Shown: positions 1-64,000 of the stretch, piece after piece
Layout of the letters: every line of letters begins with the position of its first letter
Position numbering within the stretch: the first letter of the stretch is position 1
Origin: Coraliomargarita sp.
GTDB taxonomy: Bacteria > Verrucomicrobiota > Verrucomicrobiia > Opitutales > Coraliomargaritaceae
Direction of reading: 5' to 3'
NCBI GenBank assembly: GCA_965216325.1
Contig: OZ244160.1
Location: 128,001 to 192,000 of the forward strand
DNA length: 64,000 bases
The notes under the pieces: model-generated
Told to the model about the DNA's origin: nothing
Database searches by the model: none
The model's input: only the letters and a program-made list of their open reading frames with translations
Position numbers and translations under genes: made by a program

Positions 1-109
1 GCGTGCAGGATATGTGTGCGGTTGAGCTGACTGCCTAAGCAGATCTTGCACAAGTGTTTTTCCGCGAAAAGCGGCTGGACAAAACGTCTCAGGTTGCGAG
101 CCTCTTCGG

Positions 110-1171
<1,062 letters not shown>

Positions 1172-1188
1172 AGAGTCACAGAAGATTG

Positions 1189-1266
1189 GCCCACGAATGA
1201 CACGAATCAGCACGAATCCTTAAATACGTTTCTTAAAATTCGTGATAATTAGTGAGATTCGTGGGC
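1189..1266. repeat. Periodic inverted-repeat element (9-10 nt unit CACGAAT x3, inverted ATTCGTG-like x3)
   Basis: GCCCACGAATGACACGAATCAGCACGAAT ... ATTCGTGATAATTAGTGAGATTCGTGGGC between pheS and pheT. Confidence 0.85.
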
Positions 1267-1279
1267 GAAAAGCATCCTA

Positions 1280-3755
<2,476 letters not shown>

Positions 3756-3771
3756 GGCGCCAGCCGCCCTG

Positions 3772-3849
3772 ACTCCTAATCTTAATCGTAATCCTAATCT
3801 CACCTGAGCCGAAGAACGATTAAGAGTAAGATTACGATTAAGATTAAGA
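3772..3849. repeat. Hexamer-periodic inverted-repeat element ((TAATCY)n ... (GATTAA)n), copy 1
   Basis: ACTCCTAATCTTAATCGTAATCCTAATCT ... GATTAAGAGTAAGATTACGATTAAGATTAAGA. Confidence 0.9.
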
Positions 3850-3862
3850 ACTGAAAACTACC

Positions 3863-4156
3863 ATGAGCGAACAACCACACATGGACATCGATTACGTCGC
3901 CAATCTGGCACGTCTCGAACTCTCTGACGACGAGAAGGCCAAGCTTGGCGGCCAACTTGACGATATTCTAGGCTACTTTGAAAAGCTCAACGCGGTGGAC
4001 GTCGAAGGCGTCGAGCCGATGGCACACGCCCGCCCGGTCTACAATGTCTGGCGCGAAGGCGACGAAGCCGGCGCAACCTACAGCCCGGAAGTTCTTACCA
4101 AGATGGCTCCCGAACAGCGCGAAAACCAAGTCGTCGTGCCAAAGGTCGTCGAGTAG
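3863..4156 (+). CDS. gatC: Asp-tRNA(Asn)/Glu-tRNA(Gln) amidotransferase subunit C
   Basis: YVANLARLEL, VEPMAH, VVVPKVVE; upstream of gatA. Confidence 0.97.
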   Translation: MSEQPHMDIDYVANLARLELSDDEKAKLGGQLDDILGYFEKLNAVDVEGVEPMAHARPVYNVWREGDEAGATYSPEVLTKMAPEQRENQVVVPKVVE

Positions 4157-4160
4157 AATC

Positions 4161-4236
4161 TCTTACTCCTAATCTTAATCGTAATCCTAATCTCAAGAGA
4201 GCAGCGGACCGATTAAGATTACGATTATGATTAAGA
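4161..4236. repeat. Hexamer-periodic inverted-repeat element, copy 2
   Basis: TCTTACTCCTAATCTTAATCGTAATCCTAATCT ... GATTAAGATTACGATTATGATTAAGA between gatC and gatA. Confidence 0.9.
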
Positions 4237-4248
4237 ATTTTTGATCCC

Positions 4249-5715
<1,467 letters not shown>

Positions 5716-5813
5716 AGCCACGGATGGACGCGGATTAAACGCGGATCCTTCCATACGAATCTAATTTATAATTTCAAAAAATCATCCGTGAACATCCGCG
5801 CTTATCCGCGGCT
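5716..5813. repeat. Periodic inverted-repeat element (10-11 nt unit CRCGGAT x3, inverted ATCCGYG x3)
   Basis: AGCCACGGATGGACGCGGATTAAACGCGGAT ... ATCCGTGAACATCCGCGCTTATCCGCGGCT directly after the gatA stop. Confidence 0.85.
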
Positions 5814-5838
5814 AAAAACACGTATCCAAAGCTTTTAT

Positions 5839-7305
<1,467 letters not shown>

Positions 7306-7309
<4 letters not shown>

Positions 7310-7944
7310 GCTAAAACAGGAGCAATCATTACCTTATCACCAGTTCGCACTAAAGAGAACTGGCCGATTTGTTGATGCTTTGGTTTCAGTAAGTCTCCGA
7401 TAATTACAAAGGTGCTTCTTTTTGGGCTAGTGCTACCCAATAAGAATAATCCTGCGGCATCAAAGTTAGGAATGTTCAATGATTCGTTGGTCAAGGTGAT
7501 GTTGCGGTTTACCTCAATGACGAAGATGGTGCCCTGTGGTGTAGGATATGTTTCTGGTAGCTTCGATAGTTGAATATTCAGATCATTGAGTGAGTCTGCT
7601 TCGTCCTTATGTGTTGGCAGCCAATCTGATTGTGGGACGAGTTTTAGTTGCACTGTAAAGTGTTCGTCCCGTTTACCTTTTGATCTTACTTTGATTGCCG
7701 AATCATAATCAGATTCTTCTTGATCCTTTTTGAATGGAGCAAACTCAATGATCTTCGGTGCCCAAATCATGTTCAAGCCGCATGCAAATGCAGCAGCTTG
7801 AAGGTTTTCGCGGAATGTCTTATTGTCCCTGTGTTTTAGTTTGCTAGGGGGGATGCGCTTGAGCTCCTCCTGCTGGTCCGCCCAGAATTTTGGAGGTGAG
7901 ACATACTCAAGTTTCTCTAGCTGTCTTTTAAGGATAGCATCCAT
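7306..7944 (-). CDS. Hypothetical protein (AT-richer; possible PD-(D/E)XK-like fold)
   Basis: 212 aa ORF convergent with gatB; composition differs from flanking housekeeping genes. Confidence 0.6.
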
Positions 7945-8146
7945 ATGTAAGCGTCAGCTGATTTACTCTGAATGCTGAAGTCAATTAGAACTATCAGTTC
8001 ATAATGCAACATGGTGTCCCTCGCTGAAAATTTTCTCGGTGACCTTCCAGAACTTGCCTTGCTTGCGGGCGATCAGGGTCTAAAACGGGTCATTGCTCCG
8101 CCATCTACACTTCGTTCCGTCCATAATTCTTGTAACGCTATCTATA

Positions 8147-8188
8147 TGCGTCATTGACATACTTGTTGGCTTGGTGCGTTAATGACAT
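8147..8188 (+). promoter_or_regulatory. Putative toxin-antitoxin promoter/operator pair
   Basis: Two near-identical quasi-palindromes TGCGTCATTGACAT (8147) and TGCGTTAATGACAT (8175); the first contains TTGACA; just upstream of the toxin remnant ATG at 8201. Confidence 0.45.
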
Positions 8189-8200
8189 CGTTTAATTTGC

Positions 8201-8269
8201 ATGCTCTTCATCGAAACACCGATTTTCACGAAGCAAGCCAGCGGTGGGCGAGGGAACGTCGAACATTGA
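8201..8269 (+). pseudogene. Truncated RelE/HigB-like toxin
   Basis: Translates MLFIETPIFTKQASGGRGNVEH*; the N-terminus resembles HigB2-type toxins; lies upstream of an XRE antitoxin and is cut by a heptamer repeat. Confidence 0.65.
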
Positions 8270-8317
8270 ACTCCTAACATCCAATTTTGAATGACTGGCT
8301 GGGAAAGGAATAAGCAC

Positions 8318-8635
8318 TTGGACGCAGAACTATTCAATGAACTTAAAGACTCGATTCGCCAGATGAAGGCGATTGAGAAGGGCGAGCTGGCCCCAGCGCG
8401 TGTGCGTGTGGTGAATCCTGAGAACGAAGTGGCGCAGGCACGTCAGCAACTTGGCCTAACGCAAGAAGCGTTTGCGAAATTACTGGATACACCCGTTGGC
8501 ACGATCCGCGGTTGGGAGCAGGGGCGTCGTCAACCACCACCGAGCGCGAAGGTGTTGATGCGTGTTGCGACCAAGTATCCCGAGCAAGTATTGGAATGCG
8601 CTGAAGATCAAAGTGCCTACAATCAGAAGAGTTAG
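8318..8635 (+). CDS. XRE/Cro HTH protein, HigA2/NadS-like antitoxin
   Basis: DAELFNELKDSI...ARQQLGLTQEAFAKLL...TIRGWEQGRRQP; TTG start at 8318 after AAGGA (ORF track start 8291). Confidence 0.85.
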   Translation: MDAELFNELKDSIRQMKAIEKGELAPARVRVVNPENEVAQARQQLGLTQEAFAKLLDTPVGTIRGWEQGRRQPPPSAKVLMRVATKYPEQVLECAEDQSAYNQKS

Positions 8636-8648
8636 GTCTGGAATATTA

Positions 8649-8734
8649 TAACCGCCCGCTTCGCTCGAGGACGCTGAGGTCAGAGAGAAAGTTTTGAGAC
8701 TTAGACTCTGCGCTCTCCGCGAACTCTGCGGTTA
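8649..8734. repeat. 9-nt-periodic inverted-repeat element (CGCAGAG-like / CTCTGCG)
   Basis: TAACCGCCCGCTTCGCTCGAGGACGCTGAGGTCAGAGAG ... CTCTGCGCTCTCCGCGAACTCTGCGGTTA; related half-copy at 46486-46520. Confidence 0.7.
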
Positions 8735-8794
8735 AATACTAGTTCAGTTTGATGAATCGGTGAAAGATGAAAGGCTGAACTATAGATCATAATC

Positions 8795-8992
8795 ATGCCA
8801 AGATTGATCGATAAGTTTGATTTTTATCGATCATGGAATGGCTATGTATCGATTTCGCAGACCTCGACTGCCACAGCAACCCGTGACCTGCGCGGGCTAG
8901 TCCAGTTAGGTGCCTTGATTAAGACGGGTAAGCTAAAGGGCACTCGCTATTGGTTGAACCTTGGTAGTGCTTCATCGGTTAAGCGTGTTTAG
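8795..8992 (+). pseudogene. C-terminal winged-helix remnant of a Fic (DUF4172-type) protein
   Basis: YVSISQTSTATATRDLRGLVQLGALIKTG...TRYWL resembles the Fic C-terminal HTH; no Fic catalytic motif present. Confidence 0.6.
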
Positions 8993-9026
8993 TCTAAGCC
9001 ATAGCTCTAAGACTAATAATAAAAAG

Positions 9027-10327
9027 GGTTCTTCGTAAATTCCTGTGAGGAATCAGGGGTTGAGGTCTAGTTTTCCGCATTGGAACAGGATGGCGACTCT
9101 GTAGTTCTCAAAGCTCCTGAAGCCTCTGGCGTTTGCTTTGATGCTTTGGATAACACCGTTAAAGCCTTCTGTTGCCGCATTGGTGATTCGGTGTTTCAGA
9201 TAGGTGATGATGTTCTCGAAGTGTTCTTTGATCATTTTGGCGACGCGTTTGACGGGGTCGAGTTTGCTGCGGCGAGCCCACCCATACCACTTGTTAAAGA
9301 ACTTCCGTGCGCAGGCCGGATACGTGTAGTCCCAAAAGTGGTCGAAGGTTTCCTTGATCGCGTAGGCACGACCCACCTTCAACCCGAGCGACTGCAGCTG
9401 GTCAAAGCGAACCTGCATCTCTTCGCTGAGGTTCTCAAAGCCCGTCAGCCAGAGATATTTACTCTTCTTGAGCGTGTCGTCGTTCTGGCTGGAGAGGACT
9501 TTGTGTTCTTGCCGACGCACCTTGTCGATTGCCTGATTCAGGTGCGCGCTGATGTGGAAGCGGTCATGCACGATGTCCGCATCGGGTAAGTGGGATTCAG
9601 CGGCCTTGATATAGGCACGCCACATATCCATAGCGACTGCTTTGACTACCTTTAGCTGCTCTTCGGTTAGCCCCTCAAAGAGCTTGTCGCATGCCGACTC
9701 GTCGCGACCTTCGGCGACATCCAGAACCCGACTGCGATCCAGATCGGTCAACAGACTGATGTAGTTGTGTCCCTTGCGAAAACTCTTCTCATCAATGCCC
9801 AAGTAATTGACTGGCACGGCCTGTCTTCGCTCCAGCCCCCTGGCCACTGCACGACGCCTGATCTCATTTACCTGATGCCAGTTTAGCCCCATTGACTCAG
9901 CTGCGGCCTTCACGCTCGAACAGGCCTGAAGCACGTCTATGGCAAAGGACTCGAACAGCAGAGTAAATCTTGAGCCTTTCCCTGCCCAAGGCACACGAAC
10001 GGTCTTCACGCCATGTTCCGGGCAATTGCAGCGAGGCACCTCACAGCGCAGGATCGTTTCAAACTGCATTGTGTCCAGGTGACGCCATTCACGCATCTCC
10101 CGGTCGTCATAGTGAGGGCAGACTCCTCCGCACTCAGGACACTCCAGCGACTGTGACAAGTCATAGTAAATCTCGACCACTACACGCTTAGCTCCTAAAT
10201 CCAATTGCACTGCGGATACCTTCCAAGCTCCGCTCAAACCCAATAGTTGCTCGTAGTGTTCTTCCTGTGATGTCATCTCTGTCTTGAACATCTATACCGC
10301 TTCCTTCACAAGATTTTACGAATAGCC
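9027..10327 (-). mobile_element. ISL3-family insertion sequence
   Basis: Terminal inverted repeats GGTTCTTCGTAAATTCCTGTGA (9027) and revcomp GGCTATTCGTAAAATCTTGTGA (ending 10327), 18/22 match. Confidence 0.92.
9053..10291 (-). CDS. ISL3-family transposase
   Basis: Zn finger CPECG/CPEHG, WRHLD, LGIDEKS, VAMDMW, DRFHI, TNAATEGFN, ARGFRSFEN. Confidence 0.97.
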   Translation of the reverse strand: MFKTEMTSQEEHYEQLLGLSGAWKVSAVQLDLGAKRVVVEIYYDLSQSLECPECGGVCPHYDDREMREWRHLDTMQFETILRCEVPRCNCPEHGVKTVRVPWAGKGSRFTLLFESFAIDVLQACSSVKAAAESMGLNWHQVNEIRRRAVARGLERRQAVPVNYLGIDEKSFRKGHNYISLLTDLDRSRVLDVAEGRDESACDKLFEGLTEEQLKVVKAVAMDMWRAYIKAAESHLPDADIVHDRFHISAHLNQAIDKVRRQEHKVLSSQNDDTLKKSKYLWLTGFENLSEEMQVRFDQLQSLGLKVGRAYAIKETFDHFWDYTYPACARKFFNKWYGWARRSKLDPVKRVAKMIKEHFENIITYLKHRITNAATEGFNGVIQSIKANARGFRSFENYRVAILFQCGKLDLNP

Positions 10328-10494
10328 TAATTTTCTAGGCGTTGAAATGGCGCGGAAAATATACAACAAATTTGAGCCAATATTTACCGAGTTTGAATAC
10401 GCAGCCCCAGGGTGATCAAATTTCGCTCGGCTCTCAACTGTGCTTGGTTCTTCTTTATGCTAGGCGATAAAATGAGCGAACCAACAACTGAGTA

Positions 10495-11454
10495 GTGCAT
10501 AAGAACAAAAAAAGGATTTTAAGGAAGTTACTTGGTAAGAAGTTGGCGGGGTGTCTGCTTTTATACCTTAAGCACGCCTTGGTGTGTCTGATGCGCTTCA
10601 TTCGAAGGAAATTTGGGGTGAACAATGAAATTGCAGTTGTCATATTCAGCTATGATCGACCGATGCAATTGGAGGCCCTGTTGGTTAGCATTCAGCAACA
10701 CTGGAACTGGCAAAAAAAAGTATATGTTATCTATCGAATTAGTGGGCCGAAGTATGCGGATGCTTATGAAGCGTTGTTTAATCAATATGCGTTTGTAGTG
10801 CCTATACGCGAACAGCCTTGTGCTTTTCGTCGTCAGTTGATCGATTTGGTGAAGAAAGCTAAAGTGAGGTGGATCTCTTTGATGGTGGATGATGATTTGC
10901 TTGTCGCGGATGTAGATCAAGATATCCTTCCACACTTAGAAAATGGACACAATTTTAGTCTCAGACTTGGGAGGCATGTGGTGGAATGCCAACCCGTCTA
11001 CGGCAAGCCTTCAGTGCCCAAGGCGCTGAAACAATTTAGTGCACCCAATGAGCATTTCATCCATTGGAAATGGGCTGATGGTACATATGACTGGAGGATG
11101 CCATTTAGTTTAGACGGGAATATCGTCAATCGTCTCGAGCTTCAAATATGCTTGAGTTTAATAAAGTTCGAAAATCCGAATACCCTAGAACGAGAGCTTA
11201 GGAATATGGAATTTCTATACGATTTTGATGAGGGAGTGGCATACTCAAATAGCCGTCTAATCAATATTCCGATGAATCGAGTTCAAGAGTCTGGCCTCCA
11301 CTTTCCGTCCATGGACGTATCAACCGATGATCTGTTGGAAAAGTGGAGGGCTGGGCTGAGGCCCGATTTCTCAAAAATCGTCAATAAGCAATGGCCCTCT
11401 ACGCATGTTGAAGCGATGCCCGAATTTATTCAGCCGAGCTCAACTGATTGTTGA
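10495..11454 (+). CDS. Putative GT-A fold glycosyltransferase-like protein
   Basis: IFSYDRPMQLEALL and VDDD (DxD) motifs; LPS locus context; start uncertain. Confidence 0.6.
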   Translation: MHKNKKRILRKLLGKKLAGCLLLYLKHALVCLMRFIRRKFGVNNEIAVVIFSYDRPMQLEALLVSIQQHWNWQKKVYVIYRISGPKYADAYEALFNQYAFVVPIREQPCAFRRQLIDLVKKAKVRWISLMVDDDLLVADVDQDILPHLENGHNFSLRLGRHVVECQPVYGKPSVPKALKQFSAPNEHFIHWKWADGTYDWRMPFSLDGNIVNRLELQICLSLIKFENPNTLERELRNMEFLYDFDEGVAYSNSRLINIPMNRVQESGLHFPSMDVSTDDLLEKWRAGLRPDFSKIVNKQWPSTHVEAMPEFIQPSSTDC

Positions 11455-11464
11455 ACTGTTGCCT

Positions 11465-12310
11465 TTATTCGGAACGTAGAATTTGGGGCAGCTTTGGGGG
11501 GCGTTTGTGCCAGCTGGTATACATTTTATGGGCTTTGGTCGTAATTTGAGCCCAAAGTCGGGGCTGGGTTCTGATTTGCTGTTTCCAGTCGTCGCCGAGG
11601 TAGGCCTTGAGGAAGCGTCCGCAATCTGCAGAGGTGAGGCCGACGTCCAGTGCGGAGAAGATCAGTGAGCGCAGGTCTTTAACTAGCCAGCGTGTGGGGA
11701 CTTGGGGGCGCTGTTGGACGCGGTGGAGGTCGATGAGGCTGACTTCGATTTGAGCGCCAGCCTGCCATGCTTGAATGTGCTCGCGGTTGACCAAATAGTG
11801 GCAGAGGTAGCAGTCGCGGTGGTTGATGCCGCTGCGGTGCATTTTGCCGGTCATCAAGCCGACTTCTGTTATGAGGGCGTGTTTGAGGGAGACCCACTGT
11901 GGGCCGTTTATGTTTAGCCAGCCCTCTTTGAAATATTCGAGTGTTTCGCAATCTTCAAGCGCCTCCAGTGCGACAAAGGACTCAACCGCATGGGGATAGC
12001 TGCCGCGTTCACCTTTGCCGAGCACTTTGGGCACTCGGACGCCTGCAGCTGCCAGCTTTTCCGCGCCTTCCCATTCCGTGCGGGCACTGACGACCGGTTT
12101 GCGGAAGCGATACCATTCTTTAATCACTTCGCCCCAGCCGCAGCCCAAGTGACGCTTCACATAGAAGTGCAGGTCACCAAGCTGGACCTCGTAGGTCAGT
12201 CGGTGTTTGACGTCGCGATGTGCTTGCCCTTGTTGGGTCAGGAACCAGCCGAACAAATCGGGCTCATCGGCGAGCCGTTGTTTGAGTTCTGGGCTGAGTT
12301 CAAGATACAT
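11465..12310 (-). CDS. waaP: LPS core heptose(I) kinase
   Basis: YVKRHLGCGWGEVIK, GINHRDCYLCHY, LIDLHR, RWLVKDL; ATG at 12310 chosen over 12376. Confidence 0.88.
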   Translation of the reverse strand: MYLELSPELKQRLADEPDLFGWFLTQQGQAHRDVKHRLTYEVQLGDLHFYVKRHLGCGWGEVIKEWYRFRKPVVSARTEWEGAEKLAAAGVRVPKVLGKGERGSYPHAVESFVALEALEDCETLEYFKEGWLNINGPQWVSLKHALITEVGLMTGKMHRSGINHRDCYLCHYLVNREHIQAWQAGAQIEVSLIDLHRVQQRPQVPTRWLVKDLRSLIFSALDVGLTSADCGRFLKAYLGDDWKQQIRTQPRLWAQITTKAHKMYTSWHKRPPKLPQILRSE

Positions 12311-12585
12311 GTTTTTGGAAGGCTGTTCCGAGGAACGAAGTGGCGACATGACCGGGCGCGAAGCGGACCGGATCAACCTGAAAGCTGAGACTTGAGTGGC
12401 TGCGTGGCGTGGGAAGTTTAAATGTGTGAAAGTTCGGCGGTCCGACTTCTGGATATAGTTTTATGTTGGCGACTGAGTCTAGCCTTGAATTGTTCGGTGC
12501 TTGGGGTTGCTCTGCTAGCCGAATCTGAAGGTTGCCAGTATTCTGGGGATTTCAGATGCTGTGTTTTTGCTAACTTATTACATCT

Positions 12586-14832
12586 ATGCCCTCTGATAAA
12601 CTGCGTCTTGTGAATCTAGCTCGCCCAGGAAAGCTGGATCGTGAGTTCATGTGCGCTGCATTCAAGGGGCTGAGGTTGTTAATTGGCGACGTGGGGGAGC
12701 GTTTTACCGGAAAATCGATGCCGTTGGATACGTCGTTTTGCGGCGTGTGTATTGCGGTTCCGAAAGATGAGGAGGCTTTGGAGCAACTGTGCCGCTATGT
12801 GCGCGAGTTGTCTGTGCGTTCGCTGAGAGTGGACCTGACTTACGGGATGGATCTCGAGATGGTCGATACGCTGCTCGACCGTATGCATGCTTTGGATACG
12901 CGGGTTTTGTTGCATCTGGTGCAGCCGCGCTCGCTGGCGAAGCAAATGCCTGCAGCGGGTGTGTTGGAGCAGTGGCGCGCGTTTGTGGCAGATTCTTTGG
13001 AGCGCACTGCCGATCGAATTGAGGCAGTTGAGATTGGGGCGACAGTGAACCGTGCGAAATGGGCGGGCTACAACCTTGCGGGCCTGTTGGCACTTTGGGA
13101 GGTGGCTTGCTCCGAGGCTCGACGGAGCGGAGTTTTGCTGGTCGGGCCGAATGTAACCGATTTTGAACCACAGTATAATGCCGGGTTGCTGAGGATGTTG
13201 AAGCGCCGTGAGCAGTTGCCCGACGTGCATAGCAACAACTTGTTTGCGGAGCGGGCGATCGAGCCAGAGGCAATGGACAGGAAGATTCTTGGGGAGCGCT
13301 TCAAACGGCTGCACGGTTATGACCTGATCAAGAAGGCGCAGCTGGTGGCTGCTTTGGGTGCGGAGTGTGGTTTGCCTCGTGCCTGGTCCACCTGCGCATT
13401 CTGGACGGTGCCTCGCATTAAGCGCGTTTTGACCAAATCGGAGAACAAAATGGCGGATTATTTGGTACGCTATTTTGTGCTTTGTGCTGCTTCGGGTGCC
13501 TTTGAGCGGATTTACTGGGGGCCGCTGGTGAGTCGTCGTGAGGGATTGGTGGACGATGGTACTGGTTTGGCGGAGGATCGCACGGTGCGCGATGTGGTAT
13601 CGCTGTATCGGGAGTTGCCCGGTGAGTCGCAGCAGTGGCGTGTGCGGCCTGCATTTTATGCGCTGCAGGCGGTGAATCGTTTTTTGTCGGGGGCGCGTTA
13701 CTTAGGGAAATTGAGTCAGGGTGAGGCTTTGCAAATCCATGCCTTTGAAGTCGAGGAGGGGATTCTTCATGTCGGATGGACGATGAATGGTAAGCTTGCT
13801 GCCATCTCCGATTGCTACTCCGACGATGTTGTAGCTGGGCTGAAGGCACAGTGGAGCCGGGACGGTGCCGAACTGGAGCAGGTGCCCTCTGTGCTGACGG
13901 AATCGCCGTATTATTTGTTATGGCCGAAGGATGCGCAGCCGAAAGTGTTGGAGTCTGCGGAGGTGATGGAGCGGGTGGTGGTCGCTCCGTTGAATCAGGG
14001 GGAAGACTATTACAGTGTCGGTGATGCGACATGGCGGGGCTTGATTCGAGCCGGCAGTGAGGAGCACGCGCAGTTGCTCTACGACTCATTGCGGCCGGAG
14101 TCGATTGCTTCCAAGCCTCAGCTGGCTAATTTACGTAAGGCGCGCAATGCGATCTGGACGGTTGAAGATCCGCGAGATCCGGAATGTTCGCTCGTGGTGA
14201 AGCAGCCTGTGCGCATTGCCTGGCATAAGCAGATTCTGGATCGGAGTAAGCCGTCCAAAGCATTGCGCAGTTGGAATGGCACAAGTGAGTTACTTCGACG
14301 TGGTATCGAATCTCCGGCGCCGGTGGCTTTTTTCGAGCACCGTGATCCGCGTGAGATGTTGCAGAACTGGTTTGTTTGTGAGCACTTCAAGACCGAACAC
14401 TCGGCGCGTTCATTTTTTGTACGCTATGCCGCGGGGGAGGAGCGAGTGGAAGGCTATACCTTTGAGGAGTTTGTGTATCGGATCCTGCGCTACATACGTC
14501 GAATGCATCGGCGCGGGGTGATTTTTAGAGACCTATCGGGGGGCAATGTCTTGGTGCAGGTTTTGGCGGATGGGAAATTGAAATTTTCATTGATCGATAC
14601 AGCGCGCGCGCGCTTTCAGATGCGACGTTTCCCGCTCAAGGCGCGTGTCTCGGATTTGAAGCGCTTATGCAGCAAGCTCGACACTGAGCGTCAGGCTTAC
14701 TTCATGAACGCCTATTTGAAGCAAGAGGGAGCTCGTTTTACACAGTTACAGCGTTGGTCGTTTAAGCTTTATGCGCTAAAGGCTCAGCTGAAACGCTGGA
14801 AGCGTAAATTGAGAAAGCAGTTTATGCGCTGA
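12586..14832 (+). CDS. Glycoside-hydrolase-like TIM barrel fused to a C-terminal LPS kinase (Kdo/WaaP/InaA family)
   Basis: C-terminal MHRRGVIFRDLSGGNVL...LIDTAR kinase motifs; N-terminal clan-A-like segments (IEAVEIG, LVGPN, WSTCAFW, RIYW). Confidence 0.7.
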   Translation: MPSDKLRLVNLARPGKLDREFMCAAFKGLRLLIGDVGERFTGKSMPLDTSFCGVCIAVPKDEEALEQLCRYVRELSVRSLRVDLTYGMDLEMVDTLLDRMHALDTRVLLHLVQPRSLAKQMPAAGVLEQWRAFVADSLERTADRIEAVEIGATVNRAKWAGYNLAGLLALWEVACSEARRSGVLLVGPNVTDFEPQYNAGLLRMLKRREQLPDVHSNNLFAERAIEPEAMDRKILGERFKRLHGYDLIKKAQLVAALGAECGLPRAWSTCAFWTVPRIKRVLTKSENKMADYLVRYFVLCAASGAFERIYWGPLVSRREGLVDDGTGLAEDRTVRDVVSLYRELPGESQQWRVRPAFYALQAVNRFLSGARYLGKLSQGEALQIHAFEVEEGILHVGWTMNGKLAAISDCYSDDVVAGLKAQWSRDGAELEQVPSVLTESPYYLLWPKDAQPKVLESAEVMERVVVAPLNQGEDYYSVGDATWRGLIRAGSEEHAQLLYDSLRPESIASKPQLANLRKARNAIWTVEDPRDPECSLVVKQPVRIAWHKQILDRSKPSKALRSWNGTSELLRRGIESPAPVAFFEHRDPREMLQNWFVCEHFKTEHSARSFFVRYAAGEERVEGYTFEEFVYRILRYIRRMHRRGVIFRDLSGGNVLVQVLADGKLKFSLIDTARARFQMRRFPLKARVSDLKRLCSKLDTERQAYFMNAYLKQEGARFTQLQRWSFKLYALKAQLKRWKRKLRKQFMR

Positions 14833-15017
14833 GCCATGGCCGCTCACTCGGTTCATCATGTTTCATCGGCTCCGTGTTCGGGAGGAGGGGCTTCCCGTTT
14901 ACGTTTCTTTCTGAAGATCATGTGTGGCAGGTCGATGGTCTGAGTCTGAAGTGCCTGAGCGCGCAGGGCTAGTGTGATTGCACTCTAATTGGTAGGATCC
15001 AGGCGCATGGCTGGTTG

Positions 15018-15815
15018 TTATTCGTCTTCGATTGGAATGAAGTGCTTTTGTAGCCCGGGAATTGGGAGCTTGCCGAGCTTCTCTGTCCAGCGAACCTTGC
15101 GTATGAGCCTGTCCGGCCAGATGTGTGGATATGCTTTGGATGCCGCATGCTGCCTGTCGGCCTCTTTGAGTGAGCGATAGCGCTCACTTTTGGAGAGTTG
15201 GTTGGGGTGTTGCGTGTAGAGGTAGAGGACTTGAGGGATTAAGCCGAGTTTGAGCTTCTTGGCCACGGCTCGTGCCCAGAAGTCTTTGTCGCCGGCGATC
15301 TGGAAGGTCGTGTCGAAGTTGCCGAAGCTGCTTGCCAATTCCCGCTTCCACGCAAAGAAGGCACCCGGGCGTGGTTGCAGTGCGAGTGGTTTGAGACGCT
15401 TGGGCGCCCAGTTGTCCCGCTTAGGGTCTTCCAGTTTCTGTTTCGCGATCAGTACCGAACCGAGGTCCCAGTTGTGTGTGCCCATCTGCTCGATGGTGAT
15501 CTCCAGTAGCCGCGGGTGCATGGCATCGTCCATGTTGGAAATGCACACCAAGGGCGCGCTGGCTTCGCTCCACCCTAGGTTCCACGCTTCATAGAGCGTG
15601 AGCCGCTCGTCGCGTGTGACTAGACGGCAGTTCGGGCGTTGCTCACAGTAAGGTTCTAGCAACTCACGTTCGCGCTCCGGCGAACCGGTTTCTAAAAATA
15701 GAAATTCTGCGTCCTTGAATGCGGTTTGTGCTTCGATCTCAGCCGTTTTTTTGGCGATGTAATCACGATCATTGAAGGTGCTGATGAGCACCGTGATTTT
15801 AGGCTGAAATGACAT
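15018..15815 (-). CDS. Glycosyltransferase family 2
   Basis: KITVLISTFND, LYEAWNLG, NMDD, FQIAGDKDFW. Confidence 0.88.
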   Translation of the reverse strand: MSFQPKITVLISTFNDRDYIAKKTAEIEAQTAFKDAEFLFLETGSPERERELLEPYCEQRPNCRLVTRDERLTLYEAWNLGWSEASAPLVCISNMDDAMHPRLLEITIEQMGTHNWDLGSVLIAKQKLEDPKRDNWAPKRLKPLALQPRPGAFFAWKRELASSFGNFDTTFQIAGDKDFWARAVAKKLKLGLIPQVLYLYTQHPNQLSKSERYRSLKEADRQHAASKAYPHIWPDRLIRKVRWTEKLGKLPIPGLQKHFIPIEDE

Positions 15816-15873
15816 GGGCGAATTTAGAGATGAGCATTGCGGGATCGGAGATCTTGTGTCTTAAGGTCGCAAC

Positions 15874-16992
15874 GTGAAAGTATCCTTTGTGTTGTATGAT
15901 TATTTCCCTTTTGGGGGCTTGCAAGAAGACTGTGTCTTGACGGCACGGGCGATGCAAGCGCGCGGGCACGACGTGGAGATCGTTACGCGCACATGGAAAG
16001 GCACTCCTCCCAAGGAGCTAGACGTTCAACTACTTGGGCGACGTGGTGGCACGAATACGCTGCGTAATGTGAATTTCTTTAAGGATTTAGACGGCTACTT
16101 TGACGCAAATCCGACCGATTGTGTGGTCGCGTTTAACCGCATTCCGAACTGCGATGTTTATTTCTCGGCTGACCCCTGCTATCTGGTAAAGGTTGAGGAT
16201 AAGCCCTTTTGGTATTTTTGGACAGCACGGCATCGGCATTATCGAGATGCTGAAGCTGCAATGTTTGCCAATCCGGATAAGCCAGAGATATACTGTCTCA
16301 CGCAGCGTGAAATTGACACCTATCATGAGCGTTATGGGACGCCGTTGGAGCGCTTTCATCTGCTTCCACCGGGTGTGGCACGTGTGGGGCGCCCGATTGA
16401 AGATAAGGCATCGATTCGAACTGCGTTGAGGTCGGAGCTTGGAGTTGCTGAGGAACAGATTGTGGCGCTATTTGTGGGCTCGGACTATAAACGCAAGGGG
16501 GTGATGCGAAACCTTGAAGCCTTGAAGGCGCTTAAGGATGAAGGCCAAACTGTTGAATTATGGGTATTAGGAGCTGATAAGCCTGACTCCTACGAAGCGT
16601 ATGCGCAGCAGCATGGTCTAGCGGTTCGCTTCTTTGGTGGGCGTTCAGATGTTGCGCGATTCTATGATGCTGCAGACTTCATGCTGCATCCTGCTCATAG
16701 TGAATCTGCGGGGAAGGTGCTTCTAGAGGCGCTCACATACGGTCTCCCGGTAGTCGTCTCCGGTGTGTGTGGCTACTCTAAGGAAGTGGGCGAGGCCGGT
16801 GGAGTTGTGGTGGCTGAGCCCTTTGAGCAATCCGCATTTAATCGAATTGTGTCGCAGCTAGCGAGTGATGCAGATCTACGGGACAAGCTGAGTGCAGCGG
16901 CTTTGGGCTATGCGGATAAAGCCGATATTTACAGCTGCACAGAGCGATTTGCTGAAGCGATCGAGCAAAGCTATGAATCGCTCCAGCAGTAG
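15874..16992 (+). CDS. waaG: LPS core glucosyltransferase, GT4
   Basis: YDYFPFGGLQ N-terminus typical of WaaG, FVGSDYKRKG, HPAHSESAGKVLLEA. Confidence 0.85.
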   Translation: MKVSFVLYDYFPFGGLQEDCVLTARAMQARGHDVEIVTRTWKGTPPKELDVQLLGRRGGTNTLRNVNFFKDLDGYFDANPTDCVVAFNRIPNCDVYFSADPCYLVKVEDKPFWYFWTARHRHYRDAEAAMFANPDKPEIYCLTQREIDTYHERYGTPLERFHLLPPGVARVGRPIEDKASIRTALRSELGVAEEQIVALFVGSDYKRKGVMRNLEALKALKDEGQTVELWVLGADKPDSYEAYAQQHGLAVRFFGGRSDVARFYDAADFMLHPAHSESAGKVLLEALTYGLPVVVSGVCGYSKEVGEAGGVVVAEPFEQSAFNRIVSQLASDADLRDKLSAAALGYADKADIYSCTERFAEAIEQSYESLQQ

Positions 16993-17016
16993 TGCTTGAT
17001 TGAAAGACGCGCTTAC

Positions 17017-18066
17017 TTATGCTGGACGCTCTGAGTCGGTGTAAACGCCTTGCCCAGTTTCTTTGATGAGTCGTTCGTGTTCGGCTAGTTTCAGGTCGGC
17101 GTCCGTCATGATTTTGACGAGCTCTTTGAATTTAACCTTGGGTTCCCAACCAATCTGCTTCTTGAGCTTGCCTGGGTTTCCAATGAGTAGGTCGACTTCT
17201 GCTGGGCGTTCGTAGTTTTTATCGTATTCAACATATTGTTCCCAATCAAGGTCAAGGAGGCCGAAGGTTTCTTTAACGAATTCTTTTACGGTATGTGTTT
17301 CGCCTGTAGCGCAAACGTAGTCGTCGGGTTGATCTTGCTGCAGCATTAGCCACATGACTTCAACATACTCTTTAGCATAGCCCCAGTCGCGTTTTGCATC
17401 GAGGTTGCCCAAGTAGAGCTTCTCCTGTAGGCCCATTTTGATACGTGTAGCTGCGCGAGTTATTTTGCGGGTAACGAAATTCTCACCGCGACGGGGCGAT
17501 TCATGGTTGAAGAGGATGCCACTGCTGGCGTGCATGTTGTAGGACTCTCGATAATTGACCGTTAGCCAATGTGCATAGACCTTTGCGCAGCCGTAGGGCG
17601 AGCGAGGCCAGAAAGGAGTGTTTTCGGTTTGAGGTATTTCTTGAACTTTTCCGAACATTTCGGAGGAGGATGCCTGATAATAACGGACTTTTTTGGACAA
17701 GCCTGCTTCACGAATTGCGTCCAATATCCGGACTGCGCCAAGGGCTGTGACATCACCCGTATATTCAGGGATGTCGAAGGAAATGCGAACGTGACTTTGG
17801 GCTGCGAGATTGTAGATCTCGTCGGGTTGGAGTTCGTAGAGGAGTTTGATCAGTCGTGTCGAATCGGCCATGTCTCCATAGTGGAGGTAGATATTCGGCC
17901 TTTCTTTGCTGAAGTGAGGATCGCTATACAAGTGGTCAATGCGACTGGTGTTAAATGTTGATCCGCGCCGAACAATGCCGTGAACCTCATAGCCTTTGTC
18001 TAATAGTAGTTCAGCGAGGTAAGAGCCGTCTTGTCCTGTGATCCCCGTGATTAGTGCTTTTTTCAT
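17017..18066 (-). CDS. gmd: GDP-mannose 4,6-dehydratase
   Basis: [45 protein letters not shown]. Confidence 0.98.
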
Positions 18067-18130
18067 GTGCTGTAGATTTTGTGTTACTCTGGCTTCTTGC
18101 GGTATCCTGCTTATTCGATGCAGTTCTAGA

Positions 18131-19294
18131 TTAGAGTTGGCTAGTTGATTGAGCCACCTCGAGGAACTTGTCGCAGACGTAATTCACGCCCGTTTCGGTT
18201 AAATTGTGGTGGTTTGGCAGATACATTCCATAGTCGTGAACGTGATTTGCCACCGGAAGTTGACTCTCCCCATATCGCTGAGTCCAGAACGGATGGCGAC
18301 CAATGTTTCCGCAGATGAGTGGACGGGATTCGATGCCGTTTTCGCGAAGGTGCTCGTATACTTCCATGCGGTTGTTGACGAGTGTGCCGTAGGCGAACGA
18401 AGAGATGACCTGAGTGTTGCTGGTCTGGCAGAAGAAGTCGCCGAGTCGCTCTTTGTAGAGCTGGAAGTTTCGCTCTCTGGTTTGAGTGATTTCTGGGATT
18501 TTGTCGACTTGGCCGCACCCTATGAAAGCTTGCAAGTCGGTTGAGCGAAGGTTGAAGCCAGGGTGGTAGAATGTGTATAGGTTTCTGAACTCATCTACTT
18601 TGTGCGCCGCGGTTAGTCGATCGCGCTCTTCTGTAGGCAGATCTCTTGACCAACCATGGGAGCGCAAGGAAAGCATTACGTGATATAGGTCGCGATTGTT
18701 AGTCGTTACCATCCCACCCTCAATTGTAGAAATGTGGTGGCCATAGTAGAATGAGAACGATGCTGCTTCGGATAAGTTACCTAGCTTTCTGCCCAACGCC
18801 TCGCTTCCGAGTGCCTCGCAGGCGTCTTCAATCAGTATAACATCGTATTTATCGCAAAGTGCTTGTATCTCCTGCATCTGATTTGCATGACCCAAAACGT
18901 GCACAAGGATCGCGAAGGCAGGTTCTTCTTCTTTGCAGAGCCTTTCAAACTCAGCCAAGTCTAGTCCCAAATCATTGCGATCACATTCACAGAGGGAGAT
19001 TTCAAAACCAAGCTGGATGAGTGGAGAGACGGTAGTAACCCATGATACCGCAGGGGCAATAACCTTATTGTTCTTCAGCAGTCCTGCTTCCTTAAGGCCG
19101 TAAATCATCATTAAATTCGCCGACGAGCCACTATTTGTATAGATCGCGTAATCGGTCCCGATGTAGTCTTTGAAACGGTTTTCGAATTTGATGGTTTCTT
19201 CTGCTTTTGTTAAGCGGTTGCCTGCTTGGATCCAAGTGCAGAGATTGTTGAGCTCGGCTTGCGAGATTGTATCCTCGGCGAGTGTAATTTTCAT
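18131..19294 (-). CDS. DegT/DnrJ-fold PLP enzyme, ColD-like GDP-4-keto-6-deoxymannose 3-dehydratase
   Basis: [30 protein letters not shown] (His at the catalytic Lys position), LRSHGW. Confidence 0.8.
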
Positions 19295-19321
19295 CGTATG
19301 GAATAAAGTTAAGTCGTTTTG

Positions 19322-20104
19322 TTATTTAAAAAATCTGGATAGACGCCGTTTGCGTTGTATCCATTTCAGATCTTTGTAGTAGGCTTTGACGTCCTGATAC
19401 GCTGCTTTTATTTTTGCACGCTTTTCGTTGTCTGCGCGTGCACTCATCGTAATTGAGTCAGCATGGGCTCGGAAGCAGGTGAGGGGCTCTTTGATATAGC
19501 CATATCTGGGATAGCGTAGGAGGCAAAGCAATGTGGCAAAGGCGTCGGGCCCAACTCCGTGATAATGTGCGTTGCCGAGCGGGAGATTTCCTTGGTAGAT
19601 CGCATCGATGAGGTCCTGCTTTCGATAAAGGGCTGCGCCGGGTGAGATCAGGCGCTTGAGGACATACTTTTCAATCATCTTGGTCGGGAAAATTCCGGAT
19701 TCTTGGTTTACACTGTTGAATGCGAGTTCGGATTCGCCGGTATCAGTGTTGACGACTCTAGCGGTGCTAAACGCAAAGCCAACATCCGGCTCCATTAGCT
19801 GAACCAGCTCTTCAATATAGCTTGGTTCCAGCCAGTCGTCGTCGTATTGCAGGTGAACGTAGTCACCCTGCGCCCGAATAACTCCGTCTAGCCAGCAAAA
19901 GTGGGGCCCGAAGTCGGTCTCGGATTTTATGTAGCGGATGCGATTACCGTAGCTCGCAACGACATCGTCAGTTGTATCTGTGCTGCCATGGTTGACTACA
20001 ATGATCTCGCAATCGTATGTTTGTGCTAAGCAGCTATCAATCGCTTCAGAGAGAATGTCTGCACGATTGAATGTCGGTATGACTATGGTAACGGATGCTG
20101 TCAT
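19322..20104 (-). CDS. Glycosyltransferase family 2
   Basis: VTIVIPTFNR, GSTD, YDDD. Confidence 0.92.
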   Translation of the reverse strand: MTASVTIVIPTFNRADILSEAIDSCLAQTYDCEIIVVNHGSTDTTDDVVASYGNRIRYIKSETDFGPHFCWLDGVIRAQGDYVHLQYDDDWLEPSYIEELVQLMEPDVGFAFSTARVVNTDTGESELAFNSVNQESGIFPTKMIEKYVLKRLISPGAALYRKQDLIDAIYQGNLPLGNAHYHGVGPDAFATLLCLLRYPRYGYIKEPLTCFRAHADSITMSARADNEKRAKIKAAYQDVKAYYKDLKWIQRKRRLSRFFK

Positions 20105-20886
20105 TGCTTGGGTAAAGAGTTATACTTTTCGACGTCTGCTATTAGGTGATTTGGTTGGCCTTTTGCTACGATGTCTAGTTGCACTGAGCTAAGGTTTTGA
20201 ACGAAATCTTTGATCTGAGTTCCTATGCCACTGCCAATATTGTAGATGCCCTCGGCGCCATTACTGATTAGATTAGCACATTTTTGGGCAATATTTTCAG
20301 CTGAACAGATGTCTCTTGAACTGTGTGCACCATATAGTTCAAAGGGCTGCCTTAGGTCTTCATTTTCGAGGCGAGCTTTGATTGATGGGTATAAGAATGG
20401 AGGCTGTTGTCGTTCATCGTAGAAGCTGAAGATACGACCTGCTGTGTATGGTATGCCTGCTGACTGGCAAATGTCCTGTGCTATTTGCTCAGCATGCAGC
20501 TTTGTGCGCCCATACAAGCTCGACGCGCCTAGGGGATCGGATTCCTTGATGGGGGTATCTTGGGGCGTGTATACATGGCTGCTGGATGCATAAAAGAAGT
20601 GAGGCTGTTTTTTTTGCTCAAGCAATGCGTTCAGAAGGTTAATTGTGCCGCATACGTTGACTGCATAGGCTTGTGCGGGAGCAGCCTCGACATCCTTAAC
20701 CGGGACCATTGCTGCGAAATGTGCAACTGTGTCGAATCTCCTGGCCGCGCATTGTTTGAGCACATTTTCCTGGTCCAGTAGGTTGCCTTTGAAGCAAGCC
20801 ACTGAGTGGCCCTGCTCTTGGAGGCAATTCAATACGTGGGAGCCTAAGACTCCAGTCGAGCCAGTGAGTAGAATCGATTTAGGCAT
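20101..20886 (-). CDS. NAD-dependent epimerase/reductase (extended SDR)
   Basis: TGSTGVLG, YASSSHVY, YGRTK. Confidence 0.9.
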   Translation of the reverse strand: MPKSILLTGSTGVLGSHVLNCLQEQGHSVACFKGNLLDQENVLKQCAARRFDTVAHFAAMVPVKDVEAAPAQAYAVNVCGTINLLNALLEQKKQPHFFYASSSHVYTPQDTPIKESDPLGASSLYGRTKLHAEQIAQDICQSAGIPYTAGRIFSFYDERQQPPFLYPSIKARLENEDLRQPFELYGAHSSRDICSAENIAQKCANLISNGAEGIYNIGSGIGTQIKDFVQNLSSVQLDIVAKGQPNHLIADVEKYNSLPKQ

Positions 20887-20887
20887 T

Positions 20888-21877
20888 TTAAGAAAGGTTG
20901 ATGAGTCGGGGTTCGTTGGGAGCGCTCTGCCTTTTGGGGCGAGGTAGTTCTCTCTTGTGAGCTAAGTTTAATCTACTATAGACTTGATGTATTACGTGCT
21001 GGTATTTTCTGCGGCGGTAAAGACAGTTTTTGAGTTGGAGATTGCTGTAGTTGGTATCAACTGACGTCGATGGCGCACCTTTAATTTGCGGGGGAAGCTT
21101 GTCGTGTGGGATATTTGCTTGCAGGCTATGGGTATTGGCCGTGAGGGTGGAGTCTTCTCCGAAGCCAATGTTGCTAATCAGATTAAATGTCGGAGATATA
21201 CAGTGCCCTTTGATATTGAAGGTGTGGCATACATACGGGTAGTCCCATGTGCTGGTCTCGCCCTTGTATGCTTTTTCCATGCGCTTTATTAATCTTCCCA
21301 GTGGCTTCGAATTAGATGGGGCATGGAGTTTCAGTTGTTCTTTTATCTTCGGCCAATCCGACATGCTTAAGTCAAATGTCTGCCAGGTGTTTCTCCAAGT
21401 CGCCCAGCCCCAAATTATCGGTAAGTTGCTGACGTAGTAGCTGACCTTGGGATTGGTGGGGCGGACGAAGGCAGTTCCGCTTATATGTGTGATTGTCGGA
21501 TCTGAAGCATAACGATCACGTATAGTGTCTATGAAACGGAAGAAATCATTTGATGGGTAGCAGTCATCTTCGAGGATGATTGCAAATTCATATTTCTTGA
21601 AAGCGTTTGATATCCCGCTGTAAATACGCTGGCGACAGCCTAAGTTGCTTTCGGCGTAGTCCAGTGTGATTTCGCAGTCCCAAGTGACGTTCTCTGCGAT
21701 TTGACGCGCGGCTTTGCAGAGTTCTGCTTCGCCATCTTTGTCGGGGCGTGGTGCATCGGCTACAATGTATAGGGCCGGGGGGCGAGCTTGAGCAATCTGT
21801 TCAAATACGCGCCGAGTCGTGGTTGGGCGGTTGAAAATACAAAATACAACCGGACTGTCTGTTTGGTAAGTGCCCAT
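20888..21877 (-). CDS. Nucleotide-diphospho-sugar transferase (HlpA-like GT-A)
   Basis: IFNRP, NLGC, IILEDDC, WGWATWR, NLISNIGFG. Confidence 0.85.
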   Translation of the reverse strand: MGTYQTDSPVVFCIFNRPTTTRRVFEQIAQARPPALYIVADAPRPDKDGEAELCKAARQIAENVTWDCEITLDYAESNLGCRQRIYSGISNAFKKYEFAIILEDDCYPSNDFFRFIDTIRDRYASDPTITHISGTAFVRPTNPKVSYYVSNLPIIWGWATWRNTWQTFDLSMSDWPKIKEQLKLHAPSNSKPLGRLIKRMEKAYKGETSTWDYPYVCHTFNIKGHCISPTFNLISNIGFGEDSTLTANTHSLQANIPHDKLPPQIKGAPSTSVDTNYSNLQLKNCLYRRRKYQHVIHQVYSRLNLAHKRELPRPKRQSAPNEPRLINLS

Positions 21878-21915
21878 TGAAACCTATTTTCTGACTAGAA
21901 GACGACCTCTGACTC

Positions 21916-22635
21916 TTATTTCAATCTGTAGCCAAGCAGGTCGAAGTCATCTCGATATCTGCTATAGATGCGTTGAAGGGTTGTTTCTGTGAGGGCAGTC
22001 TCTGATTGTGGTCGCTCCTTAGATTTATTTTTATGTGGAAGCTCAGGGAGTCCAAATCTTGTCTGCAGCAGTTTCCAGTCGTCGCTCAGCGTTTCGAATT
22101 TACCAATGAAGTTGCACACGGATTTGCCATCGACGTGGGTTAGTGTGTGTTGAGATTTGAAGTGTCGATCTGCAAATTTGTCGGGAACCTCGCAGATTAT
22201 TTTGACGAAGTCCTCGAAGCTGGTTTCACGCGTTATTCCGTAAATTTTGAAGCGGTCTTTATCTTTCGCATCGGCAGCGTCGAGCAGACGGTTCGTGTAA
22301 CACGATTGAATACGAGCAACAGGATGTCTCACGAAAGTGAATACGAAGTGATCCGGGCAGACTTTACGTATTTCGTGCGTATAATTGAAACGCTTGGTCG
22401 CATTATCTTTTTCTTCTACCAGAGTGTGTGTGATACTATCGTAGCCATTTATGGTCTGGCCTGTTTCGTCCTCAATCAAGTAGCGCGTGAGGGCCTCGCG
22501 GATTGAGCGCGTGCACACCTTGTAATTCTGAATGTAGCAGATCTTTTGCTCTGAAAGGTCCCATAGGTGTAGCCGTTTTTTGCTGAGTTTTGCAAGTTTC
22601 CGTTTGCGCTGTAAGGACTCAATGATGCTTCTCAT
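21916..22635 (-). CDS. Sulfotransferase family 2 protein
   Basis: YKVCTRSI (5'-PSB), FTFVRHPVARIQSCY (3'-PB), DRHFKSQ, FIGKFE. Confidence 0.85.
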   Translation of the reverse strand: MRSIIESLQRKRKLAKLSKKRLHLWDLSEQKICYIQNYKVCTRSIREALTRYLIEDETGQTINGYDSITHTLVEEKDNATKRFNYTHEIRKVCPDHFVFTFVRHPVARIQSCYTNRLLDAADAKDKDRFKIYGITRETSFEDFVKIICEVPDKFADRHFKSQHTLTHVDGKSVCNFIGKFETLSDDWKLLQTRFGLPELPHKNKSKERPQSETALTETTLQRIYSRYRDDFDLLGYRLK

Positions 22636-22643
22636 CTGGGTTT

Positions 22644-24383
22644 CTAAAATTCAGGTGCGGTGGTTTTCTTAACGAGCACATTCTCCATAATAAGAAACTG
22701 AAGGTCGGAGCCGTAGAGCATGTTGAGGGCGTCGGTGGGGGAGCAGACCATGGGCTCACCGCGGCGATTCAATGAGGTGTTCAGGCAGACGCCGTGGCCA
22801 CGCAGGCGCTCCAGTTCTTTGATGAGGTCGTAATAGGGCTTGTTGGTGTCTTCGGTGACGATCTGAGCGCGGGCGGTGCCATCCTCATGCACGACTTCGG
22901 GTACACGGTCTTTCCAGTGCTCAGCCATGTCGAAGGTGAAGGTCATATACGGTGCCGGGTGGTCGGACTGGAGTAGGTCTTCGGCGACGGTGTCTAGCAT
23001 ACTGGGGCAGAACGGACGCCAGCGCTCGCGGTATTTAATCTGCTCGTTAATGCGGTCCGCCACGCCCGGGTAGCTTGGGTCTCCGAGGATACTACGGTTA
23101 CCGAGGGCGCGTGGGCCAAACTCCATGCGGCCTTGGAACCATGACAGTGGGTTGCCGGCGGCGAGAATTTGTGCACCGGTGATCGATGGCTGTTCTAGAA
23201 TTTCCCAAGTCGGCTTTTCCGGGTGGTTCTTACAGGCTTCGATGCAGTCATCCGTGCTATAAGCTGGGCCGAGGTAGGCGTGCTTTTGGGCCTGAATGGT
23301 GTCACCTGCTAGATGCGCGGCATAGGAGGCTGCGCCGATGGCAGTGCCGGAGTCGCTCGCTGCCGGTTGAACGAAGAGCTCGTTCACGTAAGGCAGGGCC
23401 ATGAGGCGCTGGTTGAGCTTTACGTTGAGCGCCACGCCACCCGCGAAAGCGAGCTTGCCGGTTTCTTCGAGAATATCCTTCAGGTAGTAGTCGACCAAGT
23501 GCAGTGCGACGTCTTCGAGCAGTTGCTGCATCGAAGCGGCGTAGTCGATGTAGGGATCGTCGATCTCGTCGCCTTGGCGCTTGGGTCCAAGCCAGTCGAT
23601 CAGTTCCGGACTGAAGTAGTAGCCCTTGCCGTTTTCCTTGTAGCGGCGGTTGCCGATGACGTTCACGAGCTTGGTGTTTACCTTGAAGTCGCCGTTGCCG
23701 TATTGGATCAGGCGGGAGAAATCGTATTTCTTCGGATCTCCATAGGGCGCCATGCCCATGACTTTGAATTCGCCGTCGAGCATCTCGAATCCGAGGAACT
23801 CGGTGAGCGCGCCGTAAACGCCGCCGAGTGAGTCGGGGTCGTAGAATTCTTTGATCTTATGGATCTTACCGTTTTCGGCGTAGCCGAAGAACGTGGTGGC
23901 GTATTCGCCTTTGCCGTCGATGCCGAGGATGGCGGTCTTTTCTTTGAAGCCGCTCAAGTGGTAGGCACTACTGGCGTGTGCCATGTGGTGCTCGACTGGC
24001 TGAAACTTGGTCTTCGTCATGTCGAAGCCGAGATCGTTCAGCATGGCGAGGGCGTGCTTCTTATTGCGTTTGAAGCGGCGGTTGCCGTTGAACAGGGCGG
24101 TGAGCACGCGGTCTGGGGCATACCAGTAGCGTTTGGCAAAGTGCCAGCGGTCGGGGCGGCTTAGGGAGATCGGAGCAAAGGGGTAGGCAACGATGTCGAT
24201 GTCTTCCGGCTTGAGGCCTGCTTGTTCGAGGCAAAATTTGGTCGCTTCGTGGCCTGCTTTGCCTTTGGCGTGCTTGTCGCGGATAAAGCGTTCTTCCTCT
24301 GCGGCAGCGATGAGCTCGCCATCGACAAAGATTGCGGTTGCAGGGTCGTGCCCCACGGCACCTCCGAGTCCTAGAATATTCAT
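22644..24383 (-). CDS. O-carbamoyltransferase, NodU/CmcH family
   Basis: HDPA, EEERFIRDKH, EHHMAHA, KVMGMAPYG, EFGPRALGNRS, LNTSLN. Confidence 0.96.
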   Translation of the reverse strand: MNILGLGGAVGHDPATAIFVDGELIAAAEEERFIRDKHAKGKAGHEATKFCLEQAGLKPEDIDIVAYPFAPISLSRPDRWHFAKRYWYAPDRVLTALFNGNRRFKRNKKHALAMLNDLGFDMTKTKFQPVEHHMAHASSAYHLSGFKEKTAILGIDGKGEYATTFFGYAENGKIHKIKEFYDPDSLGGVYGALTEFLGFEMLDGEFKVMGMAPYGDPKKYDFSRLIQYGNGDFKVNTKLVNVIGNRRYKENGKGYYFSPELIDWLGPKRQGDEIDDPYIDYAASMQQLLEDVALHLVDYYLKDILEETGKLAFAGGVALNVKLNQRLMALPYVNELFVQPAASDSGTAIGAASYAAHLAGDTIQAQKHAYLGPAYSTDDCIEACKNHPEKPTWEILEQPSITGAQILAAGNPLSWFQGRMEFGPRALGNRSILGDPSYPGVADRINEQIKYRERWRPFCPSMLDTVAEDLLQSDHPAPYMTFTFDMAEHWKDRVPEVVHEDGTARAQIVTEDTNKPYYDLIKELERLRGHGVCLNTSLNRRGEPMVCSPTDALNMLYGSDLQFLIMENVLVKKTTAPEF

Positions 24384-24558
24384 ATACTGCGTAGGTTGGT
24401 GGCTTGCGGGCTAAGGGCAAGTTTTCAAATTTGGGGACGAATTAAAACGTTTGCCGTAGATGCTCCACTTGTGGATGCATCCTTTCGAATCGGTGCATCC
24501 TCAAAGGGTTTGGCATGGCAGTGACGCACAAGTGAGCACGCTACGATCGCTCTGCCTC

Positions 24559-25347
24559 TTACATTTTCGGCGCGCCGCGCATTTTGCGGATGAGTTTCTG
24601 CTGCTCGTTGCTGAAGGTGTCTGTCTCAAAATACGCTTTCAAATAGTGGAGTTTGTCGGCATCGCTGAGTTCAGGTGTGTGACGTAGGAAATGAGAGCTG
24701 TCTTTGACGGTGCGACGGCCGAGGCCGATGCGTTTACGGGTCTTTTCGAGGTCGATGACGCGCACATCGAAGCCATTGTCGCTGCGTGGGCGGACAAATA
24801 TGTGTTTGGCAGAAAAGCACATGTGGATCCAGCCGGCTTGGTTGATGCGGCGCGAAGTTGCAGCAATGGCACTGAGTGCTTGGTGCAGAGTCGCTTGGTC
24901 CGGCTTGGGTAGCTTGGCTTTGCCGTCTTGCCAGTCGCGCAGCAGGTGCCAGCCATCGAGCGCTTCGGTGACTAGTATCGAGCCTTTGTTGCCGTCCTTC
25001 GTCCACTTTGCGAACATCAATACTTCGGGGATCTCCGGGCAGGCTGGCCGGAGCGCAGTCATTGCCGCGTATTCGCGCTCGAAGGTCAGGCGTTTTCGAA
25101 AGCCGGTATTGGGCGCGATGTAGAAGTGATTTTGCTGGATTTTGAGGAAGACTGCTTTCTGCTCTGGTTGTGGGGCATCCGGGTTCAGCACGATGCGAGT
25201 AACGCCACTCCAGCCTCCACGGCGCTTGTTGGGGGTCTCAAACCAGTCGAACTCACGCTCAGTCACTGCTTCAATGTTGAGTAGCCCGGCGGCTTCGAGG
25301 GCGTTGCGCCAGTCTTTGGCTACTTCGAGTTGTTTAGTTTGAAACAT
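24559..25347 (-). CDS. LPS kinase, InaA family
   Basis: PNKRRGGWSGV (InaA-like), VFLK, VIDLEK. Confidence 0.82.
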   Translation of the reverse strand: MFQTKQLEVAKDWRNALEAAGLLNIEAVTEREFDWFETPNKRRGGWSGVTRIVLNPDAPQPEQKAVFLKIQQNHFYIAPNTGFRKRLTFEREYAAMTALRPACPEIPEVLMFAKWTKDGNKGSILVTEALDGWHLLRDWQDGKAKLPKPDQATLHQALSAIAATSRRINQAGWIHMCFSAKHIFVRPRSDNGFDVRVIDLEKTRKRIGLGRRTVKDSSHFLRHTPELSDADKLHYLKAYFETDTFSNEQQKLIRKMRGAPKM

Positions 25348-26032
25348 TTTTCTTTTGCTTGGGATTCAGGCAGGCGCGGCCAAAGGCATCGCGTAGTGTT
25401 GCTTGGCTATTCGCTGAGACGCCGCTGGCATGCAGGTATGTGTTGATAAAACTCTCGGGGAATTCGCCGGCGAGCAAGTCAATGTCCTGTTGGTAGCGGG
25501 TGATGTGTTCGAAGTTTCGACAGCGCTCCTGCAGGGTGAGTGCACGTTTACGCCGAAAGTGCATGTCAGCGACGTCGATGAGCCCAAGTGCACCATTTTC
25601 AAGGACAAGCACGTTTCCGAGGTGTAAGGATCTGAAGTGGACGCCTTTGTCGTGCAGTTCAGCTACAAATTGACCATAGGTCTGCAGCAATGCTTGCTTC
25701 GTCTCGGGCTTGGCTTCTGCGAGTGAGTGGCGCAAGCTAGTGCCCGGAAGTGCGGGATAGAGAATGGCATGTCGGTCCAGGCTCGGAATATTGAAGACGG
25801 ATTCGACTTCGATCGTGGGAATACCCAGCGCACGGAGCTTGTCGGCGTTTATCTTGAAACGCAGTCCGTAGGGCAGCCACAGTTGTGAAGAAAAGAGGCT
25901 TTTACGGCGAAAGAGTTTCACGATGCGGCCATCGCTTAATTGAGCGACTTTTAAAAGCCCAAACTCGCTCTCGAGTATGGTGGCGCCTGCGACTAGGGCT
26001 TCGAATTGAGCTTTGGTTTTACTGGGCAGCAT
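25334..26032 (-). CDS. LPS kinase-like protein (toluene-tolerance/PA4998-like)
   Basis: KLFRRKSLFSS, LHDKGVHFRSLHLGNV, LIDVADM; start at MLPSK (26032). Confidence 0.78.
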   Translation of the reverse strand: MLPSKTKAQFEALVAGATILESEFGLLKVAQLSDGRIVKLFRRKSLFSSQLWLPYGLRFKINADKLRALGIPTIEVESVFNIPSLDRHAILYPALPGTSLRHSLAEAKPETKQALLQTYGQFVAELHDKGVHFRSLHLGNVLVLENGALGLIDVADMHFRRKRALTLQERCRNFEHITRYQQDIDLLAGEFPESFINTYLHASGVSANSQATLRDAFGRACLNPKQKKNVSN

Positions 26033-26837
26033 GGGCTCTTTTCTGGCGTTGTTCGTCGTCTTTCGGGTCGAAGCGCTGCTTACGAAACTGGCTGACTGCG
26101 TGGGCAAACTGAGTCACTTGCTCGCTGGATTCCGGCAAGTTTAGATAATGTGCGACGAAGCGACGTCGTTCCTCCTCCGTGCACGCGAAGCGAGCGATCT
26201 TGTCCAGCGTTGCACAGTCCTTGAGTTTTCCGTGTTCCTGTGGCCAGGGGGGGCGGTGGAAATCGCCCTTGGGGCAATCGATCCAGAAGGTTTCCACCTG
26301 ATCGCCGTTGAGGCGCGCCAGTAAGTTGCGCCACTTCAGGTCTTTGTGGAAGAAACTGTATGCGTGAATCCGTGCGGTGGCTTGGCCGAGTTGTTGGATG
26401 AGTTGATCGCGACGCGTGCAATACTCTGCTCGACTACGGTCCGGGCAGTGTTGCTTGACGAACTCGTCGAGCGTTTGGGTATTGGGCACCGCTTCGGTAA
26501 TGATAAATTCGTCGACCAGTTTGCCGAAGCGGTTCTTACGCTCGCCCCAGGCCACGACCCGTGCCGCGGGAATCCCGCTTTGCTGGAAGAAGATCAAGTT
26601 ACGCGCCTCAGTCCGGCTACGCCCAGGGCGCCAGAGGCGCTCGAGTAGGTGCTGGCGGTAGGTGTAGACTTTAACGAAGACGGGGATTTCGTTACCCTGT
26701 GTGTCGGTGTAACTACGCTCGAATACTGCAGACCGTTGGTTGATCGCCGATGCGTCGACATCGAGTTCAGTCAAGACGGAGACGTCCTTGCGGACGGCTT
26801 CGGTGGCTTGATGGAGTGCTCGTATATCTGGCTGCAT
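26019..26837 (-). CDS. LPS kinase (Kdo/WaaP family)
   Basis: VFVKVY, HKDLKWRNLL, WIDCPKG. Confidence 0.85.
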   Translation of the reverse strand: MQPDIRALHQATEAVRKDVSVLTELDVDASAINQRSAVFERSYTDTQGNEIPVFVKVYTYRQHLLERLWRPGRSRTEARNLIFFQQSGIPAARVVAWGERKNRFGKLVDEFIITEAVPNTQTLDEFVKQHCPDRSRAEYCTRRDQLIQQLGQATARIHAYSFFHKDLKWRNLLARLNGDQVETFWIDCPKGDFHRPPWPQEHGKLKDCATLDKIARFACTEEERRRFVAHYLNLPESSEQVTQFAHAVSQFRKQRFDPKDDEQRQKRAHAAQ

Positions 26838-26903
26838 GTTACAAGTAGATCACTGTATCCTACGTTCTGCCCTGCAGAACAAGCCATAAAGAATTCTGGA
26901 CGG

Positions 26904-27875
26904 CTAACGGGGCGGTTCGACTTTGAGGACTTCGAGCACTGCCATATAGACTTCGTCGAGTGAGATCGAACCCATGTTGCCATCTGCACGGCGAATGATA
27001 CGTTGCTGCTCGGGCATGGAAGGGTAGGGCCCAAATCGTTCGGGAAGCGTTGGGCCAAAGAGTGTAACCAGCGGGCGCCTGAGTGAGGCAGCTAGATGCA
27101 TAGGGCCACTGTCATTACTGACGATACAGTCTGCTGAGCGCATCAGCTCAGGCAATTGGTCGATTGATGTTTTCTCAGTCAGATTGATGAAGCGATCTGA
27201 GTTCAAGGCTGTTTCCGGTTGGACCAGTTGGTGTCCGCACCAGATGACTTGGCCGATTTCATCCCGTTTAAGTAATTCGCGTGTGAGCGCTTCATAGTCC
27301 GACCAATTTTTCTCCGCACGACGGCTTTCCGGGAAAATAACAACACGCTTCGCTCCGTTTCCGGGGGCTATCAGTTTTAGGGGACTACGTGCAGGCTTGA
27401 ATTCGATTCTATGCGAAAGTGTAGACTCCAGCCCTAGCATTGGCAGGAAGCCTGACAAGATCGTTGCGGCGTGTGTGGGCGAGTCTTTGCTGAGTTTGGT
27501 GGTGAGCTCGTTGTAAGCGAGCCTTGCGCCCTCGCGGGCATCCGAGCGGCCTAATTTTCGTGGGGCTTTGGCGGCTGCTGTAAGGATGCCTGAGCGTGCC
27601 AGCCCTTGTAGGTCGAGCACTGCGTCGTAGGACTGCTCCCGAATCTCATGGACCAGACGTTTGAATCCTTTGAGGCCTCCTTTTCGTTCAAAGATATATG
27701 TGCGATTGATCGCCTTGGCTGAGTGAACGACATCGGCAAATTCTTTGCGCACGACCCAATCAATTTTTACCTCCGGCAGTTGGTTGTGAATCGCTTGTGC
27801 GACCAGTAGCCCATGAATAATGTCGCCTAGGGAGGAGGGCTTAATGATGAGGATTTGCTTCAAGGTGTTTAACAA
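26904..27875 (-). CDS. ADP-heptose:LPS heptosyltransferase, GT9 (WaaC-like)
   Basis: IKPSSLGDIIH, DLQGLARS, SNDSGPMHLA, LFGPT. Confidence 0.92.
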   Translation of the reverse strand: MLNTLKQILIIKPSSLGDIIHGLLVAQAIHNQLPEVKIDWVVRKEFADVVHSAKAINRTYIFERKGGLKGFKRLVHEIREQSYDAVLDLQGLARSGILTAAAKAPRKLGRSDAREGARLAYNELTTKLSKDSPTHAATILSGFLPMLGLESTLSHRIEFKPARSPLKLIAPGNGAKRVVIFPESRRAEKNWSDYEALTRELLKRDEIGQVIWCGHQLVQPETALNSDRFINLTEKTSIDQLPELMRSADCIVSNDSGPMHLAASLRRPLVTLFGPTLPERFGPYPSMPEQQRIIRRADGNMGSISLDEVYMAVLEVLKVEPPR

Positions 27876-27877
27876 TT

Positions 27878-27905
27878 GTAGGGGCGTTGCGTGCGACGCC
27901 CGCAG
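27878..27905 (+). repeat. GTAG-type REP (GTAGGGGCG...CGCCCGCAG)
   Basis: GTAG foot plus GGGCG/CGCCC hairpin; second copy at 46329. Confidence 0.65.
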
Positions 27906-27930
27906 TGGGAAGGCTTTTCTGATGGGCGGG

Positions 27931-29349
27931 CTACGTTGAGCTAGTCAGGCCTTTGATTAACTTGTTCGAGAAACCTTCTGTCAACTCCGGCTGTTCGCTC
28001 CAGTTTCTCATGAAGCGGGCGTAGTCTTTGGCTTGGCCCTGGAGAAAGGCCTGATCTGAGAGCCCGAACGAAAGCGCGTCGAGGTCGAACAAGAGCGCCT
28101 GCCCCTGTGCATTCACCATCCAGTTGGTCGCTTTCAGATCGCGGTGGACCGCGCGAATTGCCCGCATCGAATCCCAGATTTCGGTAATGGAGGCAATGGT
28201 CTGTTGCTGCGCTTGAGCTGTGCGGTGGGTGGCCAAATAGTCGGGTAGGAGCTGCCCGTCGAGTTGTTCCATTAGCAGGTAGCAGCGGCCCCGGAGCCAG
28301 CCGTTCTGTTCCTCATACACGGCAACTGGTCGCGCGGTTGGGATGTTTGCCAGTAGCAGACACCAGGCATTCGACCAGCTTTTCCGTGCGCGTGACTCTT
28401 TGAAGTTGCGGCGAATGCGTGTAACGAGGGGCTTTAGGTTGTAGCGTTTTAGGACATAGGCCTTCGTGTCGAATTCAAAGCTTTGCACGGTGCAGGTGTT
28501 GCCGGACTTCAGGCGGGTCCCTTGTGCCATGAGTGCTTCCGGATTGGAAAAAAAGTGATCCACCAATTCGCGCTGGGCCGTTTTCGAGTAGAGCCCTTGA
28601 TGTGTGGAGTTGCTGCGAACACCATACTCTGTGCACTCTCGCTGTGTTTTTTGATAGTGCTTTCGCAGCCGTTTGCGATGGCTCTCGGTCGTGGCGGCTC
28701 TCAGTGCTGTCAGTTGTTCGGGCTGTTGGAGCGCCTGATGAAATGCTTTGAGCGCGGTGGGCGCTAGTGTTGCACAGAGAGCAGCGAGGTCTTCCAGGCG
28801 TTGTTTGCTGGTTAGGGGCGTGTTTGTAAAGCGAACGGTGCCGGCATCTAGAAGATACACGCGTGTTCCATCGTATGCCCAGTTGCCGATGTGCTGGTCG
28901 GTTTGGCGCGCACCCGCATCGTGCATCTGTTGCATGATCTGTGCGAGTTGCCCCATCACTTCAGCGGTTTCGGCTTCGTTGAGTTCACCGAGTAGCGTTT
29001 GCAGTGCTTGCGCGTGTTCGATGTAGCGCATGACTACCCATGTGGAGCCGTCGCTAGTGTTCTCCGCGATGAACAATGGTTGGGGCGCGGGTAGGTTTGC
29101 CTGATTCAGTTGCTTGAGCCCCGCCCATTCCAATCTGGAATCACGTTCCTGACGCTTGTGCGGTAGATAGCATTTGCTGACGATGGTCTGATTGCCTTCC
29201 AGCCAATGTCCTGCGTGCACCTCTCGCCGTCCGGGTAAGATGCGTAGTGCATCGCCTCGTTGCAGATTGACAGTGGTGCCCGCCGACACCGTGTCCACTG
29301 CGGATTCGCAGACTCGTAGTGAGAATGTGGATACAGTTGAGGTCGGCAT
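27931..29349 (-). CDS. Tandem two-domain LPS kinase
   Basis: Two kinase motif sets: QTDQHIGNW/LLDAG and HRDLKATNW/LFDLD; LKSGNTCTV. Confidence 0.85.
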   Translation of the reverse strand: MPTSTVSTFSLRVCESAVDTVSAGTTVNLQRGDALRILPGRREVHAGHWLEGNQTIVSKCYLPHKRQERDSRLEWAGLKQLNQANLPAPQPLFIAENTSDGSTWVVMRYIEHAQALQTLLGELNEAETAEVMGQLAQIMQQMHDAGARQTDQHIGNWAYDGTRVYLLDAGTVRFTNTPLTSKQRLEDLAALCATLAPTALKAFHQALQQPEQLTALRAATTESHRKRLRKHYQKTQRECTEYGVRSNSTHQGLYSKTAQRELVDHFFSNPEALMAQGTRLKSGNTCTVQSFEFDTKAYVLKRYNLKPLVTRIRRNFKESRARKSWSNAWCLLLANIPTARPVAVYEEQNGWLRGRCYLLMEQLDGQLLPDYLATHRTAQAQQQTIASITEIWDSMRAIRAVHRDLKATNWMVNAQGQALLFDLDALSFGLSDQAFLQGQAKDYARFMRNWSEQPELTEGFSNKLIKGLTSST

Positions 29350-29367
29350 TTGGCTTGTCTAGCTTGA

Positions 29368-29431
29368 TGGAGGGAAATGCTCCGTCATTTTCACTTGCAG
29401 TATGGCGGCAACGACGGAGCGTTGCCCTCCA
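29368..29431. repeat. REP doublet (REPIN), GGAG family
   Basis: TGGAGGGAAATGCTCCGTCATT ... GGCAACGACGGAGCGTTGCCCTCCA. Confidence 0.9.
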
Positions 29432-29459
29432 AATCAGGAATTTGGCTTAGGAGGCGCAT

Positions 29460-31367
29460 CTAGTTGAGGTGCTGTGATAAGGCTTTAAACACGGTTTCGG
29501 CGGAAATCTGATCGATGGGCATGCCGCCAGTTGCCGGACAGCCTTCGGGTTGCAGGATAGCTGCAGGCGCATCGAAAATGGGGCCGGTGCGCACCGGGTT
29601 TGTTGGTCCAAAGATGGCGACTACGGGCGTGCCGAGCATATTCGCGAGGTGCATGCCTCCGGTATCGTTGCACACAATCGCTCGGCAGTCGTGCAATCCG
29701 TCGCAAAATTCATCCAAGTTGGTTTTTCCGGCAAGGTTGGTCACGCGTGCTTCGGGGAAGCCTTTGGCGACCTCGCGTGTAATGGCGTCGTCGGCAGGTG
29801 TGCCAAACAGAAGTATCTCTACTTCAGGTGCGGATTCGATGATGCGTTCGACCAGTTGTCGCCAATGTGTAATCGGCCAGCGCTTCTCTGGTGAGTTTTC
29901 GGTGCCACAAATGAGGCCGACCTGCGGCGGTACACTGGCATCCTGCTTACGTGGTAGTGCTGTGGTGTCGAGCGGCTCGAGTAGTCCATAACGGCGCAAC
30001 ATCATTTCCCAGACTGCAGTCTGGTGGATCTTGGTTTCGTCGATGTCCTCCGGCAGTAGATAGGAGTCCGTTAGTAATGGGCGTTTTTTGCCGGGGCGTA
30101 ACATGCCGAAGCGCTGGTCACAGCGGGTTAAGAATGCTTCGAGATCGCTTCGGGCTGAGTTGGTGAAGAGTAAGTAGCAGTCGGGGTAGCGGCGACGTAG
30201 TTTGTAGAATTCGCGAAAGTAGCCAGCTCCTTGCTTGGGCAGTGCGATGAATTGATCGCCGACACCGAGCCGGTCAACAAGCGGTTTGAATGCGGCCTTG
30301 CCGATCAGAGTGATCTCCATGTCCGGGCGTCCAGCGCGAAGGGCACGGAGGAGGGGCAGGGCCATGACGACATCGCCCAGCCAGTTTGGCATGCGGATCC
30401 ACAGACGGGTCTTGCGGGGCACAGCCGAGCGGCCGAGGTAGCGGTTCTGCGCCTCGAGGTGGCTCTTTTTAGGGCTGATCTTGAAGCGCTTGACTGGGTT
30501 GTTCTGGTGGTCCCAGCGCATGTGTAACCAGAGCCAGTCCGCAGCACAGTTGAAGCCGCGCTGCAGGTGCTGCTCGAGTGCTTGGTGCCCGGCGATGGAG
30601 ACTTCCTCGACAGATTGTGGTTTGGGGAGTTGTTGGAGATGCAGGCGCGCACGCCAGAGCCCGATGCGTTCCGGAATCGCGATAAATACATCTGCGTCGA
30701 AGCGTTTGACGAGTAGGCCAGGCAGATCGGTGGCCGAGCAGACGCGATCCATGAAGGTGATCATGGAGCCCTTCTTGGATGCGTTTTGGTCGTAGAGCAC
30801 GGCGACGGTTTCACCTTCGCGCAGCGCCGCCATGGCCTGATTGAAACCATCGCGCTTGGAGAGCATATTTGCACCGAAGCGTGAGCGCTGTTCGCCCAGC
30901 CATGCATCGATTTTGGCTTGGTTGAGTGGGCGAAAGATGACGTTGACCTTGCTTTCGTAAGGAATCGCGCGTGGCAGCAGAATCATGGATTCCGCCATGC
31001 AGACATGTGGCAGGAGTAAGACGGATGCTTTCTTATTGTCTTTGTTCGACTCAAACCAGTCGTTGATACGCGTCTGCACCTCATCGTCAATTTGGAGCAC
31101 TCGGCTTAGGCGTTCCTCGCTAAAGTAAGCGGACGCGGCGACAAAGAGCCCCATCTCCACAGTGCGGGCGCAGGATTCATAATACAGTTTGCGGCGCCAT
31201 TGCTCCGTTTCTTCGGGATAGGCGTGGTGGAGACTGCGCAGGATATCGCGGCGGCGATGCGGCTGGGAGAGGCCGACAATCCGGCCCAAGCATATGCAGC
31301 CTGCCCGAACGATGGGCTCAGGTGCAGTGGCACAGACGCGACCAAGTAATTTAAGTAAGAAAAGCAC
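29460..31367 (-). CDS. Lipid A acyltransferase (LpxL/HtrB family) fused to GT9 heptosyltransferase (WaaF-like)
   Basis: N-terminal HX4E (HVCMAE), YDQNA, WLWLHMRW; C-terminal RMPNWLGDVVM, CNDTGGMHLA, IFGPT. Confidence 0.88.
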   Translation of the reverse strand: MLFLLKLLGRVCATAPEPIVRAGCICLGRIVGLSQPHRRRDILRSLHHAYPEETEQWRRKLYYESCARTVEMGLFVAASAYFSEERLSRVLQIDDEVQTRINDWFESNKDNKKASVLLLPHVCMAESMILLPRAIPYESKVNVIFRPLNQAKIDAWLGEQRSRFGANMLSKRDGFNQAMAALREGETVAVLYDQNASKKGSMITFMDRVCSATDLPGLLVKRFDADVFIAIPERIGLWRARLHLQQLPKPQSVEEVSIAGHQALEQHLQRGFNCAADWLWLHMRWDHQNNPVKRFKISPKKSHLEAQNRYLGRSAVPRKTRLWIRMPNWLGDVVMALPLLRALRAGRPDMEITLIGKAAFKPLVDRLGVGDQFIALPKQGAGYFREFYKLRRRYPDCYLLFTNSARSDLEAFLTRCDQRFGMLRPGKKRPLLTDSYLLPEDIDETKIHQTAVWEMMLRRYGLLEPLDTTALPRKQDASVPPQVGLICGTENSPEKRWPITHWRQLVERIIESAPEVEILLFGTPADDAITREVAKGFPEARVTNLAGKTNLDEFCDGLHDCRAIVCNDTGGMHLANMLGTPVVAIFGPTNPVRTGPIFDAPAAILQPEGCPATGGMPIDQISAETVFKALSQHLN

Positions 31368-31479
31368 TGGCGAAAATAAAGACGTGGTTCCCGAGCGAAG
31401 CGTTTAGATCGATCATTACAGAAGCCGAAGCTGTATTAGGAAGGATCGATGTTGAGACAGGCAATGCCAAATACGCGGC

Positions 31480-33528
31480 CTACTCGGCGGCTTGAGCCTG
31501 CTGCCAGCGTGCAAATTGATACTCAGGGGCATCGGGAAGTATGGTCTGGGTCGCCAGCGTAAGCAGTTCTAGAGCTGTGGTTTGGTGGCCCGTGGCAAAT
31601 TCGTGCTGTGCCATCCAGAATGCGGCTTCGCATAGGCGTGTCTGGGCAGCCTTGGGGCTGTTGGCGATGCCTGCTTGGTCGAGCACGGCCTTGCGGTCGA
31701 GCTGACCGCTGCAGTAGCCGTAGTAGTAGCCCAGCATGGCAGAGCCGTCGTTTCGTTCGGCTCTTGCTTGGAGTTGCTCGAGTGCGATGGCGCGGTTCAT
31801 TTCAGAGGATAAGATGTAGTCCAGATAGTAGGCCGATGTATTCGCGTTCGCTTTGGTGAGGCTAAAATACTGCTCCAGAGAGGCTCTGGCACTTTGCTTT
31901 TGGCCGATGGTATAGGCGAGCAGGCTGTGCAGGAGTTGTAGGCTTGCGTTATCTGCCTGACTGGTCGCTGCCTGAGCGATATTGGCTTCCGCATCGCTGA
32001 GTTTGCCGAGTTGCAGTTGAGTGAGCCCGAGCGCGTAGATCAGGGCTGAATTTTCAGGGTCCAGTTGCAGTGCATTTTCGTAGTCATAATAGGCGCCTTC
32101 CAGATCGCCTAATTTCCTGAGCAGTGAACCGCGCAGTCCGCGTGTCTCGATCTGGCGCGGGTTGATCGCCAGCGATTCGTTAAACGCACTGAGTGCGAGT
32201 GCGGTTTGGCCTTCGGCTTGATGGGCACGCCCGAGCATTGCCCAGACTTCGGCGTTGGGTGCGATTTGGTTGATGGCGTAGGCTTCGAGTAGTGGGATCG
32301 CTCGGGGCATCTCATTGGCTTTGAGTAGGATGCGACAGGCAGCGATTGCTTCCTCGCTGTCTTCGGGCTTAAAGCCGTGGTCGAGGGCACGCAGCACTTC
32401 CGCGATCGCCTGTTCGTCGCGCTTGAGCTTGTCGTGGCAGAGTCCATGGTAAAAGAGCAGTGAGCTGTGCAGGGCAGTTTGTTCCTCCGGCACGAGTTCC
32501 AAGGCTTCTTCAAATTTGGCGCGTGCGGTGCCGGCCCGTCCTTTTGCCAGAGCCGCGCGTCCTTCTAGATAGAGTGCGATGTCGGCGAGTTCGGGCTGTG
32601 CCGCGATGGGGTCGATGATCTTCTCTAATGAATCCCACTGCTCGGTGCTGGCATAGATCGAGGCGAGCGTGATTAAAACTTCGAGATTCTCCGGTTGTTG
32701 GCCGTTCAGACTGCGTAACTCTTCAATCGCTTCGTCACTATCACCGATCTGGGTGAGGAAGCGAGCCCGCACCAAGCGCAGTTGGGTCAGGCGTTGGAAG
32801 TTGGCTTCGCCGGTTTGCCCTTGGTGCACGGCAATCGCCTCGTCAATGGCTTGAAGTGCCTCGTTGTTTTCGCGCTTTTCGGCCGCGAGGTGGGCTTTTT
32901 CCAGATAGGCCTCACTGGCGAGGTGTAGGCTTAGGCCTGGGGCATCGGGGTTGGCGAGGTAATTATTGTTAAAGGCTTCAGCGGCGGCATCCCAATCGCC
33001 GTCGGCCATTCGCAGCAGACCGAGTAATTTATTCGCGGTGCGGGTGTCTTTACTCTGTGGCGCTGACTGGGCGATGACTTGTTCGATCAAGCCGACGGCT
33101 TCTTCGTGCTGTTCGAGGTTCACGAGCACCAGCGCCTTCAGCAGTAGAGTTTGCGCATCGTCGGGTGCCAGTTCGAGCGCCTGATCGGCGAGTTGTAGGG
33201 CGGTTGCCCCATCGCCCTGATCGAGCTTAATGCGGCTTTTTAATTTTAACGCGGGTAGATAGTCCGGGGCGATGCGGAGGATCTGGTTGGCGCCGTTTTC
33301 GGCTCCGCGTAAGTCGCCAATCAGGTAATTCCCCTCGGCCAGCCCGTAGTAGAGCTTGGCGCGCGACAGTGTGGGGTCCTGCTTGTCTGCAGCAGCTAGT
33401 GGGCTTAGCAGTGCGAGGCCGCTTAATAGGGCGATTGAGAGGCGACGTTTGGATGCTTCGCCAGCGAGCGGTATACCGCGCGCGCGCAAGTGGGGAAGGG
33501 TGATAGGACTGAAAAAGCGCCTGAGCAT
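31480..33528 (-). CDS. Tetratricopeptide repeat protein, probably exported
   Basis: Many TPR-like helical repeats (ALELAPDD, ALQLDPEN); signal-like segment near the N-terminus; start uncertain. Confidence 0.85.
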   Translation of the reverse strand: MLRRFFSPITLPHLRARGIPLAGEASKRRLSIALLSGLALLSPLAAADKQDPTLSRAKLYYGLAEGNYLIGDLRGAENGANQILRIAPDYLPALKLKSRIKLDQGDGATALQLADQALELAPDDAQTLLLKALVLVNLEQHEEAVGLIEQVIAQSAPQSKDTRTANKLLGLLRMADGDWDAAAEAFNNNYLANPDAPGLSLHLASEAYLEKAHLAAEKRENNEALQAIDEAIAVHQGQTGEANFQRLTQLRLVRARFLTQIGDSDEAIEELRSLNGQQPENLEVLITLASIYASTEQWDSLEKIIDPIAAQPELADIALYLEGRAALAKGRAGTARAKFEEALELVPEEQTALHSSLLFYHGLCHDKLKRDEQAIAEVLRALDHGFKPEDSEEAIAACRILLKANEMPRAIPLLEAYAINQIAPNAEVWAMLGRAHQAEGQTALALSAFNESLAINPRQIETRGLRGSLLRKLGDLEGAYYDYENALQLDPENSALIYALGLTQLQLGKLSDAEANIAQAATSQADNASLQLLHSLLAYTIGQKQSARASLEQYFSLTKANANTSAYYLDYILSSEMNRAIALEQLQARAERNDGSAMLGYYYGYCSGQLDRKAVLDQAGIANSPKAAQTRLCEAAFWMAQHEFATGHQTTALELLTLATQTILPDAPEYQFARWQQAQAAE

Positions 33529-33793
33529 CGTGCATCATTGAAGGAGTTTTCGCTGGGTAGCAAGCAGCAGAGTTCCGGATACACAGCGGCCCGTTCAAAG
33601 TGACTTCGAACGGGCCGTTATGGTTATAGAGTGGTGAAGCGAGGTTGCTTCGCTGGCTCGAATGAGCAGCTAGTGGTAGGCTATGCCGTGAACCCTGCAG
33701 TGTAGGGCAGCTTTGAAAAGCGAATAGCGCAGCCTTTGGAGCGTTATTAGAATCCGTGAGCTTTGCTCGATCCTAGAAACAGTAATGCTTGTG

Positions 33794-34357
33794 CTAGATT
33801 TCGCGGAGTAGTTTAGCGGGCACGCCGCCGACCACTGTATTGGCCGGAACATCGCGGGTGACGACCGCGCCGGAGCCGACGATGGCATGATCACCGATAG
33901 AGACGCCGGGATTAATGATCGCACCTGCGCCGAGCCAGACGTTGTGGCCAATGGTAATGGGCTTGCCGAATTCGAGGCCTGCGCGACGTTCGGCGGGGTC
34001 TATGGGGTGTCCTGCAGCCAGAATGCTGACGCGTGGCCCGCAGAGACAGTCGTCGCCAATTCGCACTTCGCAGACGTCGAGAATGATCAGGTCGAAATTC
34101 GCGTAGAAGTTTTTACCGAGGTAAATGTTGCTCCCGTAGTCACAGCGGAATCCCGGCTCAATCATCGCTGGGCCCGCTAAGCCGCCGAGTAATTCGGTGA
34201 GGATTGCTTGTTGGTGCTGGCCGCGACTGGCGACATCTTGAGCGTAGCGCTGGCAAAGCTCTTTAGCTCGATGGCGCTCTGCCAGCAGTTGAGGATCGCT
34301 GGCATTGTAATACTCGCCAGCGAGCATCTTTTCTTTTTCGGACCGTTCGGTGCTCAT
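33794..34357 (-). CDS. maa: Sugar O-acetyltransferase (maltose acetyltransferase family)
   Basis: EKEKMLAGEYY, CDYGSNI, hexapeptide repeats, VVGGVPAK. Confidence 0.9.
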   Translation of the reverse strand: MSTERSEKEKMLAGEYYNASDPQLLAERHRAKELCQRYAQDVASRGQHQQAILTELLGGLAGPAMIEPGFRCDYGSNIYLGKNFYANFDLIILDVCEVRIGDDCLCGPRVSILAAGHPIDPAERRAGLEFGKPITIGHNVWLGAGAIINPGVSIGDHAIVGSGAVVTRDVPANTVVGGVPAKLLREI

Positions 34358-34388
34358 TGTGTTGTCGTGCTCCTGTCCGTTACGAAAG

Positions 34389-34424
34389 TCTGACCTCTGT
34401 CTTCTGGCCTCCGACTTCTGCCCC
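34389..34424. repeat. Heptamer-periodic repeat (TCTGACC/TCTGTCT/TCCGACT)
   Basis: TCTGACCTCTGTCTTCTGGCCTCCGACTTCTGCCC; related tracts at 41598-41628, 45227-45332 and 46831-46873. Confidence 0.75.
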
Positions 34425-36149
<1,725 letters not shown>

Positions 36150-36160
36150 TGGGTTTGGAG

Positions 36161-36242
36161 AATCTTAATCGTAATCTTACTCTTAATCCTAATCAATCAA
36201 TGTGCCGTAGATTAAGATTATGATTAGGAGTAAGATTAAGAT
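36161..36242. repeat. Hexamer-periodic inverted-repeat element, copy 3
   Basis: AATCTTAATCGTAATCTTACTCTTAATCCTAATC ... GATTAAGATTATGATTAGGAGTAAGATTAAGAT. Confidence 0.9.
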
Positions 36243-36308
36243 GCTGAGTGTTCCGCGTTTTATTGACGCTCATTGCGGATCGGGCAACTCAGAATCTCGG
36301 GCAGATGT

Positions 36309-36692
36309 CTACTCCCAGTAATCGTCGCCGTAATCGAAGAAGATTTCCTCACCGGGCTCGATGGTGCGCAGGGCTTCGAAACGTGCGGTTTTCCAGCGGC
36401 TGGAGACCACCAGAAAGGCATTCGGCTCGTCGCTGTGATTGATGAAGCGTGTATAGTTGGAGCCTTCGCCCTCGCCGTCGATGATGTGCGTTTTGCAAAC
36501 CCAGAGCACATAGGCGTTAAAGGGGCGGTCTTCGCGGTAGAATTCCTCCTCGTCGATGATCTTGCCCGTGTAATAGCCGATCGTGTCTTCCTCTGTAATC
36601 CGCACCTTGGCAAACAAGCCACGGCCTGCTCCCTCGATGGAGGAGGTTTTCACTTCGAAGGCGTCTTCAGTCCATTTCTTCGGTTTTGGCAT
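36309..36692 (-). CDS. SET domain protein (lysine methyltransferase family)
   Basis: GAGRGLFA, RFINHS, GEEIFFDYG. Confidence 0.93.
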   Translation of the reverse strand: MPKPKKWTEDAFEVKTSSIEGAGRGLFAKVRITEEDTIGYYTGKIIDEEEFYREDRPFNAYVLWVCKTHIIDGEGEGSNYTRFINHSDEPNAFLVVSSRWKTARFEALRTIEPGEEIFFDYGDDYWE

Positions 36693-36747
36693 CGCGGCTC
36701 GGATTGTAGGATTGCAGTGCTAATGCGGATAATTAGAAAGCCAACAA

Positions 36748-37770
36748 ATGAACGGGGGATTGCAAAAGTTTATTCAGGCTTTGTTGGGGCTTGGAATCGT
36801 TGCTTCGGCACAGGCGTTTGACGCGACCGTTGCCCATGATGCTGGCACGGTGACCATTTCGTGGCCGTCGATTGCCGGTAAGCAGTATCAAGTCTATGCC
36901 AACGATCAATTGCCAGTCGGCACTAGCAATCCAGTTGGCACATGGCTGGTCGGTGACGACAGCGCACTTGAGCGCGATGACAGCATCACTGGGAATGCCA
37001 AGCAGTTTTACTCGGTTGTCCAGCGTGACGATTTTGAGATTGATGTCGCTGGTGCAGGCTATGGCACAGCTGGAAATAACTGGACCTATTCTATTCTTGA
37101 TGAGCGTCGCACCGGCAGCCCCACGAGCACGCCTACCGTCACCAACTACACCGCAACTTACACGGTCCAGCCCGGTTTGCTGACGCTTGATTCGGCAGAT
37201 GCTGGTGTCACGGCGAACTGGGACGGCGCTCAGGTGGTGTTGGTGAGTGCGACGAGCATCGATAATCCTACATGGTCACAGCAGGTGTATCTGAGTTCTG
37301 ACTTTAGCAACGGCGTTTATCAAGTTGGTGGGGTGCGCTCCGCGACGGAGCAGGATTTTCCGGGAGTGTTTACCAACACGGGTGCTGCGCCATTGTTGTT
37401 GGCCAATTTCACGCCCGGCGCGGTTGTCCAAGCGAATTATACCAACACGAACTACGGTGCGGTTACGAATACCATTCAGCACGATATCGTTCAATATACA
37501 TTACCTGGTGCAAGTGAGCCCTCTGATGCGATTCGTGTGACTTCAGTGTCTGGGGCGGAGACGTTTGTCCAACGAGATTTCGGTATAATTTTTGGAGGGG
37601 TGATAGACGTTGAAGTTTCGATTAGCTCTACAGTAATTGATACCTATGTTGACGAGGTAGGTCTGGTAGAGAAAATCATTGATGTAGATGTTACAGATAT
37701 CAGTGGTCTGGGTGCTGCTCCAGAATTCATCGACGTCACGATCCAGTTGCAAAGCTACAACGTGAACTAA
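36748..37770 (+). CDS. Hypothetical secreted beta-rich protein
   Basis: Signal peptide ending AQA; ISWPSIAGKQYQV...QFYSV module; Thr/Val-rich. Confidence 0.7.
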   Translation: MNGGLQKFIQALLGLGIVASAQAFDATVAHDAGTVTISWPSIAGKQYQVYANDQLPVGTSNPVGTWLVGDDSALERDDSITGNAKQFYSVVQRDDFEIDVAGAGYGTAGNNWTYSILDERRTGSPTSTPTVTNYTATYTVQPGLLTLDSADAGVTANWDGAQVVLVSATSIDNPTWSQQVYLSSDFSNGVYQVGGVRSATEQDFPGVFTNTGAAPLLLANFTPGAVVQANYTNTNYGAVTNTIQHDIVQYTLPGASEPSDAIRVTSVSGAETFVQRDFGIIFGGVIDVEVSISSTVIDTYVDEVGLVEKIIDVDVTDISGLGAAPEFIDVTIQLQSYNVN

Positions 37771-37838
37771 TGGGAAGGGCACATTATCCTTAACGTGCCG
37801 CAGTTCTCTGGGGCGGTTCTCAATAGGGATATCGAAGC

Positions 37839-40382
37839 CTAGCGCTCCAAGGTCCCCCGGGTAACGCCCAGCTGATTAATCAGTTTGAGCTCTTTCCAGA
37901 GTTGTTCGGCGCTAAGCTCTCCTGCGAGCAGTGCTTCGTAATGCTGCATCGTGCGGCGCACTTCGTCGCCGCTTTCATTGAGGAATTCGATACGATAGGC
38001 GGCCGCGCCATTGGCGGTCATCTCATCGACAAACTCAGCGCCGGTTTGTGCCCGGGCGTTGAACAAGGTGTTGCGGCAACCCGCGTCCGGCTTGAGCGGA
38101 TGGAGTGCACCGACGCGGTCTTTGAGTTGCACCTGATGTGTGTCGCAGGGGCGTCCACAGTCACGGAAGTCCTTACCCTCGGACAGAAAGGCGCAGAAGA
38201 CACAGTGCTCCATGTGAAACATCGGCATGTGCTGGTGGAGCGTGATCTCGAACCAGCCCGGTTGTGCACCGCGCAGCAATGCGTCGAGCTGTTGGGTGTT
38301 GAGGTCATACGACGCAGTCAGTCGCTCAAGCTTCCAGCGCTCGATGAAGTATTCGGCCGTCAGGTGGTTGGCGACGTTGAGCGAGAAATCACCACGCAGG
38401 CGTTGGCCTTCGAGTGAACGCAGGTTCTCATGGTTGCGGACGAGGAATCCATCGGCGCCGCATTTGAGTAGCTGCTTGGTCAGAAAGTCTTCGCCGCTCT
38501 TAAACATTCGGGGTGGCGCCACCCAAAGTGTGCGCTTGCGCCCGTCGCGGTCTTCGGCGGCACGGGTGCGTTGCACGGCCTCCGCATACTTGCGTGGATC
38601 CTCCAACTCGATGTAGAGCTCGGAGTAGGGCAGTTCCAGCGCGACGTCGAACTGCTCCCAGTTTCTGACGTAGGGGATTAGATACGGCGTGGAGGGCAAT
38701 GCTCCGTCATTGCCACTTGCGATCTGGCTTGGCAACGACGGAGCGTTGCCCTCCAACTTCCATCTGAGGGGCTGCGCGCGCAAGGCAGTCAATTGGTCCA
38801 CGGCATCGCGGCGCAGATTATTTAGCACCGACGCAGGCACCATACAGCCGTCGCCCAGCTGGTTGTCCAGTGCCTCTAGGAAATAACCCGTGCTGCCAAG
38901 GCGCCCGAGTTGTTTCTTCAGCGTGGCTTCGTCGGTGGCTTTGTTGCGTGCCGCTTCGATTGGTTGAGTGGACTCCACTTGCACCACACGGCCTTCTTCG
39001 TCCTGTAGTGAAAGAGTCAATACGCTGCCGACTTGTCCTTGAGCGGTTGCGCGGATTGGACGCTTGTAGTTCGGCTGCTCCACCTCGTAGCTCTGGCGCA
39101 GCGCTTTGTCCAATGCAGGGTCGGAGGTTTTATACAGCACGTTGCCAGGCTGCACACGCTTCCAGTCGATCGAGCCTTTCAAAAAGCGAATAAAGGAGCC
39201 GTTCTTGCCTGTATCCACGGTGGTGATGCGCCCGCCTTCTTCATGGTCGTCGGGGCGGCCGCGGTCGAAGACCACGCCGTCGCCGGCTTTCAGGGGCACG
39301 TCGGTTTGGAGCCAGACGCCGTCGCGTTCCAGCCGCTCGACTTCGCCGATGCGCAGGCCGCGCTTTTTACCAAAGCGCGCATGCACGAGCTTTTGATTGT
39401 CGATGCCTTCCAGCCAGCCTGTGGAGAGGCCGCGTGAGAAAGTCATCTCGAGGGCGTAGTTGCCTTCTTTCTTGTCGTAATCGGTGGGGCCGCCTCCGTG
39501 GCGCCGGTGCCATGCGGCGTCGAGTGCTTTACGATACACGCTGGTAACGGCGGCGACATATTCCGGCGACTTGAGGCGGCCTTCGACTTTGAGGCTGGCA
39601 ACGCCGGCGTCGATGATGCCGTCCATTGCCTCGAGCCCGGAAAGGTCCTGGGGACTGAGCAAATAGCGTTGGCTGCCGAGCTCTACTTTCGCGCCGTCGC
39701 TATACAGCTCGTAAGGCAGACGGCAGGCCTGCGCGCATTCGCCACGATTGGCGGAGCGGCCGCCGAGCGATTCACTGGTCAAACATTGACCGGAGTAGGC
39801 CACGCAGAGCGCCCCGTGCACGAAGATCTCAATCGGCATGTCGAGGCCATTGGCCAAGGTTTTCTCTTTGATCGCGCCGACTTCTTTAAGTGAGCACTCG
39901 CGGGCCAGCACCACCACACTGGAGCCAAGCTCCTCGGCGAAGTGCACGCCGGCTTCGCTCGTGACGCTCATCTGAGTGGAGGCGTGGATCGGAAAGTCGG
40001 GTGAGAGTTTGCGAATTAGGCGGCAGATGCCCACGTCTTGCACGATCGCAGCGTCGACGCCGGAGCTGATGATCGAGCGCAGAAAGCTTTCCGCGTCTTC
40101 GAGCTCGTTGGAAAAGACCAGTGTGTTGAAGGTCACATAACCGCGCACGCCACGACTGTGTAGGTAAGCCATGAGTTCCGGCAGATCGGCTTCGGTGAAG
40201 TTCTTGCCGCGCATGCGGGCATTGAAGCGATCGAGGCCGAAGAAAATCGCGTCGGCACCATTCTCGACGGCGGCACGTGCGCACTCCCAATCTCCTGCCG
40301 GAGCAAGGAGCTCAGGTTTGATGTGGGTGGCATGCGACAGGTCGCTGTCGACGCCGAGACGTTTTGGAATGAGTTTTGGCAT
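37839..40382 (-). CDS. Peptidase U32 family protein with DUF3656 (RlhA-like RNA hydroxylase)
   Basis: PELLAPAG, HASTQMS, VHGALCVAYSGQC, NRGECAQACR, LKVEGRLK, EHCVFC; start uncertain. Confidence 0.92.
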   Translation of the reverse strand: MPKLIPKRLGVDSDLSHATHIKPELLAPAGDWECARAAVENGADAIFFGLDRFNARMRGKNFTEADLPELMAYLHSRGVRGYVTFNTLVFSNELEDAESFLRSIISSGVDAAIVQDVGICRLIRKLSPDFPIHASTQMSVTSEAGVHFAEELGSSVVVLARECSLKEVGAIKEKTLANGLDMPIEIFVHGALCVAYSGQCLTSESLGGRSANRGECAQACRLPYELYSDGAKVELGSQRYLLSPQDLSGLEAMDGIIDAGVASLKVEGRLKSPEYVAAVTSVYRKALDAAWHRRHGGGPTDYDKKEGNYALEMTFSRGLSTGWLEGIDNQKLVHARFGKKRGLRIGEVERLERDGVWLQTDVPLKAGDGVVFDRGRPDDHEEGGRITTVDTGKNGSFIRFLKGSIDWKRVQPGNVLYKTSDPALDKALRQSYEVEQPNYKRPIRATAQGQVGSVLTLSLQDEEGRVVQVESTQPIEAARNKATDEATLKKQLGRLGSTGYFLEALDNQLGDGCMVPASVLNNLRRDAVDQLTALRAQPLRWKLEGNAPSLPSQIASGNDGALPSTPYLIPYVRNWEQFDVALELPYSELYIELEDPRKYAEAVQRTRAAEDRDGRKRTLWVAPPRMFKSGEDFLTKQLLKCGADGFLVRNHENLRSLEGQRLRGDFSLNVANHLTAEYFIERWKLERLTASYDLNTQQLDALLRGAQPGWFEITLHQHMPMFHMEHCVFCAFLSEGKDFRDCGRPCDTHQVQLKDRVGALHPLKPDAGCRNTLFNARAQTGAEFVDEMTANGAAAYRIEFLNESGDEVRRTMQHYEALLAGELSAEQLWKELKLINQLGVTRGTLER
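38690..38755. repeat. REP doublet inserted in frame in the U32 gene
   Basis: TGGAGGGCAATGCTCCGTCATTGCC-16nt-GGCAACGACGGAGCGTTGCCCTCCA, 66 bp. Confidence 0.93.
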
Positions 40383-40442
40383 TTCGAGAGAAAGGGGAGA
40401 CCTTAGCACTACGATTTCGTGGAATGCAATGGCGATGCGAAT

Positions 40443-40519
40443 GGTGTGCGCAGCTTCAGCAAGCACTTTCAGCGGCGTTGCGTTTGCTCGGTGGAGCGCT
40501 TGCTGAAGCGGCGCGCTAC
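40443..40519. repeat. GTAG-type REP pair overlapping the mutY stop
   Basis: GCGCAGCTTCAGCAAGC ... GCTTGCTGAAGCGGCGCGCTAC; the minus-strand GTAG supplies the TAG stop. Confidence 0.6.
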
Positions 40520-41589
40520 GCTGAGCGGTCCAATAACTCTTTGACCCATCTGCGGTGCGGACCGGAGAGCGTGATCTTTTCGAGGTCTGTCATGGCGGTC
40601 CATTTGTGCTCAGACGTAATGCCAGCTAAAGCCGGGACCCCAACCCCCTCATAAATGCGCTCTTTGATGCGTTTGTTGGTGATGCCGCGTGACTTGGTGA
40701 GTAGCAACTTGCCCAGCTTGAGTTGCTTGGAGGGCAATGCTCCGTCATTGCCATGTTTTGCTTTGTCTTCTGTGAGACCAAAGGTCTCAACGCGTGGTAG
40801 CTCATACTGGCCAGCCAGCTGTTTGGCGTCGTTGGGAATCCGGTGGAGCAGGACCTTGTCGTCGGCGACGATCCAGAGGCGGTCGACCTCGACGCGTTGG
40901 GTCGCTGCGCGTTCGATTTTGGGCAATTGCTCGGGGCTGCCCTGCGCGGCTCCGGCGCAAAAGCTCACCACCGGACAGACGGTGCACATCGGCTTGTGTT
41001 TCTGGCAGACGGTTGCACCCAGTTCCATCATTGCCTGATTGTGGTCGCCCGGCTTGTCGGTATTGAGGGCCTTGTCGGCTAGCGGGGTGAAGGCTTTGAC
41101 TGCCTCGCCGTTGTTTTTGAAGGCACGCTCGTCATGGGTGAGCCGAGCGAGAATGCGGACCACATTGCCATCCACAACAGCAGCTGGGTAGCCCTGCGCA
41201 ATCGAGCTGATGGCGGCCGAGGTGTAGGGGCCGATGCCGGGCAGGAGCTGCCATTCCTCGCGAGTCGTCGGCTTGGGTTCCATGGCGACGTAGGTCTTGG
41301 CTAGCTTGTGCAAATTGCGCGCGCGGCTGTAATACCCCAGGCCTTCCCAGTGCTTGAGCACATCGTCGCTGTCTGCGGCGGCCAGTGCTTCAAAATCGGG
41401 AAAGCGCTCCATCCAACGCTCAAAGTAGGGCAGCATCGTTTTGATCTGTGTCTGCTGAGCCATCAACTCCGACACGACCGTGCGATACACGCTGGGCTCG
41501 GTGCGCCAAGGGAGCGGCCGCTGGGCCTGTGCATACCAGTCGACCAGTGCAGCTTGGAATTTCGGAAGATCTGTTAGAGGGGAGGGCAT
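40516..41589 (-). CDS. mutY: A/G-specific adenine glycosylase
   Basis: LPWR, VSELMAQQTQ, WEGLGYYSRARNLH, LPGIGPYT, VDGNVVR, 4Fe-4S CX6CX2CX5C. Confidence 0.96.
   Translation of the reverse strand: MPSPLTDLPKFQAALVDWYAQAQRPLPWRTEPSVYRTVVSELMAQQTQIKTMLPYFERWMERFPDFEALAAADSDDVLKHWEGLGYYSRARNLHKLAKTYVAMEPKPTTREEWQLLPGIGPYTSAAISSIAQGYPAAVVDGNVVRILARLTHDERAFKNNGEAVKAFTPLADKALNTDKPGDHNQAMMELGATVCQKHKPMCTVCPVVSFCAGAAQGSPEQLPKIERAATQRVEVDRLWIVADDKVLLHRIPNDAKQLAGQYELPRVETFGLTEDKAKHGNDGALPSKQLKLGKLLLTKSRGITNKRIKERIYEGVGVPALAGITSEHKWTAMTDLEKITLSGPHRRWVKELLDRSA
40728..40752. repeat. Single GGAG-family REP inside mutY
   Basis: TGGAGGGCAATGCTCCGTCATTGCC, read as GNDGALPS in MutY. Confidence 0.9.
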
Positions 41590-41664
41590 CGTTCAGAGAT
41601 CAGAAGACAGAGGTCGGAAGTCGGAGGTAATGCAAGCGTGCACTACTTTCGAACGGATTATATT

Positions 41665-41753
41665 GGTAGCGCAGGCGCGTCTCGCGGCGCATATAAGAGA
41701 TACAATGCGATGAGGCATGGCGTAGTGCGCACCGGGGACGGTGCTGCGCTACC
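41665..41753. repeat. GTAG-type REP doublet (GGTAGCGCAG family)
   Basis: GGTAGCGCAGGCGCGTCTCGCGGCGCA ... TGCGCACCGGGGACGGTGCTGCGCTACC; second doublet at 46711-46793. Confidence 0.8.
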
Positions 41754-41817
41754 TTACTCCGATTGGACTGAAGGTCGAACCTAGTGTGAAGCGCGATAAA
41801 TTCGTTTAGTTATCAAA

Positions 41818-41888
41818 TGGATGGCAACGCTCCGTCGTTGCCATCTAAAGTGACTTTAAAGGTGGCAACGACGGAGCGTTGCCCTCCA
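41818..41888. repeat. REP doublet (REPIN), GGAG family
   Basis: TGGATGGCAACGCTCCGTCGTTGCC ... GGCAACGACGGAGCGTTGCCCTCCA. Confidence 0.92.
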
Positions 41889-41912
41889 TTTTTGCTCTGC
41901 AAACTGCAATTC

Positions 41913-42764
41913 TTAATCCAAGCGATTCACTTCGACGCGGATGCTCAAGGTGCTGCGGCTGCCGCCGAAGTAGGAGCCGATGACGGGGGCGACGTCGCGG
42001 TAGTCGCGCCCGAAGGCCAGCACGATGTAGGTGTCGTCGACCACCTTGCGGTTGGTCGGATCGAGCCCGACCCAGCCGGCCGCGCCGGCATAGACTTCCA
42101 CCCAGGCGTGGGAGGCTTCGGAGCCGCGTAGCGAGCGATCTCTGGTGCTATCGAAGAAGTAGCCACTGACATAGCGGGCCGGGATGCCGATCGAGCGGCA
42201 ATAGGCCGTCATGGCATGTGCGAAGTCTTGGCAAACACCCGCCCGGCCTTGGATCACCTCGTTGGCATGGGTCGAGACGTTGGTCGCTTCGGAGGAGTAG
42301 GTGAAGTTGGTGTAGATGTGGTCCATAATCGCATAGCTGGTCTGGAACACATCTTGTGAATCGCCACGAATATCGACCGCTTCACGCCAGGTGGCGGGCG
42401 TGGTGTCGACGTAGGCGCTGCGTTGCAAAAAAGTGTGGCACTCCTCGATTTGATTGCAGCGGTGGAGGTCTTGGTGGAGAAAGCCGTAGGGAAGGTTATC
42501 CAGCTCAAAGAGCTTGGATGTCTTCACTTTAAAGCGGCTCTCGATCACCAGCCGATCGTGTGGCTGTGGGATCGTAAAGTGATGCACCCGATTGAAGTTC
42601 AGATCGTTGTAGCGCGAGAGTTTGGTCGCGGGCAGGACGCTGATGAAGTTCGACTCGACCTCTTGGTTTCGAGTGATCTTTGGGGTCAGTCGCAGTTCGT
42701 TGTTATTGTTCGTAACTGCATCGCCGTAGGCATACTCGGTGCGATGGTAAACTTGTAGCCGCAT
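41913..42764 (-). CDS. Transglutaminase-like protein
   Basis: HRTEYAY N-domain, GVCQDFAH, ARYVSGY, SHAWVEV, LDPTN. Confidence 0.95.
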   Translation of the reverse strand: MRLQVYHRTEYAYGDAVTNNNNELRLTPKITRNQEVESNFISVLPATKLSRYNDLNFNRVHHFTIPQPHDRLVIESRFKVKTSKLFELDNLPYGFLHQDLHRCNQIEECHTFLQRSAYVDTTPATWREAVDIRGDSQDVFQTSYAIMDHIYTNFTYSSEATNVSTHANEVIQGRAGVCQDFAHAMTAYCRSIGIPARYVSGYFFDSTRDRSLRGSEASHAWVEVYAGAAGWVGLDPTNRKVVDDTYIVLAFGRDYRDVAPVIGSYFGGSRSTLSIRVEVNRLD

Positions 42765-42771
42765 GGGTTAC

Positions 42772-43737
42772 CTACTGCTGTTGTTGCTGGAACTGCCAGT
42801 GCATGTTCGTGTGTTGACTGAGGGTTCGAATTTCAAGTGGCAGTAGGATGTAGGTTTCGAAAACTTGTTGGCCGATGTCGTTGAATTGCTGTTGGAGGGA
42901 GTCGATGTAGGTATGATAGCCTGCTTGCAAGACATTCACAATGCTGGAGAAATTCAGCTGTGCGAGTGCGCTGCCGGCGAGGCGTTCGGCTTCATTACTG
43001 AAGCTGCCGACCGGGCTGCCGGAAACGGCGTGGAGTTGCTGGTCGAGTTGCTGGATGCAGAAGCGCACCGAACGTGGGAATGAGGCGGAGAACAGCAGGA
43101 AGCTCATCGCATTGTCGAGCGTGATGCCGCTGCGGTGTTCGGCTTGGAAGGCGTTGAAGGCCGAGCAGGACTTGAGTGCGGACGCGAGTTTGCTGCGGTT
43201 GGGCTCGCCCTGATAGGCGAGCATGTCGAGCACGCGAGTGGTCTTGTCGGCGCGTTCCAAATACTTGCCGATCTGCATGAAGTGCCAGCCTTCGTCGTGC
43301 AGCACGGTGGCGTTGATCAGGCCTGAGAGCAGCATGCAATACTCGATGGTGCGGCGGTGGAAGACTTCGGGCTGGTTTTCCCACAGTTGCACCGCGTCGT
43401 CCGAACGAATGAAGAGGTGGAAGCGATTGAGCTCGCGCCAGATTTCTTCGGAGATTTGGTCGCGCACCATGCGCGCGTTTTCGCGGGCCTGCGCTACGCA
43501 TTGTCGAATCGAGTCCGGATTCTTCTCGGAGAAGGTGGTGAACCAGCCGACGTCCTCTTCGCCCGAGGCTTGATAGGCGGCTTCCATGCTGGTGGCGTAG
43601 AGGAGTGGCCGCCAGACGTCACCCGCATTGCCATCGAGCGAGTCGTAGCGGTTGACTTCGACGAGACGGGCGAGGTTTTCAGCGCGTTCGAGGTAGCGGC
43701 TGAGCCAATAGAGACTGTTTGCGACACGGGAAAGCAT
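42772..43737 (-). CDS. Alpha-E domain protein
   Basis: MLSRVANSLYWLSRYLERAEN, ARENAR, YLERAD, FPRSV. Confidence 0.95.
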   Translation of the reverse strand: MLSRVANSLYWLSRYLERAENLARLVEVNRYDSLDGNAGDVWRPLLYATSMEAAYQASGEEDVGWFTTFSEKNPDSIRQCVAQARENARMVRDQISEEIWRELNRFHLFIRSDDAVQLWENQPEVFHRRTIEYCMLLSGLINATVLHDEGWHFMQIGKYLERADKTTRVLDMLAYQGEPNRSKLASALKSCSAFNAFQAEHRSGITLDNAMSFLLFSASFPRSVRFCIQQLDQQLHAVSGSPVGSFSNEAERLAGSALAQLNFSSIVNVLQAGYHTYIDSLQQQFNDIGQQVFETYILLPLEIRTLSQHTNMHWQFQQQQQ

Positions 43738-43755
43738 AGTAGAGGGAAAACGGAG

Positions 43756-45189
43756 TTATTGGTGGAGGACCCAGGTGTCTTTACTGCCGCCGCCCTGGGA
43801 GGAATTGACGACGAGCGAGCCCTTGTTGAGTGCCACGCGGGTAAGGCCGCCGGGGATGATCTCGATCTGATCGCCGTAGAGCACGAAGGGACGCAGGTCG
43901 ATGTGGCGGCCTTCGATGCCCAGTTCGTTGCAGATGGTGGGGTGGCGGGAGAGGGAAATGACGGGTTGCGCGATGAAGTTGCGCGGTTCGGCTTGGATCA
44001 TTGCGGCGAACTTGGCGCGCTCTTCCTTGGTCGAGCTTGGCCCCATCAGCATACCGTAGCCGCCGGATTCATTGGCCGATTTGACGACCAACTCCTCGAG
44101 ATGGTTCAGAATGTAGGCGCGGTCTTTGTCGCGCCAAGCGAGATAAGTCGGCACGCTATCCAGAATCGGCTCTTGATCGAGATAATAGCGAATCATGTCC
44201 GGCACGTAGGCGTAGGTGACTTTGTCGTCGGCCACACCCGTGCCGACCGCATTGGCAAGAGCCACATTACCCTTCAGGTAGGCATCCATCAGCCCGGGCA
44301 CACCGAGCATCGAGTCTTTGCGGAAGACCAGTGGGTCCAGAAAGTCGTCGTCAAGTCGGCGGTAGACGACATCCACTTGCACCAGCCCCTTCGTCGTGCG
44401 CATGAACACATAGCCATCGAGCACAATCAGGTCGCGCCCCTCAACGATTTCGATGCCCATCTTGCGGGCCAGAAAGGTGTGCTCGAAGTAGGCGCTGTTA
44501 TAGACGCCGGGAGTCAAGAGCACACACACGGGGGCTTGGCCCTGGCGCGGTGAAAGGTGCTGGAGCGTCTTGAGTAGTAGGTCCGGATAGTTGTCGACCG
44601 GGCGCACGCCGTATTTGCTGTAGAGGCTCGGAAAGGCGCGCTTCATCGCCTCGCGGTTTTCCAAGAGGTAGGAAACGCCGGATGGACAGCGGGCATTATC
44701 CTCGAGGACGAGGTAGTTGCCTGCATCATCGCGGATCAGATCCGTGCCACATATCTGGATGTAAATATCTTTGGAGATTTTGAGCCCTTCCATCTCCGGG
44801 CGGTAGTGGGCTGCGCTTTTGACGACGTCTTCAGGAATGATGCCATCTTTGATGATCTGCCCCTCATGGTAGATGTCGTTCAGGAACAAATTTAGGGCAA
44901 TAATGCGCTGCGTCAGGCCTTGCTCGACTTGCTGCCACTCAGCATCCGGGATGATGCGTGGAATCAGGTCGAAGGGGAAAATCCGCTCGGTGCCCTTGTT
45001 GTCACCGTAGACGGTAAAAGTGATCCCTTCTTCCAGAAAGGCGTTGTCGACTAGACGCTGCTTATCGGTGAGCGCATCGCTGTCGTAGCTCGAAAAGCGC
45101 TCCAGTAGCAGGTCATAGTGTTGGAACGTTCCACTGGGAGACTGGAACATTTCATCGAAAAAGGGGCCCTTTTCGTAGCAGCTAAACAT
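43756..45189 (-). CDS. Circularly permuted type 2 ATP-grasp protein
   Basis: [45 protein letters not shown]. Confidence 0.96.
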
Positions 45190-45200
45190 GACAGAGCGTT

Positions 45201-45217
45201 AGCACAAGGCATGCCAA
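45201..45217 (-). promoter_or_regulatory. Putative sigma-54 (-24/-12) promoter
   Basis: Minus strand TTGGCATGCCTTGTGCT = GG-N10-GC. Confidence 0.6.
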
Positions 45218-45226
45218 GGTGTGATT

Positions 45227-45332
45227 TCAGAAGACAGAGGTCGGAGGGCAGAGGACAGAGGATAGAGTGAAGTAAGCGCCGGAACTCACCTTAGTATTGC
45301 TTCTGACTCCTGACTTCTGTCTCCTGACTTCT
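45227..45332. repeat. Heptamer-periodic inverted-repeat element (CAGARGW / TCYTGAC)
   Basis: TCAGAAGACAGAGGTCGGAGGGCAGAGGACAGAGG ... TTCTGACTCCTGACTTCTGTCTCCTGACTTCT. Confidence 0.8.
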
Positions 45333-45342
45333 TTAAAAATCC

Positions 45343-46332
45343 ATGCCTAAGAAACGTAGCAAACAGTCCGAAGACGACGGCCCGAAGGTCAAAACCATCT
45401 ATACCATTAAGCTCGACGACGAGCAGATGGATAAATTGGCGGACTATTTGGAGGAGGGGCATCAGGGGCCATGGTTCCACTATGACGTGGCGTATTCGCT
45501 GTTCGCCTTTAAGGGCGAGAAAGTCAACGTGGTGGGCTATCAGAGTGGCAAGCTGGTGATTTCAGGCAAAAAGACCGAGGACTTTGTTCGCGATATTTTA
45601 GAGGTCGAGATCACCGGCGAGGCGAAGCTCGGCTATGACGAGGTGCACAATCCGGAGTGGTTTGAGCTCCACGCAGGCATGGACGAAAGCGGCAAGGGCG
45701 ACCTGTTTGGCCCGCTGGTGACTGCTTGTGTGATCGCCGATGGCGACATGGTGCGCAAGTGGATGGAACTGGGCGTGGCCGACAGTAAAAAGCTGACCGA
45801 TAACAGCATTCTAAAGCTCGAAAAAGAGATTCGCAAAACCAAGGGCGTGGTGATTAAGACCGCTTTTGCGCGGATGCCGAAGTATAATGAGCTCTACAAC
45901 AAATTTGACCGCAACCTGAACAAGCTGCTGGCGTGGTATCACAGTAAGTCGTTGATCGGTGCGCTGGAGGAGCGCAAGGCGCCTTGGGGACTCTTGGACC
46001 AGTTTACCAAGGAAAAACTGGTCGATGCCTACGTCAAAGATCGCAAAGACTTTAAATTGGTCAGTCGCACCAAGGCGGAGTCCGATCCCGTGGTGGCGGC
46101 TGCTTCGATTGTGGCACGGGCCGTGTATGTGCGCGAAATGAAGCGTCTTTCCGAAGAGGCGGGCGAACCCCTGACCAAGGGCGCCAGCGGCAAGGTGCTG
46201 GCTCAGGCCAAGAAAATCGTCGACGAGCAGGGCGCGGACGCGCTCAAAGGCTTCGCCAAAATGCATTTCAAGACCGCCTACGAGGCGCAGGGCCTTGAGC
46301 CCCCCGCGAAGCCGAGCTGGTATAAAAGGTAG
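45343..46332 (+). CDS. rnhC: Ribonuclease HIII
   Basis: N-terminal TBP-like YQSGKLVISG, GMDESGKGDLFGPL, GVADSKKL, VAAASIVAR, AKMHFKT. Confidence 0.93.
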   Translation: MPKKRSKQSEDDGPKVKTIYTIKLDDEQMDKLADYLEEGHQGPWFHYDVAYSLFAFKGEKVNVVGYQSGKLVISGKKTEDFVRDILEVEITGEAKLGYDEVHNPEWFELHAGMDESGKGDLFGPLVTACVIADGDMVRKWMELGVADSKKLTDNSILKLEKEIRKTKGVVIKTAFARMPKYNELYNKFDRNLNKLLAWYHSKSLIGALEERKAPWGLLDQFTKEKLVDAYVKDRKDFKLVSRTKAESDPVVAAASIVARAVYVREMKRLSEEAGEPLTKGASGKVLAQAKKIVDEQGADALKGFAKMHFKTAYEAQGLEPPAKPSWYKR

Positions 46333-46873
46333 GGGCGTGCCTTGGCGCGCCCGCAGCAGCCAGAGTTGGAGGGCAACGCTCCGTCGTTGCCATTCAGTGT
46401 TGTCTGTCTTCTACTCAGGCGTGGTGGCAATGGCGGACTCCGTGTCTCCGTGGTCGTCCATTCAGTGGGTGGCTCTGTGGTGGTTACCACCCGCTTCGCT
46501 GGAGACACGAAGGCACAGAGAACTGTCGGAGCTGTAAATGAGGTGAAGGGTTCGTGGAGGGCAACGCTCCGTCGTTGCCGTTCAGTGTGGCCAGTCTTCT
46601 ACTCCGGCGTGGTGGCAATGGCGGAGCATTGCCCTCCAGGGGAAACCGCTCAAGGACGCTGAATTCCGCTAAAACGTAGGGCGAAGCACGCACTCCTCGA
46701 GCCAGCTTGGGGTAGCGCAGCCGCGTCTCGCGGCGCACCACGTCGTCTTAAGTTCGCCTTATCGTATGCGGAGCGTGACGCTCCCGCGCTACCTCGGCAT
46801 TAAGTGTATTTTAGCGTTCTTCAGCAGTCATCTTCCGTCCGCCCGATCTCCGATTTCGGTCCTCCGGCCTCCG
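46329..46873. repeat. Composite repeat hotspot: GTAGGGGCG REP, truncated (46367-46437) and complete (46555-46638) GGAG REPINs, 9-mer element halves, GTAGCGCA doublet (46711-46793), heptamer tract
   Basis: Direct sequence matches to repeat families found elsewhere in the window. Confidence 0.85.
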
Positions 46874-47149
46874 AGTTGAGTGCGATTTCAAGCCCTTCAG
46901 CAGTCAAAATCACTGATTATTGGACTTTTCACCTTGGGCAAGCTGCGCAACCGTTGAATTCGTCACCGAATTGCGTCCTCAAGCATTTTGTATAGCTTAA
47001 GCACTCATTCATCATTGTAAAACGGAGGTGAAATCACCCCTAAACGTGTTGTTAGCGGTATCAAAACGGCTAATAACACTTGCCAAGCCCAAATTACTAG
47101 TTTTCAACTGAAACTTCCCAAACTCGAATTCGATTCTCTACTCACTAAT

Positions 47150-48148
47150 ATGAAGCATCTCAAAAAATCTACTTTTCTGCTGGCGAGCGCTGCCCTGAGC
47201 CTCGCAGCAACCAGCCAAGCCGCTGAGGTTAGCACTGATCCGGTTGGCTATGTCTCGACTTCACTAAATTCGGGATACACCCCGGTTGGCATCACTTTTG
47301 TCAAACCTGCAGAATTTTCTGGAACAGGGGCATCTGCCACCGCAACCACCATTGAACTTTCTTCAGCCCCATCGCTGGATCTTGATAATAATACATATTA
47401 TGTTGAGATAACTAGTGGAGATAATGTTGGTGATCGTATCGACATTGCTTCTGTTGCGGGTTCTACAGTAACTTTTGATTTCTCTGTCTCCTACAACACA
47501 TTGGATAGTGTAGCTGGCTTGGCTGATGGCACTGCTCTTCTTATTCGTCCCCACTACACTGTTGGTGACTTCAGTGCTTTAATCGCTGATAGTATTAATT
47601 CGGATGATGCATTTACGCCTGCGGGCTCTGATCAAATCCTCATTTTTGATGGTTCATTCAAAACTCATATATATTACAGCGGGGCTTGGTATGAGAATTT
47701 TGGTAGCTTCGAGCTGGCCACTGACAAAGTCCTAGCTCCGGGATTCGGTTTTTTCTATCATCGTAACCCAAGTGCTGGAACTCCAAGCACAATAGATGTT
47801 ACCTTTACTGGTTCTGTTCGCATGAACAATTTTGTGCAGCGTTTGCGTCCAGGCTACCAATTTGTTGCTAGTGGATATCCGATCGATGCATCCCCTTCTG
47901 ATTATAGTTACGATGAGAATCTAGAGGCTTCACCTAATTTTGTCGCAAGCGAGTCTGACTTGATCCTGACCTGGGATAATGGATTTAAGACTCACTTGCT
48001 GTATGACGACGGTAATACGAAGTCTTGGTATCAGAACTTTGGATCCTTTGACCAGGTTGACGATGACAATCTTCTTACTTCGTCGAATGCGATGTTCGTC
48101 TTCATCAAGACGAATGGGCAAGTTTTTGAGATTGTTCGCCCATTTTAA
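47150..48148 (+). CDS. Secreted Verrucomicrobia-type protein (TIGR02597-like)
   Basis: Signal peptide then STDPVGYV; YYVEITSG, IRPHYTV; AT-rich. Confidence 0.75.
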   Translation: MKHLKKSTFLLASAALSLAATSQAAEVSTDPVGYVSTSLNSGYTPVGITFVKPAEFSGTGASATATTIELSSAPSLDLDNNTYYVEITSGDNVGDRIDIASVAGSTVTFDFSVSYNTLDSVAGLADGTALLIRPHYTVGDFSALIADSINSDDAFTPAGSDQILIFDGSFKTHIYYSGAWYENFGSFELATDKVLAPGFGFFYHRNPSAGTPSTIDVTFTGSVRMNNFVQRLRPGYQFVASGYPIDASPSDYSYDENLEASPNFVASESDLILTWDNGFKTHLLYDDGNTKSWYQNFGSFDQVDDDNLLTSSNAMFVFIKTNGQVFEIVRPF

Positions 48149-48184
48149 TTCCGACAGCTTTTTATTACTACAAACTAGAAATCT

Positions 48185-48778
48185 ATGAACAAAAGAATCG
48201 TTTCAATTTTTGCTGCACTAGTGTGTGGATCCACGCTTTCTGCATCTTTGATCAATTTTCAGTCTGGTTCTCTTACCTCCTTTTTGCAAGCCGATGGTGC
48301 GACCAATCTTGATGGCACGTATACATTTGCATTGGGCACCTTCAGCGAAGCTGCTCTAGCGGGTAGCTCGGACTCTTGGTTCGCTGCTTTTGATGATCAG
48401 ATGGTGGGGACAAATGATTGGCTTACTTCTGGTCCTGCTCCGGTGATCAATACCTTTCAAGGCGACCAATTGATGGTTGATGGCAGTGAGACTAGCAGTG
48501 CTGCTTACATTTTTGGATATAATACGGATCAATCTGAAATTATCATCTTCAGGAATGCTTCATGGGTGTTCCCAACGTTCGATGATCTGGATGTTAGTGC
48601 AGATATTTTCTCGCTTCAAGACGCTAACACAGAAGTTGTCACATCCGCTGGCTCTTGGGTGACATTCAATAATAATCTTCAGATGATTACAGCATCTGCA
48701 GTTCCAGAGCCATCCACCTACGCAGCACTCTCTGGTTTGCTTGCGCTAGGCTACGTGATGGTTCGCCGTCGTAAGTAA
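48185..48778 (+). CDS. PEP-CTERM sorting domain protein
   Basis: Signal peptide; C-terminal VPEPSTYAALSGLLALGYVMVRRRK. Confidence 0.96.
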   Translation: MNKRIVSIFAALVCGSTLSASLINFQSGSLTSFLQADGATNLDGTYTFALGTFSEAALAGSSDSWFAAFDDQMVGTNDWLTSGPAPVINTFQGDQLMVDGSETSSAAYIFGYNTDQSEIIIFRNASWVFPTFDDLDVSADIFSLQDANTEVVTSAGSWVTFNNNLQMITASAVPEPSTYAALSGLLALGYVMVRRRK

Positions 48779-48801
48779 GCGATTTCGCAATTTAACTTTG
48801 C

Positions 48802-48833
48802 AGCCTCGGTTCGTTTCGGACCGAGGCTTTTTT
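48802..48833 (+). terminator. Rho-independent terminator
   Basis: AGCCTCGGT-TCGTTTCGG-ACCGAGGCT followed by a T run. Confidence 0.9.
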
Positions 48834-48907
48834 GTGTCTGGAGCGGGACGCTAGGGTAGGACAGTTTTGCAGGTGCTTTGGGTCTCCTTCGCGAAACTTT
48901 GCAGGCA

Positions 48908-49470
48908 AGTAATAATTAGGGACAGGCTAAATAAAATTGACCTCAATCTGAATTCTGAGCAGTGTTTATCCCATAGCAATGCGCCAACGACGTCTAAAAG
49001 TAGGAGGCAGGGAAGCGATCTATCACTGTATGACTCGGACAGTGAATGGTGAGTTGCTGTTTGAGGATCGTGAGAAGGAGATGCTGCGTAAGATGATGCA
49101 TCAGGTCGCAGACTTTTGTGGAGTTCAGGTGCTCACGTTTTGCATTATGTCGAACCACTTTCACGTGCTGGTTAAGGTGCCCGATGCGCCACAAGTTTCT
49201 GATCAAGAGCTGATGCGGCGTTACAAAGTGCTGTATCCGAAGCCAACGAAATATCAGGCCGAATCTGCGAAGCAGATGGAGTTGCTTCTTTTAGCTGGGG
49301 GTGATGATGCAGAGGTAATTCGATCCAAACTATTGGCTCGAGTAATAATTAGGGACAGGCTAAATAAAATTGACCTCAATCTGAATTCTGAGCAGTGTCT
49401 ATCCCATAGCAATGCGCCAACGACGTCTAAAAGTAGGAGGCAGGGAAGCGATCTATCACTGTATGACTCG
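48908..49470 (+). pseudogene. Two 3'-truncated tandem copies (433 bp and 130 bp) of the 5' end of the Y1 transposase gene
   Basis: Units start AGTAATAATTAGGGACAGGC at 48908, 49341 and 49471; near-identical to 49471-49903. Confidence 0.93.
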
Positions 49471-49541
49471 AGTAATAATTAGGGACAGGCTAAATAAAAT
49501 TGACCTCAATCTGAATTCTGAGCAGTGTTTATCCCATAGCA

Positions 49542-50522
49542 ATGCGCCAACGACGTCTAAAAGTAGGAGGCAGGGAAGCGATCTATCACTGTATGACTCG
49601 GACAGTGAATGGTGAGTTGCTGTTTGAGGATCGTGAGAAGGAGATGCTGCGTAAGATGATGCATCAGGTCGCAGACTTTTGTGGAGTTGAGGTGCTCACG
49701 TTTTGCATTATGTCGAACCACTTTCACGTGCTAGTTAAGGTGCCCGATGCGCCACAAGTTTCTGATCAAGAGCTGATGCGGCGTTACAAAGTGCTGTATC
49801 CGAAGCCAACGAAATATCAGGCCGAATCTGCGAAGCAGATGGAGTTGCTTCTTTTAGCTGGGGGTGATGATGCAGAGGTAATTCGATCCAAACTATTGGC
49901 TCGTATGGCAGATGTTTCTGAGTTTATGAAAGCGCTCAAACAGCGCTTTTCGGTCTGGTATAACCGCAGCCATCGCCGCTACGGGACGCTTTGGGCAGAG
50001 CGCTTTAAGTCGGTGCTGGTTGAGGGCGCGGGCAATGCCCTGCAAACCATTGCTGCCTATATCGATTTGAATTCAGTGCGGGCAGGTTTAGTTGATGATC
50101 CGAAGGACTACCGCTTCTGTGGCTATGCTGAAGCGGTGGCAGGAGTCGCCAGTGCGTGCAATGGACTTAAGCGTATATGGGCCGACCACGGCCGAGACTA
50201 TCTCCACGCACATCGAACGCTTTTATTTGGTAAGGGGGCTAGTCCGTGGACGCATCACGGAAAAGTCATCAATCGGCAGAAAGCCCTCAAGGTATTGGAG
50301 CGAGAGGACGGCGAACTTTCCAAGGCGGCGATACTGCGTTGTCGAATTCGCTACTTCTCAGATGGCGCAATTCTTGGCAGTGCCGAATATGTGCGTGGCT
50401 TCTCGGGTGCATGGCAACTTGAACGTGGGCGCAAGCATCCTCCTAAAGTTAATCAACTGCGCGGTGCTGCTTGGGGCGATCTATCAGTCATTCAAGGACT
50501 GCGGAAGCAGGTGTTTGGTTAG
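49542..50522 (+). CDS. HUH Y1 tyrosine transposase (RAYT-like, long form)
   Basis: YHCMTR, MSNHFHVLV (HUH), LWAERFKS, YIDLNSVRAG (catalytic Tyr), DPKDYRF. Confidence 0.92.
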   Translation: MRQRRLKVGGREAIYHCMTRTVNGELLFEDREKEMLRKMMHQVADFCGVEVLTFCIMSNHFHVLVKVPDAPQVSDQELMRRYKVLYPKPTKYQAESAKQMELLLLAGGDDAEVIRSKLLARMADVSEFMKALKQRFSVWYNRSHRRYGTLWAERFKSVLVEGAGNALQTIAAYIDLNSVRAGLVDDPKDYRFCGYAEAVAGVASACNGLKRIWADHGRDYLHAHRTLLFGKGASPWTHHGKVINRQKALKVLEREDGELSKAAILRCRIRYFSDGAILGSAEYVRGFSGAWQLERGRKHPPKVNQLRGAAWGDLSVIQGLRKQVFG

Positions 50523-50574
50523 CGCGTTGTTTTAGGATCGTCCTCGATCATCCTGGTCTTGTAGGCTCACGCTT

Positions 50575-51105
50575 ATGAAATTTAGCCAACTGCCCCGTCT
50601 TGTCTTTGCCTGTTCACTCGCGTTAGCTGCGCTTCAGTTCAGTGGCTGTCTTCAGTCCTGTCAGAATATGAGTTATGATGACCGTATGATTGTTGGTGAA
50701 AGTGCGTTCATCCACATTGAGGAAATTGATCATGCTCTGGAAGCGCGCATTGATACGGGGGCGCGCACGACGTCGATTCACGCGCTTGATATGAAGATTG
50801 AGAACGATGCCGGTGATTATAAGGAGAATGTCGGCAAGCAGATCAGCTACACGATTGTAGATGCGGATGGAAAGCGTTTCCCGATGACCGGTGTGATCGG
50901 TGGCTACACGGTGGTGCGTAACGCGCAAGGCACCGAGACTCGCTATCATGTGCCCATGACTTTGACCTGGCAGGGCGTGAGTAAGCCAATCGAAGTGAAC
51001 CTTCGCGACCGCTCGGCGATGACTTACAAGCTGTTGATTGGTCGCGACTGGTTGGCGGACGATTTCCTGGTCAATGTCGACATTGCCGAAGAGCAACCGG
51101 AATAA
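50575..51105 (+). CDS. Retropepsin-like putative protease (RimB-like / ATP-dependent zinc protease family), probably exported
   Basis: ARIDTGARTTSIHA, LRDRSAMTYKLLIGRDWL; signal/lipobox-like N-terminus. Confidence 0.85.
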   Translation: MKFSQLPRLVFACSLALAALQFSGCLQSCQNMSYDDRMIVGESAFIHIEEIDHALEARIDTGARTTSIHALDMKIENDAGDYKENVGKQISYTIVDADGKRFPMTGVIGGYTVVRNAQGTETRYHVPMTLTWQGVSKPIEVNLRDRSAMTYKLLIGRDWLADDFLVNVDIAEEQPE

Positions 51106-51108
51106 AAT

Positions 51109-51191
51109 TGGAGGGCAACGCTCCGTCGTTGCCGTTCAGTGTTGTCAGTGTTCTGTTCTGGCGTGGTGGCAATGACGGAGCATTGCCCTCC
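51109..51191. repeat. REP doublet upstream of the RAYT
   Basis: TGGAGGGCAACGCTCCGTCGTTGCC-34nt-GGCAATGACGGAGCATTGCCCTCC. Confidence 0.95.
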
Positions 51192-51244
51192 GGCTCGCCG
51201 CGAGGTGAAATGGAATAACATAGGAGCATTGCTCACCAAATGAT

Positions 51245-51718
51245 ATGGAATATGAGGACCGAAAGCATCCGGCTAGGCATCCAGTGATCCGGAATGGAAA
51301 TCGCTCAGAGATTTTATTTGTCACGGTCTGCGCCCATCAAAGGAAGCGCATTCTAGCCACACCGCTGGTGCATGACTTACTGGTTGCTGCTTGGGAGAGC
51401 GCGGATCATTGGTTGGTCGGCAGGTATGTCATTTTGCCTGATCACATTCATTTGTTTTGCGCGCCTGCTCAGGTCGATTATTTGTCGGTTCAGCGTTGGA
51501 TTGCTTTCTGGAAGTCGTCCGTTTCAAAGGCGTGGCCGAACCAGGATGCCAAGCCAATTTGGCAAATTGATGGTTGGGATCGTCAGCTGCGCAAAGGAGA
51601 TAGCTACAGTCAGAAATGGGCCTATGTGAGGAACAATCCAGTGCGCCATGGGCTAGTGGATGATCCGGAGGATTGGCCGTATCAAGGAGAGTTGAATCAA
51701 TTTTTGTGGCATGATTAA
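51245..51718 (+). CDS. REP-associated tyrosine transposase (RAYT / TnpA-REP)
   Basis: LFVTVC, YVILPDHIHL (HUH), IWQ..WDR, YVRNNPVRHGLV, DWPY; flanked by REP doublets on both sides. Confidence 0.95.
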   Translation: MEYEDRKHPARHPVIRNGNRSEILFVTVCAHQRKRILATPLVHDLLVAAWESADHWLVGRYVILPDHIHLFCAPAQVDYLSVQRWIAFWKSSVSKAWPNQDAKPIWQIDGWDRQLRKGDSYSQKWAYVRNNPVRHGLVDDPEDWPYQGELNQFLWHD

Positions 51719-52587
51719 TGGAGGGCAACGCTCCGCCGTTGCCGTGCAGTGTTGTCAGTCTTCTGTTCAGGCGTGGTGGCAATGGCGGAGCATTGCCCTC
51801 CAGCTAGCAGTGGCGTGTTGTGTGTGATTGGAGGGCAACGCTCCGCCGTTGCCGTGCAGTGTTGTCGGCCTTCTGCTCAGGCGTGGTGGCAATGACGGAG
51901 CATTGCCCTCCAGCTAGCAGTGGCGTGTTGTGTATGATTGGAGGGCAACGCTCCGCCGTTGCCGTGCAGTGTTGTCGGTCTTCTGCTCAGGCGTGGTGGC
52001 AATGGCGGAGCATTGCCCTCCAGCTAGCAGTGGCGTGTTGTGTATGATTGGAGTGCAACGCTCCGCCGTTGCCGTGCAGTGTTGTCAGTCTTCTGTTCAG
52101 GCGTGGTGGCAATGGCGGAGCATTGCCCTCCAGCTAGCAGTGGCGTGTTGTGTGTGATTGGAGGGCAACGCTCCGCCGTTGCCGTGCAGTGTTGTCGGCC
52201 TTCTGCTCAGGCGTGGTGGCAATGACGGAGCATTGCCCTCCAGCTAGCAGTGGCGTGTTGTGTATGATTGGAGGGCAACGCTCCGCCGTTGCCGTGCAGT
52301 GTTGTCAGTCTTCTGTTCAGGCGTGGTGGCAATGGCGGAGCATTGCCCTCCAGCTAGCAGTGGCGTGTTGTGTATGATTGGAGTGCAACGCTCCGCCGTT
52401 GCCGTGCAGTGTTGTCGGCCTTCTGCTCAGGCGTGGTGGCAATGACGGAGCATTGCCCTCCAGCTTGCAGTGGCGTGTTGTGTGTGATTGGAGTGCAACG
52501 CTCCGCCGTTGCCGTGCAGTGTTGTCAGTTTTCTGTTCAGGCGTGGTGGCAATGACGGAGCATTGCCCTTCAGCTTGCAGTGACGTG
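51719..52587. repeat. Tandem array of 8 x 110 bp REPIN/BIME units
   Basis: Units start at 51719, 51829, 51939, 52049, 52159, 52269, 52379 and 52489; each is 25 nt REP + 34 nt linker + inverted 25 nt REP + 26 nt linker. Confidence 0.97.
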
Positions 52588-52671
52588 AAGTTGAATGACG
52601 TGGGGCCTTTGCCCTCCAGTTTCGTGGAATGCACACTTGTCATTCGGCGAGGCTTGGCGCTTCATAGCCCT

Positions 52672-53598
52672 ATGTCTGAAGACTCTAAAATCCGTTGCGG
52701 TGTCGTGGGCACCGGTTACTTGGGCCAGCACCATGCGCGTATCTACGCAGCATTGGATCAGTGTGAGCTCGTAGGTATTGTTGAAGCCGACGATGCGCGT
52801 GCAGCTGAAATGTGTGCCCAGCATAATTGTGACCGCTTCGATTCTTTGGAGGCGCTTGCAGCTGCCTGTGATGCGGTGAGTGTGGTGGTGCCGACAGATA
52901 AGCACTGCGAAGTGGCCGTGCCGCTGCTTGAAGGAGGCTGCCACCTTTTGATTGAGAAGCCCTTGTGCACGAGTCTAGAGGAGGCGGAGAAAATCCTCTC
53001 TGCAGCCAAGGCGGCAGGCCGTATTGTTCAGGTGGGCCATATCGAGCATTACAATCCGGTGATGGGATATTTGGAAAACGCGGTGACCGCGCCACAGTTT
53101 ATCACCGCAGATCGTCTCGCGCCGTTTAATCCGCGTGGCACCGAAGTGGGGGTGGTGTTGGATCTGATGATTCACGACCTTGGAGTGATTCTCGCACTGG
53201 TGCGCTCTCCGGTCGTATCGGTCGAGGCGGTGGGAGTGAATGTGTTGTCCAATAGTGAAGACATCGCCAATGCGCGGATCACTTTCGAAAATGGCTGTGT
53301 TGCGAACATCAACACCAGCCGTGTGAGCATGAAGAAGGTGCGTGAGATTCGTGTCTTCCAGCCAGCAAATTATCTCTCGCTTGATTTCATGAATCAGAGT
53401 GGTCACTTCCTGCGTAAGGAAGGCCCGGAGTTGGTGCGTGAGGAAATTCCGATTGAGAAGGATGAGCCGCTCAAGCTGGAACTCGCGTCCTTTGCTGAGG
53501 TGGTCCAGGAAGCCGGTCAGCCGAAGGTCGGTGCGGAGCTCGGTAAGTCTGCGCTGGAACTGGCGATCCAGATCACCGAACTGATCCATAAGGCTTGA
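52672..53598 (+). CDS. Gfo/Idh/MocA oxidoreductase (GnnA-like)
   Basis: GVVGTGYLGQHHAR, LIEKP, VGHIEHYNP, DLMIHD; true start ATG at 52672. Confidence 0.9.
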   Translation: MSEDSKIRCGVVGTGYLGQHHARIYAALDQCELVGIVEADDARAAEMCAQHNCDRFDSLEALAAACDAVSVVVPTDKHCEVAVPLLEGGCHLLIEKPLCTSLEEAEKILSAAKAAGRIVQVGHIEHYNPVMGYLENAVTAPQFITADRLAPFNPRGTEVGVVLDLMIHDLGVILALVRSPVVSVEAVGVNVLSNSEDIANARITFENGCVANINTSRVSMKKVREIRVFQPANYLSLDFMNQSGHFLRKEGPELVREEIPIEKDEPLKLELASFAEVVQEAGQPKVGAELGKSALELAIQITELIHKA

Positions 53599-53599
53599 G

Positions 53600-53694
53600 G
53601 AACATCGAACACTGAACGTCGAACATCCAACTTCGAATTTTGCTTAGACCTTTCGTTCAGCATTGGACGTTCAATGTTCGATGTTGGGCGTTCA
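53600..53694. repeat. Heptamer-periodic inverted-repeat element (GAACRTC / GAYGTTC)
   Basis: GAACATCGAACACTGAACGTCGAACATCCAAC ... TTGGACGTTCAATGTTCGATGTTGGGCGTTCA; half-copy at 8254-8292. Confidence 0.85.
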
Positions 53695-53696
53695 TT

Positions 53697-54440
53697 ATGA
53701 TCTCTGTTGTTTCAGCTGAAGTGGCAATCGTAGCGCATCGTGGGGCTTCCGCCTATGCGCCGGAGAACACGCTTTCTGCTTTTGAGCTCGCGTGGGAAAT
53801 GGATGCCGATGCGATTGAGGGCGATTTTCGTCTAACTGCTGACGGTCAGATAGTCTGCATTCATGATGCGGATACGAAGCGCGTGAGCGATCAGGTGCTT
53901 GAGGTCGAGTCGACTGACTATATGACTTTGAAGGCATTGAATGTCGGTGGTGCGACACCGGCACATATTCCATTGTTGAGTGAAGTGTTGGATACCGTGC
54001 CCGCAGGAAAGCGCATCGTCATTGAAGTGAAGTCCCACGCGGAGATTGTGCCGCATCTTGTGTGTGAACTGGAGGCGCATCCGTTGCCGGCAGAGTCGTT
54101 CTTTGTGATCTCCTTTGATACAGCAGTTTTGTCGGCCCTGAAGGAGCAGGCGCCTCAGTTGGAGACGGGGTTATTGATTAATTTTAAGCGTTCCGGCTTG
54201 AAGTTAACGCCGAGCTCAAGCGAGGTGTTTGAGCTGGCCGAGCAATGCAACGTAGATGCGATTAGCGTGAAGGCGCACCCGATGCTTTCGAAGCGGTTTT
54301 GTGCTGAAGTTCGTGAGCGTGGCTATGGCTTCCATGTGTGGACGGTCGATGAACCGCGGTGGGCGGCCGAAATGGTCAAGTGCGGTGCGCAGAGCATCAC
54401 GACCAATAAGCCGGATCTAATGCGTGCGAAGCTGAAGTGA
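53697..54440 (+). CDS. Glycerophosphodiester phosphodiesterase
   Basis: AHRGAS, PENTL, IEGD, IHD, IEVK, WTVD. Confidence 0.93.
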   Translation: MISVVSAEVAIVAHRGASAYAPENTLSAFELAWEMDADAIEGDFRLTADGQIVCIHDADTKRVSDQVLEVESTDYMTLKALNVGGATPAHIPLLSEVLDTVPAGKRIVIEVKSHAEIVPHLVCELEAHPLPAESFFVISFDTAVLSALKEQAPQLETGLLINFKRSGLKLTPSSSEVFELAEQCNVDAISVKAHPMLSKRFCAEVRERGYGFHVWTVDEPRWAAEMVKCGAQSITTNKPDLMRAKLK

Positions 54441-54445
54441 TCTTT

Positions 54446-54587
54446 GAACCGTTAATTTACGTTAATTGACGTGAATGATCATGGTTTGAATTGCTGAGGA
54501 CGCTGCTCTCCGATTGTGGACTATCTGGATGCTATTCTCTAAATCCTGTGCTTCCCATTAACGTAAATTAACGTAAATTAACGGTTC
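54446..54587. repeat. Decamer-periodic inverted-repeat element (CGTTAATTWA)
   Basis: GAACCGTTAATTTACGTTAATTGACGTGAAT ... ATTAACGTAAATTAACGTAAATTAACGGTTC. Confidence 0.88.
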
Positions 54588-54597
54588 GAATTTTCAT

Positions 54598-55776
54598 ATG
54601 TCTGATCAATTACCAGCACCTGCAGATTTCCCAGCGCCACTTGATGGTCAGCCGGACCTACTGATTATTGCCGGCGAACATTCTGGTGATGAGCACGCCG
54701 CGCAGGTGCTGGCCGATCTGCGGGCGAGGCAGCCGGACTTGAAGGTGGCCTGTCTTGGTGGCGTTGAGCTGCAGGCGGCGGGTGCGCAATTGCTCTATGA
54801 CCTGACGGCTGTTTCGATTGTTGGCTTTGTGGAGGTGCTCAAGCACTACAACTTTTTCAAGAGTCTGTTTGATCGCACCTTGAATTGGATCGAGCAGTAT
54901 CGCCCGAAGCATATCTGTTTCGTTGACTACCCAGGTTTTAATCTGCGCTTGGCGGAGCAGCTCTGTGAGCGTGGTTTGAGTAAAAAAGGCGGCGGTGATA
55001 TTGGTGTGAGCTATTACATTGGTCCGCAGGTTTGGGCATGGAAGGCGAAGCGTCGTTTCAAGATGGAGCGCGTGCTCGATCGCTTGGGTGTCATTTTCCC
55101 TTTTGAGGTGGAGTGTTTTGCGGATACTTCGCTGCCAGTTGAGTTTGTAGGGCATCCTTTTGTTCGACCGGAGCATGAGTTGCCCTTTGTGCAGGACGCG
55201 GATGCTCCGGTGCTGTTGTTGCCGGGGAGTCGCTCTGCGGCGGTTGGTCGTATTTTTCCAGTCTTGTTGAATGGCTTTCAGCAAGCGTTGGCGACGAAGG
55301 CGGATTTGAGGGCACGCGTGGTGTATCCGAGTGAGGCGATCTTCACGCAGCTGAAGTTCATTCTAGCCAGCTATCCTAATTTGCAGGCGAAGATAGAGTT
55401 TGTGCCGAATACGCAGAAGGCGCTGCCGGCGAGTGCGGTGCTGATGAGTTCCGGCACGATGTCACTTGCGGTTGCGATGTCGGCAATTCCCGGTGCGATT
55501 GCCTACCGATTGAACACGCTGAGCTATTGGCTGGGTAAGCTGTTGGTGAAGGTGCCTTACATCGGGATCTCCAACCTGCTGCTCAAGCGCGGGCTACACC
55601 CTGAGTTTATTCAGGGGGCCGCGAGTGCAAAGCAACTGGCTGCGGAGATTGTGCGTGCCACCGAGCCGACAGCGGCGGTGGAAGCCGCTGAGGGCGCGAA
55701 GGAACTCAGAGAATTGCTCAATCCTGCGAGTGACGCCACGGCCGCTGCTTGGCTGGCGCGTGGGATGGAAGGGTAG
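54598..55776 (+). CDS. lpxB: Lipid-A-disaccharide synthase
   Basis: IAGEHSGD, VDYPGFNL, PQVWAWK, IFPFE, FVGHP, LLPGSR, SGT. Confidence 0.95.
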   Translation: MSDQLPAPADFPAPLDGQPDLLIIAGEHSGDEHAAQVLADLRARQPDLKVACLGGVELQAAGAQLLYDLTAVSIVGFVEVLKHYNFFKSLFDRTLNWIEQYRPKHICFVDYPGFNLRLAEQLCERGLSKKGGGDIGVSYYIGPQVWAWKAKRRFKMERVLDRLGVIFPFEVECFADTSLPVEFVGHPFVRPEHELPFVQDADAPVLLLPGSRSAAVGRIFPVLLNGFQQALATKADLRARVVYPSEAIFTQLKFILASYPNLQAKIEFVPNTQKALPASAVLMSSGTMSLAVAMSAIPGAIAYRLNTLSYWLGKLLVKVPYIGISNLLLKRGLHPEFIQGAASAKQLAAEIVRATEPTAAVEAAEGAKELRELLNPASDATAAAWLARGMEG

Positions 55777-55845
55777 TGGAGGGCAACACTCCGTCGTTGT
55801 CGTCTCAGTTCATGCGTGGTGGCAATGACGGAGCATTGCCCTCCA
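55777..55845. repeat. REP doublet, GGAG family, abutting the lpxB stop
   Basis: TGGAGGGCAACACTCCGTCGTTG ... GGCAATGACGGAGCATTGCCCTCCA. Confidence 0.9.
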
Positions 55846-55863
55846 GCTTTGTTTACGTCTATG

Positions 55864-55971
55864 ACACCCCTCCCATCCGACAAGCGGATGACCTCCCCTT
55901 GGCAGGGGAGGAGCTTTATCAACTCCCCTCCTTGTTGAGGAGGGGTGACCGGCTTGACCGGTCGGGGTGGT
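55864..55971. repeat. Inverted pair of double-hairpin repeats (CCCCTCC/GGAGGGG type)
   Basis: ACACCCC..CATCCG/CGGATG..CTCCCC/GGGGAG, then CCCCTCCT/AGGAGGGG..GACCGG/CCGGTC..GGGGTGGT. Confidence 0.7.
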
Positions 55972-55989
55972 TCGTTTAGTAAGAGAGCA

Positions 55990-57048
55990 CTAATTGCCGC
56001 GGCGTTGCTGGACTGCCTGAGCGAGTGCCTCGAGGATTTCGGCAGTCTCTTCGATATTGATGCAGGCATCCGTAATACTTTGGCCGTAGACGTTGTCGCC
56101 GTTTGGATTGTATTTCTGGTTTCCTTCGACGAGGTGGCTTTCGAGCATGACGCCTGCAATGCCGGTTTGACCGGCAGCAATTTGATCGGCGAGTGCCTGA
56201 GCGACGATGCCTTGGCGCTTGTGGTCCTTGTTGCTGTTGGCGTGGCTGCAGTCGACGACGACGTATGGAGGCAGGTTAACCTGCTGCAGGTCTTCGAGGA
56301 CTGGCTCGATGTCTTTCGCTTCGTAGTTGGTGCCGGTGCGGCTGCCACCACGCAGGATGACGTGTGCGTCCTGATTGCCCGTGGTTTGGAAGATTGCAGT
56401 GACGCCTTGTTTGGTGACGGATGGGAACCAGTGCGACTCGCGTGAGGAGCGCACGGCGTCGATTGCCATTTGCACGTTACCGCCGGTGCCGTTTTTGAAG
56501 CCGACCGGCATTGACAGGCCGGACGCGAGCTCGCGGTGCACTTGGCTTTCCGTGGTGCGGGCACCAATCGCTGACCAGGAAATTGCATCGGCGATGAACT
56601 GTGGGAAAATGGTGTCGAGGAATTCAGCTCCGGTTGGCAGGCCCATTTCGCAGATGTCGGCGAGGAGCTTACGGCCAATGCGCAGGCCGGTGTTGATCTC
56701 GAAGCTGCCGTCGAGATGTGGGTCATTCAGTAAGCCCTTCCAGCCAACCACGGTGCGTGGCTTTTCGAAGTAGACGCGCATGATAATTTGCAGGTCGGCT
56801 GCGTATTTCTCTGCCAGTGGCTTCAGTCGCTCGGCGTAGTCGATTGCTGCCTTCGGATCATGAATCGAGCAGGGGCCGACAACGACCATGAGGCGGTCAT
56901 CTTCACCGCGCATGATTGCGGCGCTGTCGGAGCGGCCTTTGTCCACTACGCTGACTGCATACTCCGAGAGGGGGATCTCTTCGATCAGAATGGCGGGAGG
57001 GAGGAGCGGACGCTTGTCGGCAATGCGTGTGTTATCGTGTGCGGTCAT
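55990..57048 (-). CDS. DAHP synthase, class I-alpha (AroF/G/H type)
   Basis: GPCSIHD, MRVYFEKPRT, IGARTTESQVHRE, DCSHAN, YGQSITDAC. Confidence 0.97.
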   Translation of the reverse strand: MTAHDNTRIADKRPLLPPAILIEEIPLSEYAVSVVDKGRSDSAAIMRGEDDRLMVVVGPCSIHDPKAAIDYAERLKPLAEKYAADLQIIMRVYFEKPRTVVGWKGLLNDPHLDGSFEINTGLRIGRKLLADICEMGLPTGAEFLDTIFPQFIADAISWSAIGARTTESQVHRELASGLSMPVGFKNGTGGNVQMAIDAVRSSRESHWFPSVTKQGVTAIFQTTGNQDAHVILRGGSRTGTNYEAKDIEPVLEDLQQVNLPPYVVVDCSHANSNKDHKRQGIVAQALADQIAAGQTGIAGVMLESHLVEGNQKYNPNGDNVYGQSITDACINIEETAEILEALAQAVQQRRGN

Positions 57049-57167
57049 GTGTATGAAGTTGTTGGTTGAAAGTTGTTAGTTGTTAGGGGCGGGCAGGGGC
57101 TGGTGACGTTTAGTCTTAATGGTCCGATCGTGAAGCGTCGGTCTTGTCGTCGCTTCGCTCCTCGGAA

Positions 57168-57245
57168 GTAATCTTACTCTTAATCCTAATCCCTTCTGTT
57201 ATGATGTCGGGAGATTAAGATTATGATTAGGAGTAAGATTAAGAG
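57168..57245. repeat. Hexamer-periodic inverted-repeat element, copy 4
   Basis: GTAATCTTACTCTTAATCCTAATC ... GATTAAGATTATGATTAGGAGTAAGATTAAGAG. Confidence 0.9.
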
Positions 57246-57263
57246 TTCCCTGCTGGCGAATAG

Positions 57264-57298
57264 AAAAAAGCCCTTCCGGATTGTTCCGGAAGGGCTTT
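57264..57298 (-). terminator. Rho-independent terminator of ppdK
   Basis: AAAAAAGCCCTTCCGGA-TTGT-TCCGGAAGGGCTTT. Confidence 0.9.
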
Positions 57299-57321
57299 GT
57301 TAAATCAGGAAGCTTTAAGGC

Positions 57322-60075
<2,754 letters not shown>

Positions 60076-60276
60076 AAGAAACGATCATTTTGTGGATCGA
60101 GTTGAGTTCCGAATGCGCCCAGTAATGAACGCCTTCGGCGTGAGAAAGCATGCAGCAAATGAATTTCGCGAAAGCTGTCAACGTATTAGATTTGCTGATT
60201 CTGAGTTCGGGCCAGGATCTGATTTTGCGTATTTGAGTTGCGCTTTATGCGAGTGAATCGCTAGTTGAACAGGCGA

Positions 60277-61176
60277 ATGAGCAAAGACGAACAGCCATAC
60301 GACGATAAGCCGCAAGACGACCCTTACACTGACGAGCATCAGGATGTCTTCGGTGATGATTACTCGGAGGGGTATGATGACTATGCGTATGATGAACCCG
60401 ACGCCGATGAGGAAGCTGAAGGAGGGATGTCGTTTTTGGAGCACCTCGAGGAATTTCGCTGGACGGTCGCGCGTAGTTTGTTGGCCTTCGTCATCGGGGT
60501 TGTGGTCGTGGTCATCTTCCACAAGCAGATCGCGGTGTTTATGCAGATGCCGCTGCACAAAGCCTATGGGTCTGCCGAGGTGGCTCGTGAGAATCTGATC
60601 ACCTATAAAGCGATGGGGGTGATCTCGGTCTTTTTTCAGGTGGCGTTGTTGGGGGGCTTTACCTTGTCGATGCCCTTTGTGCTTTATTTCTTGGGGCGCT
60701 TTGTGGCGCCGGGGCTCAACGAGAAGGAGCGCAAAGTGCTCGCCCCGTCCTGCCTCGCTGCTTTTATCCTGTTTTTGGTGGGGGTCGCGTTTGCCTTTTA
60801 TATTATTTTGCCGCTGGCTCTGGCGTTTACCGTGAAGCTCAATCAGCACATGGGCTTCGATATTTTTTGGGCGGCCTCGGACTATTATAATATGGTGGTG
60901 TGGTTCTCGCTGTCGATTGGGGCGTTTTTTCAGTTCCCATTGATTGTGGTGCTGCTGGTCTTTATCGGAGTGCTGGAAACTCAGACGCTCAAGACAGCAC
61001 GACGCTTGGTTTTTGTCAGTCTGATGGTCTTCTCCGCTTTGGTTTCGCCCGGGGGTGATCCGATTTCGCTCAGTGTCACGACCGGCTTCATGTATGGTCT
61101 GTATGAGTTGGCGATCGCCATTGGTGCGCGCATCGAGCGCAAGCGCCAGGCTGAGATTGATGCCGCGCTGGAGTAG
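60277..61176 (+). CDS. tatC: Twin-arginine translocase subunit TatC (acidic N-terminal extension)
   Basis: [30 protein letters not shown]. Confidence 0.95.
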
Positions 61177-61522
61177 GAACCGTTAATTTACGTCAATTAA
61201 CGTTAATTATTGTGTCGTATTGTAGCGGGTGCTGTCTCCATGCGCGTGCGTTTTGGAGAACTTAGGGTTCTTTTCAGGAAGGATGCGAAGATGAAAGAAG
61301 CATGGCTTGAGCGAGTTCGAAGGCGTCTTCTCTTTTGGGGCGCCCGGTCTCAAGTACTTGGGCTCCTAGCTGCTTTATTAATCGGTAGCGCGATTGACTT
61401 AGGCTTTTCAGGCGATTTCATCGGATACGCCTTTGGGGGGATTCTCAGTGTGGGCGGAACCTTTGGGCTCTCGTGAGTAGAATGAAAACTGATTCACGTT
61501 AATTGACGTCAATGGGCGGTCC
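61177..61522. repeat. Decamer-periodic inverted-repeat element enclosing a small ORF
   Basis: GAACCGTTAATTTACGTCAATTAACGTTAAT at 61177 and ATTCACGTTAATTGACGTCAATGGGCGGTCC at 61492. Confidence 0.8.
61291..61476 (+). CDS. Small hypothetical membrane protein inside the repeat element
   Basis: MKEAWLERVRRRLLFWG followed by two hydrophobic stretches; purine-rich upstream sequence. Confidence 0.4.
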   Translation: MKEAWLERVRRRLLFWGARSQVLGLLAALLIGSAIDLGFSGDFIGYAFGGILSVGGTFGLS

Positions 61523-61536
61523 AGTGGTCGATCTAC

Positions 61537-61569
61537 AAAAAAAACCGCGTCCTATTGGAACGCGGCTTT
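61537..61569. terminator. Probable bidirectional terminator
   Basis: A8-CCGCGT..ACGCGG-CTTT between convergent genes. Confidence 0.75.
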
Positions 61570-61588
61570 GAATTCAAAATGCTTGGTG

Positions 61589-61837
61589 TTACTTGGCGGC
61601 TTGCTTCTGCTTGCGCTGATCGGCTAGCACGATCAGGAACATGTTGATCGCGAACCAGAAAGTGGTGGCGATTGGCACGGCTGCGAAGCAGGCTTGAGCT
61701 TGAGCCCAGAATGGGTCCGGCGAGAAAGTAAATGGCACCAATGCAATGGACATGTAAATAAACACGCCGAGCGTCAGAATCACGCCGAGCGCGATCTGTC
61801 CTTTGGATAGTAGTTTTTGGTAGGCTGCATTTTCCAT
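61589..61837 (-). CDS. Small two-TM hypothetical membrane protein
   Basis: Two hydrophobic helices, basic C-terminus, followed by a terminator. Confidence 0.7.
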   Translation of the reverse strand: MENAAYQKLLSKGQIALGVILTLGVFIYMSIALVPFTFSPDPFWAQAQACFAAVPIATTFWFAINMFLIVLADQRKQKQAAK

Positions 61838-61969
61838 GGTGCGTAGGAGCAAATCTGCCTGATGCGGGCTGTCAAAGCGAAACTTGCCTCTTTTTTCGAT
61901 CGGCTTCTCTATCTGTGACTTGTGTGGGCTGTGTGCCTGCGAAATTTATCGCTTGAATTCGGCGCGGCA

Positions 61970-62001
<32 letters not shown>

Positions 62002-62014
62002 CCCGCTTTACTTC

Positions 62015-62512
62015 ATGAGCGCATTATTCATTAGTCTTTTAACTCTCGTTCTTATTCTTATTTCCGCATTCATCGTGCTGATCGTGCTGATGCAGCGCAC
62101 CAGCCAGAGTGGAGGTATGGGTGCCGCACTCGGAGGCGGTGCTGCGGAATCCGCATTTGGTTCCGACACAACCAATGTGCTGACTAAGGCAACCATCTAC
62201 GGAATTATCGCTTTCTTCGTCGTTGCGCTGGGGCTTTACCTGATCTACCAAGCGAATGCGGATGACGCACCCGTTGCAGACAAAGCGCCAGTCATTAAGG
62301 CGGATGTTGAAGAGGTTGCTGAAACCGTGACGACCGTTGAGGGTGACTCGGCAGCAGGTATTACAGTTTCTGAAATTGATGCTGGAACCGTCGAGCCGGT
62401 TGTGGAGTCTGTAGTGGAGGAAGTTGAGGCAACTGTGAATGAGGCCGCCGAAGCAGCACCTGCTGTTCAGGTTGAGGCACCTGCAGTTGAGCCGACTCCT
62501 GCTGCTCAATAA
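62015..62512 (+). CDS. secG: Preprotein translocase subunit SecG (long acidic tail)
   Basis: [24 protein letters not shown]. Confidence 0.93.
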
Positions 62513-63418
62513 ATGCTACGCTCCGTATTTCAAAAAACATTCTTTCTTCAAAGGTCCGCTGTTCTCGGTTTTGCCGCAGCTGGCCTTTTTTGTGCCTGCG
62601 TTCCGGGCATTGCTCAAACCGCGCCGAGGGACAATATTGATACCCGTTACGAAGAGATTGATCTCGAAGAGGGGCGTAAGCGTTTGGAGAGCTTTCGTGC
62701 TCAGCGTTTGGATGGTGATTACTGCTTCCGCTTTCAGCTGGAGCATATGCCCCGCCGTGGGAAAACCACTCGTTACAATGGCACGATTTGGGGCACTTGG
62801 AATGAGCAGGGGCCTTTGACGCGGGTTCAGTTGGAACCGGGGGGGAGTGCTCATGCCAGTGGAGCTGGGTTGATTGATCTGATTTTGCAGAGTGGGCCGG
62901 AGCCGAAGGTTTGGAAGTGGATAGCTCCAAAGGCTAAGTTTGAGCAAATCGGAGGTGCTGCCTTGTATCAACCGGTTCTCGATGGCGTGACTTATTCGCC
63001 GTTCGATTTGCAAATGCCGTTTTTGTATTGGGAGCAATTTGAATACGCAGGAACTGCGCGTGTGAGTTCGCGAATCGTTCAGCAATTCCTGATGCTACCG
63101 CCCGAAGGTCAGTATGCGGACGTGGGCATAGGTGGTGTGCGTATTGGTCTGGATGATACGTATGATGCACTCTTTCGTGTTGAAGTTTTAGATGCTGAAT
63201 TGCAGCAGCGCTCACGCTTTACTGTGGAGGCGTGGAAGAAGCTTCAAGGGCAGTATATTGTTAAGAAAATTAGACTTACAGATGATGAGACAAAGGATGC
63301 CACGCGTTTTCGTGTGCGCGCTGCCAGTGTTGGTTTGATCCTGCCGGATGGATGGTTTGATCCTTTGTTGAATGAAGCAAAACCAACGATTCCGGAGGCA
63401 ATGTTTGAAGACGTTTAG
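62513..63418 (+). CDS. Outer-membrane lipoprotein-sorting (LolA-like) protein
   Basis: Signal-like N-terminus, TYSPFDL, WKKLQGQYIVKKI, GWFDP; abuts secG. Confidence 0.6.
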   Translation: MLRSVFQKTFFLQRSAVLGFAAAGLFCACVPGIAQTAPRDNIDTRYEEIDLEEGRKRLESFRAQRLDGDYCFRFQLEHMPRRGKTTRYNGTIWGTWNEQGPLTRVQLEPGGSAHASGAGLIDLILQSGPEPKVWKWIAPKAKFEQIGGAALYQPVLDGVTYSPFDLQMPFLYWEQFEYAGTARVSSRIVQQFLMLPPEGQYADVGIGGVRIGLDDTYDALFRVEVLDAELQQRSRFTVEAWKKLQGQYIVKKIRLTDDETKDATRFRVRAASVGLILPDGWFDPLLNEAKPTIPEAMFEDV

Positions 63419-63535
63419 GTTTGTAAGTGTCATCAGGGGTTAGGTCGTTTTCAGTGTGACTCTTGTGTAAATCTTTTGTATTGACTTTGTTACTACATTT
63501 GGCAGTCCTGTTGGTGAACACTAACCAAACTGTCT

Positions 63536-64000
<465 letters not shown>

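Follow-up and report, generated by a model that had tools for sequence, protein, structure and literature searches.

Restart scars upstream of a long Y1 HUH gene in Coraliomargarita probably mark the cut site of an unstudied DNA-cutting enzyme

Rolling-circle Rep proteins and relaxases nick plasmid and phage origins, become covalently attached to the 5′ end, and religate the strand after extension from the 3′-OH. Michel and Ehrlich are said to have described illegitimate recombination at nick sites in 1986, with one endpoint fixed, the other variable, and circle deletions as the products. One-ended transposition of IS91 and ISCR elements also has one fixed and one variable end. To our knowledge, the tyrosine of all Y1 HUH enzymes stays bound to the 5′ phosphate, and the known Y1 enzymes read hairpins. 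For IS608, PMC3597680 describes a left end that is held by a 5′-phosphotyrosine and attacked by a 3′-OH; the left cleavage site precedes the recognition element on its 5′ side, with a fixed linker of 15-19 nt between the two. Among described enzymes, the closest to the one treated here belong to TnpAY1 subclasses 2.1 and 2.3; Quentin et al. 2018 (PMC6006769) identify no DNA structure associated with either and give the function as unknown. Subclass 2.3, which comes from Chromatiales and Alteromonadales, has a median length of 325 aa, a HuH-Y distance of ~110, several diverged copies per genome, and the signature NHYH / WE / YVDLNP, and that paper reports neither a REP-like structure nor a cognate DNA site for it.

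The locus analyzed here lies in a window of 64,000 nt from Coraliomargarita sp. (GCA_965216325.1, contig OZ244160.1, positions 128,001 to 192,000, forward strand), in which a + strand gene (49542..50522) encodes a protein of 326 aa. By profile, motifs, and predicted fold, this protein is a Y1 HUH enzyme, as the first-pass annotation of the DNA had proposed. It scored 58.3 bits with the Pfam profile Y1_Tnp (PF01797; curated cut-off 23; E 1e-15), and all 24 sequences compared, the most distant at 41% identity, keep the residues N59-H60-F61-H62 (H60 and H62 codons at 49719-49727, + strand) and Y173 (codon 50058-50060, + strand). The predicted structure (pLDDT 79.6, pTM 0.82) matched TnpA-REP best (4er8, E 2.4e-5, TM 0.72 of target) and then 2xma, 2xm3, and 2vic, with the ISDra2 and IS608 transposases among the top matches (E 2e-5 to 1e-3). 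A sequence search of the PDB gave a best E of 0.7, and the plasmid collection contained only 2 distant matches. There were four copies in this genome, sharing 84-86% aa identity, and at least 27 matches elsewhere. More than 7000 of the 8000 candidates scored matched at E up to 1e-10, all of them named just "transposase."

The enzyme shares the Y1 HUH fold, as modeled, and the single catalytic tyrosine with the TnpA proteins of IS200/IS605 (IS608, ISDra2), but it reached only 32 bits with the NCBIfam IS200 model (cut-off 55), has an extra insert of ~50 aa and a C-terminal region of ~130 aa, and occurs without tnpB. Its tyrosine motif is Y---NP, not the Y---Q given for IS200/IS605 in PMC6006769 (Table 1), and the putative distance from cut to recognition sequence is ~10 nt, compared with 15-19 nt in IS608 (PMC3597680). 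Whereas IS200/IS605 elements have subterminal hairpins with guides and tetranucleotides, none was found at the left end in 60 copies, no target tetranucleotide was found in the flanks or unit ends, and the locus is syntenic between species. The best structural match (4er8), the class-2 Y---NP motif, and vertical persistence at the locus are common to this enzyme and TnpA-REP/RAYT, but the RAYT model scored only 65.8 bits (cut-off 80), the protein is twice as long, no REP hairpins flank the 60 copies, and the family is multicopy here and elsewhere. A true RAYT gene with REP-like arrays, scoring 89.1 bits, lies 700 bp downstream as a separate gene (51245-51718). The traits of subclass 2.3 were matched in length (326 aa), HuH-to-Y spacing (113), four diverged copies, and the lack of hairpins, but the signature here is NHFH / WA / YIDLN(P/S), differing from that in PMC6006769, and Photobacterium and Aeromonas proteins bearing the 2.3 signature were only 28-30% identical to the present enzyme. 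IS91 and ISCR belong to a different HUH class; the only Pfam match here was Y1_Tnp, and no flanking host DNA was seen carried along. Unlike the rolling-circle systems, the present case involves a chromosomal site, a transposase-like enzyme, and tandem duplications as products.

Three head-to-tail units start from one homologous base, the restart point S, at 48908, 49341, and 49471, as the first-pass annotation had it. Unit 1 (48908..49340, + strand) is a 433-bp 3′-truncated copy in which the start segment and a conserved box are followed by TTGAC and by the first 120 codons, HUH motif included; it differs from unit 3 at two positions (49126/49689 and 49170/49733). Unit 2 (49341..49470, + strand) is a 130-bp 3′-truncated copy with one difference from unit 3 (49399/49529). 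Unit 3 (49471..50522, + strand, 1052 bp) is the intact element from S to the stop codon, the same stretch over which the paralogs of this genome are homologous. The unit-start 19-mer occurs three times in the 3.06-Mb genome, always at this locus. The box of the intact unit, AGGGACAGGC, occupies 49481..49490 (+ strand), 10 nt 3′ of S, and is repeated in units 1 and 2 (48918-48927 and 49351-49360, + strand). At a conserved spacing from the box lies the −35-like hexamer TTGACC (49500..49505, + strand), which may be a promoter element; no full sigma-70 consensus was found in the unit. Two by-product ORFs arise on the + strand, one of 167 aa (48979..49482) that joins the first ~120 enzyme residues, with the HUH motif and without the tyrosine, to an out-of-frame tail, and one of 67 aa (49412-49615). 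On the left, a PEP-CTERM gene (48185-48778) and its terminator hairpin (48802..48828, + strand, a 12-pair stem followed by a T run) are kept in the sister species G002 and in a metagenome cluster.

Both truncated units end in CTCG (49337-40 and 49467-70), giving CTCG|AG at either junction, and a recount of the first 433 nt placed CTCG at unit positions 127 and 430 and nowhere else, in agreement with the first-pass annotation. The native left flank ends in GGCA, which has no base in common with CTCG, again as noted. Additional copies occur at 50402 within the gene, overlooked at first pass, and at 50543 in a small hairpin after the gene (50536..50549, + strand, 5-bp stem read by eye, CTCG at 50543-46). 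Since it lies outside the unit of paralogy and also outside the full-length unit of G002, this hairpin is probably flank and not part of the element.

The assembly was checked against Logan contigs of public runs, and the three-fold restart upstream of the transposase-like gene was confirmed as real. In run X2, the depth was 392 in the flank, 991 in the 130-nt unit, 671 in the part common to units 1 and 3, and 376 in the unique part of the gene, a 3:2:1 ladder. Two 56-nt unitigs covered junction 1 (49311-49366, depth 383) and junction 2 (49441-49496, depth 388), both at single-copy depth; they have 30 and 26 letters on either side, just below the 31-letter bridging rule, and each of their 31-mers spans the junction. 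Run X1 contained junction 2 only. Runs X1-X4 may be the source strain itself, and the comparison is hence a check on the assembly rather than an independent isolate. Differences between the units had been taken as an argument against an assembly echo; they are present in the assembly, but X2 had no alternative letters and X1 carried the unit-1 letter at 49689, leaving that argument weak, and with the junction unitigs and the depth ladder it is no longer needed. The unsupported unit differences and the metagenomic origin of many relatives speak for an artifact, but given the single-copy junctions and depth ladder in X2, a genome that is a single closed-looking contig, and recurrence of the pattern in two separate collections (genomes and metagenomes), an artifact is hardly credible.

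The restart point is reused well beyond this locus, in line with the fixed, base-precise end claimed at first pass. All four paralogs in the genome share one homologous restart base, which lies 10 nt before AGGGACAGGC; their right-hand copies start at ATG-71 to -74. Among loci with a GGGAC-type box, 17/19 start 9-11 nt 5′ of the box, and in 13 of them exactly 10 nt falls within the ambiguity range. An exact repeat whose right copy starts at ATG-70 to -61 was found at 17 of 76 loci, against a background of 0-3 loci per bin. With a strict parse, restarts were found in 24/129 genome relatives (0, 0, 1, 0, 0, and 1 in six coding-region control windows) and in 17/60 metagenome relatives (0 in each of four control windows), or 41/189 together; these strict counts are lower bounds because the parser overlooks arrays with diverged starts, some of which were seen by eye (e.g., L002, L005, L011, L049, L061, L071, L072, and L097). 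The relatives' copies that share the fixed restart point have only 40-55% protein identity.

Sequence conservation sets in ~8 nt before the box, which places S at the edge of the conserved module, and S coincides with the left limit of paralogy, the homology of paralogs B/D and C/D running from S+0..+8 to within 6 nt of the stop codon. The box itself occurs 21 times on the + strand and twice on the − strand of the genome (3.8 expected per strand), in gene copies, four gene-less clusters, and three isolated sites. The gene-less arrays (genome positions 440.6, 463.2, 464.6-465.1, and 468.3-468.6 kb) restart at the homologous base too, are built of the same 17-18-nt units, and lie upstream of PEP-CTERM genes; these shared units tie the restart to the box and not to the gene. 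The canonical box was present in only 60/129 copies, a TTGAC-type hexamer followed 18-21 nt after its first G in 40/60, and arrays were rarer in some genomes, such as G074.

A conserved left-end hairpin was rejected for both strands, the 60 copies showing no excess folding (mean z −0.29 on the top and −0.24 on the bottom strand; z below −2 in 4/60 on each strand). Palindromic hexamers at the restart point were no more frequent than in shuffles (3/39 sites vs 2.35, P 0.41). All gene copies and gene-less arrays of this genome lie on the + strand at 28-606 kb, within the region of rising cumulative GC skew (0 to ~1.05 Mb); a lagging-strand bias was unsupported in G074 and G055, where 18/31 copies lay on the locally G-rich strand, GC skew being a rough proxy. 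Contigs that stop close to the gene's 5′ end were likewise discarded as a sign of instability, as a multicopy gene breaks contigs at its 3′ end too.

The orthologous locus is itself polymorphic. The repeated segments measure 433 + 130 nt here and 98 nt in runs X5 and X8 (two studies, ocean strains), and in the sister species G002 a whole-gene tandem unit of 1052 nt stands between the same neighbor genes. No contig listed for the metagenome runs X5 and X8 extended over the left flank (48600-48907). In the metagenomes, 10 different arrays were found among 12 alleles at least 95% identical. The ~10 nt separating S from the box also varied, both among the units of a single array and among near-identical alleles. 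The differing arrays at the orthologous locus and among these alleles indicate, by sequence comparison, that the restart scar is recurrent and ongoing.

Whereas the left end is fixed, the right ends of the truncated units vary, though not at random. Among 54 distinct truncated units, 11 ended at CA|GG inside the box, 14 ended directly 5′ of (G)(G)GAC, and 29 fitted neither hot spot; the ends piled up at the box edge and inside the box, 12-13 nt and 17-18 nt from S. In two of 16 long units, the end immediately precedes a GACAG pseudo-box, where 0.05 would be expected (a post hoc test). No microhomology was found at 24/55 junctions, including the 433-bp junction, and at least 2 nt at 18/55, compared with 10.4 expected (P 0.007).

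The first-pass annotation had read CTCG as a guide-specified target of the IS200/IS605 kind, with the enzyme joining a fixed end to whichever CTCG lies downstream. CTCG does precede both junctions here, and these are the sole two copies in the first 433 nt; the chance that a second random end follows the tetramer of the first junction is 1/130 to 2/433. However, tabulation in relatives showed that 52/54 unit ends lack CTCG, the two exceptions both coming from the window locus, and the units of the three paralogs in the same genome end in GACA, TGCT, GACG(G), or AAAA(GG), while the native flank here is GGCA. The hairpin-plus-guide architecture is lacking as well, and two simpler causes are at hand. 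Once the 433-bp event had taken place, CTCG stood at either side of the 130-bp unit, a 4-nt microhomology with junction 1; alternatively, a GACAG pseudo-box (49601-49605 in the intact copy) directly follows the position that matches the end of unit 2. Either accounts, as far as the sequence goes, for the second CTCG. A role of CTCG as a general target is thus very improbable and was rejected, and of the earlier claim that the locus reveals both the end and the target site of an HUH element, the left end stands as the paralogy limit and the target site falls. Slippage had been excluded at both junctions; this holds for the first, which has no microhomology, and fails for the second.

The restart scars probably mark, to the base, the cut site of this enzyme, and the following course of events would account for them. 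The 1.05-kb stretch from S to the stop codon would be an IS-like element carrying only the long Y1 HUH gene, whose product would recognize the linear box AGGGACAGGC(TAA) before its own −35-like TTGAC and cut the sense strand ~10 nt 5′ of the box. Tyr173 would then be linked to the 5′ phosphate of the first base of the unit, leaving a free 3′-OH on the flank. Mostly the cut would simply be resealed; sometimes a polymerase would extend the 3′-OH, re-copy the start of the element, and displace the protein-linked strand, before the extended end is joined to the protein-linked 5′ end. The next replication would yield one daughter with a tandem copy running from S to wherever synthesis had reached. 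In the window, the 433-bp event would have come first, and the 130-bp event later at the new CTCG|S site. Bound protein may halt the polymerase at the box edge, within the box, and before GACAG look-alikes, producing the pile-ups of unit ends, and short microhomology may help to realign the new end at the nick. Nicking, extension, and resealing would explain why the units have a fixed start and variable ends, why they stand head to tail, and why they are nested.

The structure of the arrays, their recurrence and polymorphism, and the class of the enzyme are established, whereas we infer that this enzyme makes the cut, which strand it cuts, and that extension follows. In its core, this reading (a Y1 enzyme cuts at S, and the left end linked to it is joined to a 3′-OH further downstream) is fairly likely. 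As a whole, nicking at S followed by extension and rejoining is the best explanation available, with a little less than an even chance of being correct, and the extension variant is slightly more tentative still. Several observations count against the whole, namely the lack of a hairpin at the site, the variable ~10 nt between S and the box, which plain copying does not predict, the skew orientation in G074 and G055, the limited share of canonical boxes, and the rarity of arrays in some genomes. A second cleavage at specific sequences would explain the non-random unit ends no less well than stalling of the polymerase.

Such a second cleavage underlies the rival in which the enzyme cuts both S and a pseudo right end on one strand and the 3′-OH is joined to the protein-linked S, forming an RE-LE-type junction or a mini-circle, as in IS608, that is reinserted at the flank|S of a sister copy to give a tandem partial unit. 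Its chemistry is documented for IS608 (PMC3597680), and it would fit the clusters of unit ends seen within the box, next to it, and ahead of GACAG look-alikes. Also in its favor are the full-length unit of G002, joined stop-codon-to-S much like an IS dimer or circle junction, and the many N-terminal-only gene fragments in G051. Units of 9-18 nt are too short for plausible circles, though, more than half of the unit ends lie at neither hot spot, most arrays have no shared tetranucleotide, and no conserved right-end motif was found beyond the coding sequence among the paralogs and relatives compared, so that we regard this two-cut reaction as unlikely but worth serious consideration.

Explanations without any HUH cut fare worse. 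A protein bound tightly to the box, either the Y1 enzyme or a regulator, might stall replication forks and provoke slippage or a switch of template where its footprint ends, as the excess of microhomologies of at least 2 nt, the accumulation of unit ends at the box edge, and the 4-nt microhomology at the second junction of the window would suggest. But many junctions are blunt, the 433-bp one included, and a footprint edge explains neither a base-precise point ~10 nt outside the box among copies so diverged nor its coincidence with the paralogy limit; fork stalling is accordingly improbable. Arrays produced by ordinary slippage and selected as iterons that tune expression of the gene or of neighboring PEP-CTERM genes would suit their position directly 5′ of the −35-like TTGAC and, in the gene-less cases, before PEP-CTERM genes. 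However, the majority of units are cut off within the box, long units contain broken coding sequence, and the diversity of array states among near-identical alleles resembles mutation and not conservation, which makes selection for iterons highly unlikely.

In the open-access literature searched, we found no account of such arrays, the box, or a DNA site for this clade. If a Y1 nick at S is the correct reading, the scars offer a testable substrate, consisting of a linear box and a candidate base-exact cut ~10 nt 5′ of AGGGACAGGC, and they also propose the strand, the polarity of the covalent link, and, as likely secondary sites, CA|GG and the position immediately before GACAG. A family known from annotation only would thereby become approachable by a single oligonucleotide cleavage assay, and its members would be Y1 enzymes that seemingly read sequence rather than a hairpin. 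The arrays would also show that, in wild marine populations, tandem duplications and hypervariability close to promoters arise from a site-specific source. More speculatively, and with a small chance of being right, the long Y1 enzymes of Opitutales could be not ordinary transposases but resident box-guided nickases that start strand synthesis or strand transfer again and again at one fixed place in the chromosome, acting in cis on their own promoter and in trans on gene-less boxes before PEP-CTERM surface-protein genes. If true, the chromosome would harbor a rolling-circle-like system that generates hypervariable tandem arrays and a mutable 10-nt segment at defined promoters, possibly serving as an expression switch.

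The region contains three tandem units with starts at 48908, 49341, and 49471, as the first-pass annotation had claimed. Units 1 (433 bp) and 2 (130 bp) are 3′-truncated and stop after CTCG, whose only two occurrences in the first 433 nt are those at unit positions 127 and 430, and unit 3 runs on into a 326-aa ORF (49542-50522). Unit 1 differs from unit 3 at two positions and unit 2 at one. The left flank before unit 1 ends in GGCA, and the palindrome CTCGAG is present at each of the two junctions; palindromes were not in excess at restart points (3/39 vs. 2.35 expected). The duplications also produced ORFs of 167 aa (48979-49482) and 67 aa (49412-49615), each behind its own copy of the TTGAC region. 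Since the 167-aa ORF keeps the HUH motif and lacks the tyrosine, its product could serve as a truncated competitor. In the spacer that separates the terminator from unit 1 (48840-48907), a degenerate AGGACAG may be the remnant of an older, decayed unit. This spacer measures about 78 nt in the window, compared with about 36 nt in G002, a sister species, and 6-8 nt in the metagenome cluster.

That the arrays are an artefact is among the less likely explanations. The window's genome is a single contig of 3.06 Mb, and contigs from public sequencing runs were compared with window positions 48600-50200. In run X2, the depth was 392 in the flank, 991 in the 130-nt unit, 671 in the segment common to units 1 and 3, and 376 in the unique part of the gene, which is the ladder expected from three, two, and one copies, with both junctions in every cell. 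Unitigs of 56 nt spanned junction 1 (depth 383) and junction 2 (depth 388), with 30 and 26 letters per side, below the 31-letter bridging threshold. Junction 2 was the only one seen in run X1. Because these runs may come from the source strain, the comparison is a test of the assembly and not of independent isolates. The SNPs between units, previously put forward against an assembly echo, were unconfirmed by the public-run contigs.

Three further paralogs with 84%-86% protein identity were found in the genome, and in all of them the tandem 5′ restarts map to a single homologous base (ATG-71 to -74). This restart point, S, is located 10 nt 5′ of the conserved box AGGGACAGGC, and the 10 nt between them are hypervariable. 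Homology between the paralogs extends from S to the stop codon, which makes S a true element end and gives an element of about 1.05 kb; no recognisable motif was found at its right end. Across the genome, there are 21 copies of the box on the + strand and two on the - strand, with 3.8 expected per strand.

The units at the three paralogs end in GACA, TGCT, GACG(G), and AAAA(GG), none in CTCG. Of 54 distinct units, none but the two in the window ends in CTCG, which argues against the earlier proposal that the enzyme joins its fixed end to any downstream CTCG as a guide-specified target. The length distribution has peaks at 12-13 nt and 17-18 nt and tails off through 24, 25, and 26 nt up to 130, 433, and 1052 nt. 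Eleven of the 54 end within the box between CA and GG, 14 directly 5′ of (G)(G)GAC, and 29 elsewhere. Two of the 16 long units stop immediately 5′ of a GACAG look-alike (0.05 expected; post hoc test), one being the window's 130-bp unit, in which CTCG is followed directly by GACAG. Microhomology was absent at 24/55 junctions and reached at least 2 nt at 18/55 (10.4 expected, p =.007). The absence of microhomology initially noted for the window holds for its first junction, where the 433-bp event is a blunt, site-specific join, but not for the second, which has 4 nt. The second CTCG can thus be explained without a guide, by microhomology with the first junction, the adjacent GACAG, or both.

The relatives comprised 80 loci from GTDB genomes (Opitutales, Puniceicoccaceae, Lentimonas, Coraliomargarita, and others) together with loci from whole-genome searches. 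The right copy of an exact direct repeat started in ATG-70 to -61 at 17 of 76 loci, against a background of 0-3 loci per 10-nt bin. After removal of identical copies and those with <200 nt upstream, 129 of 151 copies went into a strict parser; at least one clean unit abutted a start in ATG-105 to -40 in 24 of these, compared with 0, 0, 1, 0, 0, and 1 in six coding-region control windows of equal width. In an independent metagenome-contig set (60 kept of 79 anchored loci), 17/60 had units, compared with 0 in each of four control windows. Of the 19 loci whose box is of the GGGAC type, 17 had the start 9-11 nt 5′ of it, and in 13 the ambiguity range covered a distance of exactly 10 nt. Sequence conservation set in about 8 nt before the box, TTGAC followed 18-21 nt past the first G of the box in 40/60 copies, and no hairpin was detected at the left end (mean folding z of -0.29 and -0.24 for the two strands). 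Homologs with 40%-55% identity in other families of the order had the same restart pattern, and the scar is not a one-off. Orientation relative to GC skew showed no bias in two other genomes (18/31).

Other structures were also seen in the relatives. Genome G051 has at least 10 N-terminal-only gene fragments (residues about 2-4 through 142-213), which may be long truncated units, and all three gene copies in G081 start at residue 72-73. At locus L049, the 5′ leader contains a tandem duplication of 26 nt (2435-2486) that begins elsewhere than at the restart point; therefore, other kinds of duplication also arise in this leader.

The scars at the window's locus vary between lineages. In the window itself they measure 433 + 130 nt, and the metagenomic runs X5 and X8 (ocean strains, two studies), with a gene about 99% identical, have one junction after window position 49005, which yields a unit of 98 nt whose 10-nt start segment is different (X5 depth ratio 2:1). 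In G002, where the gene is 74% identical and the neighbours are likewise PEP-CTERM and Zn-protease genes, the locus has a whole-gene unit of 1052 nt, with 1-4 nt past the stop codon joined to S. Twelve metagenomic alleles, which share at least 95% identity across the first 600 coding nt and, in most cases, a common left flank, had 10 different 5′ arrangements. Scar formation thus appears, from these sequence comparisons, to be recurrent and ongoing.

Ten of the box copies in the window's genome (C1) form four gene-less clusters outside the window, near 440.6, 463.2, 464.6-465.1, and 468.3-468.6 kb (loci L093 and L094; C1 440591-440673, 463166-463191, 464620-465088, and 468255-468604). They are intergenic, upstream of PEP-CTERM genes, and have a 17-18-nt stutter from the same start as the gene-linked arrays; therefore, the scar accompanies the box and not the gene alone. 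At L093, an N-terminal sulfatase fragment (C1 440376-440580) has 91% identity to the start of an opposite-strand gene at 369.5 kb, and the similarity stops about 10 nt before a box array, marking a rearrangement junction at an element end. A dispersed palindromic repeat, MITE- or REP-like, about 110 nt long and with arms of CCCCTCC/GGAGGGG, is present at C1 468300-468415 and, on both strands, at no fewer than 40 further sites, with one copy within the 225-nt unit of the gene-less arrays. The cumulative GC skew of C1 climbs over the first 1.05 Mb or so, declines until about 1.8 Mb, and then climbs again to the end, suggesting that the replichores are highly unequal or that a large rearrangement has taken place.

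The 326-aa protein matched Pfam Y1_Tnp with 58.3 bits (cut-off 23) and remained below the cut-offs of the NCBIfam RAYT (65.8 vs. 80 bits) and IS200 (32 vs. 55 bits) models. H60, H62, and Y173 were invariant across 24 sequences down to 41% identity, with a HuH-to-Y spacing of 113. The best structural match of its AlphaFold model (pLDDT 79.6) was TnpA-REP 4er8 (E 2.4e-5), followed by the ISDra2 and IS608 transposases. The nearest described group is TnpAY1 subclass 2.3, whose members have a median length of 325 aa, a HuH-to-Y spacing of about 110, and usually several diverged copies in a genome; the superfamily survey found no REP-like structure for this subclass and describes its function as unknown (Quentin et al., 2018, PMC6006769). 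However, its signature letters, as given there, differ from those of the window's enzyme, and proteins with this signature are only 28%-30% identical to it. In a Photobacterium record (L154, 1130-1320), several GGACAG/CTGTCC copies lie 150-330 nt ahead of a gene of 318 aa that bears the subclass-2.3 signature, a hint that the proteobacterial subclass may also have a GGACAG-type core. The window also encodes a true RAYT (51245-51718, 157 aa; NCBIfam REP_Tyr_transpos 89.1 bits, cut-off 80), flanked by REP/BIME-like arrays of tandem ~110-nt units (51104-52640), each with a 25-nt inverted repeat; a second such array lies about 5 kb upstream (46295-46700).

In IS608, a 5′-phosphotyrosine holds the left end, which is attacked by a 3′-OH and set at a fixed linker distance 5′ of the recognition element (PMC3597680). 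The start seen in the arrays is base-precise, is located 5′ of a conserved recognition element, and is bluntly joined to variable upstream 3′ ends, as Y1 chemistry would predict if the enzyme were to cut at S and remain bound to the 5′ end. We favour a route in which the enzyme would cut at S and remain bound to the 5′ end, the flank 3′-OH left by the nick would be extended, and the extended end would then be resealed. In the main alternative, the enzyme would cleave a second time, at pseudo right ends, and strand transfer would follow; the non-random unit ends fit this at least as well as they fit nicking, extension, and resealing. Stalling of forks at the bound protein and selection of the repeats as iterons are less likely than either.

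No description of the restart arrays or the box was found in the open-access literature, and in the available part of the superfamily survey the nearest subclasses have no reported DNA partner (PMC6006769). We regard the system as a Y1 HUH element that has a linear box at its left end and, through its activity, leaves restart scars diagnostic of it.
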